From an uncultured Planctomycetaceae bacterium (GTDB taxonomy: Bacteria > Planctomycetota > Planctomycetia > Planctomycetales > Planctomycetaceae), in assembly GCA_963815195.1 (NCBI GenBank), contig CAWFGE010000020.1, forward strand, positions 64,001 to 128,000: a stretch of DNA of 64,000 nucleotides, given 5' to 3'. The position numbers were made by a program, and so were the translations under genes. Below are positions 1 to 64,000 of this stretch, piece by piece (positions within the stretch are counted from its first letter, which is position 1; every line of letters begins with the position of its first letter). The notes beneath the pieces are model-generated. The model ran no database searches. It was not told the DNA's origin and saw only the letters and a program-made list of their open reading frames with translations.

Positions 1-203
1 GCCAAATCCCGCAGGTGGATTCCGTGGCGGGCCTGTGGGCGATCGCCGACTGGCACGAACGCGAAGCCTATGACCTCGTGGGCATCGAGTTTTTGAACCA
101 CCCGAACCTCAGGCGCATCCTCTGCCCGGAAGACTGGGTCGGCCATCCATTGCGGAAAGACTACGAGTTCCCGTTGGAATACCACGGCATCCGCGGACGG
201 TGA
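1..203 (+). CDS. nuoC: NADH-quinone oxidoreductase subunit C, C-terminal part (5' end outside window)
   Basis: [36 protein letters not shown] motif; directly upstream of nuoD. Confidence 0.92.
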
Positions 204-260
204 TTGTCGTAGACCGGCCAGGCAACGAAACATTTCAGAAGGCACATTTAGGCAACCACA

Positions 261-1499
261 ATGAGCATGCAAATTGAAGACCCGCGGGTGGTCGAGTTCG
301 ATGTCCGCACGGACGAGATGCTGATTAACATGGGGCCGCAGCACCCGAGCACGCATGGCGTCTTGCGGCTGCTGCTGCGGACCGACGGCGAAGTCGTCCG
401 CGAGGTGACGCCCCACATCGGCTACCTGCACCGCTGCGCGGAGAAGATCGGCGAGAACCTCACCCCGGTCCAATGGATTCCCTACACCGACCGCATGGAC
501 TATCTCGCGGCGATGAACATGAACCTGGGCATGGCGCTCGCGGTGGAAAAGCTCCTCAAAATGGAAGTCCCCGAAAAGGCGATGACGCTGCGGGTGATCA
601 TCGCCGAGATGGGCCGGATCGCCAGCCACCTCGTCGGCATGGGGGCTTACGGCTTGGACCTGGGCTCGTTCAGCCCGTTCTTGTACGCCTTCCGCGAACG
701 GGAGATCATTCTCGATCTGTTCGAGGAAGCCTGCGGGGCCCGGCTGACTTACAGCTACCTCACCGTGGGCGGAGCGACGCACGACCTGCCGGATCAAATT
801 ATCATCCCGCCGGGCCTCGCGGCGCTCATCGGCGAAAGCCCGAAGAGAAAACTGCTGTGGACCGAGACGGTGCTGATCTTTCTGGATTGGCTCGTCGAGC
901 GGATCAAGGAATACCACGCTCTCTTGACCCGCAATGCGATCTTCATCAAACGGACCGCCAACCTCGGCGTTCTCTCGCGGGAGGATGCGATCAGCTACGG
1001 CTGCACGGGGCCGGTGCTCAGGGGCAGCGGGGTCGATCATGACCTCCGCCGCGACGGCGAGCCGATCTACACCCGCATGTATGAGGGCTACGACTTCCAA
1101 ATCCCCGTCGCCCCGTTTGCCGACGCCCCGCCGGAAGTGGTCCTAGGCGACAACTGGTGCCGGTTTTACGTCCGCATGCTGGAGGTCGTGCAGGCGATCG
1201 GCCTGGTTCGGCAAGCAATTGCCAGATACCCCAAAGCCGAAGGCACGTACCGCGTGCCTCACAAAATGACCACCAAGCTGCCCCAGGACGAGTGCTATCT
1301 CGAAACCGAATGCCCCCGCGGGCAGATGGGCTTTTACATCGTGGGCAACGGCGAAGCGGAACCCTTCCGCGCCCGGGCGAAAAGCTCCTCGTTCTGCAAT
1401 CTTTCGGTGACAGGCCCCCTTTGTGCTGGCACCCTCATCGCCGACGTCCCCGCCATCGTCGGTTCCCTCGACGTGGTCATGGGCGAGATCGACCGCTAA
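261..1499 (+). CDS. nuoD: NADH-quinone oxidoreductase subunit D
   Basis: NMGPQHPSTHGVLRL, GYLHR, DRMDY and terminal SLDVVMGEIDR motifs. Confidence 0.96.
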   Translation: MSMQIEDPRVVEFDVRTDEMLINMGPQHPSTHGVLRLLLRTDGEVVREVTPHIGYLHRCAEKIGENLTPVQWIPYTDRMDYLAAMNMNLGMALAVEKLLKMEVPEKAMTLRVIIAEMGRIASHLVGMGAYGLDLGSFSPFLYAFREREIILDLFEEACGARLTYSYLTVGGATHDLPDQIIIPPGLAALIGESPKRKLLWTETVLIFLDWLVERIKEYHALLTRNAIFIKRTANLGVLSREDAISYGCTGPVLRGSGVDHDLRRDGEPIYTRMYEGYDFQIPVAPFADAPPEVVLGDNWCRFYVRMLEVVQAIGLVRQAIARYPKAEGTYRVPHKMTTKLPQDECYLETECPRGQMGFYIVGNGEAEPFRARAKSSSFCNLSVTGPLCAGTLIADVPAIVGSLDVVMGEIDR

Positions 1500-1569
1500 A
1501 AGGCGGAGAGCAGAGAGCCAATCCGATCTTCCGGCTCTCCACACTCCGCTCTTGGCTCTCCGCTGACAA

Positions 1570-2829
1570 TCAGCTGATGCTCGGCCAGAAGAGGACGATC
1601 AGCGTGCCGCCTATCAAAGCGAGGCCGAACACGAGGGAGACTTGCTTGAGCAGTTTCCGGCTGCCTAAAAAGGCGACGATGCCCCCTTTGAAGAGCAGGT
1701 TGGAAAGGTAGCCGATCGCGATCATCCGCCAGCCGGTGTCTGCGTCGATTTGATCCTGGACAACCAGCCTCGCCGTGGACAGCGTGATCGCGTCCATGTC
1801 GATCAATCCCGACAGACCGGCGACGGCATACAGGCCCGTGCTGCCGAACCGCTCCTTCGCCGCCGCCACGCCGAACAGCACCACCGCATAGAGTGCGCCG
1901 AACACGAGCGCCGCCTTCAGTTCGGACGGGTTTCGGTTGCCAAATCCCGCTCCGTCTTCCTTGGGCAGCGGCCGGAAGAACGCAAACGCGGCCGTGATCG
2001 CCGCCATCATGCCGGTGAGTGCGGCCATCGGCATCCAAAACCTTAGGATCAACGAGGGAGCCACCAGGCCGACTTCAAACAGCACCCGCCCGAACACCAC
2101 CGTCGACGCCAAGAGGATCACAAGCGTGGCGGCGGCCGGGTTGTCTTGGCCCTTGGTTTGGCGGGAAAATGTGACCGCGGTGGCGGTGCTGGAAATCACG
2201 CCGCCCAGGATCCCGCTCAGCCAGGCCGACGCCTTTTCACCGAGGAACTGGGCCGCGAGATACCCTGCCAGGCTGATGCCGCAAATCAAGACGACCAGCC
2301 GCCAGATGTCGAAGGGATTGAGGACTTTGTAGGGATCGAAATCCAGACTGCGATCGGGCATCAGCGGGAGAATGATGAGCGCGAGGAGCACGAGCTGCAT
2401 GATCGCCCGCACCTCGTCTTTTTCCAGCCGCTCGATAAACCAGTGGATCGGATCTTTCCAATGGAGCAGCACGGCGACGGCTCCGCCTAAGAGGATCGGC
2501 AGCTCCATCGGCAGAAAGATCAAAGCCGCCCCGATTAGAAACATCAAACACGCGGCGACGTGCGTGGTCAGGCCGATCGTCTCCTCGTCTTCCTCATCCC
2601 ATTTGATGAAGGTCCCCAGAACCAACAGCCCCGCCGTCACAAACAGCCCCGCGGGGACCGTCCACACGCTCACGAATTTTGAAAGCACGCCGCAGAGCGT
2701 GCCGAACAGCGTCAACAGGGCAAACGTCCGCACGCCCGCCACATGCGGCGCGGTCCACTCCCGCTGAAACCCCACCAGAAGCCCCAGCCCCAAGGACAAG
2801 GCGAATTTTTCGACCAACTCCCAATCCAT
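1570..2829 (-). CDS. MgtC/SapB-family membrane protein with DUF4010-type C-terminus
   Basis: GLLVGFQRE..AGVRTF N-terminus; GGVISSTATAV; GLIDMDAITLS; many TM segments. Confidence 0.85.
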   Translation of the reverse strand: MDWELVEKFALSLGLGLLVGFQREWTAPHVAGVRTFALLTLFGTLCGVLSKFVSVWTVPAGLFVTAGLLVLGTFIKWDEEDEETIGLTTHVAACLMFLIGAALIFLPMELPILLGGAVAVLLHWKDPIHWFIERLEKDEVRAIMQLVLLALIILPLMPDRSLDFDPYKVLNPFDIWRLVVLICGISLAGYLAAQFLGEKASAWLSGILGGVISSTATAVTFSRQTKGQDNPAAATLVILLASTVVFGRVLFEVGLVAPSLILRFWMPMAALTGMMAAITAAFAFFRPLPKEDGAGFGNRNPSELKAALVFGALYAVVLFGVAAAKERFGSTGLYAVAGLSGLIDMDAITLSTARLVVQDQIDADTGWRMIAIGYLSNLLFKGGIVAFLGSRKLLKQVSLVFGLALIGGTLIVLFWPSIS

Positions 2830-2859
2830 AATCCCTCTGCCGCTTCGCGATTAAGAATT

Positions 2860-3185
2860 CAAAAGATCTGGCTCATTTCGCTTAAACGCAAAGGCGCAGA
2901 GAAAAGCCGCAAAGGCCGCAAAGAGAAACTGCAAAGGGGCTGAGAGTTTTTCTGTGTGTGGAAGTACTTTGGATCGTTCGAGAAATAACTGTCCTGCAAA
3001 AGTGAGCGGCAAGGCGCTAGCCTCCGGTTTTTCCCATCTTTTTCCCATCCGAAGAACCGGTGGCTAGCGCCGTTCCGCTCAGTTATTTATCGAAGGATGC
3101 TTAAACTGCGCCGACGAGCCGTGCCTTTCTTCATGCTTTGTGTTCTTTGCGTCTTCTCTTTGCGTCTTTGCGTTAGATCTTTTGC
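2860..3185. repeat. Nested intergenic palindromes: outer CGCAAAG-type inverted arrays, 20-bp imperfect IR, inner GCGCTAGC REP-like hairpin
   Basis: ~2885-2923 vs ~3137-3175 inverted; 2971-2990 vs 3081-3100 match 17/20; 3003-3081 hairpin tgagcggcaaggcgctagcc..ggctagcgccgttccgctca. Confidence 0.8.
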
Positions 3186-6138
3186 TCACTCCGGCAGGTC
3201 AATGGGGACTTTGCCGCCCAGGTATCGCCAGTTTTTGATGAACGAAATCAGATCGGCCATTTGCTGTTTGGAGATGTTTTTCTCCAAACCCACGGGCATC
3301 AGCGAGACGCCATCCGATTTCAGGACCTCGATTTCGCTGCGGAGGATCGTGGCGGTTTTGGCTTCGGGTTGTTTGAGGGTCAGCGAGGTTTCGGTTTCGG
3401 TCTCGATGATGCCCGTCAAGCGTTTCGCCGGCGGTGGTCAGCACGGTGAAGCTGAAATAGTTGTTGTCGATGGCCCGGTTGGGATCGAGGATGTCGGTGA
3501 GGAGTGCCGCGGGTTGGCGGGTGCGGGAGTCGGCGATGTCCGGGGCGACGTTGACGCCGTCGCTGCCAACGCGATGGCACGCAGCGCAGTTCTTCACAAA
3601 CACCGCCCGCCCGCGGTCGGGGTCGGCGGAGAGAGACAGAGCGGCTTCGATAGTCGTTCAGAACTTCCCGCCGGTCCTGCGGAATGGCGGCGGCCAGAAG
3701 TTTCTTCGCCTACTTTTTGAACGTCCTGGTCGCGATGTCCGGTCAGGCGTTTTACCTGGGCCGGGCTGAGTTCGTTCACCGCGAGTTTTTTCGCGGCAAC
3801 CGCATCGAGCAAAGCCCGCGTGCGATCGGTGTTCGCGAGAAGACAATCCAAAATCGCCCGCCGCACCGCTGGCGTGTTCGCGCGAAAATCGGTCAAAAGT
3901 TTGAGGGCGATGTCTGGATCGGACAACCGGGCCAACAGCCCGATGGCTTGGACCCGCAGCGACTGGTTCGGCTCTTTCGTCGCCAGGTCTTTGAGTACCG
4001 GCCCGGCGATTTTCGCATCGGCAAACCGCAAAAGCTCCAGACCCGCGAGCCGGCGGCTCATGGGTTTTTTGGAGGAAGCGGCATCCTGGGCGGCCGTCTG
4101 GAACACGCGGGACATGGCCTGTTGCGAAGTGTCCGGCATGGCTTGGATTTGACTGGCGAGCGATTGCCGGCGGCGGGCCAGGCCTTCGCCCAATCCGATC
4201 AAAATCGGCTCGGCGACTTGCGGCGAGTCGGCGTGATTCGTCGCCAGCGTTTCCAACACCCGCCGAATTTCTCCGGGCTGATTCTGCGAACCGAGGACCT
4301 CGGCCACGCCCTGAAGCAGCGGTTTCGCGTCGGCACCTTTCGGCAACTGATCCAAAATCGAAAGCAACAGCCCCGCCGTGTGATCGCCGACGGAAGACAA
4401 CACCGCCGCGCGGGTCCATTCCTCTTGGGGCGCCTGCACCGCGATCTTCGCAAGCAACGGCCGGGTGTGGTCTTGATTCTTGACTTCCCCCAGGCTCAAC
4501 GCCAGTTGGAATCGCAAGCGGGCATCCGGATGATCGGCGAACGCCGCGAATTTTTGTTGCAACTCGGCGTTTTTAGAAAGCCAAGGCTCCGCAAGACGGA
4601 TCGCCTGCTCGATCACGCGCGGATGCGGATCGTTTAAGGCTTGAGCAATCACTTCCGGCGTCAACTTATCAAGTCCCCGAAGAGCCCAAAGGGCACGCAC
4701 CCGGCCTTCGGGAGTTTTTCCCTCGGCAACCAGGGACTTGAGAGGGGCAATGCACCCGGCGTCTTGCCTTTCATAAATCAACCGCGCCGCCGTTTCTCGC
4801 TGCCAACTGTTGGGATGATCCAATAACTTCACCCAATCCGCCGGCGAGAGGTTGGCGAGGGAGCCGGATTCGCTGCGTTTTGGCAGTTGGCCGGACTTGG
4901 GGACGATGCGGTAAATTCGGCCGCGGTCGTTGCCGTCGGTCAGGTCGCGGCGGGTTTTGAGTTCGGTGGGCATGAACTGCGGATGCTCGATCACCGCCCG
5001 ATACATATCGACAACATACAGCGCCCCGTCGGGAGCATTCGCCAGGTTCACCGCCCGGAACCAGGGATCCCGGCTCGCGAGAAATTCCACGCCTTCGCGG
5101 CCGTAATGCGAAGTGAACGTCGCCCCGTCGGGCGAAAGCACATCACGGTGCACGAGGCTGCCGGTCGGCTCGCAGGTGAAACTGTTCCCGCGAAATTCTG
5201 TGGGCAAAGCGTCGCCTTGATAAATCGTCACCCCGCAAGCCGCCGTGAATTGGCCGGCATGCAGCGTCGAGGTCGTCCAGGCTTTGGTCAGCGGATACAC
5301 GCGGGAGGCTTCGCCTGCGGGCGCAACATCGTTGGCGACCTGGCTCACGGCGAGGTTGGGATTGCGGGCGAGATATTCGCTTTCGAGGACGATGTGTTTC
5401 GAGGGGTTGCGGTTGCTGCACACGAAGCGGTTTCCGAAGGCGTCGAAGGTCAAGCCCGAACTGCCCCACGCCCGAGATCGCGGCATAGGTTTCGGAGAGC
5501 GGATCGAAACGAAAATCCCGCCCGCTGATGGAGATGGGCTTTCCGCCGATTTTCGCGACCACGCCGCCCCGCAAGCCGTTGGCGATGTAAACCTGGTTGT
5601 CCAATCCGAAGGTGGGATGATTGGCCCGCAGTTGCGGGTTTTCTTCCGTGAAGCCGGTGAACCAGGTTTCCCGCTCGACGATGCCGTCGCCATTCTCATC
5701 CTGAAAATACGCCACCTTTCCGGACATCGTCACGATCACGCCGCCTTTCCAGGGTTGCACGCCGTTGGCGAACAGCAGGTTGTCGGCAAAGACCTCGGCG
5801 GTTTCATAAAACCCATCGCCGTCCTGGTCTTTGAGGAGTTTGATCCGCGACTTCGGGGATTCGCCCGGCGCGGGGCCGTTGGGATAGTCCCGCATCTCGG
5901 CGACCCACAATCGGCCTTGTTCATCGAATGCCATCGCCACCGGATCGACCACCTGCGGCTCGCACGCGACCAGTTCGACTTTGAGATCCGGATGCGTCAC
6001 CAGGGAGTTGAGCGAATCCCGCGGCGACACCGGCCCGGCGATCGCCTCCGTTTTTTCCTCCGCCGGAGCAAAGTTCCCAAGGGGCAATAACCCGCCGAGA
6101 ATCAATCCCAGCAAATGTCGCAATCGGCAATGGCTCAT
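3186..6138 (-). CDS. PVC-type heme-binding CxxCH protein (dehydrogenase-like propeller, HEAT repeats, cytochrome c); split by several frameshifts
   Basis: Pieces 5143-6138, 3594-5699, 3199-3603 and 3186-3419 join into one protein: signal peptide, DPVAMAFDEQGRLWV, DGALYVVDMYR, CAACH, SLMPVGLE. Confidence 0.85.
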
Positions 6139-6406
6139 CGTTTTCCCGTCTGAAGGTTTGAGTGGTCAAGTGTTGGAATCTTCGCTTATCACCATACTCA
6201 GCCGCCGCCGTCGATGCCAGCGCCGACGGGACGCGCGAGATCCGCGAACTGATTGCACGTGGGGATGAATCCCTGTATTCTGGGAGAGTGGAGGAGTTTT
6301 TCTGGTGGAGAATTCCTCAGCAGCGTAGCGGCATCCGGCCCATCACATTCTGATGGCCGGTTTTTAATCATTGAGACTCACCGATCCTCTCGGTTAAGCG
6401 GCAACG

Positions 6407-9976
<3,570 letters not shown>

Positions 9977-10413
9977 TCTGGGAGCCTCCGCCCCAGGAGC
10001 CGTTCTGATTATAATCCCAAAGCGGCAACGACTGGTGACAAACTGGAAAACCCCGCGCTAACGCCCGGCGGTTGATGAAGTCATCCGCCAAAACTCGCTC
10101 GCGGCCGGTTCCTTGACTGGAAAAGAACAAAACTGCGGGCGACCTAGATGTTTATTTCGTAAGTTTCCCGGCAGCTTTATTAGCCCGAAGCGCACGCGAG
10201 GGTCTTCGTAAGTTAAACCCTCGCTTTTGCTTCGGGCTAGAATTTGTTTCACGATGACTTCCCAAGAACTTGCAAAACGAACATCTAGCCCACGGTTCCG
10301 CGGTCGATGCGAAGAAACCGACGCCAGCGCGTGCCGGCTGATTGATCCCGGCGAGCCGTCCGGGTTCGAAAACCAACTCGATGCACGATGTTTTCGAGAG
10401 ATGAAGGTCTGGA

Positions 10414-11898
10414 ATGCGAATTCTGCTTGCAAGTTCGGAGGCGGTTCCGTTTGCCAAGACGGGCGGGCTGGCGGATGTGGCGTCCGCATTGTCCAAAGCC
10501 CTCAAAGACGCCGGGCACGAGGTGACATTGATCCTCCCGAATTATCCCCGGCGGATGGCCAGGCCAGGCGGACTCGCGGACTCCGTTTTCGAAACCGGAG
10601 CGGCGGTCGATGTGCCCATTCGCTCGGATCGTGTCCCGGGGCGATTGCTGGAAACCCGGCTGCCCGATTCCGACGTGCGGGTGCTTCTCGTCGATTGCCC
10701 CGAGTATTTCGACCGCGAAGGTTTGTACGGCGGCGAGGGGCGGGACTATATCGACAACTGCGAGCGGTTCGTGTTTTTCAGCCGGGCCGTGCTGCAAGCG
10801 GCCGTGGCCCTCAACCTCCGACCGGAAGTCATCCACGCCAACGATTGGCAAACCGGCCTCATTCCCGCGCTTCTGCAAATCGAAGAGCGGGGCAAGCCGC
10901 CTTTGGGAAGAACCGCGTCGGTGTTCACGATTCACAACATGGCCTTTCACGGCTCGTTCTGGCATTTTGACATGCCTTTGACCGGTCTCGATTGGCGGTA
11001 CTTCAATTTTCATCAAATGGAATTTCACGGCAAGCTTAGCCTGCTGAAAACGGGGATCGTGTTCGCCGACCAGATCACCACGGTCAGCCCCAGTTATGCC
11101 CGCGAGATTCAGACGCCGGATTTCGGCTGCGGACTGGATGGCGTGCTCGCCGGCCTGCGCGCGGATTTGACGGGGATCCTCAACGGCATCGATCCCGGCG
11201 TCTGGAACCCGGCCGCCGACCCCGCGCTGCCCGCGAACTACAGCGCCGAAACCTGGCAAGAGCCCGGCGGAAAGCCGGCGTGCAAGCGGGCTTTGCAGGA
11301 AGAGTTTCATTTGCCGGCGCGATCGGATATCCCCCTCTTCGGCATGATCTCGCGGATCACCGAGCAGAAAGGGTTCGATCTCATCCGGGACAAGATGCAC
11401 GAGTTCTTGAAACGCGACGTGCAGTTTTGCATTTTGGGGAGCGGCGAACCGCAAATCGAGGCCTGGCTCAAAGATCTCGCCCGCGATGACTCCGAACGCG
11501 TGGCCGTGCGGGTCGGGTTTGACGAAGGCCTCGCCCACCGCATCGAAGCCGGCTGCGACGCCTTCCTGATGCCCAGCCGCTTCGAGCCGTGCGGCCTCAA
11601 TCAGATGTATAGCCTGCGCTATGGCACCGTGCCCGTCGTGCATGCCGTGGGCGGATTGGCCGATACCGTCGTCGATGCGAGCGAGTACAACCTCAACAAT
11701 GCCACCGCCAACGGGTTCAGCTTCTACGACTACACCGCCCGCGCGTTCGCTCACACGATGCGGCGTGCGATCGATCTCTTCCAAAACCGGGACGCCTGGT
11801 CGCAGCTTGTCGCAACCGGAATGCGTCAAGACTGGTCCTGGAAGCCCCGCGCGGAGGCCTATCTCGCCGTCTATGAAAAAGCATTGGCGAAGCTCTAA
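10414..11898 (+). CDS. glgA: Glycogen synthase
   Basis: KTGGLADV, HANDWQTG, TIHN, PSRFEPCGLNQ, GGLADTV. Confidence 0.96.
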   Translation: MRILLASSEAVPFAKTGGLADVASALSKALKDAGHEVTLILPNYPRRMARPGGLADSVFETGAAVDVPIRSDRVPGRLLETRLPDSDVRVLLVDCPEYFDREGLYGGEGRDYIDNCERFVFFSRAVLQAAVALNLRPEVIHANDWQTGLIPALLQIEERGKPPLGRTASVFTIHNMAFHGSFWHFDMPLTGLDWRYFNFHQMEFHGKLSLLKTGIVFADQITTVSPSYAREIQTPDFGCGLDGVLAGLRADLTGILNGIDPGVWNPAADPALPANYSAETWQEPGGKPACKRALQEEFHLPARSDIPLFGMISRITEQKGFDLIRDKMHEFLKRDVQFCILGSGEPQIEAWLKDLARDDSERVAVRVGFDEGLAHRIEAGCDAFLMPSRFEPCGLNQMYSLRYGTVPVVHAVGGLADTVVDASEYNLNNATANGFSFYDYTARAFAHTMRRAIDLFQNRDAWSQLVATGMRQDWSWKPRAEAYLAVYEKALAKL

Positions 11899-11925
11899 CC
11901 CCCTCGATGCCGAGCGCGCCCCATC

Positions 11926-11981
11926 AAGAGCCGCGCACGCAGTAAGCGGAACAGGCACCGCTTACTGCATGCGCGGCTCTT
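11926..11981. repeat. REP-like hairpin (GAGCCGCG..GTAAGCGG family) between convergent genes; possible terminator
   Basis: aagagccgcgcacgcagtaagcgg / ccgcttactgcatgcgcggctctt; second copy at 46029-46098. Confidence 0.8.
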
Positions 11982-11999
11982 TGTCTTTTCGTGGCGGCG

Positions 12000-12443
12000 T
12001 CAATTCCCCGTGAAGAGGTCCCACAGTCGCGGGGTGAAGATCAACAGCACGATGGCGATGGCTCCGAGGATGGTCATAAACACGCCGGCGGTGGCGATGC
12101 GGCGGGCGGTTTGGATGGATTCGGAGAGGTGGTGGCTTAGGTTCCGGAACACGGCCCTGATGACGAGATGAAACAGTTCCGCCGAGAACACCATCGTGAA
12201 GCTTACAATGAGCAGGCCCCATTCGAAGAGCGAAATCCCCAAGACCAACGCCGCGGTCGTCACGATCGTGGCGAGGAACAAGTGCACGAACAGCGTGCTG
12301 TCGGTGCGGAAGCCTTCGGTCAAGCCGCGCTCGGCTTCCACCAGCCGCCGCCGCCAGGGAGACCGCCGGCGGTCCGCGTTCGAGAGGGCGGGCGCATCGT
12401 CAGGAGGCGTGTGAGGCCGCAGTTTGACGGGAGGTTGGGCCAT
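12000..12443 (-). CDS. dgkA: Prokaryotic diacylglycerol kinase family membrane protein (divergent)
   Basis: Size, three TM helices and AEL segment fit the DgkA fold; several catalytic residues appear substituted. Confidence 0.65.
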   Translation of the reverse strand: MAQPPVKLRPHTPPDDAPALSNADRRRSPWRRRLVEAERGLTEGFRTDSTLFVHLFLATIVTTAALVLGISLFEWGLLIVSFTMVFSAELFHLVIRAVFRNLSHHLSESIQTARRIATAGVFMTILGAIAIVLLIFTPRLWDLFTGN

Positions 12444-12451
12444 AATCGAAG

Positions 12452-15400
12452 TTACCGGTTAAGTCCTGAGCCAAAAGGAGATCCCGCACGGTTCGGCGCG
12501 AGCAAGGCCCCGAGCCGCGGTTCGACCGCGATGGAGAAGCCGGCGTTGCCTTTGCTCTGGTCGTAAGTCGCCCCCAAGTGGAACAGGAAATCCGCTCCGA
12601 TGCGGGTGACGGTCATGGTCTGTCCGATGTTGCGGGCTTCGGCCACGTCGAAGGAGGTCCCGAACGTGGAAGCCCACTTGGGGCTCATTTGATAGGTCAT
12701 GGCGACCACGCCGATCTGGCTGTTGAGCACGCCGCCGCCTTTGACTTGCGTGAGTCCCAGATACAGGCTGCCGCGCTGGGTCCGCTGGCTTTGGACGCCG
12801 ATGTCCCAGAGCTGCTGCGCGCCCTGGAACAGATCGTAATAGGCGTTGGCGAGCACGGTGGTGCGGTCGCCGATAAACCATTGATAGCGTCCGCTCAAGA
12901 GACCCAAGTCCTGGCCGAAGTTGTCGCGGTTCGCCTGCGGGAAATAGGAGCCTTCGAGGTCCAAGGTCATCCAGTCCTTGATCCGCAGGCGATGCGGCGG
13001 ACCGACTTTGGTTTGCAGGCGATGCCTCCAGGCCAACCGCAAGACCTGCTGGTCGTCGAGCAATTCGTTGTAGGGGTCGGTCACGCTGCGGCCGGCCCCG
13101 GTGCGGACGGCGTAGAAGCGGGGATCGAAAATCGCGGGCACGCTGCCGGGCGGGAGGATGCCGTAGGTGTTAAACGGAAACCGCTGCCGAAACCGCTCCT
13201 GGGCGTTGTCGTCGATTTCGTTGTACTGCGGGATGTTGCCCAGCGAGGTCGAGGAGTTCGTGTAGGCGTATTCGGATTCGAGCACCATCTTGTGAGCCAG
13301 GCCGTTGACGTTGAGCAGCCGGCTTTGCACATAGGGGAACACCCGCCAGGCAAAGATGCTGCCCCTAAGTCCCAGGCTGCCCACGAGCCGGCCCAAGGGA
13401 TCGCCGTTGATGTCCTGGCTCCAAAACGCCGCTTCCCCCAAGGCATAGGGAACCATCTGCACGGGGCCCAGATTGAAGGGGGCATCGAGTTCGTGCCGGG
13501 AATACGTGACGAGCCCTTCGCTGTTCACAAGATAGGGAATCGGCGTGAAGATATCCTGCTGCGGATTGTATGGAGCCTGGGCCCTTCGCAACCGGCCGTA
13601 CCCCAACTCGGAATGGCTGCTCCAGTTCACCGCGCCGTTCAAAACCGGCTCGGAGAGCACGTAATAATCGCCGCGGGGCAGCCATTCGGTCGTGTTTTCA
13701 AAATCGTTGGCCTGCGGGCGGAAAATCCCGGTGAGCGCGGTATTTTGCGTCTGGAGTTGCCGGAAGTAGAGCAGCGTCTCCTGGTCTTTGCCGTTGTCGA
13801 ATTCGCTCTCGTGGTATTGCTCCAGGAAGTTGCGGTCCGAGAGCAAGCCCACTTCGGCGATGAGGTCGATGTTGTAATCGAGCTTCAAAAACTCCCGCAG
13901 GCTCACGCGGTAGCGGTTGTTGGTCTCTGGGGTCAAGCTTCGGCGGTCGAGGCCCAGGTTGTCCTTGCCGGTGTCGTGAATGTAATAGGCCAATCCCTGG
14001 CCGAAGTAGGGGCCTCCGATGCCGAAGAAGTTCGTGCCCGAAAAATTGGCCTGTGTGCCGAGGCCCGGCCCGCGGTAGGAGCGGTAATCGGTCAACAAAT
14101 CCCAGTTGCCGTTGGGCGGGTTTTCCAGGCCGAGGATTTTGTACAAATCCCAGGCGAAGCGGACCTGGGTCCCGAAGATCCGGTCTTGGCCGAACGTGGA
14201 CCGCCTGAGCGGAATGCTGGGATCCTGGGCGGGGACACTCACGCGGGGCAGGTAAAACAACGGCACATCGCCCACGAAAAAGGTGTTGTTCCGGCTGGTG
14301 ATCCAGGAGGATTCGCGGGGGACCACGGCTCCCGTGACGGGATCCCGCGGCACATCGCCGAACAGCCCCCAAGGTTCGGACACCCGCTTTTCCAAAAACA
14401 CGTCGGAGGCCTGAATGCGATAGCCGGGCTTGCCGAACTCGCTGGCGGTGGCCCAGGCGTTTTGAGCGAAATAGGTATCGCGGTTGAGCTGCCGCATCCG
14501 CTCCGCCCGCACGCGGACTTCGCTTTGCAGCTGCGGGACGAACTGCCGAAGCTCTGCGTCGAGCAACAGTGCCCGGTCTTCGCGGGCATCGTAAATCGCC
14601 CGGTTCGCGCGAACGAAGTTCAATCCCTGGCGAATTTCGATGTTGCCTTCCAAGTACACTTGAAACGGCGTATCGCTGGATTGCACCGTCTCGGGCTGGA
14701 ATTCCGGGTTGTTCTGGCGGGTCCAGATCACCACGCGGTCCGCCGACAAATCCACGACCCCGTATCCCTCCACGCCGTCGATCAAGATGTTGATCCCGCC
14801 CGTGAGCAGCCACACCTGTTCGGGCGGCGTGGTGTTCTGGGGCGGATAGGTCACGATGTTCAACGGCACGCCGTAGCGGGGCAGCACCCGCACTCGGCGG
14901 ATGCCTCCGCCCGGCGGTTGGATTTGCACGCTCCGAAGTTCCCCGGGCTCGCCGTTGGGGACGACGAGTTGCGTGGGATCGAGCACGGCCCGGTTGGCGG
15001 CTTCCATCCGCGCTTTGGCCCGCTTGTAGAGCCCGTCCTCCGCGAGGGGTTTGCCCTGGGCTCGATGCCGGGCGTTGAGCGCCACGCCGTTTCGCGTGAC
15101 GAGGTTCAAGAACATGGATTGCTCGGAAATCGACTTCCCCGGCCGATCCAAGAGCACGTCGCCTTCCACATAGATAATCAACCGGTCCCGGCGGATGGAT
15201 TGGCTGGGATCGGTCCGCTGCCAGATCACCATCTTCTGGCCGAACAACGTCGTCGTGCCCTGCACGACCCGGCAACGTCCCCGCAGCACGGCAATCTGAT
15301 CCTTGCCTTCCGTCCACTCCTGCGAGATGTCGGCGTCGATCGCGATGGAATCCATCTCGGTCGTCGTGTCCCGGCTTCGCGGATTGGCGTCGGATTCCGG

Positions 15401-15843
15401 GAGCGGATCCTCATAAGAATTGCCGACGGGCGGTTCGGCGCGGCGCCGGGGGGATTTGCTGCGAGCTCGATTTCCTCGACCCGCGCGGACCCAACTTCGC
15501 CCGCGGGTGCCGGCGGAACCAGGGTCTCTCCACCGGCCGCCGGGGGCCTGAGGTCTTCAAACTTTGGCGGCTGTTTTGGCGGAGGCTCGCCGAAGCGGGA
15601 GAACGGCTCGCCGGCCGGGAGGTTCGATTCCGGCGGCGGAGTGGCTTTCGTCGGGGGTTCGCCCTCGGTGGTTTGCCCGCGCACGCCGGTCCGCAACACC
15701 CCTGCGGAAACCGCCAAAACCAGGGCGGCAAACAGGGTGCCCAGCACCAAACTGCGCAAATAGGACGTTACGCCCGTCACGGGCACACCCCGAACTTCCA
15801 ATTCGATGTGGAACGGCTCAGTCGTTGATTCATCGTCCGCCAC
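12452..15843 (-). CDS. lptD: LPS-assembly outer-membrane protein LptD/OstA-like; frameshift near 15360-15500
   Basis: 967-aa beta-rich ORF (SDRNFLEQY, VPLFYLP) plus upstream hydrophobic/Pro-rich N-terminal piece; adjacent to a SurA-like gene. Confidence 0.7.
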
Positions 15844-16306
15844 CCGGCAATCGTTCGCCGAGGCACGGAAACCTCTTCATCGCCAAGAACTCAAGAAATC
15901 AAAGCGGCTTTGGAATGGCTGAATGTGATGGGACCGGTGAGAGATACCGCGACCGCCTGATGAGAGGCCCACCATCAGCCGGTCGAAAAGGGGGCGGATT
16001 ATAGACGGCGGGATTCCAGAGTGTCAAGAATGGTTCCCCCGCCCGGGCTTCAGCAAGTTGCGGAGCATAAAAAGCCCTTAAAGCCCTTCCTTCAAATATC
16101 TTATGGCAATCGAGATTTTCGTAACTTTTCTGCACAGGAACCGGATTTCAAGGGCGGAACGGCGAGTTTGCAAAAACCACAAGTCCCGCGAATCGGAGGA
16201 TTTCAGATGACCGGAGGCGCTTGACGCTGCCGCAGTCCGTACACACCCACCGCTCGGAAAACATCCGATTGAAAAGCACGAGGAATCGGTGAGAAATAGA
16301 GACCAC

Positions 16307-17545
16307 TCAGTGGATCCTGAGGGGCAGCATCATGTCGGGGCCGTTGGCCGCTCGCGCGTTTTCCTCGTCGAAGATCGTGCGGATCTCCGCTTCGGATTTC
16401 ATCTTTTGGATGAAGTCGTGAGCGGCGGCCTGGCGGGCGTTTTGTTCCAGCCTGGCTTTGATCTCGGCCTGCAGATCGTCGAACGATTTGTATCGCGCTT
16501 CCTCGCGCTGATTGACCATCACGATTTTGAAGGATTGGCCGTCCTCGTAAACCTCGCTGGGACAGTTGGGGGGCAGTTCAAACAACGCCTGGTCGACCTG
16601 CTTGTCGGCAAGGCTGCCCTCGGTGGTCCACTCCCAGCGGCCGCCGTTGGCCGCGTTCGGACCATCCGACATTTCTTTGGCGACCTCGGTGAAGTTCTCC
16701 CCGCGGCTGGGGCGGAGCTTCTCGATGATTTCGTGCATCCGCTTTTGCGCCCTGTCCTCTCCCCCGTGCTGCGAGAACTCCACGACAATCTGCTGCCATT
16801 TCACGCGGGCCGGCACGTGGTAGTCCTCGTGATGCTCGTTGTAATACGCCAACATTTCCGGCCGGCCGATTTCGATGTCGGATTTGGTCTTCGACCCCAA
16901 AAACTGCATGGCCATTTGCTGGTTGGCAAAATTGGTTTTGAGATTCGCGAGCGAAGTGTGCTGTTTGCGGAGTTCCTGCTCGAGCTCCAACTTGGTGCTC
17001 ACGTTGGCTTCTTTCATCATCCGGGCCATTTCTTTCTCGAAGGCCTCGTCGATGAATTGTTTGAGCATCGTAATCTGCTCTTTTTTCAGCATGGCCTTGA
17101 GCCCCTCGGCCAGCAATTTTCGCTCGATGTGGCTGTCCAAATCCTTCTGGAGGAGCATCTTCCGAGCTTTGTCGTAGTCATCGGGCGGGAGTTGCTTCTT
17201 GGCTTCCGCCAACTGCGGACCGTAGCGTTCCAAGACTTCCGAAGCAAGAATCGGCGAGCCGTTGACCGTCGCCACCGTTTGGCTCCCGGAGAGCGGATTG
17301 TTTTGGGCCGAGGTCAGGCTCGCCGGTTGGACATGGGGATCGTCGATCGCGGAGGGGCTGTTCTCGGCGTCGGCGGTTTTCACGAGGGATCCGTCGTCGG
17401 CGCCTTCGGGCATCGATGCCTCGTTATTGAAGGAGATCCGCGGCGGAGGCGGCCCCATCACCGGATTGTCCACTTTGGGTTTATTCAGCGTGTCGCAGCC
17501 CGCGAGCGCCAAAATCGTCAGCAGGGAAATCGGTACGCCGCGCAT
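16307..17545 (-). CDS. SurA/PrsA-like parvulin peptidyl-prolyl isomerase lipoprotein
   Basis: Lipobox LAGC; VATVNGSPILASEV; FTEVAKEMSDGP..GG parvulin motif. Confidence 0.85.
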   Translation of the reverse strand: MRGVPISLLTILALAGCDTLNKPKVDNPVMGPPPPRISFNNEASMPEGADDGSLVKTADAENSPSAIDDPHVQPASLTSAQNNPLSGSQTVATVNGSPILASEVLERYGPQLAEAKKQLPPDDYDKARKMLLQKDLDSHIERKLLAEGLKAMLKKEQITMLKQFIDEAFEKEMARMMKEANVSTKLELEQELRKQHTSLANLKTNFANQQMAMQFLGSKTKSDIEIGRPEMLAYYNEHHEDYHVPARVKWQQIVVEFSQHGGEDRAQKRMHEIIEKLRPSRGENFTEVAKEMSDGPNAANGGRWEWTTEGSLADKQVDQALFELPPNCPSEVYEDGQSFKIVMVNQREEARYKSFDDLQAEIKARLEQNARQAAAHDFIQKMKSEAEIRTIFDEENARAANGPDMMLPLRIH

Positions 17546-17837
17546 GGGGCATCTTCCAATTGAATCGAGAACTTCGCATCGGGAATAGGGAGCGGGAAAG
17601 GGTTCGGACCGGCGGGGTCAATCACAACGCAGACGACGAGAGGGGAGATCGCCAATCAAATGGGCGGGGGAATATAAGCCAGAACCCCAAACAAGGTCAA
17701 ACCCGAAATCCCAGCCTTTTTGCCCATCAATTGCCCATGTGACGAAATCGTGCTCGCTCGGCACGTCCTGGGGTACCCTAAAGATGGGGAAAAGGGGCAA
17801 GGAAGGGCGTAGGATTTGGGATCACGACATCCTTTGT

Positions 17838-19409
17838 TCAGCGCCCCGGCTGATAGGACGCGGCCAGAAGATTTTCAATCGCCGAGAGTTCCACCGGCTT
17901 GACCAGGTGTTTGTCGAAGCCGGCGTTTTTGGACCTTTGGCGATCGACTTCCTGGCCGTAACCGGTCAAAGCCACGAGGAGGATTTCACGGAACTCGGGC
18001 AGGGCCCGGATGGCTTTCGCGACCTGAAAGCCGTCCATGCCGGGCAGTCCGATGTCGAGCAGGACGACTTCGGGGCGGAACTGCCGGGTTTTCTGCAAGG
18101 CGTTCGTCCCGTCGAAGGCGGTGTCGACGACATGGCCGCCCGACTTGGCGAGCAGCGCCGAGAGCATGCGGGCGGCCCCCACGTTGTCGTCCACCACAAG
18201 AATCCGCCGGCCTTGGCTGGCCGGGCCCACGGGAATCGCGGGCTCGGCTTCGGGGGCCGCTTCGAAGATCGGCAACCGCACCACAAACAGGCTGCCTTTT
18301 CCTTGTCCCTCGCTGTGGGCGGTGATCGAACCGTCGTGCAATTCCACCAACCGTTGCACCAGGGTCAGGCCGATTCCCAGTCCTCCTTGGGCGCGGTCGA
18401 GGGCACAGGACGCCTGCGTGAACAGCTCGAAAATGTTCGGGAGCAGATCCGATTCGATGCCGATGCCCGTATCTTCGACGCTGATCACCGCCTGCCCGTC
18501 CTGGGAGCCGGCCGACAGAACGATCCGGCCTCCGAGATCCGTATATTTGACGGAGTTGTTGAGCAGGTTCTCGATGACTTGCACCATGCGGACGCGGTCG
18601 GCGTTCAGCCAGATGGCTTCGCCCGGCAGAACGACCGCAAGGTCCTGCTGCCGGCGCTCGAGCATGGGGCGGATCGCCTTCACGGATTGGTCGATCAATG
18701 CCGAGAGTTCCACGGGCTCTTTGCGGAGATCGATTTTTCCCTGCATGATCCGCGACGTATCCAAGAGGTCGTCCACGAGCCGGACCAGATGCCGGAGCTG
18801 CTCTTGGATCAAGCTGATCGTTTCCCGATTGCCGCCGCCCTCCATCTGCAGGATCTCGAGCCCGCTCCAGATCGGGGCCAAGGGATTTCGCAGTTCGTGG
18901 GAAAGCGTCGCGATAAACTCGTCCTTGCGGCGATTGGCCAGGCGAAGTTGCTCGGTGCGGTCCTCGACGGCCTGTTCCAGCTCGGCGGCGTGATTCTCGA
19001 GCGCCTCCTGCTGCTGTTGAAGCTGCCGGGACATCTTTCGCATGCGGATCGCGCGGGTCAGCGCGGCGACGACGTAATCCCGGTCGATCGGCTTTTGAAT
19101 GAAGTCGAACGCGCCCCCGCGAAGCGCCTGCACCGCGAGGTCGTGCTGGCCGTGGCCGGTGATCAAGAGCGTGGGCAATTCGGGCTTCACGCTGCGGATT
19201 TCTTTCAACAAGGCCAGGCCGTCCATGCCGGGCATTTTGATGTCGGTGACCACGGCGTCATAGTCGCAGGCGGAAATCTTTTGGATCGCCGTGAGCGCCG
19301 AGTCGCAGGTCTCCACTTCAAGTTCCGGCATGCGCAGGCAGAGCGCTCCGCTGAGGGCGGTCAACAGGGCCGGGTCGTCGTCCACGATCAAGATTCGGCT
19401 CGCACTCAT
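17838..19409 (-). CDS. Hybrid kinase REC-HisKA-HATPase-REC
   Basis: ILIVDDD..DIKMPGMDG; LSHELRNPL; NLLNNSVKYT; GLGIGL; C-terminal DIGLPGMDG. Confidence 0.93.
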   Translation of the reverse strand: MSASRILIVDDDPALLTALSGALCLRMPELEVETCDSALTAIQKISACDYDAVVTDIKMPGMDGLALLKEIRSVKPELPTLLITGHGQHDLAVQALRGGAFDFIQKPIDRDYVVAALTRAIRMRKMSRQLQQQQEALENHAAELEQAVEDRTEQLRLANRRKDEFIATLSHELRNPLAPIWSGLEILQMEGGGNRETISLIQEQLRHLVRLVDDLLDTSRIMQGKIDLRKEPVELSALIDQSVKAIRPMLERRQQDLAVVLPGEAIWLNADRVRMVQVIENLLNNSVKYTDLGGRIVLSAGSQDGQAVISVEDTGIGIESDLLPNIFELFTQASCALDRAQGGLGIGLTLVQRLVELHDGSITAHSEGQGKGSLFVVRLPIFEAAPEAEPAIPVGPASQGRRILVVDDNVGAARMLSALLAKSGGHVVDTAFDGTNALQKTRQFRPEVVLLDIGLPGMDGFQVAKAIRALPEFREILLVALTGYGQEVDRQRSKNAGFDKHLVKPVELSAIENLLAASYQPGR

Positions 19410-20597
19410 AACGGATCCTCCCCTCGGGCATTGGTGACGGGTTGAGTTTTAGCCAAAGGCAACCGAATCAAAAACGAGGCCCCGGCACCCGGTTCGCTCG
19501 CCACGGAAATCGTGCCGCCGTGATCGGTGATGATTCCATAAGTGATCGACAGTCCCAGCCCCGTGCCGGAGCCGACCTCTTTGGTCGTAAAAAACGGATC
19601 GAAGATTCGCTCTTCCAGTCCCGCCGGAATCCCCGTGCCTGTGTCCTGAAACAGGAGCGCCACCTCGGATTTTTCCACCCGGCAGGAAATGGAAATCCGT
19701 TTGCGCGGGGACTCGGTGACGGCGTCGCGGGCATTCGTCAGCAGGTTGATGAAGACTTGCTCCAGACGGATCGCGTTCCCGATGACTTTGGGACCGTCGT
19801 CCGCCGGAAGGTTCAGGTCGAGTTGAATCTGCCGCAGACGGAGTTGTTCCTGCATCAGCGAGACGCTGCGGAGGATCGCGTCCTTGATGACGACCGGCAC
19901 GCGGCTGATGTGCGCGGCCCGGCCGAACGTCCGCAAGTGAGAGATGATCTCCGTTGCTTTTCGGACTTGGAGCATCGTGTTGTGGAGATAGCGGAGAATC
20001 GTCGCGCGTTCGTCGGCTTTCATTTCCAACAGGTCGATCGCGTTGCCCACGAACAGGCCGATGTTGTTGAGCGGGTTGTTGAGTTCGTGGGCGACGCCGG
20101 TGGTCAATTCGCCGAGCGTGGCCAATTTCGCGGCCTGGACGAGCTGGTCCTGCTTTTCGCGGAGTTCCTGCTCGCGGCGGCCCATTGCCTCGGTGGTGTC
20201 CCGCAAGTCGCCCATGATGTGGATCATCGCCTTGCGGCTGTTTTCCAACCGCAGGTTGGTCTGATGCACGTCTTGGAGAATGTGCAGCAGCGCCCGCCGC
20301 GAGTTGTCCAGCCGCTCGGTCTGCCGGCCCAGCCGCCGGCGGTCTTCTTCGTAATCGCCGAGGATGTGCAGCATCGCCTTGCGCTGATCCGCGAGCCGCT
20401 TGTTGGTATTGTTGAGCTCGCCCATGATGTGGATCATGGCGCGGCGCTGCTCGTCCCGCTTGCGCAAACGCTGCTCGAGTTCCTTCACCTGCCGCCTGAG
20501 CGCGCTGGACCTCCGCCGCCTCGGCTTTCGCTTCGGGGGGCTCGCCGACGAGGTGGCAATGATGGACAGCGCCCACCGTCACACCTTCGGCGATCAT
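19406..20597 (-). CDS. NtrB-type histidine kinase with repeated coiled-coil N-terminus and no sensor domain; frameshift near 20505
   Basis: GVAHELNNPL, NLLTNARDA, FFTTK, GTGLGL; ATG at 20597 overlaps the upstream stop and joins EVQ-ALRRQVKELEQ after one indel. Confidence 0.88.
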
Positions 20598-22275
20598 TGG
20601 ACCGGCTCCGCCTGTGCCTTGTGTTTTTCAGGCGCGATTTGCGTCCTGAGCTTTTGGTTGTCTTTAATCATTTTCTCCAATTCCTTCTCGAGCGCAATCA
20701 TCTTCAATTCGCGGCCGACGACCACTTCTTCGAACTTCTCCAAGTCGAGGATTTTTTCCTGGAGTTCGGCTTTCGATTTTTCCAGGTCGCGGACCACGCG
20801 CTCGTAAGCCCGCATGTCGTGCAGAATCCCGATGGCCCCGATCACCCGCCCCTCCGGATCGCGCAGGGCCGAGGCGTTCAGGGTCGTGGGAATCACCTCG
20901 CCCGAGGCGCTTCGCGGATTGAGGCGGGCGTTTCGCGTGACGCCGCGCTCCACCACCTCGCGGAGGGCCGCGGTGAACTCGCGGGTTTCCTCGGGACTGA
21001 TGAACCGCGACAGCGACTGCTCCACGACTTCGTCCGTCCGGAAACCGAGCAAGCGCATAGACCGCGTCGTTCGCCTGGAGGATCTTGCCCTCCAGGTCGG
21101 AGACGAACACCGGGTCCGGGGCGTTCTTGATCAGGCTTTCCGCATAGGCCCGGGCTTTGTCCAACTCCCGCATGTCGCGGAGAATCCCGATCACGCCGAT
21201 CGCATGCCCCTCGGCATCGCGGAGAGCCGAGGCGTTGAGTGTCGTCGAAATCACTTCGCCCGAGGCGCTGCGGGGATTGAGGCGGGCGTTCTTGGTGACG
21301 CCCCGCTCCACCACTTCGCGGAGGGCCGCGGTGAACTCGCGGGCTTCTTCCGGACTGATGAACCGCGACAGCGACTGCTCGATGACTTCGTCCGTCCGGA
21401 AACCGAGCAACGTATAAACCGCGTCGTTGGCCTGGAGAATCTTGCCTTCCAGGTCGGAAACGAACACCGGGTCGGGGGCGTTTTTAATCAGGCTTTCCGC
21501 ATAGGCCCGGGCTTTGTCGAGTTCCCGCATGTCGCGGAGAATCCCGATCGCCCCGATCACCCGCCCGTCCACATCGCGGAGGGCCGAGGCGTTGAGGCTG
21601 GTGGGAATGATTTCGCCCGTCGCCGTGCGCGGATGCAGCACGGCGTTGCGCGTCACGCCGTGCTCGACAACCTCGCGAAGGGCGGCGGTGAACTCGCGGG
21701 TTTCCTCCGGACTGATGAACCGGGCCAGCGATTGCTCGAGCACCTCGTCCTGCCGAAAACCCAGCAGTTGGGAAACCGCATCGTTGGCCTGGAGGATTTT
21801 GCCTTCCAAGTCGGAGACGAACACCGGGTCCGGGGCATTTTTAATCAGGCTTTCCGCATACGCCCGGGCTTTGTCGAGTTCCCGCATGTCGCGGAGGATC
21901 CCGATCGCCCCGATCACCTTGCCGTCCGAGTCCCGGAGGGCCGACGCGTTTAAGCGTCGTGGGAATGATCTCCCCGGAAGCGCTTCGGGGATTGAGGCGG
22001 GTGTTGCGAATCCCGCCGCGTTCCACCACCTCGCGGAGGGCGGCGGTGAACTCGCGGGTTTCCTCCGGGCTGATGAACCGCGACAGCGACTGCTCGAGCA
22101 CTTCATCCTGCCGAAACCCCAACAGCTCGGACACCGCGTCGTTCGCCTGGAGGATTTTCCCCTCCAAGTCCGAAACGAACACCGGGTCCGGGGCGTTCGC
22201 GATGATGATGTTCGCATCCAGCGAATGTTTCGGATTCGGGTTTTGTTGAATCGCGACAGACGATTTGTGGTTCAT
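20594..22275 (-). CDS. Protein with four tandem near-identical PAS domains and a C-terminal coiled coil; frameshifts near 21955 and 21058
   Basis: 119-aa unit NAPDPVFVSDLEGKILQANDAV..IGILRDMRE repeated 4 times; tail LEKFEEVVVGRELKMIALEKE. Confidence 0.88.
20790..22200 (-). repeat. Intragenic tandem repeat, 4 x 357 nt
   Basis: Anchor gaacaccggg recurs at 21105, 21462, 21819 and 22177 (spacing 357, 357, 358). Confidence 0.93.
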
Positions 22276-22683
22276 AGATTGTTCCCATCCAAAGGAAAGT
22301 GGGAAGGTAAGTGCGGGGGGGGACTCGCAGAGATTGAGATTGGGAGGCGGTTCCTTCCAAAAAGCCGTGCCACGAGTGGGAGAGATCGTTTTCGCGGCCA
22401 TGTCGATATGATGGAATGCTTTGTTGCGGTTTCGACGTTGTCCCTTCAAGAATCAGAATTTCCCTAGTGTTACGGACAGAGATCATTTTTGCTACCGGTC
22501 GAATTCCTGGAATTCCGATCGGAAAAAATCTGACGACCCCCACCTTCCCTCCCCACGGGCAGTTCGACGTTCCCCGAAGGCTTGGGTAGGAATCCGGGAC
22601 CTCGGCGATTATAAACTGTGCTGCAGATTCGAGACGGCCTCGAATGGAACTTCTCGCCACATCGGATAAAAAGGGCAGCTCCC

Positions 22684-23690
22684 ATGACCAACCTCGACCC
22701 CGGTCAGCAACTCGACCGAATGATTACCGGATATTGGATTTCCCAGGCGATTTACGCGGCGGCGAAATTCGGCATCGCGGATGAACTGCAAAACGGCACG
22801 CGATCGGTGGATTCGCTGGCCGAGGCCACCGGCACCAACCCGAATGCGCTCCATCGGTTGCTGCGGGCCCTCGCGAGCGTGGGGGTTTTTGCGGAAACCG
22901 AACCCCGGCAGTTCGCGTTGACGCCTTTGGCCGAGCCGCTTCGAAGCGACGTGCCGGGCTCGAAGCGGTGCTCGCATTGATGTCGGGCGACGAGCAGTTT
23001 CGGGCTTGGGCGGAGATCGATTACAGCGTCAAGACCGGCAAGACAGCGTTCGACAAAGTCTACGGCGAGCCGGTCTTCGATTATCTCGCGGACCATCCCG
23101 AGAAGGCCCGGATTTTCGATGCCGCGATGACGGGCATTCACGGACGGGAAGCCCATGCCGTGCTCGATGCGTATGATTTTTCGGCGTTCGGAACAATTGC
23201 CGACATCGGCGGAGGCAATGGCTCGCAGATTTCCAGTCTTTTAGAAAAATATGCGTCGACCCAAGGCATTCTGTTCGATCTGCCCCATGTGATCGAGCGT
23301 GCCAGACCCCGCATCGACTCGGCCGGGCTTTCGGACCGCTGCCAGCTCGTCGGGGGCAGTTTTTTCGAGTCCGTTCCGGAAGGCGCGGACGCGTACATCC
23401 TCCGGCACATCGTCCATGACTGGGACGAAGACAAAGTGCTCGCGATCCTGCACAACTGCCACAAGGCCATGCCGACTCACGGGAAACTGCTCGTCGTGGA
23501 AAGCGTGATTCCCCCAGGCAACGAACCGTTCGGCGGCAAGTTGCTGGATCTGGTGATGCTCCTGATCCCGGGCGGACAGGAACGCACGGAAGCCGAATAC
23601 CAGAGCCTGCTGGGCAAAGCCGGCTTCGAACTCGCCCGAGTCGTGCCCACCCGCACGGAGATCAGCGTCCTGGAAGCCGTCAAACGCTGA
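22684..23690 (+). CDS. SAM-dependent O-methyltransferase (dimerisation + Methyltransf_2); frameshift near 22970
   Basis: AAAKFGIADEL, LHRLLRALASVGVF, DIGGGNG, LRHIVHDW, GGQERT. Confidence 0.9.
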
Positions 23691-24034
23691 TCCGCCCGAT
23701 CTGTCGGGGTGGCGATTCAACAGAATCCTTGTGCACAAAACCGGGGATGTGTTCATTATTCCCCTGTGGCGGATTCCCGAGGGAAATACCCACATTGTCA
23801 TGCGCCGATTCCCTTGTGCGAAATAACTTCAAGCCCCTATTGGCTTTAAACCCGGCTCCCACAGTAACTTGTCCGAAGATCAGCACGCGGTTATACTTAT
23901 AATAAGTGACTTCACCAGTGCACGTCGTCATGTATACATTGCCATAGCAGCAGATCGAATGGTCGCCCCGTCATTCCCTTAGAGATTTCTGCCCATCCTC
24001 GCCTCGAACCGGACCGGTTTTTTTGGGTGATGTT

Positions 24035-24262
24035 ATGCAATGTCCTAGATGCAGATCGCGGCACTTGAGGATCGAGGTTTGCTTCCGGGGATGGGTGACC
24101 GCTTTGTTCAATAGCGCGGCGGATTACGAACTCACGGAACCCGTTTCCATCAGCTCCTCCTGGGGGGACGACTCGCCGTGCGCTTGCGTGGAGTGCGGAT
24201 GGACGGGCGTTGTCGCCGACGCTTTGGTCGATGGCGAATCGAACCCGCCCGACGCCGGCTAA
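24035..24262 (+). CDS. Small zinc-ribbon-like hypothetical protein
   Basis: MQCPRC ... CVECGW cysteine pairs. Confidence 0.6.
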   Translation: MQCPRCRSRHLRIEVCFRGWVTALFNSAADYELTEPVSISSSWGDDSPCACVECGWTGVVADALVDGESNPPDAG

Positions 24263-24384
24263 CGCCGCGCTCGTTTTCTCACGACGTTCGCGGCGCGGAA
24301 TGGGTTCGTTTCTCTTTTCGGAGGATCGAACTATAATCTCCCGAAAATTCCGTTTTTGCCTCGCTCTTTTCTCGGTGGGAAGTT

Positions 24385-25599
24385 ATGCCCAGTTGTGTTT
24401 TAGCCTATTCCGGCGGATTGGATACTTCGGTCATCCTGGGGTGGTTACAGGATGAGGGATACGAAGTGCATTGCGTGTATGTCGATCTGGGTCAGCCCTG
24501 TGAAGACCGCGAGGCAATTCTGCAGAAAGCCAAGGGCAACGGAGCCAAGTCGGCCCGCATCGTGGACGTGCAGGAAGAGCTCTGCCGGGATTTCGCGTTT
24601 CCGGTGCTCGGGTGGCAGGCCAAGTACGAAAACATTTATCTCCTGGGCACGTCCATCGCCCGCCCGCTGATCTCCAAAGCCTGCCTGCAAGTGGCGCGCG
24701 AAGTCGGGGCGGACGCCTTCGCCCACGGAGCCACCGGCAAAGGCAACGACCAATGCCGATTCCAACTCGCCGCGGAGGCCTTGGAACCGGACGTCCAAAT
24801 GATCGCCCCCTGGCGGATCGAAAAGTTCCGAAAGCAGTTCCCGGGCCGGCGGGAGATGATCGATTACTGCGAGCAAAAAGGCATCCCGGTCAAAGCCTCC
24901 GTGGAAAAGCCCTACAGCTCCGACGAAAACTGTCTGCACATCAGCTACGAGGCCGGCCGGCTGGAAGATTTCACGACCGACGGCTACGAAACGGTCGACT
25001 TCGGCATGAGCGTCTCGCCCCAGGACGCCCCGGACAAGCCCGAACGCATCGCCATCGCGTTCGAGCACGGCATTCCCGTGGCCCTGAATGGAAATCGCTG
25101 CTCCGCCTTGGAAATGGTCTTACAACTGAACGCGGTGGGCGGACGGAACGGGATCGGGCGGATCGACATTGTCGAAAACCGGTTCGTGGGCATGAAAAGC
25201 CGGGGCGTTTACGAAGCCCCGGGGATGACGATTCTCTACGCCGCCCACCAGTTGCTCGAACAACTCACAGTCAACCGGGATTTGCTCCACCTGCGGGACC
25301 GGATTTCTCCGGAAGTCGCCGAGATGGTATATTATGGTTTTTGGTATGTTCCGAAAATGGACGCCTTGATGTCGTTCATCAAGACCGCCCAGCAGCCCGT
25401 CACGGGGGATGTGGTCTTAAATCTTTACAAGGGCAATGTTTTGGTTTCGAGCCGGCAAAGTCCCAACAGCTTGTACGATGCCGAGGTCGCGAGCATGGAA
25501 GGCGGCGGCAGCTACAACCAGACCGACGCCGAGGGCTTTTTGCGGATTATGGGGCTTCCCAGCCGGGTCGAGGGCCGCGTGCACAAACGGATTTATTGA
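24385..25599 (+). CDS. argG: Argininosuccinate synthase
   Basis: LAYSGGLDTS, HGATGKGNDQ, ENRFVGMKSRGVYE. Confidence 0.97.
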   Translation: MPSCVLAYSGGLDTSVILGWLQDEGYEVHCVYVDLGQPCEDREAILQKAKGNGAKSARIVDVQEELCRDFAFPVLGWQAKYENIYLLGTSIARPLISKACLQVAREVGADAFAHGATGKGNDQCRFQLAAEALEPDVQMIAPWRIEKFRKQFPGRREMIDYCEQKGIPVKASVEKPYSSDENCLHISYEAGRLEDFTTDGYETVDFGMSVSPQDAPDKPERIAIAFEHGIPVALNGNRCSALEMVLQLNAVGGRNGIGRIDIVENRFVGMKSRGVYEAPGMTILYAAHQLLEQLTVNRDLLHLRDRISPEVAEMVYYGFWYVPKMDALMSFIKTAQQPVTGDVVLNLYKGNVLVSSRQSPNSLYDAEVASMEGGGSYNQTDAEGFLRIMGLPSRVEGRVHKRIY

Positions 25600-25712
25600 A
25601 CCAATCCACCAAAAAACGGGAAATTCGGGAATAAATGAGGCGGTCGAAGGGTCCCACATGGTGAGCGGCTGGATTGGCCAGCCAGTGTGAATCACCTTAC
25701 GAATGGAGAGCC

Positions 25713-26087
25713 ATGATGAAAGCGTTTCTGGGACTAACCTGTGCCGTTGCCATTCTTTGTGTCGCGATTGGTTGCGGCGGAAAAACGGCGTCAGAGAACA
25801 AATCCGCCTCCGGAACCACCCAAAACAACGAGGAATCGCCGAAGAAAAACGCCGATTCGGAAATGCCGCCGGCCAATCCGCCCAACCAAAATGAAGAGCC
25901 CCCCGCAAACCCGACCCCGGCCCCGGAAAACGACAACCCGACCCCGGCCCCGGAAAAACCGGCTCCGGCTCCCGAAGCGAAAAACCCGGTCCCGGCTCCC
26001 GAAGCCAACAATCCCACCCCGGAAAAACCCAAAGCACCGGCCAACCCGGAAGCCCCCAAAAAGCCAACCGAGGAAAAAGGAACATAG
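25713..26087 (+). CDS. Small Pro-rich, probably disordered lipoprotein
   Basis: Lipobox AIGC; repeated NPTPAPE-like units. Confidence 0.7.
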   Translation: MMKAFLGLTCAVAILCVAIGCGGKTASENKSASGTTQNNEESPKKNADSEMPPANPPNQNEEPPANPTPAPENDNPTPAPEKPAPAPEAKNPVPAPEANNPTPEKPKAPANPEAPKKPTEEKGT

Positions 26088-26118
26088 AACCGAGCATTCC
26101 ATTCCAAGAATCCAACCG

Positions 26119-26154
26119 GCCAAAGGGTTCCATTCGGGAACCCTTTGGCTTTTT
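26119..26154 (+). terminator. Intrinsic terminator
   Basis: gccaaagggttcc / ggaaccctttggc stem followed by ttttt, just downstream of the lipoprotein gene. Confidence 0.75.
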
Positions 26155-26404
26155 CGCTGCGCGACCGGGTGCGGTGGATCGAGAAAAATCCGGCCGCGAA
26201 GGTTTCCCTGGGTTTCCGTGACCGCTCGCCAGTTTGCCCAGGCTGCCGTGGTTTCAGACCGGGATTGACAGGATTTTCGATCTGGAGACACTTCGCTTTC
26301 CCTCGCCTTTCCCCAGAACGGGCGGGGGAGACAATTTGTTCTACCCAGATCACAATCTTGACCCTTGAGATGAAGGTCTCTCCCCGCGTGACCCCATCAT
26401 CCCT

Positions 26405-27535
26405 GTGCCTGTTGTGTGCGCTGGGGCGCTTCCGCCCGCCGGTGCCGCCTCGATTTATGCCCCGTCGAATCCCGATCACGTTCTGATCCGCGGACAATCC
26501 CCCCCCGCGTATTCGACGTCGACTTGGGGATCGGCCGCTTTGGGACAAGCCTCGCCTTGGCAGACGGCGGCTTCGGTTTTCACGCCTGCCCAGGGCAGTT
26601 TTTACGACGATCCATTTTTGGAGCCGCCCACCGGCGGGCCACCCACCGGTTCGCCGGGAGCGGGACCCTACGGGACGCCCCCCGTTTATGGACGCTTCGG
26701 CGGCCGGTTGGGGCTTTCGGGGATCAACGGCCCGCAGCCGTTCCGCTTGGGTTGGCAGCCGCGATTCGACGTGGGCTATCTGCCGGCGCGAAGCGTGAGC
26801 CAAGGCAGCGGGAAGTTTGGGATCTTCGCGTTTGACGGCGAGGTCCGAAACAACACGCCGCTCCCGAATGGCAGCGTGTTCTCCTTGGCCCCGCAGTTCG
26901 GACTCCGAACCTGGGACGGCCCGGTCTTGGCGGGCGGCGGCACCTTGCCCAACACGGTGTACCGGCTGGCGACCGATTTGGAGTACAACACCTCGGCCGC
27001 CGGTCCCTGGAGCATCACGCTAGGATTTAACCCTTCGCTGAACACCGACTTCGCGCAATCGCCCACCTCCAACGCCTTCAACTTCGACGCGCGGGCCATG
27101 CTGTTTTACCGGACCTCGCCGCAATTGATGTACGTCGTCGGCGTGGGCTATCTGGATCGGGTCCACAACTTTATCCTGCCTTACTCCGGCGTGGTCTGGA
27201 CTCCCAGCGACCGCACGGAACTCCGGCTGCTGTTTCCCGAATCGCGGATTTCCCATTACATCGGAAACTACTTCCGCGATGACAAATGGGTTTACGTCTC
27301 CGCCGGCTTCCATGTCGAAGCCTACCAGATCGAGATCGCGCAACCCGGCGGGAACACCCGCGACCAAATCGAACTCAGCGATTGGCGGGCCGTGCTCGGC
27401 CTGCGGTCGGAGAACGATTACATCTCCTCGTTCATCGAAGGCGGGATCGTGTTCGGGCGGAACGTCGATTTCTTGCACTCGCCGGGCTTCGACATCTCCA
27501 ACGGCTTCATCCTCCGCGGCGGCCTGCGGTTCTGA
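26405..27535 (+). CDS. Putative outer-membrane beta-barrel protein (start uncertain)
   Basis: Pro-rich N-terminus, alternating aromatic beta-strands, terminal GGLRF. Confidence 0.65.
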   Translation: MPVVCAGALPPAGAASIYAPSNPDHVLIRGQSPPAYSTSTWGSAALGQASPWQTAASVFTPAQGSFYDDPFLEPPTGGPPTGSPGAGPYGTPPVYGRFGGRLGLSGINGPQPFRLGWQPRFDVGYLPARSVSQGSGKFGIFAFDGEVRNNTPLPNGSVFSLAPQFGLRTWDGPVLAGGGTLPNTVYRLATDLEYNTSAAGPWSITLGFNPSLNTDFAQSPTSNAFNFDARAMLFYRTSPQLMYVVGVGYLDRVHNFILPYSGVVWTPSDRTELRLLFPESRISHYIGNYFRDDKWVYVSAGFHVEAYQIEIAQPGGNTRDQIELSDWRAVLGLRSENDYISSFIEGGIVFGRNVDFLHSPGFDISNGFILRGGLRF

Positions 27536-27598
27536 GCGGCTCCTGGAAGAGTAAGGATCGTTCGAGAAATAATTGTCCGATTATCAGCAAGAACGCAC

Positions 27599-29026
27599 TA
27601 GATGTCAGTTTCGTAAATCCTTCCTCAGTTAAGCCGCCTGTCGTTTGTAGGGGCGAGGCGGGTAGAGGATTTTTTCGTAAGTTTTGGGGCGAGGGCTGAA
27701 CCAGACTCGCCCGCGTTTTTGTTGGCGCCGCGTTTGGTCGAATGGCGTGCTGCGAACGAGCGGCTCGCCAGTGTAGGTCCAACGGTAGGGATGACAATAG
27801 TGCGAGTTGTAATCATTCAAGAAAGCCAAGAGCCGGTCCTCAAACTCGGCCGCCGAAGCGAAGTCTCCTCTTTTCAGGAACCGCCGGGACAAGACGCTAA
27901 ACCACAACTCCACCTGGTTCAGCCAGGAACCGTGCTTCGGCGTGAAATGGAACACGTGTTTGTGGGACGGGTCGGTCAAGAACAAACGCCTTTGGGTTCC
28001 CGTTTTCAAGTCTTTGGGAACGAACGGCACCTCGCTCAACTCGGCCACCACGCGGCAGACATCCAGGCTCCAATGCGTGTTCAGATTATCCAGCACCCAA
28101 TCGAACCGCTGCATTTCGCGAAAGTGTGTGGCGACATGATCGATGTGTGCGGCGAAATCCTGGCTGGTGCGCGTTTGCCCGAGATTCCAAACGACCTCGC
28201 CGGTCGGTACGGCGAACGAAGCGATCAAAGCCCTCGTGCCATGACGGATGTATTCGTGCTCCCGCTTCTCCGGTTTTCCCGGCTCAAGGGGCTGCGTGGG
28301 ATATTTCCGCTGGAGAATCTGCATGCCGGTTTTCTCATCACTGCTGATAATCAACCGACCCTGCTGATAGAACGCGGGCGCTTGGACGTACAACTGGCCA
28401 ATCTCGCGAGCGATCGCATCAAAGTCCGGATCATGGCTGTTGAGCCAGTAAACGCTCTTGTGAGGCTTGAGATCCGCCTCCTCCAAAATCCGCCAGATTG
28501 TCGAACGGCTCATGGCTTCGTGATACGCATCATTGAGAATCGTGGCCGCGATGTCATTCAGGCTCCACCGCGTGGCAGGGTTGTCGTAGTCCGCTGGTTC
28601 GCTCGTCGCGATCGTCATGACATTCAACTGGTCCTCCGGGGGAAGAAGACCGAGGCCGTCCCGGTCTCGGCAGGTCTTGGAGCCCTGCGACTCCCTGCTC
28701 CAAAAACCGCCGCCGCCAAGTGCCCACGGTCTGCCGATCGCAGCCGAACTCCGCGGCGATATCCAGATTCCTGGGACGGTCCGGCTCGGCAGCCCGCAAC
28801 ACCAAGCGGGCCCGAAACACCAAAGCCTGCGGCGTCGAACCGGCTCGAACCAGCTTCTCAAGTTGCTGCCGTTGTTCATCATTCAAAACAACATCCGGGG
28901 GAAATGGGGTGGGCATGGAACCTCCTTGCTCCAAAGGACAGAAACACATGCCCGTTAAATCCCGTATTCGGCCGATTTTGTCCAGACCAACTAAAACTGA
29001 CTATGCACTTACGAAACTGACATCTA
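27599..29026 (-). mobile_element. IS630-family insertion sequence with TA duplication
   Basis: Perfect IR ctagatgtcagtttcgtaa (27598-27616) / ttacgaaactgacatctag (29009-29027); empty site CTAG. Confidence 0.93.
27629..28916 (-). CDS. IS630 transposase in two frames (shift near 28640)
   Basis: HTH ORF MPTPFPP..PRPGRP, then DDE motifs SSDEKTG, VLDNLNTH, WLNQVELWF. Confidence 0.92.
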
Positions 29027-29104
29027 GCCGTTTTTGAATGGCAAGCAGATTTTGTTATAATTATAATAAGGAGAGAGTCGGAGCGTTTTGGCAAAAATCG
29101 ACAG

Positions 29105-29464
29105 TTGTCCAAGAGCGCCCGTTCGCCTGCTGGCTTGGACGCTGTTGGCTTTCCTCTCGGCTGTTTGTTCATTGCGGCTTCGCAGAAAAGCGTGTTTTTC
29201 GGGCTGTTGGACGCGGCTTCGTGGTTTCTGCCCGGATTGAAGATCCCCGTGCGGTTGGCCAACCTCATTATGAGCATTTGTTTTCGCTGGATTCGGTGCG
29301 CCGGATGCGGCGAATCCTTTCCCGCCCACACGCGTTGGACGTGCCAGTGCGGATACACCGCGCCGCGGGAGAGGAACCTGTTTCATTTTCGCTGCCCCAT
29401 CTGTCGCGATTACCTCCGCGGATTCAATTGCCCGCAGTGCGAATCCACCATTTTGGTGAAGTGA
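29105..29464 (+). CDS. Small Cys-rich multi-zinc-ribbon hypothetical protein (start uncertain)
   Basis: CAGC, CQCG, CPIC and CPQC pairs in the last ~55 aa. Confidence 0.55.
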   Translation: MSKSARSPAGLDAVGFPLGCLFIAASQKSVFFGLLDAASWFLPGLKIPVRLANLIMSICFRWIRCAGCGESFPAHTRWTCQCGYTAPRERNLFHFRCPICRDYLRGFNCPQCESTILVK

Positions 29465-29466
29465 AC

Positions 29467-31033
29467 GGGTGTCTGGCCGTTTTCTATGGCGCGAACTGGG
29501 TAGAGTGTGTAAAGTAGGCAATCCTGTCGTCCGCGATGTGCGGGGGCGAGTTGATTTCACTTCCAGAGGAGGGATTGCGATGCAGGAACCCCGAGTTGCC
29601 AAAGAGGTTTATATCGAGTCAATGCGGTCGGAGCTTGAGGGCTTGTTGGGCGAAGTGATGGAGGCCGTGAATGCGGCGCCGGGCGGTCGCGTGATTGCCG
29701 ACAGTGAGGAGCAAGTGCGGCAGTTGATGCACGAGTTTCGCCGCCGGGCTTACGAGCGGGCCGTGCAGATGCGAGCGGACTCAGCCGAGTCCGCTTTTCC
29801 CCCCTCCGGAGAACGAAGCGACGGGAACACCCATGCGCAACAAAGGTCGCCAGAAGCACACCGTGATGACGGTCAACGGGCGGGTTAAGCTTCGCCGGAT
29901 TCGCTGGCAACCAGCCGGCGGCGGCAGCGTGACGCCGCTGGATGAGTGGTTGGACGAAGCCTGCCAGCAGTTCACGCAAGGCGTCGTCGAATTGGCCTGC
30001 CGATTGAACCGTTGCGAAAGCAGTTTTCTGGAACTGTCCGTGACCCTGAAGCGTGCGGCGGGGCTTTCGATCGGCAAGGAAACGCTCCGGCAATTGATCG
30101 AAGCCGAAGGCCAAACGGTCTTGGAACAAACGCGTCGCAACGAACTGAGGCCCGACTGGGAGGCGTCGGATTGCCAAACCCCTGAGGGCGAAACTCGCGT
30201 GTATTTCGGTTGTGACGGCGTGAAGGTTCCCGTGATCACGGAGACGGAAAAGAAGCAGCGGCGGGCTCAGGTCGTCGAGAAACGGAAAGAACGCAAATCC
30301 GAGGGCCGCTCTCTCAATCCGTTGGAACGATTGAAGCCGGGCGCCGACGGCCCGTACAAGGAATTTCGTCTGGTGCAGTTTTATTCGGAAGACCAGGAAA
30401 ACCGCTGGATCAGCGTCAGCCGGGGCGACCATGAAGTGGTCGGGCGGGTGATGCGCCGGGACGCCTCGCGGATTCAGTTGGATCAGGCGGACGCTTCGAT
30501 CGGGATTTATGACGGGGCCGTGTGGATCGATCGCCAAGCGGAGAAACAAGGCCTGCGGTTGACCGCCCGCGGACTCGACTTCTGGCATCTTCGGGATTAC
30601 GCGCAAAAGACGCGGCGGTCGCTTTACGGAGACGACGAAGCCGGCAAAAGCTGGCTGGACGAATTGATGCACACCTTCAAGCATGAAGGTTACGAAACAG
30701 CGTGGGATCAGCTCACGACCCAGCGGGCCCAACTGGAAAACGAAACGAAAAAGCAAGCCCTGGATGGACTCTTGCACTACATGGCCGAACGCAGCCATCT
30801 GATTAAATACCCCGAGTTCCGCGCCAACGGGTGGCAAATCGGCAGCGGTCCAACCGAAGCCCAATGCCGCACGACCACCAGCCGCATCAAAGGCAAAGGC
30901 CGCCGCTGGGATCCCGACAACGCCCTGGCCCTGATGGCCTTGGAAGCCCTCCACCAAAGCCACGCCTGGGACTCTCACTGGAACCTCAATTGACCAACCA
31001 ACTTAACCCCGCCAGAATTTCCGGCCACACACG
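29467..31033 (+). mobile_element. ISKra4/ISLre2-like insertion sequence
   Basis: Transposase plus short imperfect IR ggtgtctggccg / cggccacacacg (10/12); ends approximate. Confidence 0.75.
29580..30993 (+). CDS. ISKra4-like transposase in two frames (shift at TTTTCCCCCC, ~29795)
   Basis: GCDGV, YDGAVWI, LDFWH, IGSGPTEA motifs. Confidence 0.85.
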
Positions 31034-31164
31034 AATTGGGCGAAAAAACGGATGCTCTTGTCACGATGCGTTTTTTCCTGGTAAAATTCCCAACTTCTCC
31101 GTGTTCCGCCAGTTGGGCGCGGCGGAGGGTTGCGTTTTTAGGTCCGTGCCGACAGGAGGTCGCC

Positions 31165-32760
31165 TTGCTCTTCACCCGGACAATCCGGCGCAAGATGGTT
31201 TGCGGAATGGCCCTTGTGCTGGTGATGCTCGTGACGTTGTCCCTGAGCGGCATTTCAGGGCTGATGTCTTACCGCAACGCCGTCAACGACCTGGATTTCA
31301 GCATCAACCGTGCGCCCCGGCGGGCCGATCTTTCCGACGCCATCGGCACGCTGTTCGATCCCCTCGTGTTCGACCGGCGGGCGTTTCACGCTAACTCCCC
31401 CAAACGCCAGCACCGCGCCGACACCGCGGAGGGGGCCCGCTATCGGCAGAAAGCGTTTCAGGAAGCCCTCGCCGAGGCCCGCGTCCGCGTGGCGGATTTT
31501 CGCCGAAAGCTCGACAACCTTCCCCCCAGCGAAATCGCGATCGGCAAAAATCCCGTGACGATCTCCATCCTCGACAATGTGAACCGCGGTTTCGATCAAC
31601 TGGAACAACTGCAAGAATCGCTCACCGATCTCGAAGAGCAGGAACACACCATCGACGATATGATCGAAGTCATCGCCTGGATGCAGATGGTCGCCCAAAA
31701 AGTGCCCGACTACCAGGACGGCCTCAACAATACGCTCACCAAAGCCCGGGGGGTTTACCGGTCGCGGTTTGTGTTGGTCTGCCTGGCGAGCACGATCGTG
31801 GTGCTGTTGTTTTTGGGGCTGGTGCGGTACGGGTATCTGTGGATCTTCGCCCCGCTCCGCAAACTGCATCAGGGAGCGTCGCGCGTGGCGCTCGGGGATT
31901 TCGGCTATCGGCTGAAGCTCAACTCCAACGATGAAATGGCCGAGCTCGCCGAGTCCTTCAACAAAATGACCGAACGCTTCCAGGCCACCACCCGCGACCT
32001 GGACCGCAAGGTCCGCGAGCGGAGCAAGCAACTCGTGCGCTCGGAACGGCTGGCGGGGATCGGCTTTCTCGCGGCGGGCGTCGCGCATGAGATCAACAAT
32101 CCCCTGCAAGCCATCGGCATGGCCGGGGAATCGCTCGAAAACCGCATGACCGACCTCCTCGCCGACGCGGACGAAGGCGACCGCGACGTGGTGAAATCCT
32201 ATTTGAAGATGATCCAATCCGAAGCCGACCGCTGCCAGCACATCACGCGGAAGCTCTTGGATTTCGCCCGCGGCCAGGATGCGACGCGGTCGCGGTTCGA
32301 CCTGACGCAAATCGTGCGGGAAGTCATGTCGATGGTGCAGCACATGAGCAAGTTCCAAGGCCGAAAGATCGAGTTTCCCCAAGACCGGCCCTGCTACGTG
32401 GAAGTCAACGGGCCGGAGATCAAACAGGTCGTCTTGAACCTCGTGGCGAACGCCCTGGAGAGCATGGACGAGACGGGCATCTTGCGGATTTCCTTGAAGG
32501 AAGAAATGGACCAGGTGCTGCTGGTGTTCAAAGACGACGGCTGCGGCATGTCGCCGGACGTGATCGAAAACCTGTTCGAGCCGTTCTACACGCAGCGGCG
32601 CGACGGAAAAGGCACGGGGCTCGGGATGTCGATCAGCCAGCGGATCATCGGCGACCACGGCGGCACGATCGAAGCCAAAAGCCCAGGCCCCGGCCAAGGC
32701 AGCACCTTCCTCGTGCATCTGCCCCGCCGATCCACGGAAACCCTCACCGCCGCGGCATAG
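31165..32760 (+). CDS. Membrane sensor histidine kinase (2 TM, HAMP, HisKA, HATPase)
   Basis: AGGAGGT RBS + TTG; DEMAELAESFNKM; GVAHEINNPL; GTGLGM. Confidence 0.92.
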   Translation: MLFTRTIRRKMVCGMALVLVMLVTLSLSGISGLMSYRNAVNDLDFSINRAPRRADLSDAIGTLFDPLVFDRRAFHANSPKRQHRADTAEGARYRQKAFQEALAEARVRVADFRRKLDNLPPSEIAIGKNPVTISILDNVNRGFDQLEQLQESLTDLEEQEHTIDDMIEVIAWMQMVAQKVPDYQDGLNNTLTKARGVYRSRFVLVCLASTIVVLLFLGLVRYGYLWIFAPLRKLHQGASRVALGDFGYRLKLNSNDEMAELAESFNKMTERFQATTRDLDRKVRERSKQLVRSERLAGIGFLAAGVAHEINNPLQAIGMAGESLENRMTDLLADADEGDRDVVKSYLKMIQSEADRCQHITRKLLDFARGQDATRSRFDLTQIVREVMSMVQHMSKFQGRKIEFPQDRPCYVEVNGPEIKQVVLNLVANALESMDETGILRISLKEEMDQVLLVFKDDGCGMSPDVIENLFEPFYTQRRDGKGTGLGMSISQRIIGDHGGTIEAKSPGPGQGSTFLVHLPRRSTETLTAAA

Positions 32761-32765
32761 GTTCG

Positions 32766-33533
32766 TTACCGCCAGGCGCGCGTTTGATATTTGTCCCGCT
32801 CCAACTCGCGCGCGGCCCCGGCGATCTCATCCGGAAGCTTCGACTGCGGATGGAATTCGACCGCGGTTTCGCCGAGGGGATTCGACAGAACCTGGCCGAT
32901 TCGCGTGGCGAGATTTTGAATCAACTCCGGCACCGCAACGGGCGTTTCCGCGAGATCCAGCAGGCCCGGAAACTCTGGGGCGAATGGCGAGCGTTCGAGC
33001 AGCAAACTCCCATGCTGAAGCACCGCCCCCCGCCGGCGTCGTTGGGCACTGCCTACGATTTTATGGCGCCCAAACACAATGTCCCGCGGATCCTGCCGCC
33101 CGAAACAGAGAAAGGTCTTGTTGCCCGGATCCGCCGCGGCGGAACCGCGCAGGTCGGCGCTGATTTGCAGCTCGGCAAGGAGTTTGATGACCTGCCGATG
33201 CACGTGCTCGTACAGACTCACCGGTTCCGCAGCCCAGGGATGCTCCGGCGGCAAAACGCAGGAATACGTCCATTCCAAATGATGCAAAATCGCCCCGCCG
33301 CCGGAGAGCCGGCGGACTCGAGCTAACGGCTTAAGCTCTTCAGGAAGATTGTCTGGCTGGATTTTCTGAAAATATCCCAAAGAGAGCGTCGGTTCGTTCC
33401 AGCGGTAAAACCGGACCGCCGAGAAATTGTGCCGACGCGCCGCTTCCAAGAGGGCCTCGTCCACCGCCATGTTCCACGCCCCGGAATGGGGTTCCGGTTC
33501 AATCAATAACAAAAACGAGGCGGAATGCGGCAT
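32766..33533 (-). CDS. Lipoate-protein ligase A / LipM-type octanoyltransferase
   Basis: NMAVDEALL, RRLSGGGAILH, KIVGSAQRR, LQHGS; follows the gcv genes. Confidence 0.9.
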   Translation of the reverse strand: MPHSASFLLLIEPEPHSGAWNMAVDEALLEAARRHNFSAVRFYRWNEPTLSLGYFQKIQPDNLPEELKPLARVRRLSGGGAILHHLEWTYSCVLPPEHPWAAEPVSLYEHVHRQVIKLLAELQISADLRGSAAADPGNKTFLCFGRQDPRDIVFGRHKIVGSAQRRRRGAVLQHGSLLLERSPFAPEFPGLLDLAETPVAVPELIQNLATRIGQVLSNPLGETAVEFHPQSKLPDEIAGAARELERDKYQTRAWR

Positions 33534-33570
33534 GAGATAACGTAGTGCATTTTCAATGCTAAGAATTCGG

Positions 33571-33635
33571 ATCAGCCGGACGCGCTAGCGTCCGGTTTGC
33601 TCGGCGAAAACCGGGGCGAGCGCCCTGCGGCTAAT
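33571..33635. repeat. GCGCTAGC-family REP-like hairpin
   Basis: atcagccggacgcgctagcgtccggttt..aaaccggggcgagcgccctgcggctaat. Confidence 0.7.
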
Positions 33636-33700
33636 TTTTTCAACCCGAAATTCATGCTCTGACCGAGCAGTAGATCGATCTCGGCGGCTGGGAGTCGCCG

Positions 33701-35194
<1,494 letters not shown>

Positions 35195-35263
35195 ATCAGT
35201 TTTCGGTTTTCGGTTGGAGACTGGTCCGGCTCGCCTGGGGATCCCGTTTTGCTGACGGTCGGA

Positions 35264-36622
35264 TCAATGGGACAGGCAATCCACAAGGCGGTCGATTTCC
35301 TCGCGGGTGCGTTTTTCCGTGACGGCCACCAAGAGCGCGTCGTCCACGCGGGGCAATTCCGAACGCAGCACGGGGAACCGTGAAAGCACCGGTCCGAGAT
35401 CGAAACCGGCTTTCCGGGCTTTGTCGAGGATTTCCACGCTTCGCCGCCCGCCGATGTGGAGAACAAACTCCTTGAAGAAGGGCCGATCGAACAGCAACTC
35501 GACGCCGGGAAGCTTTGTCAGCGCCTCGGCCGCGTAATGGGCTTTCCGGCAGCAGAGTTCGGCGGTTTCGCGAAGACCGGCCGGTCCCTGGAGCGCCAGA
35601 TACACCGTGGCCCTGAGCGCCAACAGGCCTTGATTCGTGCAGATGTTGCTCGTGGCTTTGTCGCGGCGGATATGCTGCTCGCGGGCTTGCAGGTTGAGCA
35701 CGAAACACGGCTTGCCGGTGCGGTCCACCGTTTGCCCGATGAGCCGGCCCGGCATTTTTCGCATGCACTGTTCCGTGCACGCCATGATGCCCAACAGCGG
35801 TCCGCCGTACTGCATGGGAATGCCCAGCGACTGGCCCTCGGCGACCGCAATATCGGCCCCATAATCGCCCGGGCGTTTTAAGAGCCCCAAACTGATCGGA
35901 TCGAACGAGACGACCGCGAGCGCGCCGCTGTTGTGGGCGATTTCCGCGAGTTGCTCGGGCTGTTCCAGGCAGCCAAACACGCTCGGCTGCTGAAAAATCA
36001 GGCAGGCCGTTTGCCCGTCGACCGCGGCTTCCACGTCGGCCAGGTTCACCGTGCCTTCCGCCGCCGGCACGACCACAACTTCGCTGGAGAGATTGCCGAA
36101 ATACGTATTGATCACCTGCCGATATTCGGGATGCACCGACCCCAGCACCACAATCTTCTCGTGCCGGCGGGTGACGCGCATCGCCATGAACGCGGCTTCG
36201 CTCAAAGCCGTCGCCCCTTCGTACAGGCTCGCGTTGGAGACATCCATCGCGGTGAGCTGGCAGATCAAAGTCTGGTATTCAAAAAACGCCTGCAAACTGC
36301 CTTGGCTGGCTTCGGCCTGGTACGGGGTGTAGGCGGTGTAATATTCGCCCCGGCGGACAATCTCATCCACCGCGGCGGGAACGAAGTGATCGTACACCCC
36401 GCCGCCCAGGAAACACGCCCGGTCCGTCGCCCCCAGGTTCTTCCGCGCGAGCTCGCGGAGATGGGATTCCAATTCCATTTCGGACAGAGGCGGGGGCAAT
36501 TCGAGCGGCCGGTCCAGCCGCAGCTCCAGGGGAATCTGGTCAAACAGCGAGGAGATCGAATCCACGCCGATGTCTTTGAGCATGGCGCGCTGCTGCTCGC
36601 CGGTATTGAGAATATAACTCAC
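35264..36622 (-). CDS. gcvPA: Glycine dehydrogenase subunit 1
   Basis: TAYTPYQAEASQG, NASLYEG, REQHIRRDKATSNICTNQ. Confidence 0.96.
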   Translation of the reverse strand: MSYILNTGEQQRAMLKDIGVDSISSLFDQIPLELRLDRPLELPPPLSEMELESHLRELARKNLGATDRACFLGGGVYDHFVPAAVDEIVRRGEYYTAYTPYQAEASQGSLQAFFEYQTLICQLTAMDVSNASLYEGATALSEAAFMAMRVTRRHEKIVVLGSVHPEYRQVINTYFGNLSSEVVVVPAAEGTVNLADVEAAVDGQTACLIFQQPSVFGCLEQPEQLAEIAHNSGALAVVSFDPISLGLLKRPGDYGADIAVAEGQSLGIPMQYGGPLLGIMACTEQCMRKMPGRLIGQTVDRTGKPCFVLNLQAREQHIRRDKATSNICTNQGLLALRATVYLALQGPAGLRETAELCCRKAHYAAEALTKLPGVELLFDRPFFKEFVLHIGGRRSVEILDKARKAGFDLGPVLSRFPVLRSELPRVDDALLVAVTEKRTREEIDRLVDCLSH

Positions 36623-36765
36623 GGTTTGCCTCGAAGAGTCAAACGATCAAACGCCGGGGCACCGGGGCGAATCGCCTCCGGGCCGGCCGGTGGGTGTTTT
36701 CAAAAATGTCTGGGGAACAGGTCCAATCGGCTGGGAAGATCAGGCGTGAACGTCGGCATAACCCG

Positions 36766-37152
36766 CTAATGGCTTTCGGATTGACAGTGTTCCTCATAGG
36801 CGGCCCGGTCCATCAGCGAGTCCAATTCGGAAGGATCGGCGAGTTTCATCTTGATGATCCAGCCCTTGCCGAAGGGATCATCCGAAAGGGCGGCGAGGTC
36901 CTCTTCCAAATCTGAATTGGCGGCCGTCACCTCTCCCCCAACCGGAGCGTACAAATCGCTCGCCGCCTTGACGCTTTCGACCACGCCGAATTCATCGCCG
37001 GCGGTCAAGGTCTTCCCCAAGGGAGGAAGCTCGATATAGACCAGATCCGTCAGTTGTTTGACGGCGAAATCGGAGATCCCGATCGTGGCTTCGTCGCCAT
37101 CCACGTGAACCCATTCGTGAGATTTCGAAAATTTGGCGTTCGAGGGATCCAT
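36766..37152 (-). CDS. gcvH: Glycine cleavage system H protein
   Basis: SHEWV, GISDFA, VESVKAASD lipoyl-Lys motif; purine-rich RBS-like sequence before ATG 37152. Confidence 0.93.
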   Translation of the reverse strand: MDPSNAKFSKSHEWVHVDGDEATIGISDFAVKQLTDLVYIELPPLGKTLTAGDEFGVVESVKAASDLYAPVGGEVTAANSDLEEDLAALSDDPFGKGWIIKMKLADPSELDSLMDRAAYEEHCQSESH

Positions 37153-37369
37153 CGCCAAGGTCCTTCCGGGAAGGGGGGGAAATGATTTCTGTGTTTTGGT
37201 TCTCAAACGGAGAGCGAAGGCTTCGGAAACTGCATCTCGCGTCCGCACTAAAACTCTCCGCCCGACTACCATAACGCTCCGGCGGTCCGATGAAAAGGTT
37301 TCGGATGGCGAGAATTTCCCGGCGGGATTCACGAAGAGGATTTCGTGTCGGAACTCGTGGTCCCCGGCA

Positions 37370-37839
37370 CGTTCAGGCACGCCGGATTCCGCCTGGCCGT
37401 TTCGGGATTCGTAGTGGGAAATCTTTTCGACCCGCTGGGCATGCCGGCCGCCTTCGAATTCCGTCTTCAGCCAGATGTCGATCATCCGGTTCACGAGCCG
37501 TTCGCCCAATAAATCCGCCGACAGGCAGAGCACGTTGGCATCGTTGTGCAGCCGGCTGTTTTCCGCGGTGAGGTCGTCGTGGCAATTCGTGGCCCGGACG
37601 CCGGGGAACTTGTTGGCGACAATGCACATGCCCATGCCCGTCCCGCAAATCAGAATGCCCCGCTCGACCTGCCCTTTCGAGACCGCGGCCGCGACTTTCG
37701 CCGCGTAATCGGGGTAGTCCACCATGTCGGCGTTCTCCGGCCCGAAATCCACGGGCGTGTGCTGCATCTCGCTCAAGAGCGCGAGGATCTTGCTCTTCAC
37801 GGAGAATCCGCGATGGTCGCTGGCAACGGCAATTTTCAT
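37370..37839 (-). CDS. rpiB: Ribose-5-phosphate isomerase B (3' end uncertain; frame runs on into gcvH)
   Basis: ASDHRG, DYPD, CGTGMG, HNDANVL, FEGGRH. Confidence 0.92.
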
Positions 37840-37848
37840 TTCGTCAGG

Positions 37849-39038
37849 TCAACTTTCCGGGTGAGAAGAATTCCGATTCGGCCGGGGTTCCAGGTCGTCC
37901 AAAATGGCCTCCAGGTGCCGGGAAATCTCGCCGCCGCAGTATTCGTACTCCCGCGGGCCGCCGCCGATGGGGTCGGGAATGTCCGAATCCTCGGCCGAGA
38001 GCAACAGCACGCGGTCCGCGGCATCGGGGCGGGCGAACAAAATCGAATCCCGATGGCTGTGCGTCATTGTGTAAACCCGATCCGCCTGGGCCAAAAGATC
38101 GTCGGTAAGCGGCTGGCTCGAGTGGGTGTCGAGCGTGGCCCCATATCGCCGGGCGACCTCGATGGATTCCGGAGCGGCCGGTGCTCCCGGAACCGCGGCC
38201 AATCCCGCGGACACCACCGTGTAGCCTCGCGCGGGGAGTTCGTCCGGGCGCAGCCCAAGCGGTCCGCGAGCAGCTTGCAAAAAATCGCCTCCGCGAGCGG
38301 GCTGCGGCAGGTGTTGCCCGTGCACACGAACAAAATGACCTTTCCCATCATGCGATTCAGTTGGGATTCCGTCACAACGCCGGGTTCCAATAAAGTCCAG
38401 GATTCATCCTCCACGCGCACCACTGTGGGCCGTTGTTGATTGTGTCTTGGTTGATCCTCGATAATCAAGGCCACTTCCGACGCCCAAGGGCTCTGAGACA
38501 TGTCCGCGGGCGGCGTTCGCCGGTCCTCCCAAAACAAGAGCGGGGCGGGGAGCAGGTACATCGCCGACAAGGCCACCCCGTGATTGGGCACGCGAAACCA
38601 AACTTCGCTCCGGTCGCCGCCGCCCGGACGGAGCACGGCGGTCTGCGAAGCCGGCGGCAAGGCCCAGAGCAAACCTTGCTGCGGCGACATGCCGCACGCG
38701 AGCACCAGAGGACCCGGCCAGCCGCGCTGCATCAGGCGCTGGCCGGTCGGCGGCAACGCCATCACATAATCGCGCGCTTCCTCGAGGCCTTTCATGCCCA
38801 GTAACAATTCACCGCCCGCCGCGTTTCCGTCCGATCCTTCCTCCCGGCGGGCCAAGGCTTGGAGCCGGCGGACCGCTTCGGGATTCAGGCTATTCACGGC
38901 CACGACTTCTGACGTTTCGGTGGGCAAAACCACCAGATCGCCTTCCACAAGCCGATGCACCGCGCGGTGAATCAAATCGCGCGGATCATCGGCTTCGCGG
39001 AGTTTCAGCAACTCGGCCATCAGGCTGCCCAAATTCAA
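37849..39038 (-). CDS. Sua5/TsaC-like domain fused to low-molecular-weight protein phosphatase; frameshift near 38255
   Basis: VVLPTET, WPGPL, RVP, TVV, then FVCTGNTCRSPLAE and DIPDPIGG. Confidence 0.85.
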
Positions 39039-39492
39039 AAACGTTTTTTACGGTATGACGAAACGACAGGCCGGCGACAGTCACCGGCTGCCCGTGATGG
39101 GATGTCTCAGTCCTATGGAGAAGCCGTCGTGCGGGCTGGAAGGAAAAAACCGAATCTCGATTTTCTATTATCCTAGTCACCGAAGATTCGCCAATCAAGC
39201 AGCACCCCCGCCAACATCCAGAAACCGCAACATCTCCCGCCTGGCATAAACCACCGCTCCCGCGTCCGGTTTTCGAGAATTGTTGAGAAAACAATGCCCT
39301 TTTGCTGAAATCGCAAAACAATTGAAAAATCATAACCTATTTTACTGCAATTGGTTACGTGGCTTGTTGGTTCTGCCTGCGCCCCGTGCCCGTCGCGGGG
39401 ACAAGATGCCGCCGCTACGTTGTGAATTTTCGAGAATATCGCTATGCTCCCCGCGTGTTGTCCCTGGAAATCCAAGAGCAGGAGGCTCGCCC

Positions 39493-40508
39493 ATGAACAA
39501 TTCACCCAGCCGCCTGGGATATTTCATATTGCTCCGCCTTAGGGTCCAGGGAAATCCGCCGAATCAAGCCGCACTCGATCGCGCGTTGAATCCCTATTTT
39601 TCGTGCCGGCTCGGGTTGTCGGACGGCCAATGGCGGATGCTGTTGGCGAACACCTTGAAGGAACTCGCCGCCCAAGGCTGGATGGAGCAGAACCCCTACC
39701 GCCTCACCGCGGCGGGGCGTGCGGAATGCTCTCGGTTTCTGGGCACCTCAGAACTCCCCGCGGCTGGCACCTGGACCAAACTGCGGAATCGGCAACTCAT
39801 GGCGCGGGCTCTGGGCATCACGCCGCAGACGGAGGCCAAGTGGGAGCGGCTGGCGTCCGCCGATGGGCTGCGGGCGGCGGTTCTGGTCAAGTTCTACCAA
39901 CTGCCGATCGATCCGCTCCCCACGCCGAGCCAGGCCCTCAAAGCCCTCGCCGAGCAACAACTCGATTCCTCGTCGCCGCAAGATGCCGCGAGGAATTGCT
40001 GCGGGCCGCGCTGCTTCCCGATCGGCCGGGCGAACTCAAAGTCTGCCTGCCCGCGGCCGTGACCAAAGCGGCGAACACGAGCATGGAATCCCTCCGGCGG
40101 GCGGTCATCAACCGCTGGCTCAACGGCTGCGACGCCCATGAATACAAAATCCTGCATTCCTCGGAAAACGATTCCGTCGGCGAATCCGCCTTCGACTTGG
40201 CCACATTCGCCCGCCGGGTCCGGGAATTGGCCCGAAATGCAACAACGGGGCAGTTTGGGGGCAACAAAGTCTTTCTCTCCCACATTTGGGAGGAATACGA
40301 TCGGCAGACTCCACCCGCCGCCATGACTCGCGAAACATTTAACGCCCACCTCCTCGAAGCCAACCGGCGGAATCTGATCACCTTGAGCCGGGCGGATTTG
40401 ATCTCCGAGATGGATCCCGAGGAGGTGGAGGCGTCCGAAATCGCCCTGCCGCACGCCACGTTCCATTTCCTCCGCACTGATGCCGCTCAAGATCACTTAC
40501 GGAAATGA
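39493..40508 (+). CDS. Hypothetical protein with winged-helix-like segments; frameshift near 39990
   Basis: GGAGG RBS; RLTAAGR; FGGNKVFLSHIW; LSRADL; ATFHFL. Confidence 0.7.
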
Positions 40509-40569
40509 GCGGCTGGGCGCGAGCCGCCGGTTTTGTGTGCAGGACCGGCGGCCCACGCCCGGCCGGTCA
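40506..40569. repeat. GCGCTAGC-family REP-like hairpin whose ends are the stop codons of both convergent genes
   Basis: tgagcggctgggcgcgagccgccgg..ccggcggcccacgcccggccggtca. Confidence 0.75.
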
Positions 40570-42003
40570 GGCGAGGATTTTCTCCACCACGTTCCCGGCC
40601 ACGTCGGTCAGCCGGAAATCCCGGCCCTGGAAGCGGAACGTCAGCCGCTTGTGATCGATGCCCAAAAGCCTCAGAATCGTGGCGTGGAAATCGTTGACGT
40701 GCACGACATCCTCCACGGCGCCGTAGCCGAGTTCGTCGGTCTTGCCGTGGGTGATTCCGCCTTTGATGCCGCCGCCGGCCATCCACAGCGAAAAGCCTTT
40801 GATGTGGTGGTCGCGTCCGTTGCCTTGGGCCATCGGGGTCCGCCCGAACTCGCCGCCCCATACGACCAGGGTGTCTTTGAGCATATCCCGCTGCTTCAAA
40901 TCTTTGATGAGCGCCGCACTCGCGCGGTCGACCTCGCCGGCCGTGCCTTCCGCGGCCCGCTTCACGCCGCCGTGGTGGTCCCAAGCCCGGTGATAAAGCT
41001 GGACGAACCGCACGCCCCGTTCCGCCAGCCGCCGGGCCAGCAAACAGTTCGCCGCGAACGAGCCGTCCCCGCCCTGGGTCCCGTAAAGATCGAAGACATG
41101 CTTGGGCTCTGCGGAAACGTCCATCAGCTCTGGCACGCTTTTTTGCATGCGAAACGCCGTCTCGTAGGCGTTGATCCGCGTGGCGATTTCGGGATCGCGA
41201 ACGACCTGGCTTTGGATTTTGTTGAGTTCTTGAACCGCTTCGACCACGTCCGCTTGGCGTTCGCGGGTCACGCCCGGGGGATTGGTGACATACAGCACCG
41301 GATCGCCGGTCGAGCGAAATTCCACGCCCTGGAACCGGCTCGGCAAAAACCCGCTGTGCCACTGCCGGGCCGCGATGGGTTGGGCCTGTCCAAATTTTCC
41401 CAACGACGTTAACACGACAAACCCCGGCAGGCTGTCGCTTTCGCTGCCCAGTCCGTAATTGATCCACGATCCCATCGAAGGCCGGCCGGAAATCAGCGAG
41501 CCGGTGTTCATGTACGTGTGGGCGGGATCGTGATTGATCGCCTCGGTCACCATCGAATTGATGATGCACAAATCATCCGCCACGCTGCCGAGTTGTGGAA
41601 AGATGCTCGCCAGCCGCTGGCCCGATTCGCCGAACGATTGGAACGGATGCTGCGGTGCGAGGCACGTCAACTTTCGGCCCTGGAGCTGCGCGATCGGCTT
41701 GCCCTTGGTGAAGGACTCGGGCATGGGCTTGCCGTCCATTTTGGCGAGTTCCGGCTTGTCGTCGAGCGTTTCCAGATGCGAAGGCCCGCCGGCCATGCAC
41801 AGATAAATAATCCGTTTCGCCTTGGCGGGAAAGTGCAGCGGATTGACGACGCCCGGCCACTGTTCCGTATTCACGGCCTCCCCAGCCGTCGCCGACCGCC
41901 CGAACAACGAGGCGAGCACGGCCGCCCCAATCCCCGCTGTCCCCGTGTTCAGAAAGGTTCGCCGGCGGATTGGAATTGGCAAAGACAACGCGTTTTGCCG
42001 CAT
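40567..42003 (-). CDS. DUF1501 domain protein with Tat signal
   Basis: RRTFL; AKRIIYLCMAGGPSHLETLD; WDHH; GEFGRTP; GRDFRLTDV. Confidence 0.92.
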   Translation of the reverse strand: MRQNALSLPIPIRRRTFLNTGTAGIGAAVLASLFGRSATAGEAVNTEQWPGVVNPLHFPAKAKRIIYLCMAGGPSHLETLDDKPELAKMDGKPMPESFTKGKPIAQLQGRKLTCLAPQHPFQSFGESGQRLASIFPQLGSVADDLCIINSMVTEAINHDPAHTYMNTGSLISGRPSMGSWINYGLGSESDSLPGFVVLTSLGKFGQAQPIAARQWHSGFLPSRFQGVEFRSTGDPVLYVTNPPGVTRERQADVVEAVQELNKIQSQVVRDPEIATRINAYETAFRMQKSVPELMDVSAEPKHVFDLYGTQGGDGSFAANCLLARRLAERGVRFVQLYHRAWDHHGGVKRAAEGTAGEVDRASAALIKDLKQRDMLKDTLVVWGGEFGRTPMAQGNGRDHHIKGFSLWMAGGGIKGGITHGKTDELGYGAVEDVVHVNDFHATILRLLGIDHKRLTFRFQGRDFRLTDVAGNVVEKILA

Positions 42004-42352
42004 GGCAGACTCCCAGTCAATAGTTCCGCTCGAAATGCCGATTTGAAAATATCAACCTCATTTTGGCCGGAAACACTGCCTCCGTCAAACGTCGCTCTAC
42101 AAACCTCTTCTGAACCTCCATTTTCGGCAAACCTGGTGCGACAGGGGCATCAAACGAATTTGGATAACCTGACGGTTTTAATGCGTTTGCAAAAGAAGCG
42201 CAAGACGGGGAAGCCGAGTCCCGCGACTCGTGTTGACCCTGGAAAACACGAAGAGTATAGTCCGCCGCATTTTGAGCCAACCGTGCCCGGCCCCGCGACC
42301 TTGCGAGGACAGTTTTCGCCGGTTTTGATTTTTTGAAGAGAAATCCCACGTC

Positions 42353-43135
42353 ATGACCGCCTATCTGCAATCAATTTGGAGCACGCGGTTTTTTCTGTTG
42401 TCGCTCGTCAAATACGATCTGAATACCCGCTACCGGCGATCCGTTTTGGGGATCGGCTGGTCGCTGCTTCAGCCGATTGGGATGACGATCGTGCTGTGCA
42501 CCGTGTTTCACCGGCTGTTCGGGTTGGACATTCGCGAGTTCGGGCCGTTTCTCCTCGCGGGGCTTTCCTTCTGGAGCTATTTCACCAACGCGGTGATCAC
42601 CGGCTGCCAGTCGTTCTTCCAGGCGGAAGCCTACATGAGGCAATATCCCGCGCCGCCCGCCATTTATCCCTTGCGAGTTGCGCTCGGGTCCATGTTTCAC
42701 CTGATGATGGCCTTGGGAATCGTGCTCATCCTCAGCTGGATCTTAAAAGGTTTCGGAAATCTGCCCGCGCTCGTTTCGCTCGTCCCCACGCTGTTTTTGC
42801 TGTTGATCTTTGGCTGGTCGGTGGCAACGTTGGCCGCTTTGGCCAATACCTATTTTCCGGACGCCCAGCATCTGACGGACCTGGCCCTGCAAGTCATGTT
42901 CTACATGACGCCCATTTTGTATCCGCCCGAGATTCTGGAAGCCAAAGGGCTGGGCTGGGTCGTGCAATATAACCCCATTGCCTCGCTGCTCGATCTAATC
43001 CGGGAGCCGGTGCTCCACGGCGAGTTTCCCAGCATGGCCGCCGTCGCGACGGCCGTCGTGCTCGTCAGCATCACCGCGGGCATCGCTTGCACGGCCCTCG
43101 TCAAACTTCAACGCCAACTCGTGTTTCACATCTAA
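42353..43135 (+). CDS. wzm: ABC-2 polysaccharide export permease
   Basis: RYRRSVLGIGWSLLQP, FYMTPILYP, YNP. Confidence 0.9.
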   Translation: MTAYLQSIWSTRFFLLSLVKYDLNTRYRRSVLGIGWSLLQPIGMTIVLCTVFHRLFGLDIREFGPFLLAGLSFWSYFTNAVITGCQSFFQAEAYMRQYPAPPAIYPLRVALGSMFHLMMALGIVLILSWILKGFGNLPALVSLVPTLFLLLIFGWSVATLAALANTYFPDAQHLTDLALQVMFYMTPILYPPEILEAKGLGWVVQYNPIASLLDLIREPVLHGEFPSMAAVATAVVLVSITAGIACTALVKLQRQLVFHI

Positions 43136-43204
43136 CCTCTCCCCCTCCAAACCCGTTTTGAAAAACCGTTGCGGTCGTTGATCCTAGAGGAGTCGTTGTC
43201 AACG

Positions 43205-43985
43205 ATGACTTATATGGAACTGGATAATGTCTCTCTGCGGTTTCGCGTGCGGAGGCGAGGAAAAGTCAGCCTGAAGGAATACTTGCTCAAACGCATGTTC
43301 CGAAAATCGGTCAATCCCGTGATGGAAGTCCGCGCGCTGAACCAAATCTCCTTGAATCTTCAACCCGACGAACGCTACGGCATCATCGGGCACAACGGGG
43401 CGGGGAAAAGCACGCTGCTCAGGCTCTTGGGAGGCATCTATCCTCCCACCAGCGGGCGGAGAATCGTGGAAGGACGCATCAGACTCCTTGTTCGACCTCA
43501 CCCTTGGATTCCAGATGGAAGCCACCGGTTGGGAGAACATCGCCCTCCGCGGTTATCTGCAAGGCGAATCGCCCAAGTCGATCCAATCCAAGATTCAGGA
43601 AATCGCCGAGTTCACCGAGTTGGGCGACTTTCTGGAGATGCCCATCCGCCACTATTCCCCGGGCATGTTGGTTCGGCTGGCGTTTTCCGTCGCCACGGCC
43701 ATCGAACCGGAAATCCTGCTTATCGATGAAATCCTAAGCGCCGGCGACATGGCGTTTCAATCCAAAGCCTTGAACCGCATGAACCAGCTCTTGGACCAGG
43801 CGCATCTGATCGTGATCGTCAGCCATGACATGGATACGCTGGCAAGGTTGTGCACGCAGTTGATTTGGATGGACCACGGGCGCGTCCACCGCATCGGCGG
43901 CGTGGAGGACGTGCTCCAAGCCTACAACAATCACATGCAATCCCAGCCCAGCCTCGCCAGCGAAGCCCCCGCCGCCGCTGCTTAG
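43205..43985 (+). CDS. wzt: ABC polysaccharide export ATPase; frameshift near 43485
   Basis: GHNGAGKSTLL; YSPGMLVRLAF; LLIDE; VSH. Confidence 0.9.
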
Positions 43986-44000
43986 AAGTCCATCTCATCC

Positions 44001-45902
44001 ATGTTTTTCAGGTTCCCGCATCTTCTCCGTCGAGCACGCGCCGCCTACGGCGAAGGCGGACTGGGCGTCGTTCGGCGGCGGTTTCGGCGCTGGCTGGAAC
44101 ACCGCCTGGCTCAGCGGTTTCCCTCAAGGTCTTACAAGCGCTGGATCGCCGGCCATTCCCCCTCGCCCGCCGAACTCCGCCGACAGCGGGATTGGTCGGA
44201 AAGCCTTCCCGATCCGATCCGGATCAGCCTCGTCTGCCCGCTCCATCGAACGCCCGCCGCCATCTTCCAGCAAACGCTCGCAAGCGTACAAAACCAATCC
44301 TATCCGTTTTGGGAGTTGTGTCTGACCCTCGCCGAAGAGGACACGCCCGAACTCAGGGCGGCCGTCCGCGAGGCGGCGGAACGCGATTCGCGAATCCGCG
44401 TGATCGCGCTCGTGGAAAACCGCGGCATCTCGGGAAACACAAACGCCGCCCTCGCCGCCGCCACCGGATCGTGGATTGGATTCCTCGATCACGACGATTT
44501 GCTCGCTCCCCAAGCTCTCTATGCTGTCGCTTACCACCTTACAGAAAATCCGAATTGCGACTTGGTCTATAGTGATGAGGATCTCCTCTCGGCCGGCGGC
44601 AAATTCCGCAAGACGCCGGTGTTGAAGCCGGACTGGTCTCCGGAAATGCTTTTGCACTTCAACTACATCTGCCATTTTGTCGTCGTTCGCAAAACGCTGG
44701 TCGAACAGGCGGGCGGGCTGCGGGCGGAATACGATGGAGCCCAGGATTGGGACTTCTTGTTGCGCGTGACCGAACTCACAGACCGCATCGCCCATCTCCC
44801 GGAAATCCTCTATCACTGGAGAGAGCTCCCCACATCCACCGCGGCCCATGTCGATGCGAAACCCTATGTGATCGAGGCCCAACAGGCGGCACTCAAGGAT
44901 TGCTTCCAGCGGCGGGGAATCGAAGCCGACGTCCAAGCCGCCCGCTATGGGCATTACCGGCCGGAGTGGAGAATCGACGCGGCCCCGCTCGTGTCCATCA
45001 TCATTCCCAGCCGGGACCAGCCTCGGCTCATTCGCCGGGCGGTCGCGGGAATCCTCGACAACACGCGCTATCTCAATACGGAAATCGTGATCGTGGACAA
45101 CGGCAGCACCGACCCCGACGTACTCGGCTATTACCGCGAATGGCAATCCCGCGGGCAGATTCGCGTGGTCGACTTTCCCGTCGCCTTCAATTACTCCGCC
45201 GCGTGCAACCGCGGGGCCGCCGCCGCCCGCGGAGAGTATTTGCTCTTTCTGAATAACGATGTGGAAATCCTCCGCGACGATTGGCTCGACGAACTCGTCG
45301 GCTGGGGCCAACAACCCGGCGTCGGCATGGTCGGCGGACATCTCATCTATCCGGACGGCCGCACGCAACACGCGGGGATCGTGCTGGGATTGTTCGGCCT
45401 CGCGGGGCATGCGTTTTATCAGTCGGAACCGGAAACCTTCAGCCCGTTCGGATTAGCGGAATGGACGCGAAACGTGTCCGCCGTCACCGGGGCCTGCCAA
45501 TTGATCTCCCGCGACCTTTTCGAATCGCTCGGCGGCTTCGACGAGAACTACAAGCTTTTATATAGCGACATCGATCTCTGCCTTAAGGTCAGAAACCGCG
45601 GACGGCGGATCGTCTATACCCCGTATTGCCGATTGGTGCATCACGAATGCTCCACGCGCCCGCCCCGCGAAAACGCCGAGGACGCCCAATACTTTGCCCG
45701 GCAACTGGAAAAGTGGAACGCGGCGGGCGATCCTTATTATCATCCCGCCCTGAGTGCCCATTCGGTCGTGCCCCAACTCGTGACAACCACGGGCTCGAAC
45801 GTGGCGGCCAATCTTGCGGTGCAGATTTCGCGGCATGTGCCCAATATGATTCCCGAAAATGCACAGGCTGACACGTCTTCCCTGCTTCGCCGAGCCGCCT
45901 GA
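44001..45902 (+). CDS. Double-domain GT2 glycosyltransferase
   Basis: GISGNTN, LDHDD, YSDED, GAQDWD; second domain FLNND, AVTGAC, DIDLCL. Confidence 0.92.
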   Translation: MFFRFPHLLRRARAAYGEGGLGVVRRRFRRWLEHRLAQRFPSRSYKRWIAGHSPSPAELRRQRDWSESLPDPIRISLVCPLHRTPAAIFQQTLASVQNQSYPFWELCLTLAEEDTPELRAAVREAAERDSRIRVIALVENRGISGNTNAALAAATGSWIGFLDHDDLLAPQALYAVAYHLTENPNCDLVYSDEDLLSAGGKFRKTPVLKPDWSPEMLLHFNYICHFVVVRKTLVEQAGGLRAEYDGAQDWDFLLRVTELTDRIAHLPEILYHWRELPTSTAAHVDAKPYVIEAQQAALKDCFQRRGIEADVQAARYGHYRPEWRIDAAPLVSIIIPSRDQPRLIRRAVAGILDNTRYLNTEIVIVDNGSTDPDVLGYYREWQSRGQIRVVDFPVAFNYSAACNRGAAAARGEYLLFLNNDVEILRDDWLDELVGWGQQPGVGMVGGHLIYPDGRTQHAGIVLGLFGLAGHAFYQSEPETFSPFGLAEWTRNVSAVTGACQLISRDLFESLGGFDENYKLLYSDIDLCLKVRNRGRRIVYTPYCRLVHHECSTRPPRENAEDAQYFARQLEKWNAAGDPYYHPALSAHSVVPQLVTTTGSNVAANLAVQISRHVPNMIPENAQADTSSLLRRAA

Positions 45903-46028
45903 ACACAAAAGGGGACTTGACCAATCTCCGGGGAATCACTACAAGCCAATCGACTCAAATCGTCTGATTTGACTATTCGATAATTTCAGTACCTCCAAAA
46001 AAGCTCAAGAAATTGGTTTGGCTTTCGA

Positions 46029-47219
<1,191 letters not shown>

Positions 47220-47272
47220 GACTCGATGACTTCGCGACTGGCCCATAAGCCCAATTGTTCGTCTTTCTGAAA

Positions 47273-47335
47273 TGAGCGGCTGGGCGCTAGCCGCCGGCGC
47301 CGCAGCTAAAACCGGCGGCTAGCGCCGGGCGCTCA
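47273..47335. repeat. GCGCTAGC-family REP-like hairpin
   Basis: tgagcggctgggcgctagccgccgg..ccggcggctagcgccgggcgctca. Confidence 0.8.
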
Positions 47336-47352
47336 ACCAAGGCCCGTTCGGC

Positions 47353-48450
47353 ATGCGGATTCTCTATACGCACGACATATTCGCCCGGCAGTCGATTGGG
47401 GGAATCTCCAGATACTATGTGGAGCTGATCCGCCATCTTTCCGGGCATTCCGTCGAGGTCAACGTGTTCGCGGGATCGCATGCCAACCGCCATCTCCAGG
47501 AATTGGAAGGCCACCGGAATCTCGCCGGGCGATACCAGCCGACACTGAAAAAAGTCAGCCCGTACGCGAGATGGGTCAATCGCTGCCGGGAAAAAAAACA
47601 TGCCGGGACCGCGGCGGGGACCCTGGTGCATCACACCTATTATTCGTTTACGCGCCCGCTATCCGCCGCCCGATATGTGGCGACGGTTCATGATTTAATT
47701 CCAGAGCGGTTTCCCAAGCAGTTCGGCTGGAAGGCTCCCTTGCTTGCCGAAGCCAAACGCCGCACCTGCGCTCAGGCGGAACGCGTGTTGACAATCTCTG
47801 AAACGACGAAGCAAGACCTCGTGGAGATCTATAAGATCCCGCCCGAGCGGATTGATGTAACCTATCTTGGAAACTCTCTGCTTCCATTCGTCGCGGTCTT
47901 CGAATCCCCGCCGCAGGCGGCACCCTATATTTTGTATGTGGGCGCTCGATCGGGCTACAAGAACTGCCGGCTATTGTGGGAAGCCTATGCGCGGTCCGAA
48001 CGGCTAAAACGAGATTTCGAGATCATCTGCTTCGGCGGAGGCGCTTTTTCTCAAGATGAATGCAAATTACTAGAGCAACTAAAAATCGCCGGCCGCGTGA
48101 TTCAAACAGGCGGAAGCGACCGCGAGATTGCCAATCATTACCGCCATGCGCGCGCCTTTGTGTACCCGTCCTTATATGAAGGGTTCGGCATCCCGCCCGT
48201 GGAAGCGATGAGTTTTGGCTGTCCGATTATCGCGTCCTGGGGCGGCTCCATTCCCGAAATCGCAGGGCCGGCGGCGGCTTATATCGATCCCTATGATGCG
48301 GACATGCTCTTGGCGACTTTGGAAAACGCCCTCTATGAGGAATCGCTCCGCAACCGACTTCAAATGGAAATGAAACGCCGGGAGCCTCGATTCCGCTGGG
48401 AAGAGACGGCCCGGCAAACCTTGGCCTCCTACGAAAAAGCCGCCGCCTGA
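47353..48450 (+). CDS. GT4 glycosyltransferase
   Basis: GGISRY, TVHD, YPSLYEGFGIPPVEAM. Confidence 0.92.
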   Translation: MRILYTHDIFARQSIGGISRYYVELIRHLSGHSVEVNVFAGSHANRHLQELEGHRNLAGRYQPTLKKVSPYARWVNRCREKKHAGTAAGTLVHHTYYSFTRPLSAARYVATVHDLIPERFPKQFGWKAPLLAEAKRRTCAQAERVLTISETTKQDLVEIYKIPPERIDVTYLGNSLLPFVAVFESPPQAAPYILYVGARSGYKNCRLLWEAYARSERLKRDFEIICFGGGAFSQDECKLLEQLKIAGRVIQTGGSDREIANHYRHARAFVYPSLYEGFGIPPVEAMSFGCPIIASWGGSIPEIAGPAAAYIDPYDADMLLATLENALYEESLRNRLQMEMKRREPRFRWEETARQTLASYEKAAA

Positions 48451-48496
48451 GCGACACACAACAACAGAGATTTGCAAGACCGGCATTGATCTATCT

Positions 48497-49830
48497 ATGG
48501 CTAGCTCCGATCAACACGCGACGCGGATCTATTTGGAATGCACGCGAACCTGGAACAGTTCCCTGCATACGGGAATCGAACGCGTCGTGCGAAAAATTGT
48601 CGAGGCGTCGCATGACGCCGGGCGTCAAGTCGGCGTCCAATGCCAGCCGGTGGTCTATCATCCCTTCCGCGGATTCGTGCCGGTTCCATCGTTTTCCGAG
48701 CACGGCCCTATTTCAAAACCGGCTTGGTCCTATCAGTCCCAGATTAGAAAACTCTTAAACGATTGGGGCCTGATGGAGGGCGTGCGAAGATGGCGGCATC
48801 GCCTGCGGCTGAGTGTGTCCGCGATGCAACGGTCCGCGCGCGGGTTGTCGCGAAATCGCCTGCAACTCGGTCCGAACGATGTGCTGCTGTTGTTGGATTC
48901 TTCGTGGCAGATTCCCTATTGGGACGAAGTCGAATCCGCCAAAAAAAACGGCGCTGCCATCGGGGCCGTGGTGTATGATCTGCTGCCGCTCTCTTGCCCG
49001 GGCAGTTTTACGCCGCCACAGATCGACCTGCTTCAAAAGTGGTGGGAAAAGACGACTCTTCATGCGGACTTTATGGCTGCGATTTCCAACAGCGTCTTTG
49101 AAGAGATTAATTCATACCGGGCCCATGCCGACTCCCGGTTAAAGCCCCTATTAGGAGGGGCGTTCCGCTTGGGGGCCGATTTAATGCGTCCTTCGCCCGT
49201 TGATAGAGGCCGGCCGGAGTTGCCCGCCCTTTTTGAAAGTCGTGCTAATCAAAAATCGCTACCGATTTATCTTAGCGTGGGAACGTTTTCGCCGCGGAAG
49301 AATCAAACGCTCATCCTCGATGCCTTTGAAAGTTTGTGGGCCGGGGCGCGAAGGTCGGGCTGGTGTTTGCCGGCGGGAGCGGCTGGCATTCGGAGGCCTT
49401 GATTCGCCGCATCGAAGCCCATGCCGAACTAGAAAAAAGGCTCTTCTGGTTCAGGGACTTGACGGATGTGGAACTCAACGATTGTTATCGCCGGGCGCGT
49501 GGTTTGATCGCCGCATCGCTGGGCGAGGGATTTAACTTGCCGATTGTGGAGGCGCTCAATCAAGGCTGCCCCGTGATCGCCAGCGACCTGCCGGTGCATC
49601 AAGAAGTCGGCGGCGAATTCGCCTGCTACTTCCCTCGAAATGATGCGCAGGCCCTAGCACAGATTGTTCAGAAGCATCTAGAGACCAGCATGCTTCCGGG
49701 AACGCGGCCGATCGATGAGTTCCGCTGGCCGAACTGGAGCGAAAGCTGCGTGGAACTTCTGCAGCTCATCCAATCTGTTACCCGTGTAGGGAATCGTTCC
49801 AAAACTCTGGGGCGTTTATCCGCGGCGTGA
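48497..49830 (+). CDS. GT4 glycosyltransferase; frameshift near 49345
   Basis: TGIERVV, YDLLP, VGTFSPRKNQ, SLGEGFNLPIVEAL. Confidence 0.88.
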
Positions 49831-49838
49831 ATTAGACC

Positions 49839-51824
49839 CTATTTGGCCCGCGGGTTTTTCAGGTAATAGAGATAGCCGTCCTCCGCTCCCACGACGAGAT
49901 CGGGGATGCCGTTCTTGTCCCAATCGACCACGGTGGGACTGGTCGTATGCCCCGCGAGGGCCTGCGAACTGAGCGGGCCTTTATCGTGAAAGGACACAAG
50001 TCCCTGCCCGGTTGTCCCGATGTTTTTGAGAAAGTGAACGTTCTCGCTGTTCATAAGAAGATCGGGCCGGCCGTCGCCGTCCCAGTCGGCGATGCAGAAT
50101 TTCCGTCGGCCGCTTTTGCCGGCGATGCCGGTGTTCAACCGCAAGAGCCCGGGCGTTTTGTTTTCGGGTTGATGGCGGTTCGCATACGCCGACGGTCCGT
50201 CGCCTTGAAACAGACGCTTCGGGGGCTTGAGCGGATCGCGGCCGCCCGCGCGTTCCCGCGCAAACAGCACCAGATAGCCTTCGTGGTCCAACATGATTAA
50301 ATCGGTGAGGCCGTCTTTGTTATAGTCCATCGCGAAGGGCGTGGTTCGCCATTGCGTTGCGAGTTCACCCGCCTTGGGATTCCACCAATTCCACGCCGGC
50401 TTGGGCGGAGCCTTCGGCCAGGCGACTTCGATCGGCTTCGCCGGGGCGAGCTTTGGCTCCTTGGGGGTGCCGATGTTTTGAAACCACACGATGCGCCCCC
50501 AGATGGAGTTCACCACAAGATCGGGCAAGTGATCGTGGTTCCAATCCGCCACGCTTAACGTGGTATAGCCCCACTTGGCTTCGCAAGGGCCTTGAATGGA
50601 ACCGTTCGGCCCCGCTTGGATGCGGATGGTTTTCCCGCCGGCTTTCAGGTATCGCGGGGCGGCCCATTTGGGGGGATTCTGGCCGTCGAGGTTTTCGATG
50701 AAGCCGATATATCCGGCCGTGTTGCCGCAGATCAGGTCTTCATCGCCGTCGTTGTCCCAATCAAAGCTCACCGGCGTAACGAGCGCCCCGAACTTGACGT
50801 CCGCCGCCTGTTGCTGGAAGTAGCGCGGCGGCAGAAACTGCGGAAGGCCGTTCTCGATCTTGCCCGTATGCTCGATGAACGCGACCCGCCCGTCTTCGTC
50901 GCCGCAGATGAGATCAACGTCCCCGTCCCGGTCCCAATCGACGGCCGTGGGAGTGATCATTTGCAGATCCATATGGAGCGGAACATTGCCATGCGCAAGC
51001 CGCCGGCCCGCCGAGTATTTGGGATCGGTGCGCGTGCCGCGGTTTTCAAAGTAGGTGAAACCGTCCAGGAACTCGCCGCAGATCAGATCCAAATCGCCGT
51101 CCGCATCGAAATCCGCCAGGTTCGGCGAGGGCATTCCATAGACATCCACCGGCTTTCCGTCCGCCAGGATTTTTATCGCGTCTCGATACTTGGGCTTGTC
51201 GTTCGCTCCCGTATTCAGAAGGCAATAGACATAACCGTGCAGCGGGCCGTTGGTCCATTCGCCTTGGTCGTTATAGGCATTGTCCCAACCGTATTCGGTC
51301 CAATCGCCGATGCCGACGATTAAATCCTCGGCACCGTCGCCGTTATAATCCGCGAGCTTCCATTGATTGGCGCGGATTTTTGCTCCGGAATGGATCTTCC
51401 CGCTGACGGGAATGCGGACTTTCGGTCCGAGTCCTTTCTGGCGAATGTCCTGATATTCATAGTTCGGCGTGAGGATGCGGGGCTTGCCGTTGATGTAGGA
51501 CACCTGCACGTTGGGAATCGCCGGGCCGATTCGCACGCCGGGTTTGAACACGGGCATTTTGGATGTGTCCGGCGTGGAACCGGGGTTCTCAAAAAAGTAG
51601 GTGCCGTTGTGGGGCTTGTCGGGGCAGGAGACGACGAGATCGAGGTCGCCGTCCTGGTCGTAGTCCATCGGCACAGGCCAAGCCCAGAGACCCACCCCCA
51701 AATCCACCACGAGCCCCGGATTGTTATAGGCGATCCGTTGAAACTCGTCCGCGTTTGCGCGTGTTTGCTGGATGCAGAGCATCGCGATTGCGAGCAGAGA
51801 TTTGAAGAGGAAACGACGCATCAT
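49839..51824 (-). CDS. Secreted FG-GAP/VCBS-repeat beta-propeller protein
   Basis: Signal peptide; many D(W/Y/F)DxDGDxDL repeats. Confidence 0.88.
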   Translation of the reverse strand: MMRRFLFKSLLAIAMLCIQQTRANADEFQRIAYNNPGLVVDLGVGLWAWPVPMDYDQDGDLDLVVSCPDKPHNGTYFFENPGSTPDTSKMPVFKPGVRIGPAIPNVQVSYINGKPRILTPNYEYQDIRQKGLGPKVRIPVSGKIHSGAKIRANQWKLADYNGDGAEDLIVGIGDWTEYGWDNAYNDQGEWTNGPLHGYVYCLLNTGANDKPKYRDAIKILADGKPVDVYGMPSPNLADFDADGDLDLICGEFLDGFTYFENRGTRTDPKYSAGRRLAHGNVPLHMDLQMITPTAVDWDRDGDVDLICGDEDGRVAFIEHTGKIENGLPQFLPPRYFQQQAADVKFGALVTPVSFDWDNDGDEDLICGNTAGYIGFIENLDGQNPPKWAAPRYLKAGGKTIRIQAGPNGSIQGPCEAKWGYTTLSVADWNHDHLPDLVVNSIWGRIVWFQNIGTPKEPKLAPAKPIEVAWPKAPPKPAWNWWNPKAGELATQWRTTPFAMDYNKDGLTDLIMLDHEGYLVLFARERAGGRDPLKPPKRLFQGDGPSAYANRHQPENKTPGLLRLNTGIAGKSGRRKFCIADWDGDGRPDLLMNSENVHFLKNIGTTGQGLVSFHDKGPLSSQALAGHTTSPTVVDWDKNGIPDLVVGAEDGYLYYLKNPRAK

Positions 51825-52067
51825 ACCGCCTCTGGCTTTTGTTGTTTCTCAAAGGATTGATCTTCACCGATGACCCATCTTAATGAAGGCTGCCTGAGTT
51901 CTCTATCTTCGCAGCGGATTTTTGTTTCCCCTCGATTTGAATGTGCGATGGCTTGAGATTCCTCTAGTCAATCCTGGAAATTCTGTTAAAGTCCCCCCCC
52001 CTCTCTTCTCTCAAATCGCATCGCCCCCCCCCTCACAAAGATCGATAGAATGGAAGGCTTGAGTGTC

Positions 52068-52580
52068 ATGGAGCGACACACGCTTCGCCGCTGCGCGGTT
52101 GTTTTGGGTTTGTTGAGTGCGGCCGTCTGCGCCGGGAGCTCTATTCAGGCCGCGGAGCCGGCGTCTCAGGCGGCGGCGATTCGCTGGCGGCGGGATTTGC
52201 AGTCGGCCCATCGCGAGGCCTTGCGGCTCGATCGGCCGGTGCTGATCGTGTTCGGAGCGGACTGGTGCGGGTTCTGCAAAAAGCTGGAGAAGGAATCGCT
52301 GGGCCACCCGCAGATCGCGGAGTACATCAACCAGACCTTCGTCCCATTGCATTTAGATTTTGACGAAGCCGAGCGCGAGGCGAAGATTCTGAACGTCACG
52401 TCGATTCCTTCCGTGATGGCTTTGACGCCGCGGGCGGAACTGGTCGGCCGCGTCGACGGGTACGTCGCCCCGCGGGAAATGGCCGAGATGCTCACAAAGG
52501 CCGTTGCGCTCAAAACCCGAATCGAGACGGCCCGCACTCCGCAGACGGCTCAAACCACGCCGGCCGCAAATGCCCGCTAA
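52068..52580 (+). CDS. Exported thioredoxin-family protein
   Basis: Signal peptide; FGADWCGFCKKL. Confidence 0.88.
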   Translation: MERHTLRRCAVVLGLLSAAVCAGSSIQAAEPASQAAAIRWRRDLQSAHREALRLDRPVLIVFGADWCGFCKKLEKESLGHPQIAEYINQTFVPLHLDFDEAEREAKILNVTSIPSVMALTPRAELVGRVDGYVAPREMAEMLTKAVALKTRIETARTPQTAQTTPAANAR

Positions 52581-52668
52581 AGTCCTGCGAAACGGAGGCA
52601 GAGTTGCTATGATCTCATGCAGCCCGTGACGAAACGAAGTGCCTCTTTTGACAGAATCCCAGGACAGC

Positions 52669-53508
52669 ATGGCTTCCTCCGCGCCCCGAAGAGTTCCGCA
52701 TCTGTGCAGTTTTGAGAGCCGGCGGCATGCGGAGATGCGGCAGATGATCGAAAAGCAAGGCGGCGTCGCGACCGTTGCTCCATCCATGCGGGAAGTTCCG
52801 CTCGAAGACAATCACGCGGCGTTCGAGTTCGCGGACGAACTTTTCGCGGGGCGGGTGGATGTGTTGGTGTTCCTCACGGGCGTGGGAGCGCGGGCGTTAT
52901 TGGAAGTGCTCGAAACCCGCTCTTCGCGCGAGTCGGTGTTCACCGCGTGGGAGAAATGCATCGTCGTGGTCCGCGGTCCGAAGCCGCTCGCGGTCATGCG
53001 GGAATGGAACGTCCGCGTAGACCATCGCGTGCCCGAACCGAACACCTGGCACGAATTGCTTAAGACATTGACGGACAACATCGATCTCGCCGGCAAGACC
53101 GTCGCGGTGCAGGAGTATGGCGAGCCGAATCCCGAACTTTACGACGAGCTACAACGCCGCGGTGCGAAGGTCCTGCCGGTGCCGGTTTATCGCTGGGCGT
53201 TCCCCGAAGACACCGGGCCGCTGTTCGCGGCGATTGACGCCATCATTGCCGGCGAGTTTGACGTGCTCTTGTTTACGAGCGCCCATCAAGTCGCCAACCT
53301 CCTCGAAGCCGCGGAGCAACTCGGCAAGAAAGACGCGTGGATGAACGCGGCCCGGGATTGCGGGATCGCCTCCATCGGCCCGACCGCCAGCGAGAAACTC
53401 CAGTCGGTGGGACTTCCGGTGCATGTCGAAGCCTCGCCGCCCAAGATGGGGCAGTTGGTTCGCGTCGCGGTCGCGGAAGGCAAACGCCGGCTGGGGAATG
53501 CGGATTGA
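52669..53508 (+). CDS. hemD: Uroporphyrinogen-III synthase family protein
   Basis: ESRR, FLTGVG, RGPKP, VYRW, FTSAHQ, SIGPTASE. Confidence 0.85.
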   Translation: MASSAPRRVPHLCSFESRRHAEMRQMIEKQGGVATVAPSMREVPLEDNHAAFEFADELFAGRVDVLVFLTGVGARALLEVLETRSSRESVFTAWEKCIVVVRGPKPLAVMREWNVRVDHRVPEPNTWHELLKTLTDNIDLAGKTVAVQEYGEPNPELYDELQRRGAKVLPVPVYRWAFPEDTGPLFAAIDAIIAGEFDVLLFTSAHQVANLLEAAEQLGKKDAWMNAARDCGIASIGPTASEKLQSVGLPVHVEASPPKMGQLVRVAVAEGKRRLGNAD

Positions 53509-55214
53509 TTATCCCTCGCCGTTTTCGTCCAGATGCCGATGAAAGGCTCGGCTCACGCAGCCGTCATGGGCCTGGGCGACCGTCGCGGTAAAGTCGGCCA
53601 GATAGCCTCGATGAAACCGCGGGGCCGGCGGTTGCCAGTCGGCCTTGCGGCGATTGAGTTCCTGTTCTTCCACATGCAATGTGAGTTCGCCTTCGAGCAG
53701 GTCGAAAGAAATCTCGTCGCCGTCTTGGACAAACGCAATCGGCCCGCCGACCGCCGCTTCGGGCGAGCAGTGGACGCCGATGGCCCCGTGCGAAACGCCG
53801 GACACGCGGGTGTCCGAAAGAAACGCCACCTTGCCGTTTAATTCAGGAACGGCAAGCGCCGCGGTCGCGACGAGGACTTCGGGCATGCCCGCGGCGGCCG
53901 GTCCCAGGTTCCGGAGCACGATCACGCTGCCCGGGGCGATTTGCCGCTGTTCGACGGCTTCGACGATTTTGCGGGCGTCATCAAAACACGCCGCCGGTCC
54001 GCGAAAACTCGTCGCCTTCATGCTCGAGACCTTAAACACAATCCCCCGGGCGCCAGGTTTCCGAAGCAGATCTGCATGTCGGCGTAATCTTTGAACGGAG
54101 CCTGCACCGGGGCGATGAGTTCCTGCTCTTCCGGCACGTCCGGAACATCTTGGAAATTCTCTTCCAGAGTCTGACCCGTCACCGTCATGCACGAGCCGTC
54201 CAATACACCCGCTTTGAAGAGATGCTTGAGCAGCAGCGGCGTGCCGCCCAGGTGATGCAGATCGACCATCGTCTGTTTGCCGCGCGGCGCGAAATTGCAA
54301 TACACCGGCGTCTCGCGGACGATGGCTTGAATATCCTTGAGGCTGAACGGCACGCCGGCTTCCCGCGCGAGCGCCAACAGATGCAAAATGCCGTTCGTCG
54401 AACCGCCGATCGCGGCGATCGTGGCGGCGGCGTTTTTGAACGCGGCCCGCGTCAAAATGTCCCGCGGGCGGAGATCGTCGGCCAGGAGTTTCTTTAGCGC
54501 AGCCCCGACGTTTTTGCACTCGGCGGCTTTTTCGGGAGCAATCGCCGGGATGGAACTGCTGTAAGGCAGCATCAGCCCCAAGGCTTCCAGCGCGATGCCC
54601 CAGGTGTTGAACGAGGCCGCGATCCCGCAGCCGCCCGGACCCGGGCAGGCCTTGTGCAAAATGGCGTCGGCGTCCTCGGCGGACATCGCGCCCACGGACG
54701 CCGCGGCTTGCGAATCGTACACGTCGAGAATCGTGATGTCCTTGTTCTGATAGCAGCCGGGCATGATGCTCCCGCCGCTGACGATCAGACCGGGATAGTT
54801 GAGCCGCGCGAGAGCCATCGCAAAACCGGGGCCGTTCTTGTCGCAGTTGTGCAGGCCCACCAACGCGTCGTAGCAGTGGGCGCTGACCACGCACTCGGCG
54901 GCGTTGGCGATCATGTTCCGCGAGGGCAGGCTCGCGTTGCCGCCTTCGTGGCCTTGCGTGATGTTGTCGCTCACGCCGGGCGTGCCGAAGGGAAACCCGA
55001 TCAAGCCCGCGTCCCGGCAGCCCTCGGCGATCTGCTGGCCCAGTTGATACGCGTGCACATTGCACAAGTTGCCCTCCAACAGCGGCACGCCGATGCCCAC
55101 TTGCGGCCGGTCGAAGTCTTCATCGGACAGCCCCAAGCCGTAGTAAAACGCCGTCACGCCCCGCTGCCAGCCGCGTGTCAATTGCCGGCTGTTCCAGTTG
55201 AGTGGCTTGCTCAT
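53509..55214 (-). CDS. ilvD: Dihydroxy-acid dehydratase; frameshift near 54050
   Basis: CNVH, NCDKNGPG, GGSTN, GNLAP, SDTRVSG, HCSPEA. Confidence 0.92.
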
Positions 55215-55391
55215 AAATCTGTGCTCGTTTTCTTTAGATGAGGGAAAGCGACGGCCCATTTGACCGGATCCCGCCCCGGTTGTGCAAGTCTTTCACCAAA
55301 GGGTAGAAGCGCACACCGAAAGAAAAAGATGAGTTTCGCGGACGGACTCGCCCGGCGAAACTCATCTGGGAAAACAACGGCCGCGAAGCGC

Positions 55392-57560
55392 TTACCGCCC
55401 GTGGAAGTGGAGCAAATCGAGAAAATGTTGGGAGCCGAACAACTGCTCCCAGGGGTCGGCCCGGTGCTCCCCGCCTTCGCCGCGATCCACAATGACCGGA
55501 AGGTCCACCTCGTCGGCCACGTCGACCTCATCGTCGCCCTGGCCGGTCTGGATTTCGATCCGCTCGATCTGGCTGAATTGGATCACGAGCCCGTTGACCG
55601 TAACCTCGTTCGGAGTCACGCCGATCACGTCCTCGCCATGCGTGCCCTCGATTCGCAAAACATCGCCGCGGCCGGAACCGCCGTTGACGACGATCCCGCC
55701 GGGAAGCAAGTCGCCGGCGATGGACTCGATCGCGATGTGGTTCGGCGTCCGGTCCGAGCCGTCGAGAATCAACTGCTGGACGGTGCCCAACGATTGGCTG
55801 GCAATCACGCGGCCGTTGTGACCCTCCACGACTTGAAGTTCACCATCGGCGACCCGCACGGTCACATTGGAAGCATGCGAAGCGGCGAGATCGACATAGA
55901 GCACCGACGCGTCGAAGAACACGTTCGGCTGCAGGTCTTGGATGCCCGTGTTTCGCTCGATGACATCGGCCAGGGTTGTGCTTTCCAGTTCCGCGAGTTG
56001 TTCGCCGTGGAAGACGTTTTGATACCAGAAGCGGTCGCCGTCGCGGAGCCGCTCGAACTGGTCGGTGATGATCGTGCTGAACGTTTCGCCCATGCTGGAG
56101 CCGGGCAGGTGGTCTTCCGCCAGGCCTCCGACCCAGAGGTCGATGTCGTCCACGCTGCCGTACATCGATGCCAGCCCCTCGACGACATGCGGATCGGACG
56201 AGACGTCGGAAAAACTCGTCACCCGCGGAAGCCCGATCCATTGCCGGGTGTCGTTGTAGCTGGAAAGGCCGTGATCGCGGCCGCGCTGAATGTTGAGAGC
56301 CGCGAGGTCGAACCCGCCTGCGCCGGGAGGTCCGAACAAGAAGTTCCGCACGTCATCGACGACCTGCGTGTCGATTTCCTGGGCGATCGTGGTCGTCATC
56401 CCGCGAAGCAACGGATCGATGCCGTTGCCCGTCCCTTGGCTGGGATCGTAAATCTCACCGGGATTGAAAAACGCGTTTTGCAGGCTGAGGTTGCCCGCAT
56501 CGATCACATCCCCCTCCGCATCCCGCCGCGAGAGTTCGGACGAAAGCATGCTGTGCCCGAAGCGGTAGGCCGCGGTGGAGAACTCGTTGGCGATATCGGG
56601 ATTCACATCGGGGTCGTAGCCCTGGTAAGGGCCGATCGCGTCGAATCCCAGCAAAGCCGGCAGGTATTCGTTGTAAGTGATGGCCTGGATTTCCGCCCGC
56701 ACGATGGCGCGGGTTTGTTGAAAGATTTGCTCGTCGGTCAGGTTCGGATATTGGGCGGAAATCTCGTCGGCGATGCGGTTGTGCTCGCGCACCCAGAGCG
56801 TGTGCATCGAGGTGAGCGCCACGTTTTCGTTCGCCCGCACATCGCCCGAGAGGAACAATTGGTCCGGGGTTTGGAACGGCTGGCTGGCGTTGGGAAAAAT
56901 GATGTTCCCGCTGTTGTTGCCGTCATTGAAAGGCAGCAAATCGCCGACGCTGGTGTCCTGCATTCTCAGTCGGCCGCCTTCGTGCGATCGCAAAGCATCC
57001 GTCCGGACCGGGTCGGAACCGTAGATCGTCGAACCGTCGATGAAGGCGGTGATCTCGTTGATCTGCTGGCGGACGCCGTTGTCCATCATATAAATCGAGC
57101 GATTGAGACCGATCGTTTGCGAGCCGTCCACATCGAAATACGGATCGCCGGCGGGAACAGAAATCGGCATTGGCTCCGCGGGCGACGCGCCTTCGGTAAG
57201 GTCGATGTCGTGATCGACGAACTGCCCCCACAGCCAGAGGATGTCCGTCAAGTTGCGGTCGTTGGACTTGGGTTCGTGGGCGGTCGCCATCGCATTGCTG
57301 ACGGTCCGGGCGCTCAGACGATCCGAACCGGCCGGCATGCCCGAGTCGTCGGCATAATTCTCCGGGGCCAGCCGCAAAAGCATTTCGTCCGTGCTGCCCC
57401 ACTCCGGATGGTCGAGGTTGTTCCCCATGCCGTCGATGGCCGGGACCTCGCCCGCGAGAAAACCGGGGTTCGTCAACAGTGTACGGGGTTCACAGATTTC
57501 GACTATGGCCGGAAATGGTGGCCTTTGCCGACGGGATTTGGGGGCGCTGGTGAATCGCAT
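55392..57560 (-). CDS. Secreted heme peroxidase of the peroxidase-cyclooxygenase (animal-type) superfamily
   Basis: WGQFVDHD, GDVRANEN, REHNR, YRFGHS, IQRGRDHG; N-terminal EICEPRTLL (LEPR-XLL-like). Confidence 0.9.
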   Translation of the reverse strand: MRFTSAPKSRRQRPPFPAIVEICEPRTLLTNPGFLAGEVPAIDGMGNNLDHPEWGSTDEMLLRLAPENYADDSGMPAGSDRLSARTVSNAMATAHEPKSNDRNLTDILWLWGQFVDHDIDLTEGASPAEPMPISVPAGDPYFDVDGSQTIGLNRSIYMMDNGVRQQINEITAFIDGSTIYGSDPVRTDALRSHEGGRLRMQDTSVGDLLPFNDGNNSGNIIFPNASQPFQTPDQLFLSGDVRANENVALTSMHTLWVREHNRIADEISAQYPNLTDEQIFQQTRAIVRAEIQAITYNEYLPALLGFDAIGPYQGYDPDVNPDIANEFSTAAYRFGHSMLSSELSRRDAEGDVIDAGNLSLQNAFFNPGEIYDPSQGTGNGIDPLLRGMTTTIAQEIDTQVVDDVRNFLFGPPGAGGFDLAALNIQRGRDHGLSSYNDTRQWIGLPRVTSFSDVSSDPHVVEGLASMYGSVDDIDLWVGGLAEDHLPGSSMGETFSTIITDQFERLRDGDRFWYQNVFHGEQLAELESTTLADVIERNTGIQDLQPNVFFDASVLYVDLAASHASNVTVRVADGELQVVEGHNGRVIASQSLGTVQQLILDGSDRTPNHIAIESIAGDLLPGGIVVNGGSGRGDVLRIEGTHGEDVIGVTPNEVTVNGLVIQFSQIERIEIQTGQGDDEVDVADEVDLPVIVDRGEGGEHRADPWEQLFGSQHFLDLLHFHGR

Positions 57561-57795
57561 GGGGACTCCTTATGGAAAATCGGGGCGCTCGATGCGTCGT
57601 GGTCCTCCTAACCTGCGACGTGGAAACTCGGAAAAAACTCAGTATGGATCCAATGAACACCCCCAGATGGCGTTCCGGGAACCCATGAGGGATCATTTTA
57701 CAGCGGCGGCCGAATCGGACAGAATAAAAAAACGCGAAATGTCGCGAAATTCCACTGGAAATTTTTGAGATTCCACGCCAGAAGGGAAATCAGCC

Positions 57796-58827
57796 ATGTC
57801 GGAACAGCAAAGCGGGCAGAAAAGCGAGTCGGGTTTGGATCGGCGGGAGCTGCTGGCTTACTCGGCCGCGTTCGGGTCCGCGTTCCTGGCGGCCCAGGGA
57901 TTGCTGAAGGCCGAAGATTCCCAACCCAAACCGCAGCCCAAACCCCAGGGAAAAACCTATCCCTTCAAAAAATCCATCAACCTCTGGGCGTTTCCGTATC
58001 CCGACCAGATGACGTTAAAGGAAACTTTGCAACTCGCCAAGGACGCCGGGTTCGACGGCGTGGAGCTCAACTACAACCTGGAAGGCGACCTCTCGCCCGA
58101 AGCCAGCGAAGCCGACCTCAAAAACATCCGCAAAATGGCCGACGGCCTCGGGATCGAGATCAGCGGCCTGTGCTCGTTTTTGTTCTGGCCCTATTCCCTG
58201 ACCAGTGGCGACCCCGACCGCCGCAAGAAAGGCCGGGAACTCGCGCGGAAGATGATCGAAGCCGCCGGGACGCTCGGCACCAAGAACCTGCTTGTGGTGC
58301 CGGGGGCGGTTTACATCCCCTGGGCCCCGGAACCCGAACCGGTCCCCAACGATGTCTGCCACCGCCGGGCCACCGAGGCGATTCGCGAAGTGCTCCCGCT
58401 CGCCGAGAAAGCCGGCGTCTCGATCAATATCGAAAACATCTTCGCCAACGGGTTCCTCTTAAGCCCCCGCGAGATGAACGATTTCGTCGACGGCTTTAAG
58501 CACGACTCCGTCGGCGTGCACTTCGACACGGGGAACATCATGCAGTTCCAATTCCCGGAACATTGGATCGCGCAATGCGGCCGGCGGATCCGAAACGTGC
58601 ACCTCAAGGAATACAGCAAACGCGCCGGCACCGCCTTCACGCTCGATTCCTTCCACCCGCTCCTCGACGGCACCACCAACTGGCCCGCGGTCATGGAAGC
58701 CTTCGACAAAATCGGCTACAAGGGCTACCTCACCTTCGAAATCTTCTCCTACAACACCGACTACCCCGAACCCTTGATCTACCACTGCTCGAACGCAATG
58801 GACTACATGCTGGGGCGGAAATCGTGA
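57796..58827 (+). CDS. Sugar-phosphate isomerase/epimerase (TIM-barrel) family protein with Tat-like leader
   Basis: DRRELL; AGFDGVEL; IENI; FDTGN; HLKE; LTFE. Confidence 0.88.
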   Translation: MSEQQSGQKSESGLDRRELLAYSAAFGSAFLAAQGLLKAEDSQPKPQPKPQGKTYPFKKSINLWAFPYPDQMTLKETLQLAKDAGFDGVELNYNLEGDLSPEASEADLKNIRKMADGLGIEISGLCSFLFWPYSLTSGDPDRRKKGRELARKMIEAAGTLGTKNLLVVPGAVYIPWAPEPEPVPNDVCHRRATEAIREVLPLAEKAGVSINIENIFANGFLLSPREMNDFVDGFKHDSVGVHFDTGNIMQFQFPEHWIAQCGRRIRNVHLKEYSKRAGTAFTLDSFHPLLDGTTNWPAVMEAFDKIGYKGYLTFEIFSYNTDYPEPLIYHCSNAMDYMLGRKS

Positions 58828-58844
58828 AAGCGTCGGGCAACATC

Positions 58845-58913
58845 GCAGGGCCGGGTCCGCCGGCCTTTTGTTTCTGGTGACGACGATTTCTCTCGCACCA
58901 ACCGCCGGCACAG
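58845..58913 (-). repeat. Diverged, inverted partial copy of the 146-bp repeat R2
   Basis: gcagggccgggtccgccggccttttg..acgatttctctcgcaccaa..gccggcaca aligns to the reverse complement of R2. Confidence 0.8.
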
Positions 58914-58928
58914 CATGTACGACTGCAC

Positions 58929-59403
58929 TTACTTGGTGAAGAAGCTTTTGATCTCATCGTCTCGCTCCGCCAACTCGCGCAGGCTCTCCTTATCAATTTC
59001 CAACTGCTCGAGGTTGCGGTTCAATTGTTTGATTCGCCATGAGTTTCCATCAGCCGTCGCGAGAAACAGCCCCCCTTTTCCGAGATCATACGATTGCCCG
59101 GCGATGGTCGCTGTTCCCGTTTTGCCGTCGCCGGATTTAACAGCGAACTTCAGAACCGCTCCGTCCGAGCCGACCATTTTCCCCGTGCAGGAAATGCCCT
59201 GCCGATTGCTGCTTGTGCTGCCGCCTCCTCCGTTGGGCAAGTCGCTCCAAAGCACGAAAAGTTTTCCCAGGTGATAAACGGTGCCCTGATCGAAATCGGA
59301 TGGGGAGGGATTGTTCTCGGACCAGGTGACAATGCCGCTCGGACCGCCGACGTCGGGAAGAGAAGCGTCCTCAAATCGTTGAGCCCCGCAACCGATCGCG
59401 GCG
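58929..59403 (-). pseudogene. 5'-truncated lipoprotein gene
   Basis: Frame is open from the R1 boundary (AAIGCGAQRF..LWSDLPN..FFTK*); lipobox-like AIGC is kept but start and signal peptide are missing. Confidence 0.65.
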
Positions 59404-59561
59404 GGGTGGCATGCTCATGGCTCTGCATGAGCATGCGATATGATCAACCTTGGATTACTTGGAATCGAAAGACACGCGACTTCAACCAGTGAAAACACTC
59501 GCCTTGTTGCTTCCTTGACCTTTGGAAGACATGCTCATGCAAAGCCATGAGCATGCCACCC
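59404..59561. repeat. R1: 158-bp REP doublet / MITE-like element (GGGTGGCA ends)
   Basis: 32-bp terminal IR 59404-59435 / 59530-59561 (31/32 match); each arm is itself palindromic. Confidence 0.9.
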
Positions 59562-59562
59562 G

Positions 59563-59670
59563 GCCGTCAACCCGAATGTCTTGAACCGCACGGTCCCAGA
59601 GAGCATGCGTCAACAAATCCTTGATTCAATCTCGACGGCGACCGGCAGAAGGGCTTACTCAGCACAATGA
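59563..59670 (+). pseudogene. 35-codon C-terminal gene remnant (putative toxin tip 1)
   Basis: Open from the R1 right end (AVNPNVLN..AYSAQ*); TGA overlaps the ATG of the next gene (ATGA). Confidence 0.5.
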
Positions 59671-60101
59671 CAATCCACGGATTCACATTACCCGCTCTTC
59701 TTGAGTCGCATCTGAAGTCAGGTGGCCGTAAACTGTCGGAGAGCGAACTAGCCCACCTGAAGGCTCTGTTGACTCACATCGAAAGTCCCCGCCCCAGGCT
59801 TTGGGGTTATGAACAGATCGTGTCTCAGCACAAACTCTGGGGTTCCTCTGCGGCAACACATTACCTGGGAACGGAAGGCAAGGGTTTATTGCCGGGACGG
59901 ATCGACCCGAAACGCATCTTGATTATTGGCGAGGCTGACGAGGACAGTCCGATTGCACTCGACTATCGTACCGATAATCCACGAGTCGTCTATCTTGGTG
60001 GTATCGGGCCTCACTCTGTCTGGATTGAGTTGGCGTCAAGCTACGAAGGACTGCTAGAAAAGCTCGCAGGAGTCCTTGAGAGCCACCAGGACTCACAGTG
60101 A
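59667..60101 (+). CDS. SMI1/KNR4 (SUKH)-like immunity protein
   Basis: LP..L N-terminus; IDPKRILIIGE.DEDSPIALDYR..PRVVYL; WIELASSYE; stop codon lies inside R2. Confidence 0.72.
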   Translation: MTIHGFTLPALLESHLKSGGRKLSESELAHLKALLTHIESPRPRLWGYEQIVSQHKLWGSSAATHYLGTEGKGLLPGRIDPKRILIIGEADEDSPIALDYRTDNPRVVYLGGIGPHSVWIELASSYEGLLEKLAGVLESHQDSQ

Positions 60102-60241
60102 CGTAGGGCCGGCTGTGCCGGCCTTTTCGACGAAGGGAATCATACTTATGCCCAATTGGCGGCTGGGTGTGCCGGCCATTTGGTGCGAGAAAAATCGTTG
60201 TGTCAAAAACAAAAGGCCGGCACAGCCGGCCCTACTCGGCT
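60096..60241 (+). repeat. R2 copy 1: 146-bp GTAG-REP doublet (REPIN-like)
   Basis: CAGTGAC + 25-bp perfect IR gtagggccggctgtgccggcctttt (60103-60127) / 60211-60235 + TCGGCT. Confidence 0.95.
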
Positions 60242-60499
60242 ACAAGATCCGTCATTGAAGCGGCTGCGAGAGGTGGATTCAACATTAATGGAGCGAATAA
60301 CGGAGTAAATCTGTTATTAGCCGTTCATCGTCAGGGCGCACGACATCCAAGATTTAATGCAGCGGTCATGCGGCTTATACGTAACCTCGGTAGACGCAAT
60401 TTGAGCGACGTGGAAACTGCTAGAGCCTCGCAGTCCATCGCGGATCGCCTTCGTCCAGGACTTGAGCGGTTGAATCAGACTTTGCAACCACTAAGATAA
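60242..60499 (+). pseudogene. 5'-truncated AHH (HNH-like) nuclease toxin tip
   Basis: VIEAAARGGFNINGANNGVNL..H.QG.RHPRFN..V pattern; begins at the first base after R2. Confidence 0.7.
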
Positions 60500-60545
60500 T
60501 GGTTTGGCCCTCACTTGATCTGTTGCTATATGTTTTCAGAAAGGT

Positions 60546-61139
60546 ATGTGCAGAATGAGTATGCTCAACGAGCCAGACTGGCATGCAGCTGAATCTGTCT
60601 TAATTAACGAGGCAAAAAAAACTATAGAAGATTATGTAAGTAATTATGGCAATGAAGTCTGCTCATTCTTTGCTTTCAGCACGGATTATTGTTTCGGAGA
60701 TGTAGCAATTTGTTTTGATACCCTCGATAACAGTCTGCTGTATGCAAAGCGTCACGATCGCCACGTTTTGAAAACGCGAGCATCCGTTTTTCAAACACCG
60801 AACGGTTGGTTAACGGCTCGGGACGTCCTTTTGCATTCCAAACTATGTACTTATAACCCGCAGACGGCGGATTTTAAGTACGCCACTTTTGCTTCGTTGC
60901 GACTGCCTGATTGGGAGGATTTTTTTTGCAGTGGCGAACTGCCAGAGCAGCCTGATCCAGTAGGAAATGTTATAGTGGTCTTGCATAATGTAATCGAGGA
61001 GTTGATAGCATTCCACAGCTTCGATGCGCTGAGGATGTCCGCTCCGTTCAGAGTAGGTATTGAGTTTCCAAGAGATGATTTTGGGTTGGTCGTTATGAGG
61101 TTGTTAAATTGGCCTTCCCATGAAGGTCCAAGAGTCTAG
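60546..61139 (+). CDS. Putative cognate immunity protein (DUF4303-like)
   Basis: Acidic, low-GC ORF right after the toxin tip; FAFSTDY..GDVAICFDT. Confidence 0.6.
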   Translation: MCRMSMLNEPDWHAAESVLINEAKKTIEDYVSNYGNEVCSFFAFSTDYCFGDVAICFDTLDNSLLYAKRHDRHVLKTRASVFQTPNGWLTARDVLLHSKLCTYNPQTADFKYATFASLRLPDWEDFFCSGELPEQPDPVGNVIVVLHNVIEELIAFHSFDALRMSAPFRVGIEFPRDDFGLVVMRLLNWPSHEGPRV

Positions 61140-61292
61140 CTCGTGTATGGAAGATTTCACTCGCAAAAAGCCAAGGAATACATCAAGGCTCTGACGAAAT
61201 GGCTAGGGGAAAATCCAAATGCATCACATAATGACCGCTTGGTTGCCCAAAGCCTGCTGGATGACCTCAAGGCTGCTCTTGGAGGAAATTGA
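61140..61292 (+). pseudogene. 5'-truncated toxin C-terminal tip (Rhs-type)
   Basis: VYGRFHSQKAKEY..LTKWL.ENPNAS..DR..A..L.DDLKAALG*; not in the ORF track; ends just before the next start. Confidence 0.6.
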
Positions 61293-61293
61293 C

Positions 61294-61626
61294 GTGAAAG
61301 ACAAATCTCAAGACTTCTGCGAAGAGCTTGTTCGTCGATTTGACGACCTTGCTCCAATGTTGCAGGAACATATCGAAGACAATGATGAAATCCTTCCGCA
61401 TGTATTTATGGGGGACATCACACGATATGTTCTTTCTGATGGTTTGCAGCGGCAAGAACTTGTGCGTTGTCTCGACGACGCCTTGAGGAAAGGAGGTGAG
61501 GAGATTCAGAACCTGATTGCCGTTTCCTTCGTGGAGAATCTTGAAAGTGACGAAGAATTGGAGCGTGCATTGCGAAACGTTCAGGCAGACGCAATGCGTG
61601 AAGAATGGCGTCGTCAACGTACTTAG
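61294..61626 (+). CDS. Putative cognate immunity protein (acidic, 110 aa)
   Basis: GGAGG RBS + GTG; EHIEDNDEILPHVFMGD; NLIAVSFVENL; last base of TAG is the first base of R1 copy 2. Confidence 0.72.
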   Translation: MKDKSQDFCEELVRRFDDLAPMLQEHIEDNDEILPHVFMGDITRYVLSDGLQRQELVRCLDDALRKGGEEIQNLIAVSFVENLESDEELERALRNVQADAMREEWRRQRT

Positions 61627-61712
61627 TGGCATGCTCATGGCTCTGCATGAGCATGCGATATGATCAACCTTGGATTACTTGGAATCGAAAGACACGCGAC
61701 TTCAACCAGTGA
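61626..61712 (+). repeat. R1 copy 2 (left half only), fused to R2 at CAGTGA
   Basis: Identical to 59406-59492. Confidence 0.93.
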
Positions 61713-61852
61713 CGTAGGGCCGGCTGTGCCGGCCTTTTCGTCGAAGGGAATCATACTTATGCCCAATTGGCGGCTGGGTGTGCCGGCCATTTGGTGCGAG
61801 AAAAATCGTTGTGTCAAAAACAAAAGGCCGGCACAGCCGGCCCTACTCGGCT
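61707..61852 (+). repeat. R2 copy 2
   Basis: 145/146 identical to copy 1. Confidence 0.95.
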
Positions 61853-62030
61853 TTGCCATGCTTTCAGTCATCCTTGAAGACAGTGATTCATGGAGGCGGT
61901 TATAAAGTGATCCGTGCCCGCCGTGACGAACACGCTCTTCTCAGGCACGACCACCGGATAGCCGAATGAGTCGTCCCGAACCAGACCGGCGAAGGGCTTC
62001 ACCCGCTTGCAGAGAGCGTCGTCGTTTGCG

Positions 62031-62176
62031 CAGTGACGTAGGGCCGGCTGTGCCGGCCTTTTCGACGAAGGGAATCATACTTATGCCCAATTGGCGGCTG
62101 GGTGTGCCGGCCATTTGGTGCGAGAAAAATCGTTGTGTCAAAAACAAAAGGCCGGCACAGCCGGCCCTACTCGGCT
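62031..62176 (+). repeat. R2 copy 3
   Basis: Identical to copy 1; last base overlaps the methyltransferase stop codon. Confidence 0.95.
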
Positions 62177-63287
62177 TAATGCTTCCGGCAGATGTAGTAG
62201 TTGTTCATGATGTCGTGGTCGAGCGTGCGGACGACGACGTTTCCAAATCCGGCGTCCTCAAACATCTTCAGCGCCAGCTCTTCCCCCCAGCACGTGCCCA
62301 GCCCGCACCCGGAGTGGGCCAGCGAGACCGTCATGCAGTGCATCGTCGAGATCGTGTAGAGAAACGGTGCGACCGGGTGGTCGAGATTTTTCTCGACGTG
62401 GCTTGACGAGCGAATGTCCTGCGCGAGGAACAGCCCGTCCTCCTTGAGCGCCCGGTGGATGCCGGCGAGCATCGCGTGCGGATCGATCTGGTCGTGAATC
62501 GCATCGAAAGTGAAGATCACATCGAAGCGCTGCTCGTCATCGAGCTTCGCCGCGTCGCGGATCTCAAAGCGAACGTTGGCCAGCCCGCGCCGCTTCGCCT
62601 CGGCATTGGCCCATTCGATCGCCTCCTGGGAGAAGTCATAACCCACGAAACGGGACTGGGGAAAACGCTCTGCCAAGTGCATCAGTGCCAAACCTCGGCC
62701 GCAGCCGACGTCGACCGCCTCAATGCCCCGTTCGAGCGACTCGACCAGCCCTTCCACCAGCGGCAGGATGTGGTCATCGAGCGCCGCCACCACCGTTTGG
62801 AACGACTCTTCGGCCATGATCTCGTGAAACCGATCGAACTTCTCGTAAGGCACGCCGCCGCCGTTGTGGAAGCAGTCGAGCACGTGGTCTTCGATCTTCC
62901 CGAACATCGACATGAATTGCATGACACCCGCCAGGTTGTTGGGCGCCGCTTCGCGGGTCAGCCAGGCGGCGTGCTCGGCCGGCAAGTGGTAGCTGCGCGT
63001 GGCCGGGTCGTAGTCGATCACACGGCCGGTGACCAGGGCTCCCAGCCATTCGCGGACGTACGCGCTCGTCGAGCCCCGCCTCGTCGGCAATCTCGTGCGT
63101 GGTGGCGGGGCGATTCAGCCGCTTCAGCGTATCGAGCAGCCCGGTGCGGTGGCCGATGCTGAGCATGAACGTGAGCGAGGCCTCGTTGAGCATGCCGACC
63201 ACGCGCTCGCCAAACGCTTCGTGCCGTGCGGCGTCGAATTCGGCGGTTTCGGTGGCGGAAGAAGTGGCGGAGGTGAGGCTGAGACAT
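62176..63287 (-). CDS. Winged-helix + class I SAM methyltransferase (Rv2258c-like); frameshifts near 63283 and 63070
   Basis: SIGHRTGL, YVREWL, GGGVPY, DVGCGRG, FDAIHD, YTISTMHCMTVSLA. Confidence 0.88.
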
Positions 63288-63407
63288 GGAGATTTCCTTC
63301 CGGTTCTTAAAATTTCGCGCTACAATCAACCGGCGGTTCTGAGGCCGCCGCATCCGGTGCATTGACGCGATGCGGTAAGATTACGGCCGGTTGCGGGAGA
63401 TAGACAA

Positions 63408-63443
63408 TTGACTTGGGGTCAAGTTCGGTTGACTTGTGGTCAA
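63408..63443. promoter_or_regulatory. Tandem palindromic operator TTGAC-N5-GTCAA x2 (probable TetR sites)
   Basis: 63408-63422 and 63429-63443, 21 bp apart, between divergent methyltransferase and tetR genes. Confidence 0.75.
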
Positions 63444-63481
63444 GTCCACGGACCCCCCATTAATCTCAGGGAAGTTTTCTC

Positions 63482-64000
63482 ATGCCAGCACTCTCAACAC
63501 GCGAAAAGCTCATCCAAGCCGGACATGAAATCTTCTATCGCGAGGGATTTCTGACGGTCGGGCTCGATCGCCTGCTCAACGAAGTCGGCTGCTCGAAGCA
63601 GACCTTTTACAACCACTTTGAGAGCAAAGACGATCTGATCGTCGCCGTGATCGACGAACATCACCGCTGGTGGAGTCGCGAACTTCGCGACCGCATCCAG
63701 CGGGCCGCCGGCCCCGATCCCCGCGGGCAGATTCTGGCGATGTTCGATGTCATCGAGGAAATCATGCATGAGCCGGAGTATCGCGGCTGCATCTACATCA
63801 ATGCCGCGGTCGAGTTCCCCCAACCGCACCACCCGGCCCATCAGTCGGCTCGCAAGGCAAAAGCCGACGCCATTTCGCTGCTTGAGGATCTCGCCGAGCG
63901 GGCGGGCGCATCGGATCCGCTGGCGTTGGCCCAGGAGATCGACATGATCATCGAGGGCGCACTCATTACCCACCAAATCTTCCCGGATTGCGACGTCTGC
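63482..64000 (+). CDS. TetR/AcrR-family regulator (runs off window end)
   Basis: Read directly from sequence: MPALSTREKLIQAG..GLDRLLNEVGCSKQTFYNHFESKDDL; GCIYIN. Confidence 0.92.
   Translation, partial: MPALSTREKLIQAGHEIFYREGFLTVGLDRLLNEVGCSKQTFYNHFESKDDLIVAVIDEHHRWWSRELRDRIQRAAGPDPRGQILAMFDVIEEIMHEPEYRGCIYINAAVEFPQPHHPAHQSARKAKADAISLLEDLAERAGASDPLALAQEIDMIIEGALITHQIFPDCDVC

Follow-up and report, generated by a model that had tools for sequence, protein, structure and literature searches.

How does a run of cut toxin genes and whole immunity-type genes come to lie between copies of the same short repeats, with no integrase in the window? (By window we mean the whole stretch of DNA analyzed, 64,000 nucleotides from an uncultured Planctomycetaceae bacterium.) A sequence-only reading had proposed an integron-like answer, in which the repeat ends capture and stockpile foreign immunity genes.

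Organization of the array

The order and coordinates of the pieces were confirmed. The array is made of the following features (strand in parentheses where one is assigned):

58844-58912 (-): degenerate inverted R2 (GTAG) arm, 82% identical to R2 over 67 nt
58929-59398 (-): startless 155-codon gene remnant, truncated by R1 at its CG end
59399-59566: R1, GTGG-foot REP doublet (family B), CG at both ends
59567-59670 (+): tip1, last 33 toxin codons; a relative precedes a homologous SMI1 gene at locus L202
59667-60101 (+): SMI1/KNR4 (SUKH) immunity-type gene, full length, by Pfam and homologs
60097-60241: R2 copy 1, GTAG REP doublet (family A), AG...CT ends
60242-60499 (+): AHH tip, C-terminal 85 codons, starting at the CT end of R2
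60561-61139 (+): immunity-type gene with a DUF4303-like lead, cognate to the AHH toxin by native-locus context
61140-61292 (+): tip3, second half of a ~90-aa toxin domain, by comparison with 19 longer proteins
61294-61626 (+): DUF7674 gene, cognate partner of tip3 by Pfam and native-locus context
61626-61712 (+): half R1, 100% identical to R1, local duplicate of 59406-59492
61708-61852: R2 copy 2, 99% identical
61853-62031 (-): 178-bp piece, single-copy in the genome; may be the 3' end of an unknown gene
62032-62176: R2 copy 3, its CT end overlapping the methyltransferase stop
62176-64000: methyltransferase gene, frameshifted near 63070, then a TetR gene; both probably cargo as well, not found in G001-G003

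R1 and R2 are the only full doublets in the array. All six R2 ends in the window are AG/CT, and both R1 ends are CG. The segments between them are 178-1385 bp long, begin inside genes and contain 0-2 whole genes. The AHH and tip3 modules share one segment, as no repeat was found between the second immunity gene and the 5' end of tip3. This joint and that between the third immunity gene and half R1 are not standard REP ends; AGCT at the former was considered as the scar of an excised R2, and native sequences gave no confirmation. A role of R2 as a regular supplier of stop codons was discarded as not general; the SMI1 stop does lie inside an R2 end.

On the left, the degenerate R2 arm directly follows the stop codon of a TIM-barrel gene, where synteny with the related genomes G001-G003 stops. 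The startless remnant next to it has a paralog on contig C21 (37.5% over 80 aa). It had been labeled a lipoprotein gene; neither Pfam nor the atlas gave a match for it, and the sole hint is an IGC at the cut end, which we take to be lipobox-like. On the right, the mosaic probably reaches across the methyltransferase and TetR genes, which are 72-76% identical in G006, to a third REP family (G) just outside the window.

The GC content of 60242-61626 is 0.463 versus 0.598 for the window, a value as low as in 0.13% of 12,630 genome windows of the same size, so the GC-poor character first noticed there is real. GC content is not markedly depressed in tip1 with SMI1 (0.54) or in the 178-bp piece (0.57). 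Two of the absences that had been reported were also borne out: no PT-HINT or Rhs-core match lies in or near the window, and no IntI tyrosine recombinase lies next to the array, the nearest PF00589 matches (36 in the genome) being ~96 and 104 kb away on contig C20.

That this layout results from misassembly at the 146-bp repeats is hardly conceivable. Letter-perfect contigs, all from one study and possibly from the source sample, bridge 60491-61503, 61506-61675 and 61769-61919, thus covering the joints between the second immunity gene and tip3, the third immunity gene and half R1, and R2 and the 178-bp piece. In favor of a misassembly, no contig from runs X1-X4 covers a complete R2 plus unique sequence to its left and right. 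However, a misjoin alters order, not joints, and the joint signatures recur in three other genomes.

Identity of the cargo

To judge from homologs and gene context, each of the three tips is the C-terminal stub of a polymorphic toxin and has its cognate immunity-type gene directly downstream. As first described, the toxin-like pieces lack their 5' ends, and the whole genes between R1 and half R1 (3/3) are cognate immunity-type genes in the same orientation. HMM support was uneven: DUF7674 matched Pfam with E 6e-12, while SMI1_KNR4 (8e-5) and AHH (5e-4) stayed under the cut-off; their homologs make the identities clear. Relevant observations on each module are as follows:

(i). A protein at L202 has the C-terminal motif of tip1 and lies directly before an SMI1 homolog, with YD-type repeats upstream (judged by eye). 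The SMI1/KNR4 gene matches 58 other proteins, most of them of 133-138 aa, with identities up to 88%; relatives are present in 2 of 400 genomes of the class.

(ii). The AHH tip, which lacks the HH motif, is 67-72% identical to 8 longer proteins, including RHS proteins of 1155 and 1439 aa. A homolog of gene 60561-61139 (50-55%) follows the toxin in four of the five closest native loci, the fifth ending at a contig end, and follows an AHH toxin in 0/15 distant ones. The gene has an atlas value of 0.93 with low recognition. A direct metagenome scan with it returned nothing; alignment of AHH tips gave matches.

(iii). Tip3, devoid of half its toxin domain, is 60-84% identical to 19 longer proteins, and the domain is borne by HINT, RHS and haemagglutinin proteins. 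Of 19 native loci of this type, 16 have the DUF7674 partner behind the toxin.

The existence of native Rhs/HINT loci with tandem modules elsewhere in this genome (G000) lends some weight to an account that we consider unlikely, namely that a foreign toxin island came in by other means, REP doublets settled in it, and deletions at REP ends together with duplications compacted it, with nothing captured. REPs would then border foreign DNA since only there are deletions tolerated. The presence of two modules in one segment without a repeat between them agrees with this account. It is opposed by the cargo itself: the closest relatives of the array genes are in different organisms, and a search for donor toxins in its own genome found none.

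REP doublets and their RAYT genes

R1 and R2 have the attributes of REP doublets: a GTGG or GTAG foot with a hairpin, an inverted arrangement and many copies. Either strand of R2 folds into a hairpin (z -6.7 and -7.5; 0/200 shuffles as good), and there are 15 near-full R2 copies in the genome at 97.8-100% identity. Its left arm is the 5' end of a RAYT gene, and on sequence grounds R2 is a gutted copy, by internal deletion, of a REP-RAYT-REP unit (REPtron). R1 is 84% identical to a doublet beside the RAYT at C11:44.4-45.1k. Half R1 is cut by R2 at AG, and it is a local duplicate of R1 because their private variant is confined to these two places in the genome.

RAYT genes flanked by the same REPs, which the earlier reading suggested looking for, do exist: for family A at C12:908693-909337, and for family B at C13:63122-63870 and C11:44.1-45.1k. 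Each family has an intact-looking RAYT, with scores of 163.6 (A) and 99.3 (B) bits against an NF047646 cut-off of 80. The motifs of the family A enzyme (DHLH/WE/YINYNP) place it in subclass 2.2, like Escherichia coli TnpA-REP, which cleaves C|T according to the sections available of the reports (PMC8266576, PMC3333891).

Joints at REP ends

We screened 231 REP flanks, 30 of which had a donor elsewhere; six REP-internal donors were dropped and three family G rows set apart, leaving 21. Sharing stopped at the family dinucleotide in 19/21 donors (A, 6/7; B, 9/9; L, 4/5). As a genomic footprint, AG joints (that is, CT, the TnpA-REP site) were found for 10 of 12 donors in families A and L, and CG joints for 9/9 in family B, where two rows have a common donor. 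CG as a TnpA-REP site was not found in the RAYT literature examined. Counting relatives' loci, AG occupies positions -6/-5 in 90/88% of 42 family A REPs, and CG positions -7/-6 in 86/86% of 44 family B REPs, a consensus that could partly be REP sequence itself. AG within -8..-3 was present in 40/42 REPs of G000, 37/38 of G001 and 12/14 of G003, versus a background of 22%. The proposal that REP ends act as recombination points is thus supported by the precise joints with traceable donors.

In 19/21 cases the donor did not resume within 700 nt beyond the REP, and the remaining two are tandem duplicates. The joints are therefore one-ended and not the outcome of later insertions; no simple insertion of a doublet into an intact site was seen among the 21. 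A simple insertion of the repeats into intact cargo is contradicted by these joints and by the native loci, 0/41 of which carry these REP families. The near identity of R2 copies (98-100%) and the highly rearranged state of the genus would fit passive repeats, inserted into an existing variable region that host recombination between copies then rearranged. We regard this explanation as very improbable, as recombination between copies cannot set fixed-dinucleotide ends in unrelated donors and simple insertions are missing.

Eight of the 21 donors lie 0.3-6.5 kb away and are 90-100% identical, so deletion alone is insufficient. One local donor is only 90-91% identical, which suggests incoming DNA and speaks against an origin by compaction of a toxin island. 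On the other hand, IS and RAYT genes are among the flanks cut at AG/CG, as adjacent deletions would yield, and the local duplication of half R1 also fits compaction. The involvement of RAYTs is in turn weakened by family G, with CG at 0/3 joints, and by the two non-standard joints in the window. All of these data come from comparing genomes, in which no circle or read-level joint was seen.

Comparison with related genomes

Homology to the array region ends at the TIM-barrel stop, and neither an empty nor a differently filled form of the array site was found in G001-G003. The absence of the cargo from them is weakly supported, with 7 candidates scored per genome. The genus is rearranged every few kb. 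Some short doublets of relatives lie between conserved genes, at sites unreadable at 73-79% identity.

Two other loci argue against compaction without capture. In G002, a REP doublet and an Imm51 gene were gained between conserved neighbors; the site is empty in G000 and G003. G001 has a different insert there that is free of these REP families, which speaks against RAYT splicing. At L077, G001 has a doublet-cargo-doublet arrangement versus other REPs and other cargo in G000.

Low-GC flanks and cargo across genomes

REP sites with a low-GC flank are frequent in six families (A (R2), 14/27; B (R1), 9/28; G, 17/52; K, 3/13; L, 14/24; O, 6/23). In a further eleven hairpin families the share is 0-6%, and among 3183 intergenic controls it is 3.3%. 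In G000 we found 40 multi-REP mosaics, at least six of which hold HMM-supported toxin/immunity genes. Such genes make up 7/66 of the cargo versus 2/93 of the controls (p=0.034), or 9/66 versus 4/93 with looser labels (p=0.042). The difference is overstated by the test, since the genes are clustered in loci; the controls are 93 of 398 eligible genes, all from multi-gene islands. Among 64 genes near relatives' REPs there were two SMI1, two HINT and one Imm51.

The enrichment for immunity genes anticipated by the sequence-only reading is hence modest, and the cargo is of many kinds: ankyrin, sulfatase-modifier and nucleotidyltransferase genes, IS and RAYT fragments, and pieces of host genes, most of it unnamed or unrelated to toxins. 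Moreover, the same REPs show low-GC flanks at 0/21 sites in G015 and 3/22 in G149, two genomes of other genera where cargo is sparse, which also weakens the case for RAYT splicing; the expectation of cargo wherever this REP family occurs was discarded. The same REP is present in 20-odd further genomes of the bacterial family.

These data bear upon a dedicated form of the integron-like array first proposed, with REPINs as attC-like sites and a RAYT that selectively stockpiles and shuffles expressed immunity genes. The three cognate, co-oriented genes of the array, the mosaics, the enrichment and the genes near relatives' REPs are in its favor. Nevertheless, we find it quite improbable: the cargo is mixed, the segments are fragments and not one-gene cassettes, local duplication and deletion account for part of the array, the pattern is weak or absent in two other genera, and a promoter scan of the plus strand gave one site, below the shuffle mean, with no consensus found.

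A model for array formation

In the explanation we favor, unrelated pieces of DNA were put together into a mosaic, with joints where doublets of two REP families have their outer ends, and the joining was probably done by the RAYTs of these families acting in trans. Toxin/immunity modules are best read as frequent survivors of this splicing, not as its specific target. The array would then likely record repeat-associated transposase splicing in varied foreign DNA, not a dedicated collector of immunity genes.

RAYT activity, the direction of events, the source of donor DNA and any benefit are what we infer in the following scheme. A RAYT would bind the single-stranded REP hairpin, nick the dinucleotide just outside the doublet (CT for R2, CG for R1), nick the same dinucleotide in another strand and join both. 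To our knowledge, this cut-and-join chemistry is known only in vitro. One-ended joining could add a foreign or neighboring fragment, delete adjacent DNA, or produce a circle whose reintegration would leave a local duplication. The cuts would fall inside genes, leaving the first gene of a fragment without its 5' end and short downstream genes whole; a 5'-cut first gene is what any dinucleotide-cut fragment is expected to have. Toxin/immunity cargo would be frequent probably because it is short, common in accessory DNA, harmless with a cut toxin and possibly protective. A likely history begins with the joining of R1-tip1-SMI1 to R2-AHH-immunity-tip3-immunity, followed by a 2.2-kb duplication beginning at the foot of R1, most of whose second copy would have been deleted by joints at R2 ends.

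The field has yet to establish what purpose RAYTs serve in the cell and why they are retained by their hosts. The REP joints provide a genome-wide footprint that matches RAYT chemistry to the base. They also point to CG as an additional site, used by a GTGG family, and single out R2 and R1 as substrates and the RAYTs at C12:908730-909341 (family A) and C11:44433-45059 (family B) as enzymes. If capture is real, genes could be acquired at REP ends, and orphan immunity could arise there with neither integrons nor Xer recombinases involved. An attractive speculation, possible although doubtful, goes further: in this planctomycete genus, mobile REPtrons and gutted doublets would form a distributed, integrase-free device that splices environmental DNA into ~40 sites, with selection keeping immunity genes as a renewable defence library. 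RAYTs would thereby have a function in vivo, and orphan immunity an HUH-based route.

Relation to known systems

Integrons are repeat-punctuated arrays of co-oriented foreign genes whose hairpin sites act as single strands. The present array is likewise punctuated by repeats with hairpins and co-oriented; in contrast, it has no IntI, its cargo is cut inside genes, and the HUH nuclease is encoded elsewhere. Orphan Rhs/CDI/HINT modules and polyimmunity loci consist of a toxin C-terminus followed by its cognate immunity gene, in tandem. The array shares this arrangement, as far as the part of PMC3482391 available describes it. Here, however, no full-length toxin lies upstream, the tips are cut within the toxin domain, and they are unusable as replacement tips because they have no homology anchor.

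Bacteroidales rAID-1 arrays, in the portion of 10.1101/471110 at hand, contain co-oriented low-GC orphan immunity genes and repeated intergenic sequences; at least two co-oriented, low-GC immunity-type genes with intergenic repeats occur here too. Unlike in rAID-1, no XerD-like recombinase was found nearby, REP doublets serve as spacers, the contents extend to toxin stubs and to fragments unrelated to immunity, and the arrays are small and scattered. HUH chemistry and one-ended joints recall IS91/ISCR capture (PMC3333891, sections available), but the ends are REP doublets, and neither oriIS/terIS nor an IS91-type transposase is part of the picture seen. Insertion with long target duplication (PMC2853133, in part) also duplicates neighboring DNA.

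Our literature search returned no paper on REP-bounded toxin/immunity arrays; most subscription papers were outside its scope, and captured genes are a subject of Supplementary Figure S7 of PMC3333891, which may be relevant here. The available text of 10.64898/2026.07.13.738213 does not mention REPINs, and circles from E. coli REPs were not found according to that of 10.1101/2024.07.17.603846.

The closest relatives are REP/BIME/REPIN-RAYT systems, with which the array shares GTAG-foot hairpins in inverted doublets, a subclass 2.2 RAYT flanked by them, and CT joints (PMC3333891, PMC8266576, PMC6006769, PMC3733652, PMC5581495, all in the sections available). In PMC3333891, as far as the accessible text goes, Ton-Hoang et al. 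(2012) suggested that a unit cleaved at a distance might take along genes or gene pieces from its flanks. REPtrons are said not to move as a unit in the accessible parts of the REP/RAYT papers, including PMC3333891, whereas the family A REPtron has different neighbors in G000, G001 (two copies) and G003. Further differences are that the doublets are not simple insertions, each end joining different DNA, that several families interleave around 0.4-3 kb of cargo, that R2 is an internal deletion of a REPtron, and that family B joins at CG.

Organization of the array

The window covers 64001-128000 of contig C20; judged by its genes and the best-matching named homologs, the source is probably a planctomycete. 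The positions of repeats and reading frames given in the sequence-only reading agree with the sequence upon re-examination. The array contains, in this order, R1 (a GTGG-foot REP doublet, family B), tip1 with an SMI1/KNR4 gene, R2 (a GTAG-foot REP doublet, family A), an AHH tip with a partner gene (immunity2), tip3 with a DUF7674 gene (immunity3), half R1, R2, a 178-bp piece and R2. The 1385-bp cargo was described as poor in GC, and its GC content (0.463) is indeed among the lowest 0.13% of a genome of 8.87 Mb (25 contigs) with about 60% GC. Near-full R2 copies number 15 (97.8-100% identity), and a genome search yielded 48 matches to the R1 hairpin. Three joints are bridged by short-read contigs without differing letters; none of these contigs spans a full R2, and the order of segments across R2 copies is taken from the assembly only.

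R2 and the RAYT enzymes

Six matches to Y1 transposases are found in the genome. A search for a RAYT flanked by its own REP had been suggested, and such genes exist: one (contig C12, 908730-909341) has inverted R2-type REPs on both sides and reaches 163.6 bits with NF047646 (cut-off, 80 bits), and another, in contig C11, adjoins an R1-type doublet (99.3 bits). The C12 gene carries the subclass 2.2 motifs DHLH/WE/YINYNP. The left arm of R2 is 82% identical, over 61 nt that include the start codon, to the start of the C12 REP-RAYT-REP unit, and the rightmost 26 nt match the end of the unit exactly. Because its arms match both ends of this unit, R2 is, on sequence grounds, an internally deleted REPtron. 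The neighbors of the R2-type REPtron differ among the source genome and two same-genus relatives, G003 and G001, the latter with two copies separated by 2 kb, though rearrangements occur every few kb throughout this genus. In G001 (L062:7338-10601), two direct-repeat REP-RAYT-REP units surround about 2 kb in a composite-transposon-like arrangement.

Toxin stubs and partner genes

(i). Eight longer proteins, among them two RHS proteins, share 67-72% identity with the AHH tip at their C-termini; the tip begins directly 3' of the conserved HH motif. The gene behind it follows an AHH toxin in four of the five closest native loci (the fifth is cut by a contig end) and is absent behind the toxin in 15/15 more distant loci.

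(ii). Tip3 covers the latter half of a domain of ~90 residues found at the end of HINT, RHS and haemagglutinin proteins (19 matches), and DUF7674 lies behind the toxin in 16/19 native loci.

(iii). The protein that precedes an SMI1 homolog in locus L202 ends in 33 residues that match tip1, and the SMI1 gene of the array is full length.

All three modules thus consist of a toxin stub and a cognate partner, for which gene context suggests an immunity role. The absence of the toxin 5' ends would be a consequence of cuts inside genes and is no sign of design. None of the 41 native loci bears these REP families, and no donor for the toxin/immunity cargo was found in the source genome, which encodes HINT and Rhs toxins of its own.

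Joints at REP ends

For each of 231 oriented REPs, 400 nt of outer flanking sequence were compared with the genome by blast. Thirty donors (second copies of a flank) were detected at ≥90%; six were REP-internal and were dropped, three belonging to hairpin family G were set apart (0/3 fit), and 21 were left. Sharing ends at AG in 10/12 joints of GTAG families and at CG in 9/9 joints of family B. AG is CT on the opposite strand, described as the cut site of the TnpA-REP of E. coli and Stenotrophomonas (PMC8266576, PMC3333891). The donor sequence fails to resume on the far side in 19/21 cases, the remaining two being tandem duplicates. Eight of the 21 donors lie within 6.5 kb, including that of half R1, a private variant with only two occurrences in the genome. 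In the window, R2 ends are AG/CT (6/6) and R1 ends are CG (2/2), while the immunity2|tip3 and immunity3|half-R1 joints fall outside this REP-end pattern.

In L027 (contig C15, 624-628k), the 5' part of a neighboring ABC-transporter gene is copied at 90-91% and ends at a family-B REP CG. In L024 (contig C15, 248.5-253k), R2 copies lie between tandem ankyrin genes, with paralog joints at R2 ends.

Cargo near REPs across the genome

Low-GC flanks were found at 14/27 sites of family A, 9/28 of B, 17/52 of G, 3/13 of K, 14/24 of L and 6/23 of O, compared with 3.3% of 3183 intergenic controls; proportions were 0-6% in eleven other hairpin families, 2/19 in P and 6/66 in R, and two IS-derived motifs were uninformative. 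Families A, B, G, K, L and O build 40 multi-repeat mosaics. Among low-GC genes (called with a simple script; 66 of 74 eligible REP-near genes and 93 of 398 eligible control genes sampled), toxin/immunity families made up 7/66 near REPs vs 2/93 in control islands (p=0.034), or 9/66 vs 4/93 with looser labels (p=0.042), an enrichment that is overstated because genes cluster by locus. Genome-wide, the cargo is mostly unnamed or of other kinds.

A similar second array (L026, contig C15, 545.0-548.5k) contains a K REP, R2, a tip that is HNH-like by eye, a SUKH gene, an R1-type doublet and a 1080-codon Rhs frame. Another (L029, contig C20, 37.6-45.1k) contains R2, a tip that is HINT-like by eye, several small genes, MafI and DUF4274; its identity to G001 ends at an R2 end. 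The genome as a whole harbors 20 or more families of hairpin repeats, each present in tens to more than 200 copies, and synteny with same-genus genomes is interrupted every 2-6 kb, often at repeats.

Relatives and origin of the array

The same mosaics are present in 40 REP loci of G001-G003, picked by eye. Low-GC flanks occur at 11/31 and 7/11 A sites of relatives, and 64 genes near their REPs include SMI1 (two), HINT (two) and Imm51. The R2 hairpin is found in 23/150 genomes of the family; little cargo lies beside its REPs in G015 (0/21) and G149 (3/22; 30 of 45 exact matches fetched).

At this locus, erosion of an existing island and true capture of foreign DNA are both possible readings. 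No empty form of the locus was found among G001-G003. In G002 a doublet and an Imm51 gene occupy the space between two conserved genes whose spacing is 85 bp in the source genome and 98 bp in G003 (G001 has there a different insert without these REP families). This gain and the 90-91% local donor of L027 favor capture of foreign DNA at REP ends over erosion. The simplest account is that RAYTs would cut and join one-ended at REP ends, yielding additions, deletions and local duplications. Working from in vitro data, Ton-Hoang et al. put forward circle formation, rolling amplification and a way for flanking genes to be sequestered (PMC3333891).

The array is real and its parts fall within the REP/RAYT family. 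In the features tested, it differs from integrons, rAID-1 clusters and ordinary orphan toxin/immunity arrays. A literature search found no published description of REP-bounded toxin/immunity arrays.

Other features of the window

20696-22217, four to five tandem coding repeats of 357-358 bp (62-83% identity)
27598-29027, inverted repeats of 33 nt, spaced by 1364 nt, that probably mark an insertion sequence
55392-57560, minus strand, 722-aa protein, heme peroxidase-like by eye
62176-63226, minus strand, methyltransferase gene with a frameshift near 63070, either real or a sequencing error

The methyltransferase gene and a TetR gene are missing from G001-G003 and show 72-76% identity in another genome, G006.
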